Positions 1 through 43,066 of a DNA stretch of 43,066 nucleotides are shown piece after piece. Numbering within the stretch: the first letter of the stretch is position 1; each line of letters begins with the position of its first letter. The stretch is from Cladosporium halotolerans (taxonomy: Eukaryota). The stretch lies in contig NW_027191457.1 in assembly GCF_011745625.1 (NCBI RefSeq), positions 1,116,001 to 1,159,066 on the forward strand. The letters are read 5' to 3'. The translations under genes were made by a program, and so were the position numbers. The notes beneath the pieces are model-generated. The model was not told the DNA's origin and searched no databases. It worked only from the letters and a program-made list of their open reading frames with translations.

Positions 1-2
1 GC

Positions 3-143
3 AGCGTTCGCGCGGTGGAGGCGCTGTTTGCGATGACGAGGATGTTGGAGTCTGTTGCGCCGGCTGTGAGGAGGTTGAGGGAGGCTTTCAAGGGTGCGGA
101 AAGCCTCGATGTTCATTTCGATTTGTCCAAGCGAATCAGATAG
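3..143 (+). CDS. possible 3' end of a gene entering from the left edge, product unknown
   Basis: Open frame from the window edge (SVRAVEALFAMTRMLESVAPAVRRLREAFKGAESLDVHFDLSKRIR) to TAG at 141-143, convergent with the oxidase gene. No recognisable motif. Confidence 0.3.
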   Translation, partial: SVRAVEALFAMTRMLESVAPAVRRLREAFKGAESLDVHFDLSKRIR

Positions 144-310
144 CGCGGCATGGATGTATCGCAAGCGGAAGCAGCAAGAGTCAGGCTCGCTAGAGGTATA
201 GGCAGATGGCTTGAGGCTTGTTATGACATCAAAGGTGTTGCATTAGGTCGTTCCATGCATATCTTCTTTTTGAGTTTAGTTTGTTCTCTTGCGATGCCTA
301 GCACCACCCT

Positions 311-2432
311 TTACATGTGCATCCACCTAGCCATCCAAAAGTTCGTGATCCCCTTCGCCTCATCCACCAAGCCCATGTCCAGCAGTAACTGTGTCGTCCC
401 TCTCACGGCACTCTCAAGCGCGCTGAAGATCCAAGCGTGCGTGTAGCTCGTGTGCTCGCCGACTGCGGAAGTGAAACATTAGCTCAGACCGGCACACATG
501 ACCAACAAGGGAACACTCTTACCGAATACAGTGTGCTTCTCTGTGTGGAAGTAAGCTGGGAGATATAATTGCTGCTGACCAACCAGCGGCGACGCCCAAG
601 CGCCGTTCTGGAACTCGTTGTTTTCCCAGCAAATCCGATCGTACGATCCGGTGAACTGGTCCTGCGCAACAGAACCGTGGACCTCGATCATAGCGCGCTG
701 AACGCGGGCGACATGCTGCTCCTCGGTAAGAGCGGCGAGTGAGCGGGCGTAAGTACCGGAGACGTAGGAAGCGAGGATGACACCGGGACCGGTGGAGTTG
801 ATGCCGTAGCTTGGGTAGCAGATGCTGCCGACGCCAGGGATGTTAGAGCTGCCGCAGCCGCCGATGATGGGGTGCTCGAGGTGCTCCCAGAAGCGTGTTT
901 CGTAGTGAAGGGCGACTTTGCAGGATTGCTGGTAGTTCAAGCGGTTGATGGCGCGCGAGAGGAGGGAAGTGTAGTCTGGCATTGGGTTCCACAAGCGTAC
1001 GCGGCTGAAGGGAATGGCGACGACGGCGTAGTCGACCTCCATGGATTGAGGCTCGACGTCGAAAAGGTTGTTATCACGGTGGAGGATAGAGAGCTTTTGA
1101 GTGTTCTCGTCAAACGACATGCCCTGGACCGAGGTTTGGAAGATTGTGCGGTTGAGAACCTGCGGTCCGAAAGCGGCTGGAAGCCGAGAGAGGCCTTTGT
1201 CGATTGTCCGCCACTCCGTAGCCTCAAAGTATACATCTTCATAAAGCCAATTCGGGAGGCTCCCTGAGATGTCGGTCACCTGGTCGGTGATGTTGTTGTC
1301 ATACTGAAGCAAGTACTTCAAGTAGCCAGCTTCAGAAAAGTCGAAGTAGCCGTCCGCAACCGCTTGCTTATGAGCGCGAAAGACGTTCGTGGCGATCGAA
1401 GCGATCTTGTCATGGTCGAGATCGCTCCATTCCTCAATAGCATCTTTCGCCTGCGCAACCAGGGTAGCATTCGAGTATGTTGCGTTGAGGTTGGTGGCGT
1501 ATGCTGGATCATCCGACACTTCTGCAACGCTCGGCACGGTGCCGTCCGGGCGACGCTTTGAAGTGGAAGAGGGCGCTCCGGGGCTACTCTGAATCCACTT
1601 GATGAAGTTGACAGCGAGCGACGAGTCATTGCCGTTCTGCTTGTTGAGTTCATCGGCAAGCTGGAAAACCATCCGGTGATCCATGATCTGCAGCGTTTCG
1701 TTTGTGTCCGGGTCGGAGATACTAACGGGGAAACGCATCGGTCCCATCTCCTGGTATTGGTAGTCTTCGGGTTTTGAGCCGTTGAGATAGGTGGTGTGCA
1801 CTCTTCCGCCGATGCGCGAAGACGCTTCAACGATTGTCCAATCATGGATGCCGACAGAGTCGAGCAGATGGGCAGTCATCAAACCGGACATTCCTCCACC
1901 GAGAATGCCGATGGTCTTGGACTTCTTCCGCGGAAACAAATGCATCCTCGGGCTCCTTTTCTTGCAGGTAGGCCACGCCGTCGAACCAAGGGCCTTCAGC
2001 GTCCATGATGTCAGCAGCTGCCGTCCACCGGCGCTCCTTGCGCCTTGCCATAGTGATAGGCGCAGATCTGCCCACGAGTCTGTCTCCGGAAAATGCGTGC
2101 AGGCAGCCATCAGACGGAGCATCGTGGGGAGGTAGCCAAACGAACTTAGTTGGACGCTGATCAGGGTGGCTTGCATGTCTCTTCGCGAGGCCATGGTTGC
2201 CTATATGAGTCTCTCCGAGGCTATGGTGGCAATCACTCGATGACTTTGCATTGCATGAGCCGTAGTGGAGGGACAGCTTGCCATCGAGTGGCTCAGTGTA
2301 TTCGATGTGGACATTGTGCATGCCGCCTGCTTCGGCGAATATCTCATCTTGGAAGGCGACAGTGGAAGGAGGAACGAAGAAGGAAGCGCCAGCAGCCGAT
2401 CCAACGATCGACAAAAGCACCGGTGCAAGCAT
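311..2432 (-). CDS. secreted flavin-dependent amine oxidase / L-amino-acid oxidase family protein, frameshifted in this sequence
   Basis: Signal peptide MLAPVLLSIVGSAAGA. FAD-binding motif IGILGGGMSG...IVEASSRIGGRVHT, EMGPMRFP, and C-terminal GEHTSYTHAWIFSALESAVRG. Intron 463-522 (GTAAGA...GCTAAT...CAG); stop TAA at 311-313. The N- and C-terminal parts lie in different frames, joined at about 1928. Confidence 0.88.
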
Positions 2433-3210
2433 TATGAAGGCCTTGAAATGATCGTTCGACGGATTGATGCAGGAGAGAATCGACTACCATTCTGAGGTTC
2501 ATCGAGCCTCTTTATAATCCTCAAAACACCGCGATGACTCCAAAATCGGATACCAGAGCCGCAACCCCTCCTCTCTCCGGCCACGCTCCCCAACAGTGGG
2601 CAGCGTTTTCTGAACGCTAGAGCAGCCCTTGGTTGCATTCCGGGACCTGCACGCAAAGTATCGCACGAGACTCATGGTTCGCCGAGTCGGCCTAAAGGGC
2701 AGCGCACCAATGCCGTCGATGGAAACGTCGGTATCGAAGATACCGTTATCTTCGGAGTAGCATGTGGAGCAGTGTGGAGATGCATGCTTGAAAGTAGGCT
2801 TATCTGAATAGGGCGCGCGATGATGCTGATCCGCAGCGCATGGCACGTCGTTATCAATAGGGACCCGCCACGTGGTGGACGCCGAGCGAGCGATGTCGGA
2901 CGGTATGCGAAAAATATTGTTTTGCGATGCAAAGGCCGACGGAGGCGTAGGGCGCGGGTGAGGTTGCTATCAGTACATCTGAGGTCGTACCTTTACCTAA
3001 GCAACCGCCGCTGGCCCAAAGAGGAAGGTCGAGCGCGTGCAGCTGCAGCCGCGGCTTGCTTGCATCTTGAGGCTTCAGTTTTCAAGCTCCGAAGCATCTC
3101 GAGCAGACGCGACGACCAACCAGCGCGCGACGGCAAAAGCAACAAGCAGCCAGCGCATCTTTGCAACACCGGAACTCCACCAACATCTCAACCCGACCCG
3201 TCCGCCCAGC

Positions 3211-3948
3211 ATGGCGCGCAACGCCGAGAAATCGCAATCCATGCTCTTCCGGTTCCGGGAGCAGCAAGCCGCGGACCTAGGAATCCTCGACACGACTCGC
3301 ACACGGCGGCCAAAAGCGATCAGCACGCAGGAGCACATCCCGACCTGCGAGCGGTGGCGCGGCCAAGTGCTCAAGGAGATCTCGCGCAAAGTCAGCAAAA
3401 TCCAGGACCCGGCGCTCAGCGATTACCAGATCCGCGATGTGAACGATGAGCTCAATCGCTTGTTCAAGGAGAAGTGGCAGTGGGAGATGCGAATTCGGGA
3501 GCTGGGAGGGCCCAATTACATGCGTGGCGGTGGCAGGATGCTGGATGATGAGGGGAGGGTCATTGAGGGTGGTGGGAAGGGTTATCGGTATTTTGGACGC
3601 GCGAGGGAGTTGCCGGGCGTGAAGGAGCTGTTTGAGGCAGCGACTAGGCCGAAGCAGTCCGATGAGAAGAAGACGGATACCCGCGCGGATCTCAGTCGGA
3701 GGGTGGATGCTGGTTACTATGGGTATGGGCTGGATGAGGAGGACGGCACGCTTGTTGCGTACGAGCAGAAGAAGGAGAAGGAGGCGTTTGAGACGCTGCT
3801 GGAGCAGGATGAGGACAGAATGGATGACGGCTGGGAGCCGTTGCCAGGAGACGCTGGAGATGGTGTGGAGTGGACGTTGCCCACTGCCGAGCAAGTTGAA
3901 ACCGAATTGCTCGAGCGGAGAAAGAAGAAACTGCTCGACAAGCTTTGA
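3211..3948 (+). CDS. ISY1: pre-mRNA splicing factor Isy1 (NTC/Prp19 complex)
   Basis: Characteristic MARNAEKSQSMLFRF, ISRKVSKIQDPALSDYQIRDVNDELNRL, ELGGPNY and GYRYFGRARELPGVKELF. Single exon. Confidence 0.95.
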   Translation: MARNAEKSQSMLFRFREQQAADLGILDTTRTRRPKAISTQEHIPTCERWRGQVLKEISRKVSKIQDPALSDYQIRDVNDELNRLFKEKWQWEMRIRELGGPNYMRGGGRMLDDEGRVIEGGGKGYRYFGRARELPGVKELFEAATRPKQSDEKKTDTRADLSRRVDAGYYGYGLDEEDGTLVAYEQKKEKEAFETLLEQDEDRMDDGWEPLPGDAGDGVEWTLPTAEQVETELLERRKKKLLDKL

Positions 3949-4126
3949 GGCATCACGCAATCGCTTTACGACCAAGCAACCACGTGTCACACAGATCGAA
4001 TGATCGAAGTCTCGAATATCAAAGGCTTTCTTGGGTATCTCGTCAGTCGTTTACATTCGTGGAAAAGACTCGCTCAAGCCAACACCGAAGCTATGCAAAG
4101 CAAGGAAAGCATCTACTTGGCGCTTT

Positions 4127-6133
4127 TCATGAAGCCACATTATTATCATTGCCAGACACACACCATTTCTCCTCGTCCCATCCCGGAGGACGCCATGTGA
4201 ACAAATCGAACGCTTCCCGAGTCCATGGATCAGGTACAGCAACTCGTGGTGCTGGCTTCGGTTCTGAGGGAGGCTTCGGCGCAGAGAACGGCTTACTGAG
4301 CATTACAGTCGAGGTCCCGTCAGTTGCAAGGTCAAGTGCAGTTGGGAAGCAATTCTGCGCACTCTTTCGGATCTCTTTGCGGCCAATGCCCGGTTTCCGA
4401 CGAGCTTGTCTTGGTGAAGGCTCCTTTGGTGGCGGTGATGGTGACGGCACCTTTGCATGGGGCCGAGGCTCGACCTCCATCCGCTCAATTACTGCAGTTG
4501 GCGCATCAGGCATGGCTGGTCCAGCACTTCCAGTGTCAGGTGAATCCGCAGGCTGTGGCACCCTGTTTGGCTCGATGGAGTCCTGGTGCGCAGTCTCCAT
4601 TCTTTTTGCCGTTTGCGCCGCTGGCGATGGTATGCGATGTACGGATACATTTGGAGCTCGACTTGCTGGCCTGTCGATGATCGCTTCATGTCGTGGTGCT
4701 GAATATTGCGTTGGCTTCTTTAGCACCTCGGGGTCGGCAGCATTCGCTCTTGTCGCATCTTTGTTGGACATGGGCGCGCTGTCAATAGTGTGTAGCTCGG
4801 AAGCAGTAGCTTCAGCATCGTTAATAACATCATTGAGATCATCAGCTTTTTGCTGGGCCAATCGCCTCATCTTTGCTAATCGTTCCTCAAGTAGCTCTCT
4901 CTGTGTCTTTCGTTTCGATGCCGGTGCTTTGGCATTCTCCGCCGCTGGAGTCTGATCTGGGAAATCTCCTGGCGACGAAGAAGTGTCATCGAGACAGGCC
5001 AATGTCCTCCTTTTTGGACCACCCGTTGCCATGCGCAGAATCTGGCTTGCTTTCGTGCTGGTGGGCAGGAAGGGCGGGGCAAGTGGTGGAGCAGCGGCAG
5101 CAGCAGCCCGTCGTTCGCCTGCGTCTTGACGCCTTTCTTCAGCTCGACCATTTGGCCTTTGATGTTCCGCATCTGCTCTCTTCTCTTTACTTTTGCTTGC
5201 TTGCACCTGAAATGCGGGCGAGCTGGAGCGCACTGGTTCTTTGCGAGTTGACGGTACCGGCCCGGAGATTTCCCTCACGGGGGATGATCCAGGACCAGCT
5301 GCATCGGTCGAGTACACAGGCAACAACTTGGAGGGGGAATCGTCTCCATCATCGGACAGATCGATGACTTCCTTCGTTCCAAGTCGTCGTTGGCAGGAGG
5401 GCAATGAGCCACGTCTCGCAGCTTTCGCTCGCGCGTCAGTCGTACGTTTCCGTAGAGGCGTCTCCTTCTTCGCGTCCGGCTTCGGCGTGGTCGTCGTTCG
5501 TGTCACAATCCAAGGATCTTCCCTTGGTCGCTTCGGCGGACGCCCACTTTCCCACTCTTCGTTCTCAGCCGCCTGCCTCATCTCGAACGGCGACTTGACA
5601 GGCACGCTCGCCTTCCCTATCCTACCCTTCGGCGTCCCAAGCAAAGCGTTCAAAGAGCGATGCTTCAGCTGTGTTTTTCCCCCGGCAGTACTACCCACTG
5701 CCAGTCTCGCGGGCGGCGGCCCCATGACTTTCGAAGGCGTCGCCACCGCCCTCGCAGGCGAACTACCCTCCCCACCTTCGCCCCTCCTCCCCTTCCTGGC
5801 GCTTTGCTTCAACTCCGTCAAGTCCGTCTCAGTCCTCCCCACCGCTTCCGCAACTTGCACCAGCACCGCCTCCCGCTCCAGCGTCACCTCGTCGCCCTCC
5901 TGCACCGCCTCGTCCGCTTTCCAGTGCACGTCGCCGACGAAGTTGCGCGGCACGTCGTACACCATCACGCGCTTGTTGAAGGTGTGGAAGCGCAGGAAGC
6001 CGTCCTGCCATCGCTTCTGCTTGCGCCGGATGTCGTGCGTGTAGAGGCAGTTGAATTCGAGGACGGGCGCGGTGTTTTGGCTCGGTGGGATGGAGAGCGA
6101 GGGCGTGCTGGAGCGGTGCACGGCGGTGGACAT
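4127..6133 (-). CDS. DUF2439-domain protein (N-terminal domain of the Mte1/Dbl2/ZGRF1 family) with a long disordered C-terminus
   Basis: N-terminal EFNCLYTHDIRRKQKRWQDGFLRFHTFNKRVMVYD, and C-terminal PWTREAFDLFTWRPP. 668-aa single ORF. Confidence 0.85.
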   Translation of the reverse strand: MSTAVHRSSTPSLSIPPSQNTAPVLEFNCLYTHDIRRKQKRWQDGFLRFHTFNKRVMVYDVPRNFVGDVHWKADEAVQEGDEVTLEREAVLVQVAEAVGRTETDLTELKQSARKGRRGEGGEGSSPARAVATPSKVMGPPPARLAVGSTAGGKTQLKHRSLNALLGTPKGRIGKASVPVKSPFEMRQAAENEEWESGRPPKRPREDPWIVTRTTTTPKPDAKKETPLRKRTTDARAKAARRGSLPSCQRRLGTKEVIDLSDDGDDSPSKLLPVYSTDAAGPGSSPVREISGPVPSTRKEPVRSSSPAFQVQASKSKEKRADAEHQRPNGRAEERRQDAGERRAAAAAAPPLAPPFLPTSTKASQILRMATGGPKRRTLACLDDTSSSPGDFPDQTPAAENAKAPASKRKTQRELLEERLAKMRRLAQQKADDLNDVINDAEATASELHTIDSAPMSNKDATRANAADPEVLKKPTQYSAPRHEAIIDRPASRAPNVSVHRIPSPAAQTAKRMETAHQDSIEPNRVPQPADSPDTGSAGPAMPDAPTAVIERMEVEPRPHAKVPSPSPPPKEPSPRQARRKPGIGRKEIRKSAQNCFPTALDLATDGTSTVMLSKPFSAPKPPSEPKPAPRVAVPDPWTREAFDLFTWRPPGWDEEKWCVSGNDNNVAS

Positions 6134-6246
6134 TTTGGGGAGATGGGGTGATCATCGCGAGGGCATGGTCTGGAGGCGCTTTTCGGGGGGGTATGTATTA
6201 CTGGAAGGATGTGGTTGCGGTCGCTATGAGAGCGTGAATTGGTGAA

Positions 6247-6262
6247 GACGCGAAGTCGCGTC
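6247..6262. promoter_or_regulatory. inverted pair of MCB-like (ACGCG) elements upstream of the DUF2439 gene
   Basis: GACGCGA-AG-TCGCGTC inverted repeat about 115 nt upstream of the ATG, with a further CACGCG at about 6276. Confidence 0.45.
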
Positions 6263-7540
6263 GGCCGAGGTTCGGCACGCGCCGCGAGTGACGCCTGGTC
6301 ACGTTTTTGTAGAGTGCCTGAGTGCAGCTGTCAGACGAGCTCTACCAGCTGGTTGGGAAGGATCGACAGAGGGAATGATGCACTGATGGTTGGAATGGGA
6401 TGACGCACACATTAGGTTGTCCATGATCGAAGATCGTACTGTGAGGTACTCGGAAAGGCTGATGATTTTCCTTCTTGCAGTAGTTTTTGATGAGGTAGAT
6501 GTGCCAGACCTGCAGCTCACACATGAGGCACGTATGAGCCTGATCGACGCAAGGTAGGTGACAGGTATCTGGTCGCTCAATGAAATGTACGCTCGAAATT
6601 GCCCTCTCTATTATCGACTGAACGGAATAGCTTCATCAATACAAACGGTATACTGTATGAACCACAGCTCAAACCAATAAAACCGTCAGCTTGCTGTAAG
6701 ACACTGCTGACAAGCGGATACCTTAGGTTTGTCTCTCATCAGTCGAGGTAAGCGAAAACGCATATGGGTGTAGTATCAACCATGACGCTGCTTCTACTTC
6801 GTGCCATCATGCCATGAGTGCTATTTTGTGATTCTGAAACGGCAGGCATGCAGATTGAAAACATCAAGGTTGAGCCACTTCCTTGAAGGAAACGCTGCGA
6901 TAGTGCCCGGATTGCCGCGCGATTGGAACATTCGGTCTCGGCAACCGACAGAAAAGAACCAACGTCGCCGTGAAGACGGCGCGGGCGCACGGTAGATGGA
7001 TGGAGTGCCGGTAGATCGCAATTGCGGCGTGGTGCAGCTGGCAGCCTCCGGTCTGATCGCCAAACGGCTGCAAGCGCCAAGGGCGCCCGGGTGGGCCTGA
7101 GCTTGTTTGCTGGGGGCGGCGGCGGCTCGCTGATATTTAACCCACGCGCCAGCCCCGCCGCGGCCAGCAAACACCCTCGCACGCGCCCCCGAGCTGCTGA
7201 GCCTGTGCTGCAGCCTACGCGCGCCGGCCTGCCACCCACGCGCACGCATCGCCGTCCGAGAGGAAGCTTGGGCCGTCGGCACTCCGCGCGCAGCATCCCG
7301 TCATCGCCCAGGAATTTTTGGCGCATACCCACCAGCAAGGGCACCCTCAGGCACCACAAGGCCACCGCAAGGGCACGCTATCCAAGCACGCCCACGCCCA
7401 CCTTCTGCAAGGCCCGGCGCCGCCGCCTGCTGGCGCGCCGCTTGCTGCCTCCGCGCCGCCCTTCACCACTGGCGTCCGCCTTGCCGCCTCAGGCATTACA
7501 TCACCGCGCCTGACTCGCGTCGCGCTTCAATTCAAGAACC

Positions 7541-8404
7541 ATGTCTTCATATCGCCCACAGTCCCCCGACTTGTCCTCCTACGCCCCTCGCTCGCCCGAC
7601 CTCTCCACCACCTACCGTCCGCAGAGCCCAGACCTCTCTGGCCCAGCCTCGACCGCCCAGCCCGGCTACATCCCGCAGCACACCACCCACACCGCCCCTC
7701 CCTTCGCCGAACACGCCTACAGAGGCCCCACCGCCGCCTTCTTGCCCACATCCCTTCCCTCAATACCCGCAGCGGGGCCTCAAACTCTCTACGGCCAACC
7801 TCCACCGCAGTACAGCATGCCTCCCCGAGGCCACATCAAAGAGGAAGATGAGGAGTACCTCCCCGATGCGTACGCTGGACGCGCGGGCATTCCGCAGCAA
7901 TTCGCCCACATGCCCGCCAATGGCTCCTCAATGGGCTACCCTCAGATGCCGGGCCAGCAGATAAAAACGGAGGCGCCGCCAGATCCCACACACGGAGTTG
8001 TGCTCAAGACCTCTTTCCCGGTGGCTCGCATCAAGCGTATTATGCAGGCTGACGAGGACATCGGGAAAGTCGCTCAGGTCACGCCCCACGTCGTTAGTCG
8101 CGCGCTGGAGCTGTTCATGATCAAGCTTATCACCGCGTCCGCCGACCACGCTCGAGGCGGTCCCGCTGGTGCTGCTGGTAGCGCTGGCGCGTCCAAGGGC
8201 CCCAAGCGAGTGCTGGCGCAGCACTTGAAGAGAGCGATTCAGGCGGATGAGACTTTCGACTTCCTTGCGGACATCATCGCCAAGGTTCCTGACGCGCCGG
8301 CCAGCAAGGCGAAGAAGGAAGCTGGCAGTGATTCCGAGGAGGCCAAACCTAAGAGCGCAGGCAGGAAAGGGAAGAAGAGAAAGGACTCGGGAGACGACTT
8401 TTGA
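7541..8404 (+). CDS. BUR6: negative cofactor 2 alpha subunit (Bur6/DRAP1 histone-fold protein)
   Basis: Histone fold [35 protein letters not shown]...[19 protein letters not shown], a Pro/Gln-rich N-terminal extension and a basic C-terminal tail. Confidence 0.9.
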
Positions 8405-9937
8405 GCACACCGTTGGGACCTTTTAAGAGACCAAACACTGTTGCAAGACTTGCCATTGCACGAGCCTGAAACAACAGAGCCCAACACCAGACCCGAAGCA
8501 ATGACATAAAGATCCGTCGACAGGAAGCCGCCTGCACGTTGTATTGACTGTTGTCGATGCTTTAGGACCGGGCATACAACTAAGCTGCTCGAGCGAGATC
8601 GCGAGCGTTCGCCTACGAGTCACGATCCATAATATATCGCACTGAACGTCTGGTGAGCTCAAAACGCCTCTGGGCCAATGACTTCGAGCCGAGTAGCCCG
8701 AAGCATCTCGAAGGTGGATGACTAAAGCGGTCGTGCTGGAAGTTCTTTCAGAATGCCCACCGCGGGTTTAAGGCTCTACCACGAAGCTTGGCTGCATCCC
8801 TTCGAGGTCCCTAGAAACACCAATTACAATAGATACCCAGGGAAATCATGAGTAACGACATTATTCTACATGACCAAACGCTCGGAGCCAGTGACCGCAC
8901 TTTACAGTCCAATCAACAGACCCCACCCTTGTGCCCGATTCCCAAGCTTCACTGCCTGCCGTTCCATTGTCGCTTTCGCTCCTCTTCCTTGATTCGAGAA
9001 TGAAGGTAAGCGCATCCTCACATCTACTGCGCTAAACACTTTTGGTTGTTCAATTGTGGCTCGCAGACTTGCGCAGACTCTGATGGCAAAGCCTCTGCAC
9101 CGCACCTAGCCATCGACACTTCGTGCGCTTCTGCTTCAGAGTTGGGTTTGGTCCGGTCGGACCCGTCGAAATCACGGCAAGGTAGTATGCAAAACCAGAG
9201 CGATGCGCTGCAACAAACAGGTGCGCCTTGCTATCTAGTAGTCGCTGTACGGTCCCTACGGCCACAAACAGCCAGGGTGCTGCAGGCGATGCTGTTGCTG
9301 GCTGACAGCTAACAGCAGTAATGTCGACTTCATGAGCAAACGCCCCGGGCCTCAGGCTATACACCCACATGCGACCATGTGGCGCAACGATAGTTCGGTA
9401 CGACCCAAGCGCCACAACGCCAGGAATCTCCACGGAGACACACTCGGCTGTTAGGCGAGCGTGGGGCGCAACTGAAATCCCAACGAGCATTTAATACCCG
9501 GCGTTGGCCATGCAAAAGCATGACGAGGTTAAGCACGCCCGGGGAAGGGAAGTAGGTCGGGTTACATCTGAGGACGCAAATTAGTGTCCTGCATATGCTA
9601 TGTATCAAACATGTACAACTACTGCCTAGCCCTGTCTGCTAGTAGGCGACCTTACAGAGCCAGACGCTAGATTTCGGCCAGAACGTCTGCTCGCTAAAGC
9701 AAACGACAGAAATGGTTAGCCCTCGACATTTGTCGCCAAAATGCCCAATTATCACTCCCAATGTGTCGCCTCCCGTCGGCACTAAGCGTCCTTTCGTCAA
9801 GGCGTCTATGGCGCGGCACATGCAAAACCTCCCTGAATGTTGTTGCTCGACCTGCTGCTGTTCACTTCTTCCAAACACAGAATGATGTGGCGTGACAACA
9901 CACTTCCACCATGAAACACTTTTCAGCTTCGACACCA

Positions 9938-11271
9938 ATGTTCTTCAACCCTCGACTCCACCCAAGAGCTTGGCTGCTTGCCTGTGGTTGTCTCATTCTC
10001 ACTTACATCGTCGCCACACTTACTGGTGGCTTCACTCTGAGTCCCGCGAAGCGCCTCACCTCGCAGAAGGATCTGCTCAATGATGTCTTCAACGCCACCC
10101 TAGGAGTACGCATCCGGCCGAGTTGTTGCGACTGGCCAGTGCTGATCGCGATCTAGTTCCAGAAGATCCTTGTGATAGGCCTTCCATCGAGGACCGACCG
10201 TCGCGACTCGATGTCACTGGCGGCCGCGTTCTCTGGCTTGCAGGTCGAGTACGTTGACGGTGTTACTCAGGTGGACAATAAGACTCTACCGCCTGGCGGC
10301 GTCGAACGGGGTATCGATGGTGGGAGTTTGTTCGCTTGGAGAGCCCACATGAATGCTTTGCGACTGTGAGTTTTGGCCTATCAACGCAGGCATCGTCACT
10401 TCACATGACTCTCGCCTGGCATCGAACATGAAAGCATTGGCTGATTCCATCCAGCATCGTCGAGCAGAACCTCACTTCTGCTCTCGTCCTCGAAGACGAT
10501 ATCGACTGGGACATCCGGATCAAAGCCCAGATGAAGGAGTTTGCCCGAGCGGCGAGGTTACTGGTCCAGCCTTTACCGCACACACGCGAGCAGTATCTGG
10601 ATCCCACGTACCCTAGCCCTAGTGCAGACCAAGGGTACCAAAGCTTCGATGTCAACGAGCACGCCACGAGCGACCCGACCGATTCGCCTTACGGAGACAT
10701 CAGCCGCTGGGATCTGCTCTGGCTCGGGCATTGCGGCTGCCGCTTTCCCCTTGCCAGCGACCTAAACGTGCCCTTGGGCCGAGCAGTCATCGCGAACGAC
10801 GACACAGTTCCCGAACACCAGCACTTGGACATGGAGTACGGCAACGACGAGCTGCTCCGCCAATACCCGCCTCACACGCGCGTCGTCTCCCGCGCCAGAG
10901 TCAACACCTGCTCGCTCGCATACGCCATCTCCCAGCCCGGCGCCCGCCGCTTCCTCTACGAACTCGGCGTCCACAAGATGTCCGACCCCAACGACATCAT
11001 GTTCCGCTACGTCTGCGACGGCGTCGACGACCGCCAGCTCGCGACGTGTCTGACCTTCCAGCCGCAGCTGTTCCAGCACCATCGCCCGGTCGGAGCGAAG
11101 GCTGGCTTCAGCGATATTGCGGATCATGGGGATGGTTTTAACGACCGGGCTTTCACGCGGAATGTGAGGTGGAGTGTGAGGTTGAATTTCGCGAATCTTG
11201 TTAGTGGGAGTGCGAATTATACGGATAGTTTTCCGGATGGTGGGAGAAAGGTACACTTTCCGGATGGCTGA
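9938..11271 (+). CDS. glycosyltransferase family 25-like type II membrane protein
   Basis: Exons 9938-10105, 10157-10365 and 10455-11271 (GT-AG introns). N-terminal TM anchor, NATLGFQKILVIGLPSRTDRRD, and ALVLEDDIDWD (DxD motif). An in-frame ATG at 9911 is an alternative start. Confidence 0.85.
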
Positions 11272-11723
11272 GGGGAAAGGATACGATCTTTCTGGTCGTT
11301 TTCTTGATTTGTCTTTGGGTGTAGCTACTGCTTGAACGACAAGTTGTAGATATTGATCACGGACGTGTGAGTCTTCTGGACAAACGCATTGAGGTCCGAA
11401 GAGTTACTTCAACCTCCGTTATGTCTTCACCAGCAGATGTTCATGGACATTAATCAACATGGGCACGTGACAGGTACCCGATAGACGGCAATTTATTGAA
11501 CCCTGGCCTCGGCCAACCACATGGCCCGAGCTCAAGCGCAAGCTGGGGATGTCGGCGATCACTTCGAGCTTCAACACCGAGGAGAGACAAGGCGCATTGC
11601 ACTGGTGGGGACATACTGAACTCTGGTCGCACCAGCAAACTTCGTTTGAATCGAGAGGCATATTGTATCCTCGCCCTCTTCAATCATACCTCCACCTGAT
11701 CGGCCCAACACACTCTCGAAACC

Positions 11724-12842
11724 ATGGCTACCGAACTGCGATCTGAGCAATCTCCTCCGGCAAACGACTTGAAGCGACGGCATTCCGAGGCCTCGGAGCA
11801 GGAAAGTAAGCGTCTGCGCGCGAGTCCGGGTAAGACCTCACCTGATCCGGAGGCTGCACGCGCGACGGATGCGCCGAGCGAAGAGAGATCCCGCCGCGAG
11901 TCTACCGACAAGGCGAACGAGGGCAAAGACGGGCGGAGAAAGAGCGGCGCAGTCAACGAGAAGGACCGGTCGCGGCGCCTTTTTGGCGGGCTGTTGGGGA
12001 GTTTGAGCCAGAAGGGTGACAGCAGGACGGCGAAGAAGAGGCAGGAGATCGAGTCCAGAAAGAAAGCTGAGCTCCAGCGACAGGATGACGAACGCGTTGA
12101 AGACAAGCAGAGGCGGCTGGAAGAGCTCGCGGCCAAGCGCAGGCGTGTGAGGGAGAAGATGGATGGGGAGACGGTATGTGTGCGATTGGAGTCCGGGCGA
12201 CTTCGGGTCAACGCTGATTGTGGTTTCAGATGCGCAACCGCCACCGCAATATGCTACATAGCGCTCACTTTTTGCACACGTCGGCGCAGCCGAGATTGGT
12301 GAGTAGGCCATGCACCATTTTCAGAATTTGTCAGCTAACGCTGCGAAGCTTTACAAGCCCTGGGAACTACGTCCTGACGAAGAAGATCGCATTGACGATC
12401 AAATCAGTCGAGCAAAGTCTCAAATCGACCATGAGCTCAGTGAAGTGACCGATGAAGCGTCAAATCGCCCTGACCATGTGATAGAAGGTATGCAAGACGT
12501 CTGCTGACCGTATTGACATGCGCTGACTTGTCTGGAGAATCACGCGAGCAAGCACATCTCTCACCACCGAATCGCGAAGCTCCCGTTACTGGTGCATCGC
12601 CCGAGCCTCCACACGCTACACAAGAAAAGCAAACAAGCCCATCGACCCTTGCAACAACTGCCGATGGCTCCGCAGAAGCGTCTATTCCTAAGAACGAGAG
12701 CGCGACTGCGGACGGAGCATCTACGTCAACCGGCGAAACCCAGCGCGAAGAGCCATCAGAGACCGCGGAGAAATCAGCAAGAGCTCAAGATGACCAAGAC
12801 GACCATGTTGTCGAAGGCGAAGAAGACACGGTCATCTACTGA
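11724..12842 (+). CDS. pinin/SDK/memA-domain nuclear protein
   Basis: RSRRLFGGLLGSLSQ, a coiled-coil region, and AHFLHTSAQPRL-LYKPWEL. Introns 12174-12229, 12299-12348 and 12488 to 12537 or 12552. Acidic C-terminus VVEGEEDTVIY. Confidence 0.8.
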
Positions 12843-13263
12843 TAGCTGGACACCTTGATACCCCAAGGCACGCCTATCGCCGCGATTCAACCAACAGCAC
12901 CGCGCCCAACCTGTTAATCAGACCACAGCATTCGATTAGAAGGCAGAAGTCCCCTTGTTCTTTTGAGCCCCTCTTATCAAACCTTGCAACATAGTTTTGG
13001 TCATTGTGCCCGCAATGGCCAGAGCGAGCTCCGCAATCTCCAGCGAATCAACCCCGCGTCGCAATCATGCAAGCTTATCATGGCTCAACAAGGCTTGACC
13101 AGGCTTGGACATGGGGTAATATATTTATTTTTGATGAGAGCTCCGAACACCGGCCTGAGAATCGGCAATAATACGTACAGGATCATTTCTGGTTGACGTT
13201 TCGAAACATCTCAGACCATTTTTCGTGACATACATCCGCCTTTGAGCGGCTTGTTTCGTGATC

Positions 13264-15428
13264 ATGCCATCAACACCGCCGCTCAGCCAAGCTACTGGGT
13301 ACGGGGTTATTGTGGGGTTGGGATTCTTGTTTGCGTATGTTTATCAATTGATAAGATCGAATGCTCACTTGGCTGATTGTGCTTGCAGTTTTGGTATGAT
13401 GCTCACAACCTTCGTCCTGCGTCGCTACAACAATGAGCTACAGACTTCGGAAGTCTTCTCTACAGCCGGACGTACCGTGAAATCAGGTCTCGTTTCGTCC
13501 GCTGTCGTCTCCTCTTGGACTTGGGCAGCTACCCTCTTGCAGTCCTCAGCAGTAGCCTACAACTACGGTGTGTCGGGTCCCTTTTGGTATGCTTCTGGTG
13601 CTACGGTCCAAGTGATTTTGTTCGCGACTCTGGCTATTGAGCTCAAGCGCAAAGCGCCAAATGCACATACGTTCCTTGAGATCATCCGCGCCCGTTATGG
13701 TCCAGCTACGCATGGTGTGTATATCACTTTTGCACTCATGACAAACGTTCTGGTCACAGCTATGCTTCTCACGGGTGGATCTGCTGTCGTGACATCCTTG
13801 ACTGGTGTCCCTACCGCCGCAGCCTGCTTTCTTTTGCCAGTCGGTGTTGTACTTTACACGATGTTCGGTGGTATCAAGGCGACCTTCTTAACTGACTACG
13901 TGCACACGGTGATGATTTTGGCCATCATCTTCGTGTTCGCTTTCACGGCTTACGCTACAAGCGACGTCCTTGGCTCTCCCGGAGCTGTCTACGATGCTCT
14001 CATCGCTGCCACGGAACGGCACCCAGTTGAAGGCAATGCTGGCGGTAGTTATCTCACGATGCGGTCCAAAGAAGGCGCAATCTTTTTCGGTGAGTCTTTT
14101 TCCCCCCGAGCATCGAAACCTTTGGACACCCATTTCCAAAACCCCTTTACCACTTCAGCTGTACTGACTGCCAGAAAGTCATCAACATAGTCGGGAATTT
14201 CGGGACAGTCTTTCTAGATAACGGCTACTGGAACAAAGCGATAGCGGCGTCTCCTGTCCATGCGTTACCCGGATACATCGCTGGCGGGCTCTCTTGGTTC
14301 GCGATTCCATGGCTCTGCGCTACTACAATGGGTCTAGCTGCATTAGCTCTTGAGAGCAACCCAGTTTTCCCCACGTACCCGAACCGTATGGATCCCGCCG
14401 ATGTCTCAGCAGGACTGGTGCTGCCAGACGCAGCGGTTGCCATGCTTGGTTCTGGAGGCGCTGCCGCGACTTTACTTCTCATTTTCATGGCCGTCACTTC
14501 AGCTATGAGTGCGGAACTTATTGCTGTCAGCTCCATCTGGACTTACGATATATATCAGACATACGTCAAGCCAGACGCTACTGGCAAAAGTTTAATCTAC
14601 ATGAGCCACACCTCCTGCGCCATCTACGCCATTGCCATGGCAGCTTTCAGTACCGGGCTGTACTACGCTGGCATCAGCATGGGGTATCTCTACCTCATGA
14701 TGGGCGTCATCATCTCCGGCGCCGTCATCCCAGCCTCGCTGTCTCTGCTCTGGGACCGCCAGTCTTGGGCCGCCGCGACTTTCACGCCTCCGCTCGCTCT
14801 GATCTGCTCGTTGATCGCCTGGCTTGTGACCGCCAAGAAAGAAGGCGGCGACCTCTCCGTTCTCTCCACCGGCGCCAACAACCCTATGCTGGCCGGCAAC
14901 GTCGTTTCTCTCCTTGCCCCGCTTGTTCTTGTCCCCGTTCTCTCTCTCGCTCTCCGCTCGCCCAAGTACGACTGGCTGTCGATGAAAGCCATCCGCAAAG
15001 CCGACGACGCCGACCTGGCCGCCGCAGCCCACATGGATCCCGAGCTGATCTTGGGCGCCGGCGCGCACGACGAAGAAGCCGAGCAGCGCCAGCTCCGCCG
15101 GTCGGCGAAGATCGCGCGCTCGCTGACGGTCTTCCTCACGCTCGCGCTGCTTGTCTTGTGGCCCATGCCCTTGTATGGCACGGGATACATTTTCAGCAAA
15201 AGGTTTTTCACCGGCTGGGTGGCGGTCGGCATTCTGTGGCTCTTCTGCTCTTCCATCTGCGTGGGTCTTTTCCCGCTTTGGGAGGGTAGGCACACGAGTG
15301 TGAGGACGGTGAAGGCGATTTTTAGGGATTTGGCGGGCAGGGGGAAGCCGGCGCTGCATGGTCGGGCGACTGTTGTTGAGGAAGTTGAGCGGGAGGAGGT
15401 AAAGCGAGACACAAAAGGTGATTCGTGA
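13264..15428 (+). CDS. DUR3: urea active transporter (sodium:solute symporter family)
   Basis: [61 protein letters not shown] and [15 protein letters not shown]. Introns 13335-13388 and 14090-14178. Confidence 0.93.
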
Positions 15429-15681
15429 AGGGTTTGCTGCGAGGAAGACTGGCTGCGAGCGAGCGGTGTTTCGAGAGACTGTTATTGTGTTGACTGGGAC
15501 TTCCAAATAGCTCTCCGCGGCCGCGATGGGTGCGTTATACGGAACTGCGATACCCTTCCTCCTAAGCAATTTTCTGTACGTGGTTCTCGCCCACTCAAGA
15601 CTTCTCAAGCAAGAACGAAAGCCCAGTGAGAACGACGGACTGTCGGCTGGTTCGTTGACTTGTCAGACCAGACCATAAATC

Positions 15682-16653
15682 CTACCAAGGGATCACGACA
15701 TTCGCATTCTCTGGCGTGAAATTCCACACGCCCTGCGAATTGACCACATGCACAGCAACCTCCCTGTCCATCCCTTCCCACCTGTTCGATCGTGCGCCTG
15801 AAAGCGTCAACGAAGTAGTGGATCCCTGTACAGATTTCATCAACTGACATGTCAACCTATGTATGAGTCGTTCGGTCACTCTCACCGAAACTCTACTACC
15901 AGTCGTGGTCGATTACGGATTACCGACCTCATCTTCCCAGGACGGGAGCTTGAAGATGACGGTGTATGCCGCCGCGTCTTCAACTGCGGGCCAGGTGATC
16001 TCAAAGTTGCCGTCTGCGTCGATACGGCGGCCGGAGGCAGTGGGATTGCATGGTCTAGTGCCTTGCTCCACAGGGATTTCAGGAGAGGTGAAGCTGTAGC
16101 CTTGGGGTTGGCAGACATCGCCGGATGGTGTCGCGACTAATCGCCAGAAGACCGGGGCGGCTTTGTTTTTGCAGGGGCTAGAGAACTCATGAACCGAGGT
16201 GTATTGGCTGCGCTTGCAGGTCAGCCTGGTTCATCGTTGGAGTCAGGATATCACATTACCGGCTCTGAGATGAGGATGAGAGCCAATTTAAGCCTTGTTC
16301 CTGCCTGTAAAAGGTTTCGCTCACGGGGAGAATGCCGTAGTCTTGGAAGGGTTCGTGCTCGGTGCTGAGTGCGGATGTCAGTCTTCGCAGTTGACAATCA
16401 CGGCTTTGGAAACGTACACGTACCTCGAACCATCGGCGTATTCAGCCACAAATGTCGATTGAATCCCGATGTGGTTTTTGTCTGCCGTGTATGAGAGCTG
16501 TGCTTGACAATCTCCCACGTCGAAGGCCTTGAAGTCTGTGGGGGCAGATGAGCCCAGTGTACAGGTATCGACCCATTCACTGGACTGACGGATGGTGAGA
16601 ATTGGTGAAGCAGCTGCGATTGAGCATAGCGTGAGCAACGCAAGCGACTGCAT
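15682..16653 (-). CDS. secreted protein with a C-terminal fibronectin type III-like segment; 5-nt micro-exon; possible premature stop
   Basis: Signal peptide MQSLALLTLCSIAAA. Proposed exons 16653-16424, 16364-16325, 16264-16260, 16207-15886 and 15825-15682. Pattern FEITWPAVEDAAAYTVIF...TTSLTL...VAVHVVNSQG. In-frame TAA at 15913-15915. Confidence 0.6.
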
Positions 16654-17349
16654 GATGGGTGCTACGTGGGGTGGAGATCGAATGCTATGTCCAGAGGAAA
16701 ACCAAAAAGGCAGGTAAGGACGAGTTGCTAAATCATCTTAGGGATCGATGGAGCTTTATATGTAGTCATTGCTTGCAATTGTGGAGGCTCAAGCAAAGCT
16801 TTCTCACTGCACTTGTTCCAAAAGCACTGGTCTCAACTCTATACCGCTATCAGGAAGCGGAAGTCAAGGCAGATTGCAGCCAAGGCCGACTCGTTCAGAA
16901 GCCGACACCTCCATACGAGCAAGTCGTCGAGAGCGCCAAGCGTTGGCCGGAAAGGCCTCATTGATCGACACGGACGCCTAACCGACTTGTGGCTAAACCC
17001 CGAGGAACCCAGGAGATCGAATCTTCGTTTGGAACGATACTGCAGTAGTCCAAGAAGTTGACGTAGACGCTCCGACGCATGACTGAATGCTCATCTTCAC
17101 ATCAGGGCCTGATCATCTGTACTGGAAAAAATGAAATCCGTCTGGCTCGGAGTATTCAAAGTAACACCGAATATGAGCTTCGCTCCACCAGAGGCCAAAC
17201 TCGTCAACGAGGAGCTTGGAGAATTTGCCGGAGCATCTAGAATTCACGACACGCTCGACTAAGGCGTGACGAGTGAAGGCGGGCGAGCAATCGTCACACA
17301 CAAAGCACCCACCGAGATAAATGCCGTAGAGATCATCCAGCCGAGATCG

Positions 17350-19077
17350 CTACATGGCAAGCATATTGTTCTGCATATCTTCCGCTGAAAACAGATCGAA
17401 CCACAGCATATCATTGAAGCTCTCGTTCGGGTCAATCGCGCTGTCTTGGAAAGAGCAAGGCTCGGAAGGTACTTCTTCGTTCCGCGCTGAGAGTACAATC
17501 CCGGCGATTGTCTTCAAAGGTCGGACTGCATTGGCCGCTAAAGGCCACATCTCGCCTAGTCGCTGTAGAGCACCCAGCATGAGGACAACTCTGTCTCGGT
17601 GTTGTTGGAGGCAGTCAAGCCCACATTGATGCAGGTGCATCGATCCTGCGGCCAGCTGGACAACACATCCAAGGACCAAGGCGCAGATGAAGAATGGGGA
17701 GTGCTTCTCAAGCGGCCATGGCACGCTTGCAAGATTCGCTATGTTCTTCGAAGCGGCAATGGCTTTGATTGAATGCTGTCTGGATATGGGAGGTTGCTGC
17801 GTGTGGTTCCTCATGCAGTGAATGTCGCTCGCGGTTGGCACGGTGGCTGGAAGATCACTCCGGGGGAAGTGGAGGAATATGACGGCGCATGAAATGATGC
17901 TTCGCGCTTCGAAGAGCATCAGGTCGACTTCCCCTGATGCGCTGACGACGTCTTTGCTTGAGGGAGGCAGATTGTATTCCCAGCTAGCAAGCGCGTTGTC
18001 TAGAGCTTGGATGTTGTCGGGATCTGTATCGTCAGCTGCCGCGAGGGCAGAAACTCGGCCGATGAGGCGAACCGCTTCCACGCGGAAGCATGAAGATGAG
18101 AAGGCCGCGTGCGAGTCTGCTAGGAAGACCCGATCGTCTAAATTTCTGAGTGTTGGGGGGTTTTGTTCGCATCTGCCGGCCTCATACAGGGTATGGGCGC
18201 AGGGCAACAATGGCTGCAAGCTTGCTGTAGATGTCTGGAATGCAGGATGTCTGTGTATAGCAGCGGTATACACATCTACAATGAATAGCTCCCACCATGA
18301 TCTACGTAGGCTCTCTTCGAGGACGGGCGACTCTCTGGCGAAGGTGCTCGCAAACCCAGGATCGTTCATCCCTAGGCTGATCGCGATATTGGCCGCGCGA
18401 CCAACACATGACGCAGCTTCTCTGGGTCGCTGACTAGAATGGAGAACGATGGCGTACAGCGTCAGAGCCTGGACGCGGTGGACTGCTCGCTCGTCAGACT
18501 CTGCCATGGCAAGCGATACAGCATCCCTAAGTGCGGCGGCATCCTCGAGAGCCGGCTTTGCGTATTGGAGGCCCACAAGACAGACGGTCAGATCCAGGTA
18601 ACGTGGGTATTTTTGAGCGGGATAGAAGGCCTTGGGAACCAAAAAGGGGTGCGCACGAAAGAAGTGGGTGTAGAAAAGGTCTAAGAGTCGGCTCCTGTCC
18701 GAGCTGCGAAGAGACCACGGTGCCGTCGCTACGACAGATGAGGCGGGCAGCGTGTGGGTGTGATTGTCGTACGCTCCAGCTTCTTGCTGCATGTTGGGCA
18801 TGCGCCTGAGGCGGGCGAGGGAGTCGTCCGTGAAAGAGGTCGGAGTGGCGGGCGACGTGGTTTCTGTCGCGGGGCTGTTGCCATGAGTTGCTGATCTCTC
18901 AGCTCGCTTGCCGTTGCGACGGTTCAGCCCACGGCGGGAGGGGGTGTAGGTGCACACGAGTGTCATCGCGGAGCATCGGCGGCACACAGGCGAGCCGCCA
19001 TCGCATTTGAGGTGTCTCCGCCGGCAGGCATCGCAAGCAAGCGAGGAAGGATGCGAAATGCCTGCTTTGGGCGTCAT
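17350..19077 (-). CDS. Zn(II)2Cys6 transcription factor with a fungal-specific TF middle domain
   Basis: ACDACRRRHLKCDGGSPVCRRCSAMTLVCTY binuclear cluster, LFYTHFFRAHPFL and EESLRRSWWELFIVD. ATG at 19077. Confidence 0.93.
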   Translation of the reverse strand: MTPKAGISHPSSLACDACRRRHLKCDGGSPVCRRCSAMTLVCTYTPSRRGLNRRNGKRAERSATHGNSPATETTSPATPTSFTDDSLARLRRMPNMQQEAGAYDNHTHTLPASSVVATAPWSLRSSDRSRLLDLFYTHFFRAHPFLVPKAFYPAQKYPRYLDLTVCLVGLQYAKPALEDAAALRDAVSLAMAESDERAVHRVQALTLYAIVLHSSQRPREAASCVGRAANIAISLGMNDPGFASTFARESPVLEESLRRSWWELFIVDVYTAAIHRHPAFQTSTASLQPLLPCAHTLYEAGRCEQNPPTLRNLDDRVFLADSHAAFSSSCFRVEAVRLIGRVSALAAADDTDPDNIQALDNALASWEYNLPPSSKDVVSASGEVDLMLFEARSIISCAVIFLHFPRSDLPATVPTASDIHCMRNHTQQPPISRQHSIKAIAASKNIANLASVPWPLEKHSPFFICALVLGCVVQLAAGSMHLHQCGLDCLQQHRDRVVLMLGALQRLGEMWPLAANAVRPLKTIAGIVLSARNEEVPSEPCSFQDSAIDPNESFNDMLWFDLFSAEDMQNNMLAM

Positions 19078-20117
19078 TGCGCTGGCTGCTGCGTGCTGGC
19101 CACGAGGAGGTGGGCCGGGACTCGACACCCACTGCGACCGGGAGCAGAGCGTGTGCCGCGCAGGGAGGTGGGGAATCTTGCTGTCACCGGTGAAGATGCG
19201 GCTGGGCGCGAAGGATGAGAGGTGAAGGCTGTGCACCTGCAATAATGTATAATTGTATTGTTATTAGTGGTAAGCGTGAGGAGCTCGATGAAGCCCGAGG
19301 TGCGGGGACTACACGCGGCGGGCGTCGGCGATCACCATCCCTGCCCATCGTATCAGCGGAGACGGAGGACGAGCGAGATAAGCGAATCCTCCGACCACAG
19401 TCGTGCATGAGAAAGATGTATTCGTTCTCCGCGATCTCCTCGACACAGCTCAGATCGTGTATCTCGTCTGTCCTTGGCCTTTCGAGCGCCGATCCTTTCA
19501 GCGCTGGAAGCTGAGAATGACACGCATCACATCACCACCCTCCTCAACTTTTGTGAGCTCACGCGGCGAACTGGTTCTCGCTCTCCCGACAATCCAAATC
19601 CTTGCCTTCGCACACCATCGATTGTAGAAATACAATAGAATGCCCTCCACACTCAAACCTACTCCCTCTCGGGAAAAAAAAGCTCCACTCTCTCGTGCAA
19701 TGCGTTCGTTACGCGCAGAGCCCGCTGTCGCTCGCAGATCCCCGCTTTCTGATACCCACTTCACGTCGATTTATATTACCGGTGAGCATACCTCGTCAAA
19801 TCAAAATTCGAATACCCGGGTTAGATCAGATTAATCGATCATCCGTCGATAGATACAGTCCCGTGCACCAGCCTCAATCATTGATTCGCTTCATCTGCTG
19901 CGGGCCTGAGCTCGGGGACCTCACCAACCCCTGACCTTGCAGGAGCCCGAGCTGATGTTGGGCGGCGATCGGGGTCTTCAGCTCCCCATCAGTAGTGAAA
20001 GTATTTAGCTGACACACGTCAAGGCCTTGCATGCTCAAGAAGAATGAACGCGGGCTAATATCAACCCTCATTCACTTGTCACCATCGACTGCAACAACCC
20101 AGATACTTCACTCCCAC

Positions 20118-22119
20118 ATGGCTTACCGTTCTTTGGACGAGATTGAAATGTCGGAGATCGAGAAGGGCGGTCAATCGGCACTGGCATTTCGAAACGACGA
20201 TGTCGCGACTCTCTCATGGCACAACTTGTCGGTCAAGGTCGCTGATCGTGCGACCGGGAAGGAGAAGTTCATTCTATCCGAGGTCTCTGGACATGTGCGA
20301 GCAGGTGCGACGGCGCTTCACATGTGTATATTACTGTTGATACTAACGGATAGATAGGAGAAATCGTTGCTCTCATGGGACCTTCTGGATCCGGCAAGAC
20401 GACCCTACTGAACACCCTGGCTCAGCGTTCGAGCGGCAAAACATCAGGCAAGATCACCGTCAATGGGCGCGAACGCCCGTTGTCAGTCCATCGCGACATC
20501 AGCGCCTTCGTCGAGCAAGAAGACACCCTCATCGGCTCGCTCACCGTGAAAGAGACCTTGGGATACTCGGCAAAGCTTTCGCTCCCTGGTGACATTACGT
20601 CCAGCGAGTTGCAGCATCGGGTGCATCATCTTGTCAAGTCGTTTGGTCTACAGAACCAAAGCCATACTCTCATCGGCACCCCTTTGCAGAAAGGCCTCAG
20701 CGGAGGACAAAAGCGAAGGGTCAGCGTGGCCACGCAGCTCATTACAAGTCCCAAGGTTCTTTACCTGGATGAACCAACAAGTGGGCTCGACTCCACCGCC
20801 AGCTACGAGGTCATGTCGTTCCTCCGACAGTTCGCTCGCTCCAACAACATCCTGATGATCGCAAGTATCCATCAGCCCTCGACGAAGACTTTTGAGCTTT
20901 TCGACAAGGTCTGCCTGCTGTCGCAAGGCAAAGCCTGCTTTTACGGTCCCGCCGAAAACTTGTTTTCTTTCTTGCGGGCCATCGACCTTCCTGTCCCGAC
21001 GATGATGAATCCAGCTGAACATATTCTTGACATCACGAACGTTGACTTCTCGACGCAATCTAGCGATCAGCAATCGCGACTGGATCGGATCACAGGCTCA
21101 TGGCGGAACACTGCGCAAGCACGCCATTTGGAGCGGGTTGCTGAAGAATGCGAAGGCTCTGGCGAGCTTCAGTTGCGACAGTCGGCTTCTGGTAAAAAGC
21201 CATCCACCGCACGGCAGGTCCTCACGCTCCTGAATCGATCTTCCGTCAAAGGCTACCGCGACCTCACGGCGTACTGGATCCGAGTCGCAATGTATATGGG
21301 CCTGGCCATTATGATGGGGACAGTTTGGCTCAGGCTGAGCCCAACCCAAGCTCACATCCAGCCTTTCATCAACGCCATCGTAAGTGTTAGCATCTTTCGA
21401 GACATTACTCCCGCTGACAGAACTTGTCTTTGTAGTTCTTCGGCTCGGCTTTCATGTCCTTCATGGCCGTCGCCTACGTTCCGGCGTTCCTGGAGGACCG
21501 CGCCACTTTCGTAAAAGAGCGCGCGAACGGCCTGTACGGTCCCACGGCTTTCCTGATATCGAATTTTCTCATCGGGCTGCCGTTCTTGTTCCTTATCAGT
21601 GTCTTGTTCTCGGTCGTCGCTTACTGGCTGATCAATATGCGGCCGACGGCTACCGCTTTCTTCACCTGGGTCATGTGGCTCTTCCTCGACCTCGTCGCTG
21701 CGGAGTCGCTCGTCGTCCTCGTCGCTAGCATCTTCCCAGTCTTCGTCATCGCACTGGCTCTGACCGCTTTCGCGAATGGCCTGTGGATGAGTGTTGGCGG
21801 CTTCCTGGTTTCCATGCCCGTCTTGAACGTCTTCTGGAAGTATGTCTTTCACTACATCGACTATCAGGCCTACGTCTTCCAGGGCATGATGGTCAATGAG
21901 TTTGAGCATAGAGCGTACGCTTGCCAACAGGTCGGAGACGGTTGCCGGTGCTTATACCCGAGTGAGCTTGAGGCGCAGTGCAAGGTCGCTGGGAAGGCGG
22001 TGTTGGAGAATTATGGCTACGCTACTGGGCGGGAAGGGAAGTGGGTGGGCATTCTTCTTGGAATCATTGTCGTCTACCGTTTGCTTGCTTGGGGCGTCAC
22101 TTGGTACCGGAAATCGTGA
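20118..22119 (+). CDS. ABCG (White/ABCG2-type) half-size ABC transporter
   Basis: Walker A GPSGSGKTT, signature LSGGQKRRV, Walker B VLYLDEPTSGLD, H-loop SIHQP, then an ABC2 membrane domain. Introns 20305-20357 and 21380-21435. Confidence 0.95.
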
Positions 22120-22170
22120 AAGTGCGGTGTCTGGAAATTGGTAATAAACAGTGTGCTGTTATAGAACGAC

Positions 22171-23378
22171 TCACAAATGGCTCTTTTCCTTGTCCAATCT
22201 GGTCAACCATTCTCCAACAATCTCATTGACCTTCTCCGGCGCCTGCCAGAGAGCCCAATGTCCCGTCGGTACCTCGCCCCTCGTCAAGTTCGGAATGAAC
22301 TTTTCCATCCCCTGGCTCATCGCAGGAATCAAAACGTTATCCTTCGCCGCCTGCACAAACAGCACGGGCATCTCCAGTCGGTGCTTCTGCGCTTCGGGTA
22401 TCTCGAGCTCGTCGTCGAAGTTCACCTTTCGCGTGCGGTACCAGTTCATCGGTCCACGGATGGGGTTCTGCTTGAAAGAGGACGTATAGAAAGCGAGTTC
22501 TTCTTCATCGAGCAGAGGCGTTTTTCCAACTCGATCGTCTTTCAGAATGCCCAGATTAATGCCTTTTTCAGGCGTCATGAACACCCCTCCACTGCTTGTA
22601 CGACCCCCGTACATTCCGTTCAGAAACTTCTCAACAAGCTTCTCATCCGACCCGATTGCGCTCTCCATGACGCCTTCTTCGCTGCCGAGTTGCAGCTGAT
22701 ACCCGAAGTTTGGCAGCTTGGTCTTCACCAGCGCTTCGGTCGGGTAGAAGGTGCTCGAGATGGCAGAGTACGGCGTCGCGATGCTGAAGACTGCAGAAAC
22801 GAGCTGCGGGTACCAGTGGGCCACGCGGTAGACGACGGCGCCGCCCCAGTCGTGGCCACCGAGGATAAGCTGGCTTGTACCGAGTTGCTTTGCGATGGCG
22901 GCAATGACGTCGGCGTGCGTGCGAAAGCCGTAGGACTTGAGGTCGGGAGAGTAGCCCTGGGAGTGGAATATTAGCTTGTTTGGTGGACGAAAGCATCAGG
23001 TTCAGGGTGGGAGGCGACAGTCGAGAGCGTCATTCCCTCCGTTGGAGAAGTCCTACCGTCTTGCCATAGCCCATGCAGTCCAGCGCGAGAGTCCTATAGC
23101 CCAAGCCCACAAGAAACGGGATTTGATAACGCCATGCAAGGGAGAGGTCGGGGAAGCCATGGACGAGGAGGATGGTGCCTTTCGCTTGGCCCTGGGGCAG
23201 AGACTCCAGATAGTCTTGATATTGTCAGTCGCCCAATTATTATATCACGTAAAAGATTGCTGGCTGATCGTAGACAAGCCATGAGGCATTACTCACGCCA
23301 TTTGTGGCCGTCCACCTCGATGAACTTGCTCTCGACTCTGCTATCGCCTGGGCGGATCTTGTCGTTTTTGGAAGCCAT
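22171..23378 (-). CDS. soluble epoxide hydrolase-like alpha/beta hydrolase
   Basis: HGFPD oxyanion motif, nucleophile GHDWGG, lid tyrosines (FGYQLQL, NWYR) and catalytic His in GHW. Introns 23215-23296 and 22957-23056. C-terminal SHL resembles a PTS1 signal. Confidence 0.9.
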
Positions 23379-24048
23379 GTTGGGGGTGAGGAATATTGGC
23401 TTACAATATCGGCCGAGAGGGGGAGGATGAACTATGTATTGACATCTCGAGCTCAGAGAAGGGATCTGCAGTACGCGAGTGGAGTCGTGGCTCTGGTACG
23501 GGCGTATCCAGCTCACCGTTGACGTCGCGGAGCAATCGTACCTCGGCTTGCCGAAGGTGCAGATCTGCCACTAGACTCTACCTATATGCGCGCCGAGACC
23601 TTATTTTAGGCGACGTGAGCATCACATTTCCACTCAAATCCAAGCACGAACAGTCATTGGCTTGTGGCCGCTCCTGACCTTCTCTGCCTGAACATCGCGG
23701 GGCCATTGGCAGAGACACCGGACGTCGATGTCGGGTTACGTAGGACTTGATGGCGTAGGGGGCATCTTTCGGCTGGCGCTGGGCAGAATCAATAGACAAG
23801 AGGACTTTAACTGAAGCGGATAGGGGAAAACATGGAATGATGAGTTGAGAATCATTGCTATTTGACAACTCCGAGCTACAAGATGACAAGAATTCAAGGA
23901 CTTTCCAGGGATGAACTACGCATCAAGAGTGAAAGGACGCGAGCAAAAAGTCGATTGAGAGCATAGCGGGTTCCATTTGAGATCTCCGAGCAGTGCGCGA
24001 TGCTCATCAAGACAGCCTTGAGAGAGGGGCTCTGAGCGGTAAAAGAGC

Positions 24049-25392
24049 TTAGTCAGACTCTTCATCGCTCTCCTCATCGCTCTCAGCGTTCTCAAGCCAC
24101 TCGATGAACTTCTCGGCGCTCTTGCGCACCTTGCGGCTGGTCTGCAAGTCAACGTACTTCTTGCTGGCCTTGGCACCCCAGGCCTTGAGGGTATCCTCGG
24201 AGACAAGGTCGTTCTCGTAGATCTGCAGGAGAATGCTGGAAACTTGAGCAACGAGCTCGGGGTGATCGTTGCCAACGAAGCGCTCAATGCCACCAAGGAA
24301 GGCCTTCTCGTGACGCTCGGAGGTGATGAGCTTCTTCAGCATGGAAGCGCGGGGCTCGATCTCCTTGACGATGTTCTTGGAGAAGATGGTCTGGGCCAGC
24401 ACGGCGGGAGTGCGGTGCTTGCTCTCGATGCCGAGCTCCTTGGCCTTGAGGTAGATGTCGACGTCGGCAACCTTGTTGATGTCACCCTTCTCTTTGGCAG
24501 CGTCGTCGATCCACTTGCCAAGCACGTCATAGACGCTGTCCTCCTGGCCCTCGCCGTCCTGAGCTTCCTCGTCGAGAGCGAGAGCCTGCTTAAGGTCCTC
24601 GGGAAGAGCGTTCGCGCGAGCCTTGACAGCCTCCTCGGACATATCAACGGACCTGATTTGTGTAAGTTGGTATTGTTGCAAAGCTTGATGTAAACTAACT
24701 CACCACTCGTGCTCCTTCTGCTCAGACTCGGCAAGCTCCTTGGCCTGGGCGTTGATCTTCTTGGTAAGTTCGTCGTCGCTACCGCCGTCCACATCAACGT
24801 CGCCATCGTCATTGCCCTGATCGGAGCCGCTCTCGCCAGGGCTGTTGCCGTTCTCAGCAGGCTCATCACCGTCAGCCGCAGCTCCGCGGGCCTCAGCCTC
24901 CTTGCGCGCCTTGCGGTCAGCCTTCTTGGTGGACTTGTCCTTCTTGCCCTTCTTCGGCTGGTTCTTCAAGATGAAGGAAGCCAGCTTGTGACGGAGGTCG
25001 GCGTGGGAGCGCTGACCGCAAGCCTTGCAGTCGAGGATGATGTCGCCATCCTTGCAGTTGATGACAGTCTCGGGGTTCTTGCAGTCCTTGCACAGGACGA
25101 ACTTGTTGATGAAACCATCGAGGTGGTCCTGCAGCTTGGAAGCCTCGTGAGCGCCGTTGACGATCCAGCGGTCATCCTTGGGATCGATGTTGGTTTGGGC
25201 ACCAAGCTCGAAGCCGAAGTACTTGATGACATAGTTCGGCGGGCGGGCGAGCTGGTCGGCGACATTGTGAAGGTTGACGATGACGGTCTTGATGCCGTTA
25301 CCCTTGCCCTCGATCTTGGACTGGATCTTCTCCATCTTGTAACGGTAGAAGGCATCCTTCACGTCACGACGGATGTTGACGGATTCGACCAT
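24049..25392 (-). CDS. TIF5: eukaryotic translation initiation factor 5
   Basis: [25 protein letters not shown], zinc ribbon CKDCKNPET...CKACG, and W2/HEAT C-terminus [13 protein letters not shown]. Intron 24653-24703. Start context GCCACCATGG. Confidence 0.97.
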
Positions 25393-25458
25393 GGTGGCGG
25401 TATTGATTGAGACTTGGCTTGGTATGAGTAGGGGTGATTGCGGCGAGAAGGCTGGCGG

Positions 25459-25488
25459 TTACGGTCTTGACTGATGCCACAGGGACAT
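25459..25488 (-). promoter_or_regulatory. eIF5 uORF2 (MSLWHQSRP), poor-context AUG
   Basis: CGC-ATG-T context; stops 66 nt before the main AUG. Confidence 0.6.
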
Positions 25489-25600
25489 GCGTTGTATGCT
25501 ACAAGAACGTGTTGCTTGCTTGGTATCCAGCTTGGATGGCAGATGTTTGTTATGGAGGCTAGGCTCTTTTTTTCTGTGGGTAGGTTCTTTAATGCGGGCT

Positions 25601-25714
25601 TCAGCCGTTGGTGCTGTGATGGCTAGAGCGACGGCTTCTTCGCGTTATGCGAAATGATTGCGGCTGCTCAGGCGGCGGGTCGAGTGCAAAGGCGTGCGCG
25701 TGGGACGAATACAT
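25601..25714 (-). promoter_or_regulatory. eIF5 uORF1 (37 aa, MYSSHAHAFALDPPPEQ...), poor-context AUG
   Basis: TTT-ATG-T context (U at -3 and +4) in the presumed eIF5 leader; ends at TGA 25601-25603. Confidence 0.7.
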
Positions 25715-26824
25715 AAACTCTGGCCTATGTCCGACTTGTGTTTGCGGATGGGTGTTGTGGGCGACCTCGAGGGGTGCGGGATGGAGCGTGGTAGGCGGCG
25801 GCGGTATGGTGGCGGCGCTGCAGACGGAGTGCTGGTTGCGGCGGGTGGCGGACTCGCAGGTGGTGTTGGCGACAGCAGCGGTCGCGGTGGAATGTTTGGC
25901 GATGCGATGGGGTGGAATCGGCAGTGTGCGTGGCAGCGGTGGTGTGGGCTGTGGGTGGGTTGCTGGCGTGTGCGGTGGAAGAAAGAAATGGAAGGGCCGG
26001 CCTGCGGGTCCGCGCCGGCTTTTGTTTTCCGCGGGCAGCGGGCAGGAGGCAGAAAGCCGGGCGACGAGTCTGGGCCGGCTTGCCTGGCTTGTCTGGCTTG
26101 CCTGAGGTTCCAGCCGGCTTGCGTGCTGCTTGCTGCCAACCTCGAAGTTGCTTGCCAGCCTGTCTCGCATGCCTGCGTCCGGCTGTCTCGCCACCGCACC
26201 CGGGCCGGGTCAGCAAGCAGAGTGTATCATCCGCCACTGTGTCCGAGAAGCCGAGATCTTAGGCAACAGTCACCTCACGCTGTCTGGTTCCACGCCATGT
26301 GTTCACGAGCAATCATGTGTCGGATCGATCAGACAGCTGGGTGCGTTGGTCAGGCATGCGGCAGTGGGGCAATGCCTCATGTCTTCACTCGGAGCAGCAG
26401 CAGCATTGACACCTAGCACGAGCATGACTAAGGCATCGGATACATCATGCAATAGCAGATACAGATTATACGTACATATCTCACATCAAAATCCCGACTC
26501 CTCGGAAGCGCGCGCCTCGGCCCTGCCGCCGATGCGAACCACTCGCGCCACGCCACAACCTTGCGGCGTGGGCTGTTGGAACGCGCGCGATGGGCAGGAA
26601 TATATCACTGCCGAGACTTTACATGGAAGGGAGTCGTTAATTGTGTCTGTTGCCAATTGCGTGAGCACAAGCAAGGCCCAGAGGAAGCCGTAATCTCTGC
26701 TGTCACTCATCAAATCCGTGATATCACCGCTGCGCCCAGACTTTGCCTTCCGGCCACTTTTCGAAGCCCATGCACCACTGCACTTTGCTCGATCCACTCG
26801 AAACATATCGCTTGGCACAATAAG

Positions 26825-28452
26825 ATGGCTCCCCCTCCCGTGGACTATTCCCTGTATTTGGTGACGGACTCCACGCCGGCCATTTTGGGCGACAAGGACC
26901 TGGTCGCCGTGGTGAAAGCCGCCGTAGAAGGAGGTGCGCATCTTCGACTCATCGTTCCAGAACATCGTCGTCACGACTCGTGATCATCCACCCACTGACG
27001 CATCCAGGCGCAACCATTGTACAATATCGTGATAAGAAAAGCGATACCGCTCAGCTTGTCCACAATGCCCGCGAATTGCACAAAGTCACAAAGCCCGCCA
27101 ATGTCCCTCTCCTCATCAACGATCGTGTCGACGTCGCCCTGCGAGCCGGCGTCGAAGGCGTGCACGTTGGGCAAGACGATATGGACTTGAAAGGCGCCCG
27201 CGAACTCCTAGGCCCAGACGCCATCATCGGCGTGTCAACCAACACCGAAGAAGAAGCGCTCCGTGCCGCCAGGGACGGCGCCGATTACATTGGCATCGGC
27301 ACGGTCAACGCCACACAGACGAAAGACAACATCAAATCCATTATCGACACCCGAGGCGTCCAGCGTATCCTGACTACGCTGGTAGAGAACAAGCTCGGCC
27401 ATGTCAAAACCGTCTGCATTGGAGGCATGAACGCCGCAAACTCGCAGCGCATCCTTTACCAATCCGCCACGCCCGAGAAGCAACTCGATGGTGTCGCCAT
27501 CGTAAGCGCGATCATGGCCTCCACAGACGCCAGAGCCGCTTCCGAAAACCTGCGCTCTCTCATCGCTACTCCACCGCCTTTCGCACCAAACAGTAAACCT
27601 CAAGCCCTCACTCGCGACGCCCTCGTCGCCGCCGTCCCCGCCCTCATCGCCCGCACCGCCGCCAAAAAGCCCCTTTGCCACAACATGACCAACCTCGTCG
27701 TCCAGAACTTTGCCGCAAATGTCGCACTCGCTGTCGGCGCCTCCCCCATCATGTCCAACAACGGCCTCGAGGCCCCCGACCTCGCCGCGCTCGGCGGCTC
27801 CCTCGTGATCAACATGGGCACCACCACCCCGGAGATCCGCGCAAACCACCTCAAAGCTCTCGCCGCTTACAACGCCGTCGGCGGGCCCGTCGTCCTTGAT
27901 CCTGTCGGCGCTGGCGCGACGCAACAGCGCCGCGAGGGTGTTGCGGCGCTCATGGCTGGGGGTTACTTCGACCTCATCAAGGGCAACGAAGGCGAGATCC
28001 GCACCGTCTCTGGCGCCGCGGGCGTGAAGCAGCACGGCGTTGACTCCGGCGCCGCGCAGCTCTCTGATGCTCAGCGGATTGAAGTCGTCAAAACACTTGC
28101 GCGGCGCGAGCGCAATGTCGTGCTCATGACGGGCAGTACGGACGTTGTGTCGGACGGCAAGCGGACTTTCCTTGTTCGCAATGGGCATGAGTTCCTTGGC
28201 GAGATAACCGGCAGTGGCTGTACTCTGGGGACCACCATCGCCAGTGTGCTGGCGGTTGAGACGGAGGATAAGTTGCTGGCGGCTCTGGCAGGAATTCTGC
28301 TGTATGAGATTGCTGCGGAGAAGGCAGCAGAGACGGCGAGCGGGCCAGGAACGTTTATCCCTGCGTTCATCGATGCGCTGTATCATTTGCGGGAGGCGAG
28401 CAAGAGAGGCGACGGTGCGTGGGCGGAGGGCGCGAAGGTGGAGATTGTGTGA
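26825..28452 (+). CDS. THI6: bifunctional thiamine-phosphate pyrophosphorylase / hydroxyethylthiazole kinase
   Basis: ThiE part: VDYSLYLVTDS, VQYRDK, LLINDRVDVA, GVHVGQDD. ThiM part: HNMTNLVVQNFAANVALA, VVLDPVG, IKGNEGEI, ITGSGCTLG. Intron 26934-27007. Confidence 0.95.
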
Positions 28453-29371
28453 AGGGACACGAAGGAAGGTGGGTGATCGATAGGGTTACCTTAGGTAGAT
28501 ACCTCCTCCAACCGACGCTATGCGCTTGATCCGAGTTCGAATCCCGTGAAAGTCTTAAAAAGACCTTGGACTGGAAAGAGCAGGCACGTGACTGATATGT
28601 GTCGGCCCCACACGCCGCAGGAGCAGAAGTGAACGGGGGTTCGAATCCTGTGCACGTCAGTCCATTAGAATGTTGCGCTCGGTTGGCCGCAGTGCCTGCC
28701 AGCGAGTGTCAGCCTCCGCCGCATGCCATAGACATGCCATTTGGGCGTCATGAAATGACTATGACCATCGATCAAGACCGCCATCGATCACTGTTGCGTG
28801 CTGCGGTGCCATCTGTGATTTTTCGAGACACCACTGCGGCAACATGTGGCTCGAATTGCGCTGTTGAATCTTAGCTTGTGAGATGCGCATTTTGATGGGG
28901 ATCTTCCTGGAATCTAACGCGCCCGCAGCTATGAATATGTATTCGCATCTCTTGCTGCTCCCACTAGCTTTTGACCATGATACTGTAACGTCGTGGTGAC
29001 TTCTATCGCGGCGAGACAGGTTTTGGCGTAGTCCACACTGGGTTGGTTTATGAGACTTGGTCTTCTGACGACCTGTGCACAGGCTTCCAGAGGCCGTTGT
29101 ATTGAGAGCAGCAGGAAGAGAAGCATGGTTCAAATTCGGGGTTTGGCAGTCTAACTTCTTCAATGTATCTTATCTGAGCGATCCGAATGTCTGGCCATCG
29201 AGTGCCGCGATCTCTCATCAGGGACTGCACAAAAAGCAAGCTATTGTCGAATATCGCAACGCCGTGATATTAACTCATTTATTGAGGCACGACAAAAACA
29301 CAACCCACCACTCGGCGATGAAAGCAAAGCAGACAGTAAAAAGAAATAGCTTGAATTGACCACAAAAAGTG

Positions 29372-29651
29372 CAAAAACCTAAGTCCGGTCTGACCGCGCG
29401 TGCCGTATACTTAGGGAAAACGGGCGAACCCATTTTATTATAGCTGCCCTGGTCGTCCACGGAACGGCGTCCCGCCCGCGCGCTGCAAGGTGCTAAATCC
29501 AGACCGTTTCCGCCTCATCGTGCGCTCGTTAGTCTAGCGGCGAACATGGCGGGCTGGAGTGGGGTCGGCGTCCCGATTGCCCAAAGCAGTCCCGCGCGTT
29601 CCCAACTAGACTAAGGAACCCACGATGAGCCGGGAGAGAAAGGATGACGGT
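29372..29651 (-). ncRNA. unassigned structured non-coding RNA candidate (~280 nt)
   Basis: Long 5' hairpin plus a 3' domain of nested stems, a UUCG-tetraloop hairpin and a potential pseudoknot. T-runs at the 3' end; TATA-like and E-box motifs upstream. No matching family recognised. Confidence 0.6.
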
Positions 29652-29664
29652 GAGGGGCGTAACA

Positions 29665-29760
29665 GCTTTAAATCAGTTCATTGCAGCGGCTGCTCCCCTT
29701 AGCGCGGGCACGTGACGCGCTCACTGGGCAGCTACGCCTTCTTGCGAGGGCGTCACGTGA
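29665..29760 (-). promoter_or_regulatory. putative promoter of the ncRNA candidate: TTTAAA box and two GTCACGTG E-boxes
   Basis: TTTAAA at 29667-29672, CACGTGAC at 29709-29716 and GTCACGTGA at 29752-29760. Confidence 0.4.
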
Positions 29761-30625
29761 GACACTGAGCTGGTAAGCTTTCCATGTCGCTATTTTCTGC
29801 GCGACCGTATGGCGCGAAAGTGGTGCACCCGCGTGGATGGAAGAGGGTCGCATGACTGGTTTGTCGGCCTTGTGATCCACGGGTTGGCTCTGCCGCAAAA
29901 TGAGGGCCGCGTAGGTCCGTGGAGGATAAATGGTACATAACATCCTTGCCAGGATAGCTTCAGCAGCGAGAGACTTTTCTTGGTTTGTGGGCGAGTGCAA
30001 AGGTTCCATCCTTATGAACAGGGCTTGTGCAATTGTGAGCCCAGGTGCAATGCTAAGGCAATTTGGGCCGCTTCGGCAGGGGCTAGGACACTGGTTTCAA
30101 TCTCAACACTCTCAATTAGTAGTGAGGCTCACCGAAGAAGTCGCAAGGCAAGAATTGAGAACCATGCAAGAGGAAGTGATCTCAACCCTGCGCAAGGGAG
30201 GCACTCGACTGCGCTCACGCCCGCAATGGCACGAATGGTGACGCTGGAGAGCGCACTGCCATTGAGTCGGCATCATACAAGCTTCTTCAGAAATCAAACT
30301 CGTGCGATTAGAACTTCATTCTGTGCAAATGACCCGGATGGCTTGTGAGAGTGAAGAGGTGAGGTCTGGCAGCGGCTCCGCGCGCAGGGCCATCCCCAAA
30401 CTTTGGAAGTGGGGCGAAATTCAGAGACCACCGAGCACCAGAGCCGCCCGCCCCGCCAAGCGAAGAGCGCCAGCTACACATCATCCCAGCGCCCAGCGAT
30501 TGCTATAGCCCACGTGAGCACTTCGATACTTGCTCGCGAGTAAGTGGGCAGCTCTACCGCGCCGTATCTGTCCTCCCACGGCAACACACTCGCATACGGC
30601 ATCGTCCACTCCCCGCGAATTCACA

Positions 30626-32557
30626 ATGGCTGCAGCGCTAGCCTCGCTCCTCAAGAAAACCCACATCGAGGATCACGATGAGATCCTGCGCTCTGCTGAA
30701 GCTGCTCTCAAGCAATCCAAGGGCGATCTTGAAACGCAGCATGTCAAGGCTGTCGCCCTGCTGAACCTGGACCGCTATTCGGACGCAGTCACCGCAATCG
30801 AAGCCGGCGGGGACAAGCTGAAAGAGAAGGTGCGCTTGGAATACGCTTACGCTCTGTACAAGTCAGGCAAGTCGGCAGAGGCGGCAGAGATTGCAGCGAA
30901 GGGCTCTCAGCGCGGTTACAGCCATGTGGAGGCCCAGGCACGGTACAGAACCGAGGACTTCCAGCGGGCGGCGGAGCTGTACAAGCAGTTGAGCGCTAAT
31001 CAGGCTCAAGATGCCGAAGCAGACCTCAGGGTAAATGCTTCGGCGGTTGATGCGCAACTGGAGTGGTCAGGGAAGGGCGCGATGGTTCAAAACAAGAGAG
31101 CTGCGAGGGGAGATTTGGAGGCATTCGAGACGGCGTACAACGCTGCTTGCGGAAGCATAGCGAGAGGGGAGCTGGGGCAAGGTGAGGTGCTACTGAAGCG
31201 TGCGCGCGACCTCTGTGAGTCGGTGGAGGACATGACCGAAGAGGATAAGGAGACGGAATTGCTACCGATTGCGGTGCAGCAGATTTACGTTCTGACCAGG
31301 TTGGGAAGGCACGAAGAGGCGAACAAACTGGGCCAGAGCATTGGCGAAAAGACTTTTCCCGATCAAAGCTCGAAACTCATCGCAAGGGTGAACAGCATTG
31401 CAGCAGCTGGTGTACCAAGCAACCCTTTCCTCGCCCAGAGACTGCTGGCCTTTGACCTTGAGACGCTGAAACCCGACTATCCTTTCGCCTACCAAACTGC
31501 TGCCCTCGAGCAGAACAGCTCCGCCACCGAACTGCTAGCCATGAAGTTCGGCGGTGTCGTCGACTCCACATCGAAAGCTCTCTCGAAGCAGGATGGTGCT
31601 ACCCTTGACAGGCGGCTCAACGGTCTCTCTGTTGTCAATGCTGCAGCGCATGCCCGGAACAAAGTGGGCAAAGATGCCCTCAAACATTTCTTGCCTTTGC
31701 TGGAGAAGCGTCCGAACGATATTGGCCTTATCCTCACAATTGTCCAATCTTATGTACAGATTGGAAACCTCACCTCAGCAACTGTGCACTTGGAGAAGTT
31801 CCTCACGAAGCTCGAGAATTCTGCAAACGGCAGCGATCTGGACATGCGATTCGCCCCTGGTTTGGTAGGAACCCTTGTTAGCCTTTACAACAGCCAAAGC
31901 AGGCGTGAGCCTGCCCGATCTGCACTTGGAAAAGCCGCGACGCATTGGCGCACTCGATCAAACCATTCTCGCGGCGTGATACACTTGCTCAAAGCAGCGG
32001 GAAGCTCCTTGACCGAGTCCCAAGACCCCTCACATCAAACGCTCGCTCGCGACATATTCCAAGACCTGCACGACAAAGAGCCCTCGGACCGCTACGCCGC
32101 CGCAGGCCTCCTCGCCGCATCGCCCGCGACCGCTAAATCCTCCGACCTTTCATCCCTACAACCAGTCGATCAGCTCGTCAAAGATATTGACGTCGAAGCT
32201 CTCGAAGCCGCCGGCATCGCGCAGCCTCCGGCGTCAGTCATTGCCGCAGCAACACGTAAGCGCCCCGCAGAAGAGCAGCAAACAAAGCCCAAGAAGCACA
32301 AGAAGCTATGCAAGAGTAAGATGCCTAAAGACTACGATCCGAATCGCACTCCCGATCCCGAGCGCTGGTTACCTCTCCGCGATCGCAGCTCGTACAAGCC
32401 AAAAGGGAAAAAGGGGAAGGCGAAGCAGGCGATGATGGCACAGGGCGCCGTCAGTGAGGATAGTAGGCCTGCGACACCGGGCGCGGATGTCGTAAAGAGC
32501 AAGCAGCAGCAACAAGGCGGTGGCAAAAAGAAGAAGGGCAAGGGGAATAAGTGGTAA
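30626..32557 (+). CDS. SRP72: signal recognition particle subunit SRP72
   Basis: N-terminal TPRs (HVKAVALLNLDRY, LEYAYALYK, FETAYNAAC) and the SRP72 RNA-binding signature PDPERWLPLRDRS. Confidence 0.95.
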   Translation: MAAALASLLKKTHIEDHDEILRSAEAALKQSKGDLETQHVKAVALLNLDRYSDAVTAIEAGGDKLKEKVRLEYAYALYKSGKSAEAAEIAAKGSQRGYSHVEAQARYRTEDFQRAAELYKQLSANQAQDAEADLRVNASAVDAQLEWSGKGAMVQNKRAARGDLEAFETAYNAACGSIARGELGQGEVLLKRARDLCESVEDMTEEDKETELLPIAVQQIYVLTRLGRHEEANKLGQSIGEKTFPDQSSKLIARVNSIAAAGVPSNPFLAQRLLAFDLETLKPDYPFAYQTAALEQNSSATELLAMKFGGVVDSTSKALSKQDGATLDRRLNGLSVVNAAAHARNKVGKDALKHFLPLLEKRPNDIGLILTIVQSYVQIGNLTSATVHLEKFLTKLENSANGSDLDMRFAPGLVGTLVSLYNSQSRREPARSALGKAATHWRTRSNHSRGVIHLLKAAGSSLTESQDPSHQTLARDIFQDLHDKEPSDRYAAAGLLAASPATAKSSDLSSLQPVDQLVKDIDVEALEAAGIAQPPASVIAAATRKRPAEEQQTKPKKHKKLCKSKMPKDYDPNRTPDPERWLPLRDRSSYKPKGKKGKAKQAMMAQGAVSEDSRPATPGADVVKSKQQQQGGGKKKKGKGNKW

Positions 32558-32630
32558 AACGCCCGTATGATCGGTATACCTAGATGATGTACAAAAACTT
32601 CAAAGTCGCGCTCAACATCATCCTCTGTTT

Positions 32631-34182
32631 CTATGCGCCACCCCACCGTCTTCCGCCTGATTGATCGCTGAGACTGGAGTCTCTCGACCCGCCTCTCAAT
32701 GGCACGTACTCGTCGCCCCTATACGCATGTACGCCCAACTCCTCGTCGTGCCTGAACGTCCTCGCTCGCCCAGCTGGCGCCGGATCTTTCGCTGCGCGCG
32801 GCGCCGTAGGCCCAGGGGCTGCCACGTTATCATCAAACGGTGAGCGTCCCTGCCTTACCGTCCTCCTTTTCGCCGCCACGGCTCCTGCTAGCCCCGCAGC
32901 CCTGCCCGTCGATCCCTCTTTCGCTGAAGGACCATTCCACCACGCCATAAGACCCTTCCAAGCAAGACCCAATGCCACCCAGACTGCGTTCACAATATCG
33001 CTCAGATCCAGTGCGTCCCGCACTGCGCGCCACATTCCTAGGCGTGGCGCGAGCGCAGCCTCGAGGTATCTGTCCGCGCGGCCGCGGAACTCAGCTGCGC
33101 TATACGACCACTGGAAGATCAGGCTGAAGAGCACGGTTTCGAGGCAGGTGAGCAGCGCGGGCATACCAAAGTTGATGTCGTTATAGGTCAGTTTCCGCGT
33201 AGGGGAGAAGAGTTTGCCGTTGAGGAGAGAGAACAGGATCTGTTTGATGGGTGGTCAGATTCTGCTTTCTTTGCATGAGGGGCATCTGAAGGGGCATTCG
33301 TACGTTTTGGATAATTTGGAAGAATATTATCCCCAGGAAAGAGTAGATCTTCGCGCGCTCCTTGTGCGTCCCGCTCATCTCGCCTTTCGTCCGCTTTGCA
33401 AATGCGATCGTGCCTTCCAGAGCGCCGGCGACGATCAACAAACTGGCGAGGAAAAGCCAGAGGTGAGCGTGCTTGGCGGAGAAAGAGTTGGAGCAGTACT
33501 CCCCGTAGTACTGGGTGACGATCTCAATGATGGTGAAGGCGAGCGTGATAAGGGGAAATTGGAAGATGGAAGCCCAGGTGCGCTGGTGGGCGGGTCAGTT
33601 TCGTGCGGTTGTTGAGTACGGTACGTTCAGGGTCGGGCATACCTGGAACCAAGCTAGAGAGCCGCCTTCGATGATCTCGCCCTTCTTCCCTTTGAAGGGC
33701 ATCTCGTCGAAATATCTGTCTCTGTCGGTGCCTTCCGGGCAGACCCATTCAAGGAGAAGGAAGAACAACGCTGCAACGGCAAAGGACTGGTAGAGGCCGG
33801 CCAGCGGGTGGATGTATTGGAAATTGGAGTACCAGCAGAGCGCCAAAAAATTGAACAAACAGTAGAAGACCGGCATGGCTATTATCCGGAGAATCTGGCG
33901 CTGCTCTTGCGGAGCAGTGTAGTTGCGCAGATGTTGCCATGATAAATGAAGGGTGGCGACAGTTGTCACTGCTAAGCAAGGGGCACAGATGTAGATCGCG
34001 AGCTGGTGAAATGTTAGGTCGCCACTCGCATACAGGGGGTCGCCTATGAGAGTTGGTATGGGTCGAGCGCATGCTTTGGCATCGGCTTCGGTGGTGTCTC
34101 GCGAAAAGATTGTTCGGGAGATGGAGCGGTTAGAGGGCCATTGAGATGTGGAGCCTGAGACGTCCAGTAATGGGGAAAGCAT
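32631..34182 (-). CDS. TMEM184 / OST-alpha (DUF300) family membrane transporter
   Basis: HLRNYTAPQEQRQILRIIAMPVF, IFQFP and CLETVLFSLIFQWSYS. Introns 33583-33642 and 33240-33303. Confidence 0.85.
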
Positions 34183-34726
34183 CTTTGTTGTGTCCTCGAG
34201 GCGTGTGACGCTTTTGGACGTCCTCCTTTTGCAGTGTGACGAGCAGAGATATGTTGGAGGGCCGGACGGGACAAATGGCTATTATATCTGGAAAAGCTAC
34301 TAGGGTGTGTGTCGAGGTTGCTACAATAGGAAGCGTGCGCGCTCTTGCTTGATGGCAGGCAGTGTTGTCACGGCCATGATGTGCCAAAGGCGTGTTGTTG
34401 GCGCAGCTGTCGCAAGAGCGTCCCGATGAGGCAAAGATCGGTGAAGGATTCATGTCAGCACAGCCCTGTCGGCGAAACCGAGCCACCGGCGTGCTGCTAG
34501 CCTAATTAAGGGCTCCTTGCGCTCGCGCCTTGCGTCCTGTCATGATTTCAGAAGTCTGTTATTGAAAATCGGCTGCTTTCAGAACTTTTCTTAGCAAGTC
34601 GATGCGACCGGAGCTCTACATGCATGTAACAGCCCTCCGATGCTGTGCTCGGAAGCTTTGTGGAGTGATCGCTCTGCCGCTTTTCCCAATTATCTATATT
34701 GTAGAAATTTGATTTCACTCAATAAT

Positions 34727-34820
34727 GCATTGGTGGTTTAGTGGTAAAATTGGCCGTTGCCATCGAGATATTCTACTTCCGATTGTCGGCCAGCCCCGGG
34801 TTCGATTCCCGGCCGATGCA
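34727..34820 (+). tRNA. tRNA-Gly(GCC) with a 23-nt intron (34763-34785)
   Basis: Acceptor stem GCATTGG/CCGATGC plus A, D-arm TGGTTTAGTGGTAAAA, anticodon stem GGCCG/CGGCC with GCC at 34759-34761, T-arm CCGGGTTCGATTCCCGG, followed by TTTT. Confidence 0.97.
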
Positions 34821-35302
34821 TTTTGCCCTGCATTTTGCTCTGCGATTGATTTGGACCCAGCTTTTTACCGCGTCTGATGCAGTGAACAATTGCAATATTC
34901 AGCCTGCGCCTTCCCTTCACCATACATCGGTAAATCAACGGCGCTTCAACCCCCGTCGACAATGGCAGCTTAATCCCCGAGGCTACCCTTTTCCGATACA
35001 AGGACTCGGAAGCGGCCGTGCTGCATGAAGCCGGCAACTCACCTAGCCCACGTTTTGTGCTCCAGCACGTTGTACCTTCACTAAGGTAGTGTCAAAAGCT
35101 TGTCCCGCCAGCGACACCCATTCTAAATCTCTCAGCGATACTTCAAGGATGAGCGTGCCACCCTTGTCTCAGACAAACATCGCGTGACGCTCTAGCCGCC
35201 GATGATCGCGTTCGTGAAGCACGTCCTCAGCGCTTTGCGTAGAGCATTCGCAGCTGCTCCAACACGGTGATACTGCCCATCATCCATACACTCTCGTAGG
35301 CC

Positions 35303-36483
35303 ATGCCTCGCCGTCTCCCTGAAGAAGACATGGCGCAGATCCATCGCAAGATCTTCACTCTCAACAAGACTGCCGTCGAAATCGGTGAAGAGCACAACTG
35401 CACCGCCAGCGCTGTGCGTAAATGGCGCCAGAACTGGATCGCCTATGGCACCCATCGAAAGCCTGGCCGAGTGACCCTCAAGAAACGCGGTCGCCCTCGA
35501 AAACTCGCCGAAGAGCAAGAAGCTGAGATTGTCGCCTATCGCGCTGAGCACCCGGACATGTACTTCAAAGATGTCGCGTCCTTTTTCTCTGAGAAATTCG
35601 GGACAGAGCTCTCCGGCAGCGCCATCTTCTCCACGTTGGGCCGCCGCGGTGTGCTACAGAACAAGAAGACCGCGCGGCCGCGGCATAAGGATTTCATCCG
35701 GTATCTCGAAGAGCCTGACTTTCTCTCTCCTCGCCTGCGATTCGACTTGTCCCTTCTCCCGGACGTTCTGTGCCGGCGAGTGTTGCAATTGCAACGCGAT
35801 GACGGCACTGCCGTGCTTTCTCTAGCGCGGCTAGGTGCCGCTGAGGCAGTGGGCCACGGCACTGATCTACGGCAGGCGCGCAGGCTCCTCAAAGCACCTA
35901 GCACCGAGAACGTGCGATTCACGGAGAAAGTCGGCGTCTACGGCGGGAATGAGATGCTGGGGCCGGACGGGTTCGATGTCGTGTACATGGCGATTGGCAC
36001 GCTAGGCCGCGAGAAGGATCTGCTTCTCTGGGCGAAGACAGTGGCTAAACTTTTGAGGCCCGGTGGGAGTCTATTCCTGAGAGAGAAGCATCCTATTGTG
36101 GATGCTGTTGACGAGAATCATAGAAATCGGGTGATGATTACAAAGCCTTACTTTCGGAATCTGGGCCGAATCGCGGCTGTGAGCGCCGAAGATAATTCAT
36201 TCACGGAGACCGAGGCTTGCCCGGAGAGGCAGTATAGTGTTGGTGAGATCATCGGGGCCGTCGCTGCAGCAGGATTGATGATCACGAGTCTATCCGAGCA
36301 TAACAGTGTGCCTTGGGAATTTTGAAAAGAGCAGATGGCCGAGGTAGAAAACGGTACGTGTCTTTCCGGCGTGTGAGGCCTCTCGGAGCAAGTGACTGAC
36401 GGACAGATGCAGAAGAATGGGTGTTCAAACATGGGCGTAACCGGCTGCCACTGTCCTATACTTTGCACGCCATGAAAGTGTAG
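35303..36483 (+). CDS. chimeric gene: Tc1/IS630-type transposase HTH DNA-binding region fused to a degenerate class I SAM-methyltransferase-like domain; in-frame TGA at 36323
   Basis: About aa 1-120: bipartite HTH with KRGRPRKL linker and HPDMYF. About aa 135-340: DFLSPRLRFD...LSLARLGA...FDVVY...WAKTVAKLLRPGGSLFLREKHP...EHNSVPWE. The frame continues past the TGA via an intron (36354 to 36406 or 36412) to EWVFKHGRNRLPLSYTLHAMKV. Confidence 0.72.
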
Positions 36484-37981
36484 CCGCTGTCCCTTCACGA
36501 GAACACTCGCTTCACCGGGCTGAATGTATGACGCCTACAGCCCTGAAGTACGGAACGGGACTCATCGAAAGCAAGGACCACAAACCGAAATTGCTGCTCT
36601 TCATCTGATGCGATTCGTGCCATCGCAGGCAGAGCAGCTGGATTTCTCACTCGGTTTGCACGCGTCCTATCACTGGTGTCGTGCTGAAACCGGGAGTGCG
36701 CTTTCTCTTTACTTCACAAAAGCTGCTCGACATGGCCTACGAAGCTCAGCACGTGGATGAAAGTCTGCGGCAAGTCCTTCTGCAATGCTAGGTTTACTCA
36801 GGCGGCAGCTGCAAGTACCCTCAGCCGCCAAGCGCTAAACGAGAGGCTACTGATCCTTCATCCTTCGCTCAAATCAAGTGGTCATTAGTCGTCCTCTTGT
36901 CTATACGATGCTGCCGTTTGCTGCCCTCGCCGTCTTGTGTTGAGCAACAGCAACGGATGCCATTCGCTGATGAATAACCCCAAACCGCATCATCTCCTTG
37001 GGATTTGGCGCACTTGTCGCGTGTCGGTAGCCCGGTCAAATCGCGGAGCGTTATGCTCCTGCTAGCGGCATCTTGAGTGCTGCTGGATTTCTCCCAGAAA
37101 AGGAGACCATGATTGGAAGGTTGGCACGAAATCTTCTGGCGCAAGTACCGACGATGACATTGGCGGTGTGCAATTCCGCACGGAGACAGCTGCGAATAAG
37201 GATCTTCGCCATGCGACCGTATATTCCTTGCACGCTTTACTGCTACCGCCACACCTTTGCCACGGAGTGCCCTATCTGAAAAGGACAAGCAGAGCACAGG
37301 ACAGCTCCTGAAACCTCCGGAGTGACAGCTCAGCCGCCATAAGGTCCGGGCAGAGTGTAGTGGGGGCGTGCCGCCTCCACCTTGATTGCACACATGAGTC
37401 GCGGAGGCTTCAGCGGAGCCGGCGAGCTGACACTTCCGAGGACTTCGCGACACCCAGATTTGTTCAGGAAGCCATGAACCGTTCGATGTTTGTCGGAAGC
37501 GTACAGTGACTGCCAAGGCAGCATGAGACCTGCTAATATCAGTTCAGCTTCTACCTGAATATGTTTATTGCTGCATCGCCTTGTCTCTTGCTTCAATGTC
37601 CCCGATAGGTTCCATTTGGGCCACGAATTTTTGCACACGCCAAACGGTGTCTGACATTATTCATCTCCCTATCACACATTGCGCCATGAACGATTAGCAG
37701 CAAGGGCTTAGCGCGGTATCTCGGTCGTCCTTGCAATAGACGTCAAGCGACCACACTGCCTAAAAATACCGCTTTTGAAATACGAGCCTAGCCCTGGGTG
37801 TGGGTCTACAATGTAGATCAGTGCTTTGGATCGTGCTTTCCTGAGGATACTACAAATATCACCACTGTTACAACCCTGATCTCATTGCACAACACAATTT
37901 TCAGACAGCACCCTTCGAGCTCTTTTCCCAGTTTCCGACCAACAAGAAAGCAAACACACTGAACACGAAAACGAATTCAAG

Positions 37982-38434
37982 ATGCGCCAATTCCTGTACT
38001 CTATCATTGCCGTGGCAGGCCTCACATCTGCCAACCCTGTGCAGAACGACTTTGCTTGCAACCCGGCTCACTCTTACCCCAACGGAGCCTCCTGTATCTC
38101 TACCGCCGGTGCCTTGAGCCTGGTGACACCGACACCCTCCGCAACCTTTGCTTGCAACCCTGCGCACTCTTACCCGAACGGCGCTCAGTGCGTCTCTACC
38201 GACGGAGCACTCACCCTCGTCACTCCCGCGGCCTCCACCACTTTCGCTTGCAATCCGGCACACTCCTACCCCAACGGCGCTCGGTGCGTTTCTACCGCTG
38301 GCTCGCTCACGCTCATTACGCCGAGTGCTTCGGCCACTTTCGCCTGCAACCCTGCTCACTCCTACCCGAACGGCGCTCAGTGCGTCTCGACTGCTGGCTC
38401 GCTTGCACTCGTCACTCCCAAGCCTACCAACTGA
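37982..38434 (+). CDS. small secreted cysteine-containing tandem-repeat protein (150 aa)
   Basis: Signal peptide MRQFLYSIIAVAGLTSA followed by four 32-aa repeats FACNPAHSYPNGAxCxSTxGxLxLxTP. Confidence 0.88.
   Translation: MRQFLYSIIAVAGLTSANPVQNDFACNPAHSYPNGASCISTAGALSLVTPTPSATFACNPAHSYPNGAQCVSTDGALTLVTPAASTTFACNPAHSYPNGARCVSTAGSLTLITPSASATFACNPAHSYPNGAQCVSTAGSLALVTPKPTN
38051..38431 (+). repeat. coding tandem repeat, 4 x 96 bp (last unit slightly short)
   Basis: Units start at 38051, 38147, 38243 and 38339. Many differences fall at synonymous positions. Confidence 0.9.
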
Positions 38435-38948
38435 GTAGAGGTTGACTATATCGCTCGATTGTATAGCCGTTGAACATTTTGTTTGCCAGCTTTATGCTAT
38501 CGAGCAACCGTTTGCAACATGAGATAACCTTTAAGGGGCAATACGTTAGTCCTTTAGCTTCTGACTTTCCATAGATTGCTGGAGGTCTCGATGGGCATTG
38601 GCTACCTCGTGTCTGAATCGACCGGTTCGCAATGCTCCTGACTGCTGCAGACGTGCGAAAGCCTGGTACCTTAGTCAATGACTGAACTCTGGTGTCTTAC
38701 CCGAAGCAGCTAACTCAGCTGGAATAGAAAATTTTAAAGCTCCACTCATCCGCGAAAGCAGCTAAGCGAAGATGACTTAGCCAGATGTCTCCCTGAAATG
38801 TGGCACGCAGAAGCCTATGATGAGCTCAAAGATGCTCAATGGAACGACTCATAGCAAGTAAAGATCACTTGGAAGACCGCAGTATCAACGTCCCCTAGTC
38901 GCTTGGTGAGATACCTATACCGCAGCTATGGACATTGGCCAAACCATC

Positions 38949-39386
38949 TCAAGCGTAGAGTATGCTAGACGCAAGCAAACAGCAGAGAAGCACGGAAACT
39001 GCTGTTTTCGGCGCGCTATGGACAGAAGCAATACTACTGTCATCTTCATTCCCTTCATGCGAAAGGCTGCACCCGAGACCATGAATCACACTCGAGCTAT
39101 TGGTCCCGTCTTTGAGGCATTCGCTGAACTCGCGCGTATCAGCTGCGTCAATGTCGCACCACTCGTAGCAGCTTCCTTGGGTGTAGATTGTTCCATTGCC
39201 GAGCTGCGAGCAACAAGTTTGCATGCGAGGGTGCCTGCAACGTTCTCGGTATCTGATCCGTGCATTTCATGCCATAAGTTCAGGCTCCACGCACCCGTTG
39301 GCCTTGATGCACCATCCACCAGCGGCGCCGATAGCGTTTGGTACAGCGGTACTGCTGCAATTGTGCGTTGCCAGGTCGTCCGACAT
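38949..39386 (-). CDS. small Cys-rich protein with a hydrophobic C-terminal tail (tail-anchor or GPI-signal-like)
   Basis: MSDDLATHNCSS...GGWCIKANG joined by a GTGCGT...CAG intron (two in-frame acceptors) to HPRMQTCCSQLG...CYEWCD...FSECL...GLGC...TAVSVLLCCLLASSILYA. Confidence 0.55.
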
Positions 39387-40760
39387 GACGAAGGCAGACT
39401 CTTGGTTGATCAGTGCAAGATTAGTGAAGGCTTGGATTCGTGACGGTAGAAACTTTGCGACCTGGAAACTCGTAGGGTCTTGAAGAAGGCCGGGCAACAG
39501 TGTTCGTAGGTAGAAGATTAGGGAAGCCTGAATCATCATCTTGGCATTGTTGCAGGCTGCCTGTTGCTAGGAAATGCTAGGAAGTCGTGGCGGCCCAACG
39601 CGTAGGAAGATGATCCATCGACTTTGGCGTCTCTTCGGGTGCTCCGAATCGACGTAGAACGCAGCATTAGGTGGTAGCTGCGCAGTTTTGAACGGCAGAC
39701 AACATCGGTCAGGGCTCGGAAAGGGGCGGAACGGAGTGGACATGACCTTGGCATAAGGCGTGAGCGGAGCGCGGGGCGGAGCGCGAAAAGGCCAGACCTG
39801 GGAGCCGTTTCACACCCATGCGGTCTCTAGTCATGCTCCAACACCTCTAAACTCGTAGCTCCGTACGTATGGGAAGTCGATTGCCCGCCGATCCGGAGCG
39901 GGCTGCAATGGTGCCGTGACTGCCAAGCCGACTTGCGGCAACGCTGGAGAATCCTTCAGCCCACCGCTCCGACTTGCGTCTCCACATCGGAATCCCTACT
40001 ACTGGCATCGACCTGCAAGCGACATCGTCATCGCGCGAAATCGACCCGGTCATGGTTATGGTCCACGTCCATGATCTGAATGTTGCGCGGCCCCGCAGCG
40101 GACCAGGCACGTCGTCGGAAATGGCATGTGAGGCCTGGCTCACTCAGGCTTTACGCATCTACTGGCCTGAATTTTGTGAACGGTGACTGAGCCAGGATGG
40201 AGCTTTTCATGATGATCCTAGCCTTTGAGGGATATATGAACATCTACCGAAAAAACAACATCCTCCTGAAGCCTAAGTCTTTCCGAGCTCATTGCTACAA
40301 GCATCTACCGGGAACGAGCATGCATGAATCTCTTCAAATGTGAGCGCTCATATAGGATGTCTCCACTGTCATGAATGCCAATAAGGAGCCGCAACAGGCG
40401 GCCGAGATTCGAAGTCCATTTTCACGCGCTAGGACCGAGGCTACATCCTTCAGAGTCGCTTGCTATCAACCACTGTGTCAGTCATGGCGTAGGAATGTCA
40501 GTGATGACGATTGTTTTCCCCGTGTCTCCGAATACTCCTCGGGAAGCCTCCTGTCAGGGCGCATGGTAACTATAAGGCCATGCCATCACGCTCATCAGCA
40601 TTCTTCTTTTTGTTCACACCATTCTTGAGGAGACATCACAGCATACAAACGTTCGTTTCCCAGCTTGACGAGTCAATAAATTCGGAAAACAAAGATGTTC
40701 ACTTTCGTGAGTACTTGAAAAAGGCTCGCGTTATCGTGTCCTCAGCTAAAAGCAATTCAG

Positions 40761-41753
40761 AGGCTCAGATCCTTCACGAGTCTTCTGATTCTCGTGCGCT
40801 TCGCTTCAGGGCAGGATGTAGCTCTCCCAGCAGAAGGCAATGTTCTCGCATGCACAGAAAATGGTTGCACAGGCTCTTCTTGCGGACCAGAGTTCGAACT
40901 CGGCAGTGGCTATCCGGAATGCATCATCTACCAGTCCAATGAGGTCTTTGGCGGTTACGATTTCGCAGCTGAGAAAGACGAGTATGATGTCTGGTGGAAC
41001 AGCAACGAGATGGACGAGGGATTTCGTTTGATCGTCCGCACTCCTGCGACAGTGGAAGTGCAGAACTGTGGTTACTATCTAACCGGATGGCACAACAAGG
41101 GTTGTTGCAAAACTCACATCCGCAATTCATTCATGCTCCACTTCTGTTGCGGTAATGGCGATTGCGACGATGCTGAGCCTGCGACTACCATGGCTCAGGC
41201 CAGAGTTGCAGCATTGCAAGGCGGCACGTCTGCCACCAGTCTTGGCACTTTTACTACGCTGAACGGCACCGGCAAGCGTGACCTTGCCGACGGCGTGTCG
41301 ATGGAGTGGGCACCGCGCCAACCCTCTTCCTTGAGTCAACTAGCGAAGCGCGAAGCAAAGCACTTGAGCAATCTTGCTGAGAACAACATCGCGCGCGAGC
41401 GGACCGCGGCTATGTCTGCGGCACCCTCAAAAAAGGACTGGATGACAAAACGATCCTGCTCATATTATACGGAAAATGATCAATTCACAGAGCGCGGAGT
41501 GCAAAGAAGAGTTTCTCAGAATGTATAGTGTGCCGAAGACGACAGCTGCACCACTACTATTCAGACCTCAGTCACAGAGGGCAGCGCGATCAGCGCACGT
41601 GCTAATGGGGACCTCTTCGAGGTAATCTGCCTCTCGACCGACATCGAATTTTCCAAAGAAACAACCCGCTCTATTGCGTACTTGTTTGAGTACAGTGGCG
41701 ATGGATATGTTACGTGGTCTCCTACGTACGATCTTCCACCGCCTGATGTTTGA
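40761..41753 (+). pseudogene. pseudogene of a secreted Cys-rich protein with a Ser/Thr-rich beta-strand C-terminal domain
   Basis: Signal-peptide-like RLRSFTSLLILVRFASG has no ATG. Cys-rich domain ending FCCGNGDC; KR dibasic sites; in-frame TAG at 41526-41528 followed by about 74 more protein-like codons. Confidence 0.65.
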
Positions 41754-42617
41754 AAGACGCTGACATCTTTCGAAGGCCCCTTCGATGGCGACACTTTTGA
41801 TAGCATTCTTGGAGAGTATCGCTTCGTGATCCCCGGCTCTGGCTAGATTGTGCTATCACAACGAACTTTCCGAATGAGCGATTCGGAAGACAAAGGACGA
41901 ATGGTGGTAACTGCTCCCTGCGAACGCTGCTCTGTACATTTTTGAACAACCTGAGTACGTCGATGGCTTAGGCCTGGCAACCGGCGTCGGATCTGAGAGC
42001 CAAACTACCTATCAATGGTATACAGAGTTCTCAACCCCAGCTGCTTAGAGGTTGAGAATGCTTAGGGCTGTGTGTTGACGCACCGTTGATCTCAATGTCA
42101 AGATGGTTGGGTCGAGGATAGCAAAGTCAGTCGATAGGGCGTGGCATGGCATTTGCAAACTTATGTGAGTACGTTTCAGAGATGCGATGCCGAAATGGCA
42201 GCCGGGTCAAGGTTTCTGGACTCGATTGAGATCATTGGCGGCACCCCCGCCCCCAATGACACATTTCTTATCTATGCTCAAGGAATGCAGTCGTTCCCAT
42301 ATCCGCGTTATGGCAGATTCTCGGGCAATTGCTGTTGTGCGCTTCCAATCGTGAAGTGGCGCTCGAAGCCAAGGAGGCTTTAGAACCCCCCAAGGCCCTA
42401 AGCTCGCGCCAAGATCGCCACATCAATTGTCCGGGGCTGTTCGTCGCATGGCCCTGCTTGTTCTGGTCGGATTTAGATAAGCAATGTTGCTTCTCCCCCA
42501 GCTGCGTCCGACAGCGAGGTACCTCATCCGAGTATGGAGAGGATATATCATCTGGGGGAAAGGTTGCGAAAACGGGGGCGCTTTTGATTTTTCGCATCTA
42601 GTATCTACACCACCAAC

Positions 42618-42968
42618 ATGGCCAACCAGGAAGATTTCAAACACAACGAGATTGTCACAGACACTCCTCAGGTCGAAACTGGCAATGTCGCAAGTGTCTC
42701 CGCGGTGAAGAGAAAGTTGTCCGCCCGTCATGTGCAACTCATGGCAGTCGCCGGAGCAATCGGGATTGGGTTGTTCGTTGGAATTGGAGGCGTGCTCGCA
42801 AAAGCTGGACCCATTGCTTTGACGCTTGGCTACATGTTCTATGGACTGTGCTTCATCTGGCCCCTTACTTTGCATGTTGGAGAGATGTGCGCCTGGCTTC
42901 CGATTCGCGGCTCACTTTTTGGACTGGCGACCAGACTGGTCGACCCGGCTCTTGGATTTGCCATGGGC
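42618..42968 (+). pseudogene. 5' part of an APC/YAT-family amino-acid permease, interrupted after FAMG
   Basis: KRKLSARHVQLMAVAGAIGIGLFVGIG...GEMCAWLPIRGS...VDPALGFAMG. Homology then stops abruptly with no GT donor at the junction. Confidence 0.75.
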
Positions 42969-43066
42969 ATAGATCTTGAATCTTGATTTTCTCAATCAGA
43001 TAATCAATCAGGTAATCAATCAATCAGGTCCCTGATTGAGCTCGGACCTGAATAATCAGATTCAGT
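42968..43066. mobile_element. probable end of an inserted element (AATCA-rich subterminal repeats), running off the window
   Basis: Abrupt switch to AT-rich sequence with repeated AATCA(G)/TGATT motifs in both orientations, directly at the permease breakpoint. Confidence 0.5.

Follow-up and report, generated by a model that had tools for sequence, protein, structure and literature searches.

The locus and the predicted fold of its minus strand

The window, that is, the whole stretch of 43,066 nt of Cladosporium halotolerans DNA that was analysed, carries between THI6 and SRP72 an element (positions 29372-29651) that had originally been predicted to encode a structured RNA. SRP72 and the element are oriented head-to-head, and a tRNA-Gly(GCC) gene lies 5 kb away (34727-34820). 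The minus strand of 29372-29651 is most likely a genuine small noncoding RNA (ncRNA) gene with promoter and terminator signals resembling those of a tRNA gene.

The sequence features on which the original prediction was based are present in the DNA. Indeed, its seven stem pairs are exact reverse complements save for an 8-bp hairpin (29417-24/29429-36), in which one C.A on the plus strand corresponds to a G.U on the minus strand. The 10-mer described as repeated occurs twice (plus-strand CGGCGTCCCG at 29465 and 29566), the upstream CACGTG boxes begin at 29752, as GTCACGTG, and at 29709, in reverse-complement form, TTTAAA lies at 29667-29672, and the two minus-strand T5 runs at 29377-29373 and 29367-29363.

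The minus-strand fold of the 280 nt reaches -126.1 kcal/mol, whereas shuffled versions average -103.1 (z -4.47; 0/200 shuffles as good), and that of the plus strand is weaker (z -3.01; 2/200 shuffles as good). Comparison of these z values points to a structure above chance and favours the minus strand. The predicted fold is made of four consecutive hairpins, namely a long 5' hairpin (P1 and H1), H2, H3, and H4, with an oligo-U tail at the 3' end. The features are listed below, with counts out of five referring to the window element and the four homologues described in the next section.

29667..29672, minus strand: TATA-like box TTTAAA, which the predicted start follows by about 25-31 nt
29373..29648, minus strand: predicted RNA of about 275 nt; start placed at about 29648-29641 from the TATA distance, end within the first T5 run
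29621..29629, minus strand: P1 (the outer helix in the long hairpin at the 5' end), 5' strand CUCAUCGUG, exact complement of 29514-29522
29602..29613, minus strand: A-box-like TAGTCTAGTTGG, long-D-loop variant, on the 5' strand of H1
29605-29614 with 29529-29538, minus strand: helix H1, whose 5' strand carries the A-box-like string
29565..29576, minus strand: tip of the 5' hairpin in the fold, UCGG-GACG-CCGA, with the first copy of the 10-mer
29514..29522, minus strand: P1 3' strand CACGAUGAG, exact complement of 29621-29629
29441..29495, minus strand: H2 in the constrained fold (UAGC/GCUA, CCUUG/CAGGG, CGCGGG/UCCGUG, CGG-GACG-CCG), with the second copy of the 10-mer
29433..29439, minus strand: AAUAAAA, whose AAAA forms the base of H3; invariant in 5/5 copies
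29417..29436, minus strand: H3, AAAAUGGG-UUCG-CCCGUUUU, containing GGGTTCGCCC; base AAAAY/RUUUU kept in 5/5 copies
29413..29421, minus strand: GUUUUCCCU, H3-H4 joiner with a single unpaired C; invariant in 5/5 copies
29378..29415, minus strand: H4, closed by CCUAAGU/ACUUAGG; CCU/AGG base invariant
29373..29377, minus strand: first T5 run, terminator-like; UAGGUUUUUGC invariant in 5/5 copies
29363..29367, minus strand: second T5 run, backup terminator-like; kept in 4/5 copies

This arrangement departs from the one first proposed. The three nested stems presented as a second domain have no counterpart in the four homologues, and the pseudoknot between CCUAAGU and ACUUAGG, which the relatives do not support, is better taken as the helix that closes an ordinary hairpin on the 3' side, H4. 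Enforcing this stem in a constrained fold costs 1.3 kcal/mol (-124.1 vs -125.4 for the minimum free energy fold). The H4 pairs next to the CCU/AGG base vary in sequence among copies while their pairing is kept.

Homologues beside SRP72

Four homologues were found, two tandem copies on each of two Dothideomycete metagenome contigs (L001 and L005, copies a and b), on the strand opposite SRP72 and 1.1-2.5 kb upstream of it. The search combined a blastn seed, nhmmer over 72 loci and the window, and the covariance model (CM) R1 (209-230 bits). With the window element, the family comprises five copies in three related Dothideomycete genomes or contigs. When the 43-kb window is scanned with a CM built from the four homologues only, the element is the top match (12.8 bits, E 0.018, at 29367-29514 on the minus strand) and the runner-up scores 4.7 bits. 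An HMM of the same four sequences also puts the element first (E 0.023); the default CM filters missed the window copy. On the THI6 side the window locus is without shared synteny, the SRP72 side alone being common to the relatives, and THI6 is absent from all 72 loci compared.

The copies have the same order of parts: a TATA-like box, an A box in the 5' hairpin, a B box (relatives only), AAUAAAA, H3, GUUUUCCCU, H4, UAGG, and T5 with a backup T run. At the place of P1, the 5'-terminal helix of the homologues is formed by other sequences (CACCAAUCAA/UUGGUUGGUG, CACCAACCAC/GUGGUUGGUG, CAUC..CGACUCG/CGAGUCG..GAUG), and G-GACG-C loops occur in H1 of L001a, H4 of L005a, and H2 of L001b and L005b. 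In the window, H3 consists simply of an 8-bp stem capped by a UUCG loop and has no k-turn. By inspection, H3 of L001a, L005a, L001b, and L005b reads ..GGA-GAG[loop]CUC-NNN-GA-N-GG.. (GA[GCAA]UC in L005a), which fits the k-turn rule of a C-stem, a 3-nt bulge, tandem G.A/A.G pairs, and an NC-stem.

Covariation, proposed from the outset as a check, argues for the fold. Over 49 pairs in the four relatives, 94.8% of the cells are standard pairs vs 33-51% with the partners slid, and double-sided changes affect 8 pairs (11 cells) vs at most 4 with the partners slid, in a test that is underpowered because the family offers only five sequences from three organisms and the alignment used for counting had been adjusted to the structure. 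None of 500 shuffles reached the covariation score (four relatives), and about 23 G.U cells in the four-relative pair table fit the minus strand only. The homologues themselves fold with z values of -6.98, -5.92, -4.39, and -3.85 (0/200 shuffles as good in each case).

Close relatives of the window sequence carry four substitutions in the RNA, and no pair is broken. Among these, U-A becomes C-G at 29409/29384 in H4 (compensatory), G.U becomes A-U at 29421 in H3, and one substitution falls on unpaired 29579. A more distant relative (X2, record 7) has five substitutions in pairs; four have their partner in an unaligned 100-nt stretch, and the fifth, at 29591, faces an unchanged aligned partner at 29553, so that the pair is lost.

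Two further leads to additional members were set aside. A scan for the pattern GGTTTTCCCT..TAGGTTTTTGC returned 19 stretches from genomes of prokaryotes and 6 from viral contigs, which we regard as chance matches since their CM scores are at most 14 bits and extend only over the typed pattern. A putative second plus-strand copy at 28480-28700 (B-box-like GGTTCGAATCC twice, GGGTTACCTT) found no support in the HMM and CM searches.

Putative transcription signals and likeness to tRNA-Gly

On its minus strand the element has promoter- and terminator-like signals of its own, arranged as in the tRNA-Gly gene of the window. A Pol III gene with a tRNA-type promoter and a TATA-like box is expected to carry that box about 25-30 nt ahead of its start. 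In the window the box stands 43 nt ahead of P1 and 38 nt ahead of the extended stem, and in the four relatives it takes the form TATAAT, TATTAA, TATTTA, or CATATT, at 27-34 nt from P1. The A box TRGYNNA(N)NGG is matched by 4/5 copies, with TRGYCTAGTGG at the equivalent place in 4/4 homologues. As for the B box GGTTCGANNC, 3/5 copies match it strictly, L005a has GGTTCGAGTAG, and GGTTCG is found in 5/5. The window copy has no B box at the homologous place, where in the homologues H2 starts within the B box GGTTCGAWTC; its sole B-box-like string is GGGTTCGCCC, inside H3.

At the 3' end, all copies finish with ..UAGGUUUUU, and T5 followed by GC (TTTTTGC), in line with the 4-5 or more T residues expected of a Pol III terminator, is present in 5/5. 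The invariant GGUUUUCC (GGTTTTCC) contains an internal T4 ahead of H4. Given this T4, and since the neighbouring tRNA-Gly gene apparently ends at T4, Pol III might stop before H4.

This tRNA-Gly gene has an upstream element, TATCTATAT, at about -30 and ends with TTTTG followed by a second TTTTG (T4 + T4). Its 5' half matches L005b at 16/18 positions (1/300 shuffles as good), its B box matches L001b at 10/10 (14/300 shuffles as good), and the best window match, a weak one, of an HMM of the homologues' 5' part is the tRNA-Gly A-box region. On the strength of these sequence matches, the family probably derives from a tRNA gene, whose promoter blocks (A and B boxes) would have been absorbed into the stems of the remodelled RNA.

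Among known gene types, the closest in layout are the TATA-bearing tRNA genes (type-2 Pol III, as in fission yeast), which combine a TATA-like box near -30 with an A box, a B box (seen here in the relatives), and a T run with its backup. In contrast to tRNA genes, the element has no cloverleaf: ARAGORN reports 0 genes in the window, no Rfam tRNA match falls on the element or its homologues at E<=10, and the only whole-window Rfam match at gathering score is the tRNA at 34727-34820. Furthermore, the product would measure 210-275 nt, long stems enclose the A and B boxes, and some 110 nt of additional module lie on the 3' side.

Preferred reading and alternatives

Taken as a whole, the element is best explained as an independent minus-strand ncRNA gene of type-2-like Pol III organisation, with four hairpins, belonging to a small non-Rfam family of probable tRNA ancestry; we give this reading a probability of roughly 0.6. 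Its predicted Pol III product in the window would be a lineage-restricted, previously undescribed RNA of about 275 nt. Contigs of one RNA-labelled metatranscriptome run, detailed below, cover the element and speak for this reading, although one of them crosses the predicted promoter. The initial assignment to an independent ncRNA gene of an undescribed fungal class is supported, as regards the gene and its novelty, by the lack of an Rfam match, the covarying homologues, and the element's own promoter- and terminator-like signals, but the term fungal class is too wide, since the family is known from three organisms only.

It is unlikely that the RNA continues past the T runs, either as a Pol II product resembling the Sm class or as a Pol III read-through precursor, with GGUUUUUG serving as a single-stranded site for an Sm/Lsm-like protein between H4 and a further 3' part. 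The paralogues do share about 100 nt beyond the T runs (ATGCAGC; TTGGTTGCYAGTGTTTTGCGCAAG / TTGGTTGCYAGTG blocks), and the invariance of UAGGUUUUUGC exceeds what a bare terminator needs. On extended units, RNAalifold also suggests a 3' hairpin, UUGCA/UGCAG, in which one pair changes on both sides, and, in 3/4 sequences, a stem formed by GCGCAAA/UUUGCGC. However, the window lacks ATGCAGC, and the 111 nt that follow the T runs have neither excess fold stability nor a common fold (z +1.18, +0.19, +0.63, -1.22, and +0.98). GCGCAAA should not be in the RNA because it comes after the TATA box but ahead of the expected start. Given this position and the lack of excess stability downstream, neither the extension hairpin nor the GCGCAAA/UUUGCGC terminal stem was adopted. 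Moreover, the Sm consensus AU4-6G occurs in 0/5 copies, and transcription by Pol II leaves the perfect A and B boxes unexplained.

Slightly less credible still is a decaying tRNA-derived repeat, SINE-like or a tandem array of tRNA pseudogenes, which would be hairpin-rich and have no cellular function. Such a repeat would account for the A and B boxes with their tRNA-Gly similarity and for the tandem duplication in L001 and L005. It would also fit the lack of a copy, by HMM and CM search, at four further close SRP72 loci (L002, L008, L009, and L010) and a divergence equal to that of the flanks, orthologue identity being close to that of flanking intergenic DNA (a-a, 65.7% vs 66.4%; b-b, 75.9% vs 74.7%). 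Yet the helices survive the 8 double changes, with 94.8% of cells paired despite 60-76% identity among the four relatives, and the element occupies an identical place and orientation beside SRP72 in three organisms. Nor does it carry an A-rich or simple-repeat tail, and no additional copy appeared in the 72 loci and the window (nhmmer) or in an A/B-box scan, all five lying beside SRP72.

We regard as improbable, more so than the repeat, that Pol II makes a longer RNA here, non-coding or with a small ORF and missing from the annotation, which would start near 29980 and have the element as its structured 3' region. RNA-labelled metatranscriptome contigs from one run (X1), identical to the window, span 29381-29979 in three pieces. 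They cover 29381-29609 and 29597-29767 at a depth of 3-5, in material where DNA may be present, and the second of these runs across both the TATA box and the predicted start; three other runs, likewise in the form of contigs, resemble DNA of relatives. In addition to these contigs, the invariant AAUAAA could serve as a poly(A) signal and two CACGTG boxes lie upstream. Against this stand the local ORFs (29668-30009, minus strand, 113 aa; 29930-30241, plus strand, 103 aa), which match no Pfam family above threshold, and the paralogues, which share the unit from TATA box to T run and not the region upstream of the TATA box. Furthermore, H3 and H4, which are structurally conserved, sit 3' of AAUAAA. 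X1 cover is absent at 29000-29380 and beyond 29979 and is uninformative as to the placement of the 3' end.

Comparison with known RNA families

Searching Rfam 15 with cmscan, as the original prediction had suggested, places no family on the element at gathering score or E<=10; the E<=10 matches nearby, CRISPR-DR28 at 29730-29753 (E 3.2) and two at 30367-30555, lie off it. The four homologues gave 6 + 2 sub-threshold matches to the same release (best E 0.49), none of them plausible. The absence of diagnostic motifs of U1, U2, U5, U6, U3, RNase P/MRP, SRP RNA, and a telomerase template, first reported for the element, extends to all copies (0/5). Indeed, 0/5 copies contain the snRNA and U3 motifs ACUUACC, GUAGUA, CCUUUUAC, ACAGAGA, U3 box A, and the Sm site AU4-6G, or the RNase P/MRP strings GNAANNUCNGNG, GAAAGUCCCC (at most 2 mismatches), and ACNNNANNCNGNNUA. 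The same holds for the helix 8 and UGUAAU Alu motifs of SRP RNA, of which no model matches at E<=10, and for a telomerase template with 8 nt or more of complementarity to TTAGGG, taken here as the assumed telomere repeat of the fungus. The sole CCCTAACCC-like site of the window (1 mismatch) is at 10611. A box C/D snoRNA would have RUGAUGA near its 5' end and CUGA near its 3' end, with a terminal stem, and an H/ACA snoRNA an ACA 3 nt from the 3' end. Of these boxes, RUGAUGA occurs near the 3' end of 1/5 copies and CUGA, in a non-terminal position, in 2/5, and no terminal C/D or ACA box was found.

RNase P and MRP RNAs are recognised by CR-I and CR-V, which form the P4 pseudoknot, and by helices P1/P2 that bring the 5' and 3' ends together. 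The window copy, alone among the five, has GGAAACGGUCUGG / CAGACCGGACUUA, which resembled the P4 helix, and a GGAAAC..GGUCUG string that can pair in a P4-like manner with a later CAGACC. Unlike RNase P/MRP, the family has no P1 or P2 long-range helices, and the GGUCUG/CAGACC pairing exists in no homologue. The lead was rejected because the P4-like strings are missing in all homologues and the CR-I/CR-V consensus is lacking. SRP RNA has a helix 8 GNAR loop followed by AGCA, a UGUAAU Alu motif, and a long helix 5 around the S domain; unlike it, the consensus fold has no enclosing long-range helix.

A very divergent version of a known essential RNA (RNase P/MRP, SRP RNA, snRNA, or snoRNA) missed by the Rfam models is the least probable alternative: SRP72 is a neighbour, the relatives' k-turn resembles C'/D' or U3 B/C motifs, and GGAAACGGUCUGG ... 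CAGACCGGACUUA of the window look like CR-I/CR-V strings, but the latter occur in 0/4 homologues, the CR-I, CR-V, SRP helix-8, U1, U2, U5, U6, U3, and telomere-template motifs in 0/5 copies, the fold is without a terminal 5'/3' helix, a long helix 5, or terminal C/D or ACA boxes, and Rfam yields nothing at E<=10. In the portions of the literature consulted, no account of such an RNA or of its motifs was found.

Possible mode of action and comparable RNAs

If the element is an independent Pol III gene, its RNA would act as a stable RNP scaffold, with a 3' U tail that would bind La or Lsm-type proteins and, in the relatives, a k-turn in H3 that would bind a protein of the L7Ae/Snu13 type. The invariant AAUAAAA, GUUUUCCCU, and UAGGUUUUU would build a compact junction with stacking of H3 and H4. 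We offer as a speculation, itself unlikely, that the RNA is the founding member of a new fungal class of RNP RNAs made by Pol III, a regulatory scaffold like 7SK, Y, or BC1 RNA with a tRNA gene as its origin. Its H3-H4 stack would place the oligo-U tail in the major groove of the A4.U4 helix, running parallel to the AAAA strand, where U.A-U triples would provide triple-helix self-protection of the 3' end.

Very few fungal Pol III products are known beyond tRNA, 5S, U6, RNase P RNA, SRP RNA, and snR52. The present gene, if real, would add a new RNP to fungal biology, in melanised Dothideomycetes, and an example of a tRNA gene remodelled into a new RNA with the promoter blocks retained within stems. 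Should the RNA be dispensable or limited to a few species, its interest would be chiefly evolutionary. The covariance model from this analysis is a seed for a broader search.

Several characterised RNAs have features in common with the family. The yeast SNR52 and RPR1 genes are Pol III genes with A and B boxes in a 5' leader that precedes the functional RNA, and the element likewise has tRNA-like promoter blocks 5' of an unrelated structured module. In contrast to these genes, its 3' module has neither terminal C/D boxes nor an RNase P core, and no sign of removal of the 5' part is seen. 7SK RNA is a Pol III transcript of about 330 nt with four stem-loops and a 3' UUUU bound by LARP7; 7SK and its partner HEXIM are not known outside animals. 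The resemblance here is in outline only (a Pol III-like gene, a long 5' hairpin, three shorter hairpins, and a 3' hairpin directly before the oligo-U), whereas no Rfam 7SK match was obtained and the 7SK promoter is external, without A and B boxes.

Rodent BC1 and 4.5SI are lineage-specific Pol III ncRNAs that arose from tRNA genes or SINEs. RNAs of this type have no sequence relation to the family, which differs from them in its fungal host, its four-hairpin build, and the lack of a SINE family in the DNA examined. They nevertheless share with it internal A and B boxes, a TATA-like box, a narrow taxonomic range, probable tRNA ancestry, and a small structured product. The 4.5SI and 4.5SH genes are reported to have A and B boxes accompanied by a TATA-like box at -31/-24 (PMC10137851).

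A structured element with homologues beside SRP72

On the minus strand, the 280-nt element (29372..29651) folds at -126.1 kcal/mol (z -4.47, none of 200 shuffles being as good); the plus strand has a z of -3.01, with 2/200 shuffles as good. It lies between a THI6-like ORF (end 28452) and SRP72 (ATG 30626), in a gap of 2.2 kb and on the strand opposite to both, in a host that SRP72 comparison places in the Dothideomycetes and whose best named relatives (Oleoguttula mirabilis, Teratosphaeriaceae, Mycosphaerellales) share only 63% SRP72 identity. The features listed in the original prediction are present: its stems are exact complements, its 8-bp hairpin contains one G.U that is possible on the minus strand only, its 10-mer occurs twice (plus strand, 29465 and 29566), TTTAAA lies at 29667-29672, the upstream box GTCACGTG at 29752 with its complement at 29709, and the two T5 runs at 29377-29373 and 29367-29363 (minus strand).

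Metagenome contigs were scanned for SRP72 alignment, giving 72 loci. With the element as blastn query, only a 25-28-nt stretch of the T-run region matched. These matches fall in two contigs, L001 and L005, on the strand opposite to SRP72 and upstream of that gene, and full homologues were found at those sites as one tandem pair per contig, about 1.1-2.5 kb upstream of SRP72.

Homologues of the element
L001a, 3759-3518, minus strand, homologue
L001b, 4859-4618, minus strand, homologue
L005a, 4216-3958, minus strand, homologue
L005b, 4874-4623, minus strand, homologue

The proposed search by BLASTN/nhmmer has in this way yielded four copies, all in L001 and L005, and nhmmer across all 72 loci and the window gave no more. 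A covariance model of the four relatives (R1), built without any window sequence and run on the window and 19 of the 72 loci, found no further copies in the 17 other loci and, with filters off, placed the window element at the top of the whole 43 kb (29367-29514, minus, 12.8 bits, E 0.018; runner-up 4.7 bits); an HMM of the relatives likewise ranked it first (E 0.023). The close SRP72 loci L002, L008, L009 and L010 (protein identity 75-76%) contain no copy and have no upstream DNA in common with L001, and THI6 is absent from all 72 loci; synteny comprises the SRP72 neighbourhood only, in three organisms only.

Between the two contigs, the b copies are 75.9% identical and the a copies 65.7%, with 59.5-65.0% between a and b, a pattern by which the tandem duplication appears older than the split of the two organisms.

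Shared anatomy

Upstream, a block AGG-nAAC-CTTTATAAT-like with a TATA-like box is conserved, the distance from this box to the first helix being 27-34 nt in the four relatives and, to the outer helix P1, 43 nt in the window. P1 pairs the 5'-most nucleotides of the predicted RNA.

Strands of P1
window: CUCAUCGUG/CACGAUGAG
L001a: CACCAAUCAA/UUGGUUGGUG
L005a: CACCAACCAC/GUGGUUGGUG
L005b: CAUC..CGACUCG/CGAGUCG..GAUG

Nested in P1, the 5' strand of hairpin H1 is a tRNA A box (TRGYCTAGTGG in 4/4 relatives; TAGTCTAGTTGG in the window copy). A B box opens H2 in the relatives (GGTTCGATTCC in L005b), and none is present at the homologous place in the window copy. The H2 tip is often G-GACG-C, the repeated 10-mer. 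The 3' module reads AAUAAAA, H3, GUUUUCCCU, H4, UAGG, UUUUUGC and a second T run, and none of its strings AAUAAAA, GUUUUCCCU, UAGG and UUUUUGC varies among the five copies. In the four relatives, H3 contains an internal loop that fits the k-turn rule (GGA-GAG...CUC-NNN-GA-N-GG); the H3 of the window is a simple stem capped by a UUCG loop.

As a proposed mode of action, the RNA would be a four-hairpin RNP scaffold whose 3' U tail may be bound by La or Lsm-type proteins; H3 of the relatives would carry a k-turn protein site, and the invariant junction may let H3 stack on H4.

Support for the fold

Covariation was assessed on an alignment of the four relatives fitted to the model (49 pairs). Standard pairs occupy 94.8% of cells, two-sided changes occur in 8 pairs (11 cells), and the covariation score of 0.296 was equalled by 0/500 shuffles. 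When partners are slid by 1-3 columns, only 33-51% of cells pair and double changes number at most 4, and about 23 G.U cells (own tally of the pair table) are compatible with this strand only. The relatives' folds have z of -6.98, -5.92, -4.39 and -3.85 against shuffles, and their separate MFE folds recover the long 5' hairpin and H2 in 4/4 and H4 in 3/4. The stem predicted as a pseudoknot (CCUAAGU/ACUUAGG) is better read as the closing stem of H4, and forcing H4 gives four consecutive hairpins (-124.1 kcal/mol vs MFE -125.4).

Contigs of the window's close relatives (about 97% identical) have four substitutions within the RNA: U-A to C-G in H4 (29384 with 29409), G.U to A-U in H3 (29421) and one at an unpaired position (29579). 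A more distant relative has five in pairs, of which four are unscorable, their partners falling in an unaligned stretch; at 29591 the pair is lost, partner 29553 being unchanged.

A probable Pol III-type gene

The reading we favour (probability 0.6) is that the element encodes a ~275-nt RNA of its own, which Pol III transcribes and whose gene goes back to a tRNA gene. The tRNA-Gly(GCC) gene 5 kb away (34727-34820, plus strand; flanks read 34690-34860) has a layout like that of the element and its relatives: A and B boxes, the TATA-like TATCTATAT some 30 nt ahead of the gene, and TTTTG followed by another TTTTG at its end. It matches Rfam at 47.7 bits and was missed by ARAGORN (bacterial mode); a 25-nt insertion past its anticodon region is, by position, an intron. 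The best window match of the relatives' 5' HMM, a weak one, is its A-box region. L005b agrees with the tRNA-Gly 5' half at 16/18 positions (as-good shuffles 1/300) and L001b with its B box at 10/10 (14/300).

A longer RNA, made by read-through or of Sm type, is unlikely: the structured part ends at the T runs, the following 111 nt folding no better than shuffles in 5/5 copies, and no Sm site occurs in any copy. The two downstream blocks that the paralogues have in common (ATGCAGC, TTGGTTGCYAGTGTTTTGCGCAAG) would favour such a longer RNA. Against the favoured reading also stand the missing B box of the window copy and an internal T4 within GGUUUUCC, which might itself stop Pol III.

Less likely still is a tRNA-derived repeat without function. 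In its favour, and against the Pol III gene, orthologues are no better conserved in sequence than their flanks (65.7% vs 66.4%, 75.9% vs 74.7%); against it, both tandem copies in L001 and L005 retain the fold. The family sample is five sequences from three organisms.

That the element is a section of a longer Pol II transcript is more doubtful again. In one RNA-labelled metatranscriptome run, window-identical contigs cover 29381-29609, 29597-29767 and 29791-29979, the second spanning both predicted start and TATA box, which counts against the favoured reading; the contigs show that the sequence occurs in an RNA library but do not delimit a transcript.

Known RNA families

The RNA's family is absent from Rfam 15: at gathering scores, cmscan of the entire window matched only the tRNA at 34727-34820, nothing falls on the element even at E<=10, and ARAGORN had no match in the window. 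Consensus strings for U1, U2, U5, U6, U3, RNase P/MRP CR-I and CR-V, SRP helix 8 and the Alu motif, and the telomerase template (TTAGGG) each occur in 0/5 copies. A very divergent member of a known family is highly improbable, the P4-like pairing GGUCUG/CAGACC, which beside a GGAAAC string in the window had given an RNase P-type lead, being absent from the relatives, and this lead was dropped. Literature searches turned up no account of such an RNA.

Neighbouring sequences

The window-identical contigs (29597-29979) extend ~330 nt beyond the predicted RNA start on its upstream side, across the TATA-like box and the two CACGTG boxes; this region may be an unannotated transcript, and Pfam matched none of its ORFs. 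Past the T runs, ~100 nt are common to paralogues (ACTNATT, ATGCAGC, TTGGTTGCYAGTGTTTTGCGCAAG), with no excess folding stability, and TTGGTTGCYAGTGTTTTGCGCAAG repeats, inverted, the GCGCAAA between TATA box and predicted start.

Conserved downstream stretches
L001, 3425-3518 and 4525-4618, minus strand
L005, 3865-3958 and 4530-4623, minus strand

Pattern-scan matches in prokaryote genome contigs (L074, L080, L082, L083, L085), some very short, show identical 48-nt spacing repeatedly in two Lachnospiraceae-type assemblies; they score <=11 bits with the CM, have no relation to the fungal RNA and seem to belong to an element repeated in those bacteria.

In the THI6 3' flank (plus strand), B-box-like GAGTTCGAATCCCG (28525-28545) and GGGGTTCGAATCCTG (28632-28652) follow GGGTTACCTT, a string similar to the block upstream of the L001 RNA genes; the two have no tRNA, Rfam, HMM or CM match and could be remnants of tRNA-type genes or else additional TFIIIC sites. 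The palindrome-type box GTCACGTG / CACGTGAC has four copies in the window, at 11464, 28585, 29709 (CACGTGAC) and 29752 (GTCACGTG), and no such box was seen upstream of the RNA genes in L001 and L005. Two of the four, lying 37-87 nt ahead of the TATA-like box of the RNA gene, are arranged as an inverted pair, and the boxes resemble Cbf1/Pho4-type sites.

Follow-up and report, generated by a model that had tools for sequence, protein, structure and literature searches.

Introduction

New DNA-binding proteins are known to arise by host-transposase fusion, and to our knowledge nearly all documented cases come from animals. In SETMAR an N-terminal SET methyltransferase is fused to the whole Hsmar1 mariner transposase. 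In vertebrates, as reported by Cosby et al. (bioRxiv 10.1101/2020.05.07.082677), host-transposase fusion genes capture the DNA-binding domain of the transposase, and a second report (PMC12062965) describes a Caenorhabditis F-box A2 family with an N-terminal Tc1/mariner HTH.

The locus presented here lies in a window of 43,066 nt (the whole stretch of DNA that was analysed) and harbors a chimeric gene of the host-transposase-fusion kind that appears to be restricted to the Cladosporium lineage. The gene resembles host-transposase fusions in keeping a Tc1/mariner-type HTH without DDE, in frame with an unrelated host domain, and F-box A2 genes in the N-terminal position of the HTH. Unlike in these fusions, its partner is a bacterial-type class I methyltransferase enzyme fold, its junction lies within one exon and was not made by splicing, and the allele is truncated. 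With SETMAR it shares the combination of a methyltransferase-type domain and a DNA-binding domain of the mariner/Tc1 superfamily, and the SETMAR DNA-binding domain (PDB 7s03) is found among the structural matches of the HTH pair (rank 19; Z 5.7). However, the methyltransferase of the window is of the Rossmann-fold class I, C-terminal, and looks inactive, while the transposase contributes the HTH pair only. With moderate confidence we favor the following view: the host-transposase fusion is young and on its way out of this genome, and the copy in the window is an allele that was disabled recently, a pseudogene in the making. The locus would represent a fungal host-transposase fusion at an early or failing stage.

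Results and discussion

The open reading frame at 35303..36325 (+ strand) starts with ATG, encodes 340 aa and is preceded by an in-frame TAG at 35297-35299, just 5' of its start. Coordinates and length were correctly given in a preliminary description of this DNA, which also placed a tRNA gene about 480 bp upstream; an Rfam tRNA indeed ends 482 nt before the ATG. This tRNA gene (34727..34820, + strand; RF00005, 47.7 bits, E 3.4e-8) contains a 23-nt intron and lies outside the chimeric gene; ARAGORN places it at 34726-34821 when introns are allowed and reports none with default settings. On its other side the chimeric gene is followed by a repeat-protein gene (37982-38434), and SRP72 and THI6 belong to its neighborhood. 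While the reading frame is real, it is not the whole gene, as methyltransferase homology passes its TGA and an intron into a last exon. Judged by this homology, the 340-codon frame is the apparent first exon of a longer two-exon chimeric gene, ended by a premature stop. The premature in-frame TGA occupies 36323..36325 (+), a codon at which the relative P0172 has Leu and reads on through the region 36326..36353 (+). The latter is the ancestral first-exon tail (KEQMAEVEN plus 1 nt), which is in frame and retains methyltransferase homology. It is followed by a spliceosomal GT-AG intron of 59 nt (36354..36412, +) with 5' GTACGT, a CTGAC close to its 3' end and CAG as acceptor, and by the last exon (36413..36483, +), which ends with TAG at 36481-36483 and holds the conserved C-terminal strand of the family (RLPLSYTL-type motif). 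Class I methyltransferase topology predicts that the core sheet receives its last beta-strand from this exon. No second copy of the gene is present anywhere in the window.

The tblastn alignments of P0004 and P0025 pass through the TGA to 36352/36355. P0025 stays collinear with the window on either side of the intron gap, as its residues 285 and 286 fall at 36355 and 36415, respectively. The TGA precedes the intron by about 10 codons and cuts off the last 33-35 codons, thereby removing the conserved C-terminal strand. The DNA of the window is fungal, and a Cladosporium halotolerans protein from NCBI matches it at 100%. The NCBI annotation has a gene model at this place (P0023), the last intron of which has 53 nt and a boundary at about 36406. 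The annotated introns excise 462 nt and 86 nt that are homologous coding sequence in relatives, and therefore look like a detour around the stop. The practical value of the window copy is an annotation correction, because the public gene model splices out homologous coding sequence. A polymorphism among strains or an error in the assembly could also account for the TGA.

The preliminary description had recognized a Tc1/IS630-like HTH N-terminus, and Pfam HTH_32, NCBIfam IS630, DDE_3 homology, and AlphaFold2 all agree with it. Pfam HTH_32 matches aa 38-108 with 33.8 bits (cut-off 33.7). The NCBIfam IS630 transposase model (E 1.4e-9) aligns aa 22-125 to model positions 13-118 of 299, with 37.9 bits, which is under the family cut-off of 100. 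The N-terminus is 32-34% identical to the N-termini of the DDE_3 transposases P0137, P0197, and P0198; the transposase relatives show D-81-D-34-E spacing and reach 104 bits on DDE_3. In the AlphaFold2 model two three-helix bundles are separated by a GRPRK linker. The first HTH subdomain (35321..35446, +; aa 7-48) consists of helices 7-18, 24-30, and 35-48, the basic linker (35447..35509, +; aa 49-69) has low pLDDT, and the second HTH subdomain (35510..35644, +; aa 70-114) consists of helices 70-82, 88-99, and 105-114. The first subdomain and the linker keep 24 of 31 family-conserved columns. The recognition-helix motif RKWRQNW is retained in the former, and K61, G63, R64, P65, and R66 in the latter are conserved across three groups of relatives. 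The second subdomain is strongly diverged and keeps just 3 of 16.

The best structural matches over both HTH subdomains are the Pax paired domains and the bipartite domain of Tc3 (PDB 6pax, 1k78, 1pdn, 1u78), with Foldseek E-values of 2.7e-3 to 2.1e-2 and probabilities of 0.99-1.00. VIA-align gives Z 6.7-7.3 over 102-114 residues, a range (Z below 8) in which a match may come from a widespread arrangement of helices. However, sequence identity to Pax and Tc3 is only 15-20% and the scores are middling; a PDB sequence search with the N-terminus returned chance rows only (best E 0.56). Homology thus identifies aa 1 to ~120 as the two-part HTH DNA-binding domain of a transposase of the fungal Tc1/IS630 type (DDE_3, DD34E), in complete form and with its native start codon.

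Neither a DDE domain nor terminal inverted repeats had been seen in the preliminary description, and both absences are borne out. Pfam detects no DDE_3 match in the reading frame, and no DDE remnant is found in the whole window, where tblastn of four transposases (P0137, P0197, P0198, P0216) aligns their HTH parts only, at 35303-35674. Convincing terminal inverted repeats were not found around the element. The sole bracketing inverted pair (35294-35324 / 36712-36742) is weak, with 31 nt, 71% complementarity, and a core of 12 perfectly paired nt, and its left arm extends over the start codon. By our own arithmetic, chance alone should yield ~0.2 such 12-nt pairs per 2.8 kb. Due to the loss of the DDE catalytic domain and the transposon ends the element is immobile.

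The evidence supports a chimera in which a transposase DNA-binding module continues in frame into a degenerate methyltransferase fold. Comparison of 12 proteins with the window by tblastn places the junction zone at 35645..35699 (+): the last transposase-aligned base is 35674 and the first methyltransferase-aligned base varies from 35645 to 35699 by query. Since the junction is inside one continuous exon, exon shuffling by splicing, which had been suggested as the origin, is not indicated. From about codon 125, the HTH pair of the Tc1-type DD34E transposase gives way to a bacterial-type class I SAM methyltransferase, which is short of only its first ~12-25 residues.

The C-terminal part had been described as class I SAM-methyltransferase-like, and both homologues and fold matches agree. 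The domain extends over 35700..36322 (+). Among the protein-search matches over aa ~130-340, 21 of 22 are class I SAM methyltransferases with 28-43% identity. The predicted fold of aa 121-340 has a pLDDT of 84.5 and a pTM of 0.83, and 189 PDB chains match the model of the domain at E <= 1e-3, all those listed being methyltransferases. These comparisons show that the methyltransferase part, as modeled, keeps a Rossmann-like fold. The reading frame lacks the last-exon strand of this Rossmann-like seven-strand fold, since the strand is encoded past the TGA. Likewise, no strand is formed at the would-be beta-6 in the model, because its partner lies past the stop.

The Pfam methyltransferase scores stay below threshold (Methyltransf_12, 16 bits versus 30; Methyltransf_23, 12 versus 27), as does the methyltransferase profile of the relative P0172 (19.2 versus 27). 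The bacterial relatives, by contrast, pass 3-4 of the Pfam methyltransferase families. NCBIfam assigns no family to the methyltransferase part, and a PDB sequence search with it gave chance rows only (best E 0.034). The degraded motifs listed in the preliminary description are found as stated. In motif I (35786..35815, +; aa 162-171), which was mapped on the basis of PDB 1wzn, the family's HLQCHIGTDT has become QLQRDDGTAV, with the changes H162Q, C165R (window only), H166D, and D170A. The GLDFS (GLDFSxxS) region reads GHGTD and has lost 5 residues beside the acidic residue that binds ribose, and WLP at 236-238 is replaced by REK. Of the 33 columns with a conservation of at least 90% among 97 homologues, 22 are kept in the window protein and 24 in the relative, compared to a mean of 95% and a minimum of 76% in bacterial homologues; within the span of the window protein, 8 of 30 such columns are lost. 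A clustering of the losses in the SAM-binding half was also considered (10/20 kept versus 17/22), which is not significant (p = 0.11).

We infer from these replacements that the methyltransferase part has probably lost both SAM binding and the ability to transfer methyl groups. It is very improbable that the HTH pair directs an active SAM-dependent methyltransferase to DNA or chromatin, which would make the protein a functional analogue of SETMAR. Such an enzyme would be compatible with the retained class I fold, with the partly kept conserved core (LLRPGG, HP, FD.VY), and with the conserved Asp after beta-2, which may survive as D188 in one alignment but is a gap in the two others. The four substitutions in motif I, the deletion at GLDFS, the change of WLP, the failure of every methyltransferase profile to reach threshold, and the absence of the last strand from this allele argue against it. 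Moreover, the bacterial relatives resemble methyltransferases that act on small molecules and peptides rather than those that act on DNA or histones.

Where a name or type is given, the nearest relatives of the methyltransferase part are bacterial (1 of the 22 is named), which following the caution of the Atlas tool is no evidence of horizontal transfer. Bacterial methyltransferases of the HLQCHIG/GLDFS type, such as P0002, named after Nocardia jejuensis, share their fold with the window protein and are 36-43% identical to it along ~210 residues; with the intron removed, the window gene is collinear with them to the very C-terminus. It differs from them by the intron, the HTH extension, and the lack of the N-terminal ~12-25 residues. 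The presence of an intron in a bacterial-type gene argues that the gene has been resident, and expressed, for a long time.

The preliminary description had allowed for a fusion unique to this assembly, which is not the case. P0172 (357 aa) has the same fusion and junction with 96% identity and occurs on 30 contigs, the longest of 231 kb. That unrelated pieces were misjoined in assembly or annotation, or that the frame is a chance one, has a negligible probability: both halves have significant homologues, and the identical junction in independently assembled contigs from other sources (P0001, P0172; 30 contigs) contradicts such an artefact. Beyond these close relatives the fusion appears to be rare. 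Among the 150 matches listed from a search of 1.84 billion proteins, 145 cover the methyltransferase part only, 3 match aa 1-149 or 1-123 only (P0137, which carries DDE_3, and the GNAT fusions P0040 and P0079), and only P0001 and P0023, both with 96-97% identity, match both parts. No carrier more distant than P0172/P0001 was among the matches listed from these 1.84 billion representatives. A word-index search with aa 1-140 retained only P0001 of 123 candidates, and an exact look-up of the reading frame and 9 neighboring window frames in the protein collection found 0 of 10 present. In JGI metagenomes, a scan with the reading frame gave 142 pattern matches, of which 0 were confirmed, and a scan with the HTH profile gave 453 pattern matches and 11 loci, all HTH-GNAT and 0 HTH-methyltransferase. 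A literature search found no paper on an HTH-methyltransferase fusion or an HTH-GNAT gene.

Of the 15 differences between the window copy and its relative, 2 (G157C, C165R) are changes of the window lineage at sites that are invariant in the family, and 1 is the nonsense codon. In a neutral simulation, which ignored indels, 46% of runs gained a stop by 4% amino-acid divergence, so that the pattern fits relaxed constraint. In the same type of simulation 6-20% of runs kept an open frame at 20-25% amino-acid divergence; for the methyltransferase part at this divergence the frame stayed open in 13-20% of runs, and for the HTH part at 40% divergence in about 10%. Both parent families have become very distant, yet the real frame has stayed open for 340-357 codons. 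Since few neutral runs keep it open, much of the divergence probably took place under selection for an intact protein, but this divergence could predate the fusion. The GC content by codon position is host-like in both halves (0.63/0.44/0.64 versus 0.62/0.45/0.63 for SRP72), and gives no sign of long neutral decay in either.

For these reasons we also considered a domesticated fusion that works in this genome too. The HTH would target DNA, the inert methyltransferase-like domain would serve as a ligand-sensing or dimerisation module, and the TGA would be an assembly error, a tolerated truncation, or spliced out as in the NCBI model. This is possible, but we regard it as doubtful. The relative on 30 contigs has an intact frame, the codon composition is host-like in both halves, and an open frame is unlikely under fully neutral divergence; NCBI has a gene annotated here (P0023), both domains have confident fold predictions, the recognition helix of HTH1 is conserved, as is the GRPR linker, and the same HTH family was domesticated in a syntenic HTH-GNAT gene (dN/dS 0.00-0.09). 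Against it, truncation has removed the conserved C-terminal strand, the annotated introns excise 462 nt and 86 nt of homologous coding sequence, HTH2 is strongly diverged, invariant sites have changed in the window lineage, and the carriers among the matches listed from 1.84 billion representatives belong to two closely related clusters only. The reading as a disabled allele has to be weighed in turn against the well-kept HTH1 and GRPR linker, the confident methyltransferase fold, and the functional HTH-GNAT sister. Of the transposase domestication put forward in the preliminary description, the chimeric origin stands, whereas a working DNA-targeted pseudo-methyltransferase or sensor is opposed by the TGA, by G157C and C165R, and by the 3 of 16 columns kept in HTH2. 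Going by sequence, the intact protein of the relatives, if made, would be a DNA-binding protein with a catalytically inert methyltransferase-like domain. Taken alone, the window copy belongs to a common kind of gene, truncated and probably without function.

A second fusion with an HTH pair of the same family offers a direct comparison. The HTH-GNAT proteins of Cladosporium (P0040, P0188-P0196; loci L001-L011) share 34-41% identity with aa 1-120 of the window protein and the start motif; they too depart from the transposase at ~aa 120 and join the N-terminal HTH pair to a small-molecule-type enzyme fold. In contrast to the window gene, the HTH-GNAT gene is intact and present at 11/11 recovered loci, it is under strong purifying selection (dN/dS 0.00-0.09), and its GNAT part passes the Pfam thresholds. 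The branch lengths are 1.13 substitutions per site for HTH-methyltransferase versus 0.36 for HTH-GNAT. The HTH-GNAT loci are syntenic in 3/3 locus pairs compared. The strong purifying selection implies that the HTH module was domesticated at least once. As a rather unlikely extension, one Tc1-type HTH module may have been captured at least twice in Cladosporium, by a GNAT and by a class I methyltransferase. The HTH-methyltransferase of the relatives would then be a working one-component-like regulator, in which the inert pocket senses a SAM-related or small-molecule ligand and signals to the HTH pair, and the window allele would be a recent loss. The pair of a fixed, conserved HTH-GNAT and the HTH-methyltransferase could show what separates kept from lost fusions. 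One HTH-GNAT protein is named 'hypothetical protein [Cladosporium inversicolor]', and the JGI label reads 'L-amino acid N-acyltransferase YncA/transposase'.

Extent of the gene and the premature stop

The 340-codon ORF is present at 35303..36325 (+), with an upstream stop three codons before its ATG, and all features of the preliminary description were found in the window sequence. What it missed is that the gene is longer than the ORF: homology continues past the TGA, and an intron and a last exon follow. In tblastn the bacterial methyltransferase homologues pass through the in-frame TGA (36323-36325, +), which nine further codons follow, reaching 36352 (P0004) and 36355 (P0025); they restart at 36415, where P0025 continues from residue 285 to 286 with nothing lost. 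The intron (GTACGT...CTGAC...CAG, 36354-36406/36412, +) measures 53 or 59 nt, and the last exon, which stops with TAG at 36481-36483 (+), supplies the C-terminal strand of RLPLSYTL type that the family conserves. Class I methyltransferase topology has the C-terminal strand linking beta-5 to beta-6, and the truncated-domain model shows no strand where beta-6 should be.

The same fusion was sought elsewhere and is carried by P0172 (357 aa), the full-length form of the relative P0001, which lies on 30 contigs (longest 231 kb) and has Leu at the window's stop codon. The two genes differ in 15 of 350 codons, one being the nonsense codon. Two of the 15 (G157C and C165R) arose in the window lineage at methyltransferase positions that are invariant in the family, and one (A248T) arose in the relative at a conserved position. 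We lean towards regarding the window copy as a disabled allele.

The NCBI protein of this locus, P0023 ('hypothetical protein WHR41_02737 [Cladosporium halotolerans]', 183 aa), matches in four blocks at 100% identity (35330-36483). Its model treats 35414-35875 (462 nt), which encodes HTH2 and motif I, and 36243-36328 (86 nt) as introns. Since relatives have homologous coding sequence in place of both 'introns', the second of which contains the TGA, this public gene model looks like a product of stop avoidance.

The transposase-derived N-terminus

The proposed transposase-type N-terminus is backed in agreement by HTH_32, the IS630 model and homology to DDE_3 transposases. HTH_32 (Pfam) spans aa 38-108 with 33.8 bits, its cut-off being 33.7, and aa 22-125 match the NCBIfam IS630 transposase model (positions 13-118 of 299, E 1.4e-9) with 37.9 bits, below the family cut-off of 100. 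HMMER, run exhaustively over 1.84 billion representative proteins, gave 1001 matches at E <= 1e-3; among the best 150, which were listed, 145 cover the methyltransferase part only, three cover only aa 1-149 or 1-123 (P0040, P0079, P0137), and P0001 and P0023 alone span both parts. That the fusion is an artefact is hardly credible, the junction recurring in P0172 on 30 contigs. Downstream of the shared N-terminus P0137 has a DDE_3 domain and P0040 a GNAT acetyltransferase. A profile of four N-termini, applied to longer proteins, retrieved 14: 11 HTH-GNAT proteins (one named Cladosporium inversicolor), the DDE_3 transposases P0197 and P0198, and P0001. The transposase relatives show D-81-D-34-E spacing, P0198 scoring 104 bits on DDE_3. 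An MPxxLP motif at residue 1 is common to the fusion, GNAT and transposase groups, which diverge at about residue 120. The window N-terminus is 32-40% identical to those of the other two groups and forms the longest tree branch (1.13 substitutions per site vs 0.52 for transposases and 0.36 for GNAT fusions).

The AlphaFold2 model of the N-terminus, of moderate confidence (mean pLDDT 74.3, 18 sequences), places helices at 7-18, 24-30 and 35-48, then a disordered basic linker, and helices at 70-82, 88-99 and 105-114. Foldseek ranks Pax-6 (E 2.7e-3), the Tc3 bipartite domain (5.8e-3), Pax5 and Paired highest, and VIA-align scores them at Z 6.7-7.3 over 102-114 residues, middling by the tool's own rating. 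The predicted structure is only consistent with the transposase HTH assignment, which follows from the sequence homology to DDE_3 transposases and not from structure.

The GNAT-fusion and transposase groups share 47 conserved columns, of which the window retains 27. HTH1 and the linker (35303-35509, including the GRPR linker) keep 24/31 family-conserved columns and HTH2 (35510-35644) 3/16, the 13 lost including the recognition-helix W and R (Fisher p 1.7e-4, for a split picked post hoc). That the fusion is still a working regulator seems to us less probable than a disabled allele; were DNA still bound, specificity would probably come from HTH1 alone or be altered.

As described before, no DDE catalytic domain follows: with four transposases as queries, the whole window yields alignments at 35303-35674 alone, and no second copy of the region was found in the window. 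The sole bracketing inverted repeat (35294-35324/36712-36742; 31 nt, 71% complementarity, 12-nt perfect core) overlaps the start codon with its left arm and is probably a chance match, about 0.2 such cores being expected by chance in 2.8 kb by rough arithmetic. No transposon is left at the locus.

The locus belongs to the known class of host-transposase fusions. SETMAR is a comparable case, and its DNA-binding domain, PDB 7s03, is among the structural matches of the N-terminus model. Comparable too are F-box genes reported to have captured an N-terminal Tc1/mariner HTH (PMC12062965) and vertebrate host-transposase fusions (10.1101/2020.05.07.082677). At this locus the partner is a degraded methyltransferase fold of bacterial type. 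Our literature search found no paper describing this fusion or the HTH-GNAT gene.

The methyltransferase part

The methyltransferase-like nature assigned to the C-terminal part was upheld by the first homologue search, which gave 22 proteins at E <= 1e-3 among 8000 candidates. All but P0001, 96% identical to the window ORF, are class I SAM methyltransferases (21/22; one named after Nocardia jejuensis) with 28-43% identity over aa ~130-340. Bacterial homologues begin to align (tblastn) at 35645-35699, their residues 12-40; only ~12-25 N-terminal residues of the methyltransferase were replaced. The aa 121-340 model is confident (pLDDT 84.5, pTM 0.83, 71 sequences), with 189 PDB chains matched at E <= 1e-3, foremost the small-molecule/peptide methyltransferases 3bkw, 3g5l, CypM, XrdM and ToxA.

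No Pfam methyltransferase family reaches threshold on the window ORF (16 bits vs 30; 12 vs 27) and NCBIfam gave no family for this part; P0002 and P0025, both bacterial relatives, exceed the thresholds of four and three Pfam families, respectively. The altered motif I recurs in the alignments, the family consensus HLQCHIGTDT and GLDFS reading QLQRDDGTAV and GHGTD with a 5-residue gap. When mapped on PDB 1wzn, 162-168 fall at motif I and GLD where beta-2 ends; of three alignments, one pairs the conserved Asp with D188 and two leave it opposite a gap. Conservation was counted in 97 homologues of 255-310 aa from P0002-P0171, shorter or longer proteins and four N-terminal or self matches being dropped. 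Of 33 columns at least 90% conserved, the window retains 22 and the relative 24; bacterial retention averages 95% (minimum 76%, n=87). Three of the 11 lost columns lie beyond the retained span and eight within it (G157C, H162Q, C165R, H166D, the Asp and Ser of GLDFS, W236R, Y300F). A clustering of losses in the SAM-binding half was not significant (kept 10/20 vs 17/22, p = 0.11).

At the sequence level this part is degraded, and because of the motif and invariant-residue changes we infer that SAM binding is lost. That the fusion is an active methyltransferase is very improbable.

Selection and domestication

Codon-position GC of the two halves (0.60/0.44/0.68 and 0.64/0.43/0.63) is host-like (SRP72 0.62/0.45/0.63; flanking intergenic DNA 0.49/0.54/0.57). 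We counted this for past selection, together with the methyltransferase fold that the model predicts to be kept, the presence of an intron, and a frame still open after deep divergence from the two parent families. In neutral simulations placing substitutions on the window ORF and ignoring indels, the frame stayed open in 13-20% of runs for the methyltransferase part at 20-25% amino-acid divergence and in ~10% for the HTH part at 40%. Since few runs keep it open, wholly neutral divergence is unlikely; the divergence may be older than the fusion. For the whole ORF at 4% divergence, the level observed between the two lineages, 54% of runs stayed open, and the single stop among the 15 differences is roughly what neutrality predicts. 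Exact look-up of neighbouring window proteins for divergence calibration found 0 of 10.

Scanning metagenomes with the HTH profile gave 11 loci, every one an HTH-GNAT gene: eight full 476-codon intronless ORFs and three running off the contig end. Their HTH pair, 34-41% identical to window aa 1-120, precedes a further HTH-like stretch and the GNAT acetyltransferase. Across 15 pairs of six full-length loci, dN/dS was 0.02-0.09 for the GNAT part in every pair and 0.00-0.07 for the HTH part in the 11 with estimable dS, four being saturated; the flanks, compared in three locus pairs, are collinear. HTH-GNAT has the marks of a genuinely domesticated host-transposase fusion in Cladosporium, its enzyme domain apparently intact. 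The transposase domestication suggested earlier thus holds for the HTH module, because of the low dN/dS and collinear flanks of HTH-GNAT, but for the methyltransferase fusion it is, by analogy, only plausible.

Genomic setting

The window is fungal, as shown by gene content, an intron-bearing tRNA and the 100% match of the Cladosporium halotolerans protein P0023. Its long ORFs encode a Zn2Cys6/Fungal_trans transcription factor, SRP72, a TMP-TENI plus hydroxyethylthiazole-kinase protein, an amine oxidase and an ABC transporter. The tRNA gene (34727-34820, +) lies 482 nt upstream of the ORF, in line with the ~480 bp reported. Also delimited as 34726-34821 (+), it has a 23-nt intron and was overlooked by ARAGORN at default settings; with introns allowed it is Asn(att), the intron at position 33/34, and in our own reading canonical 37/38 placement would give anticodon GCC (Gly). 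A 150-codon ORF at 37982-38434 (+), to which no Pfam family matched above threshold, has a hydrophobic start resembling a signal peptide and four ~31-residue tandem repeats, each with the motif ACNPAHSYPNGA and a second Cys.
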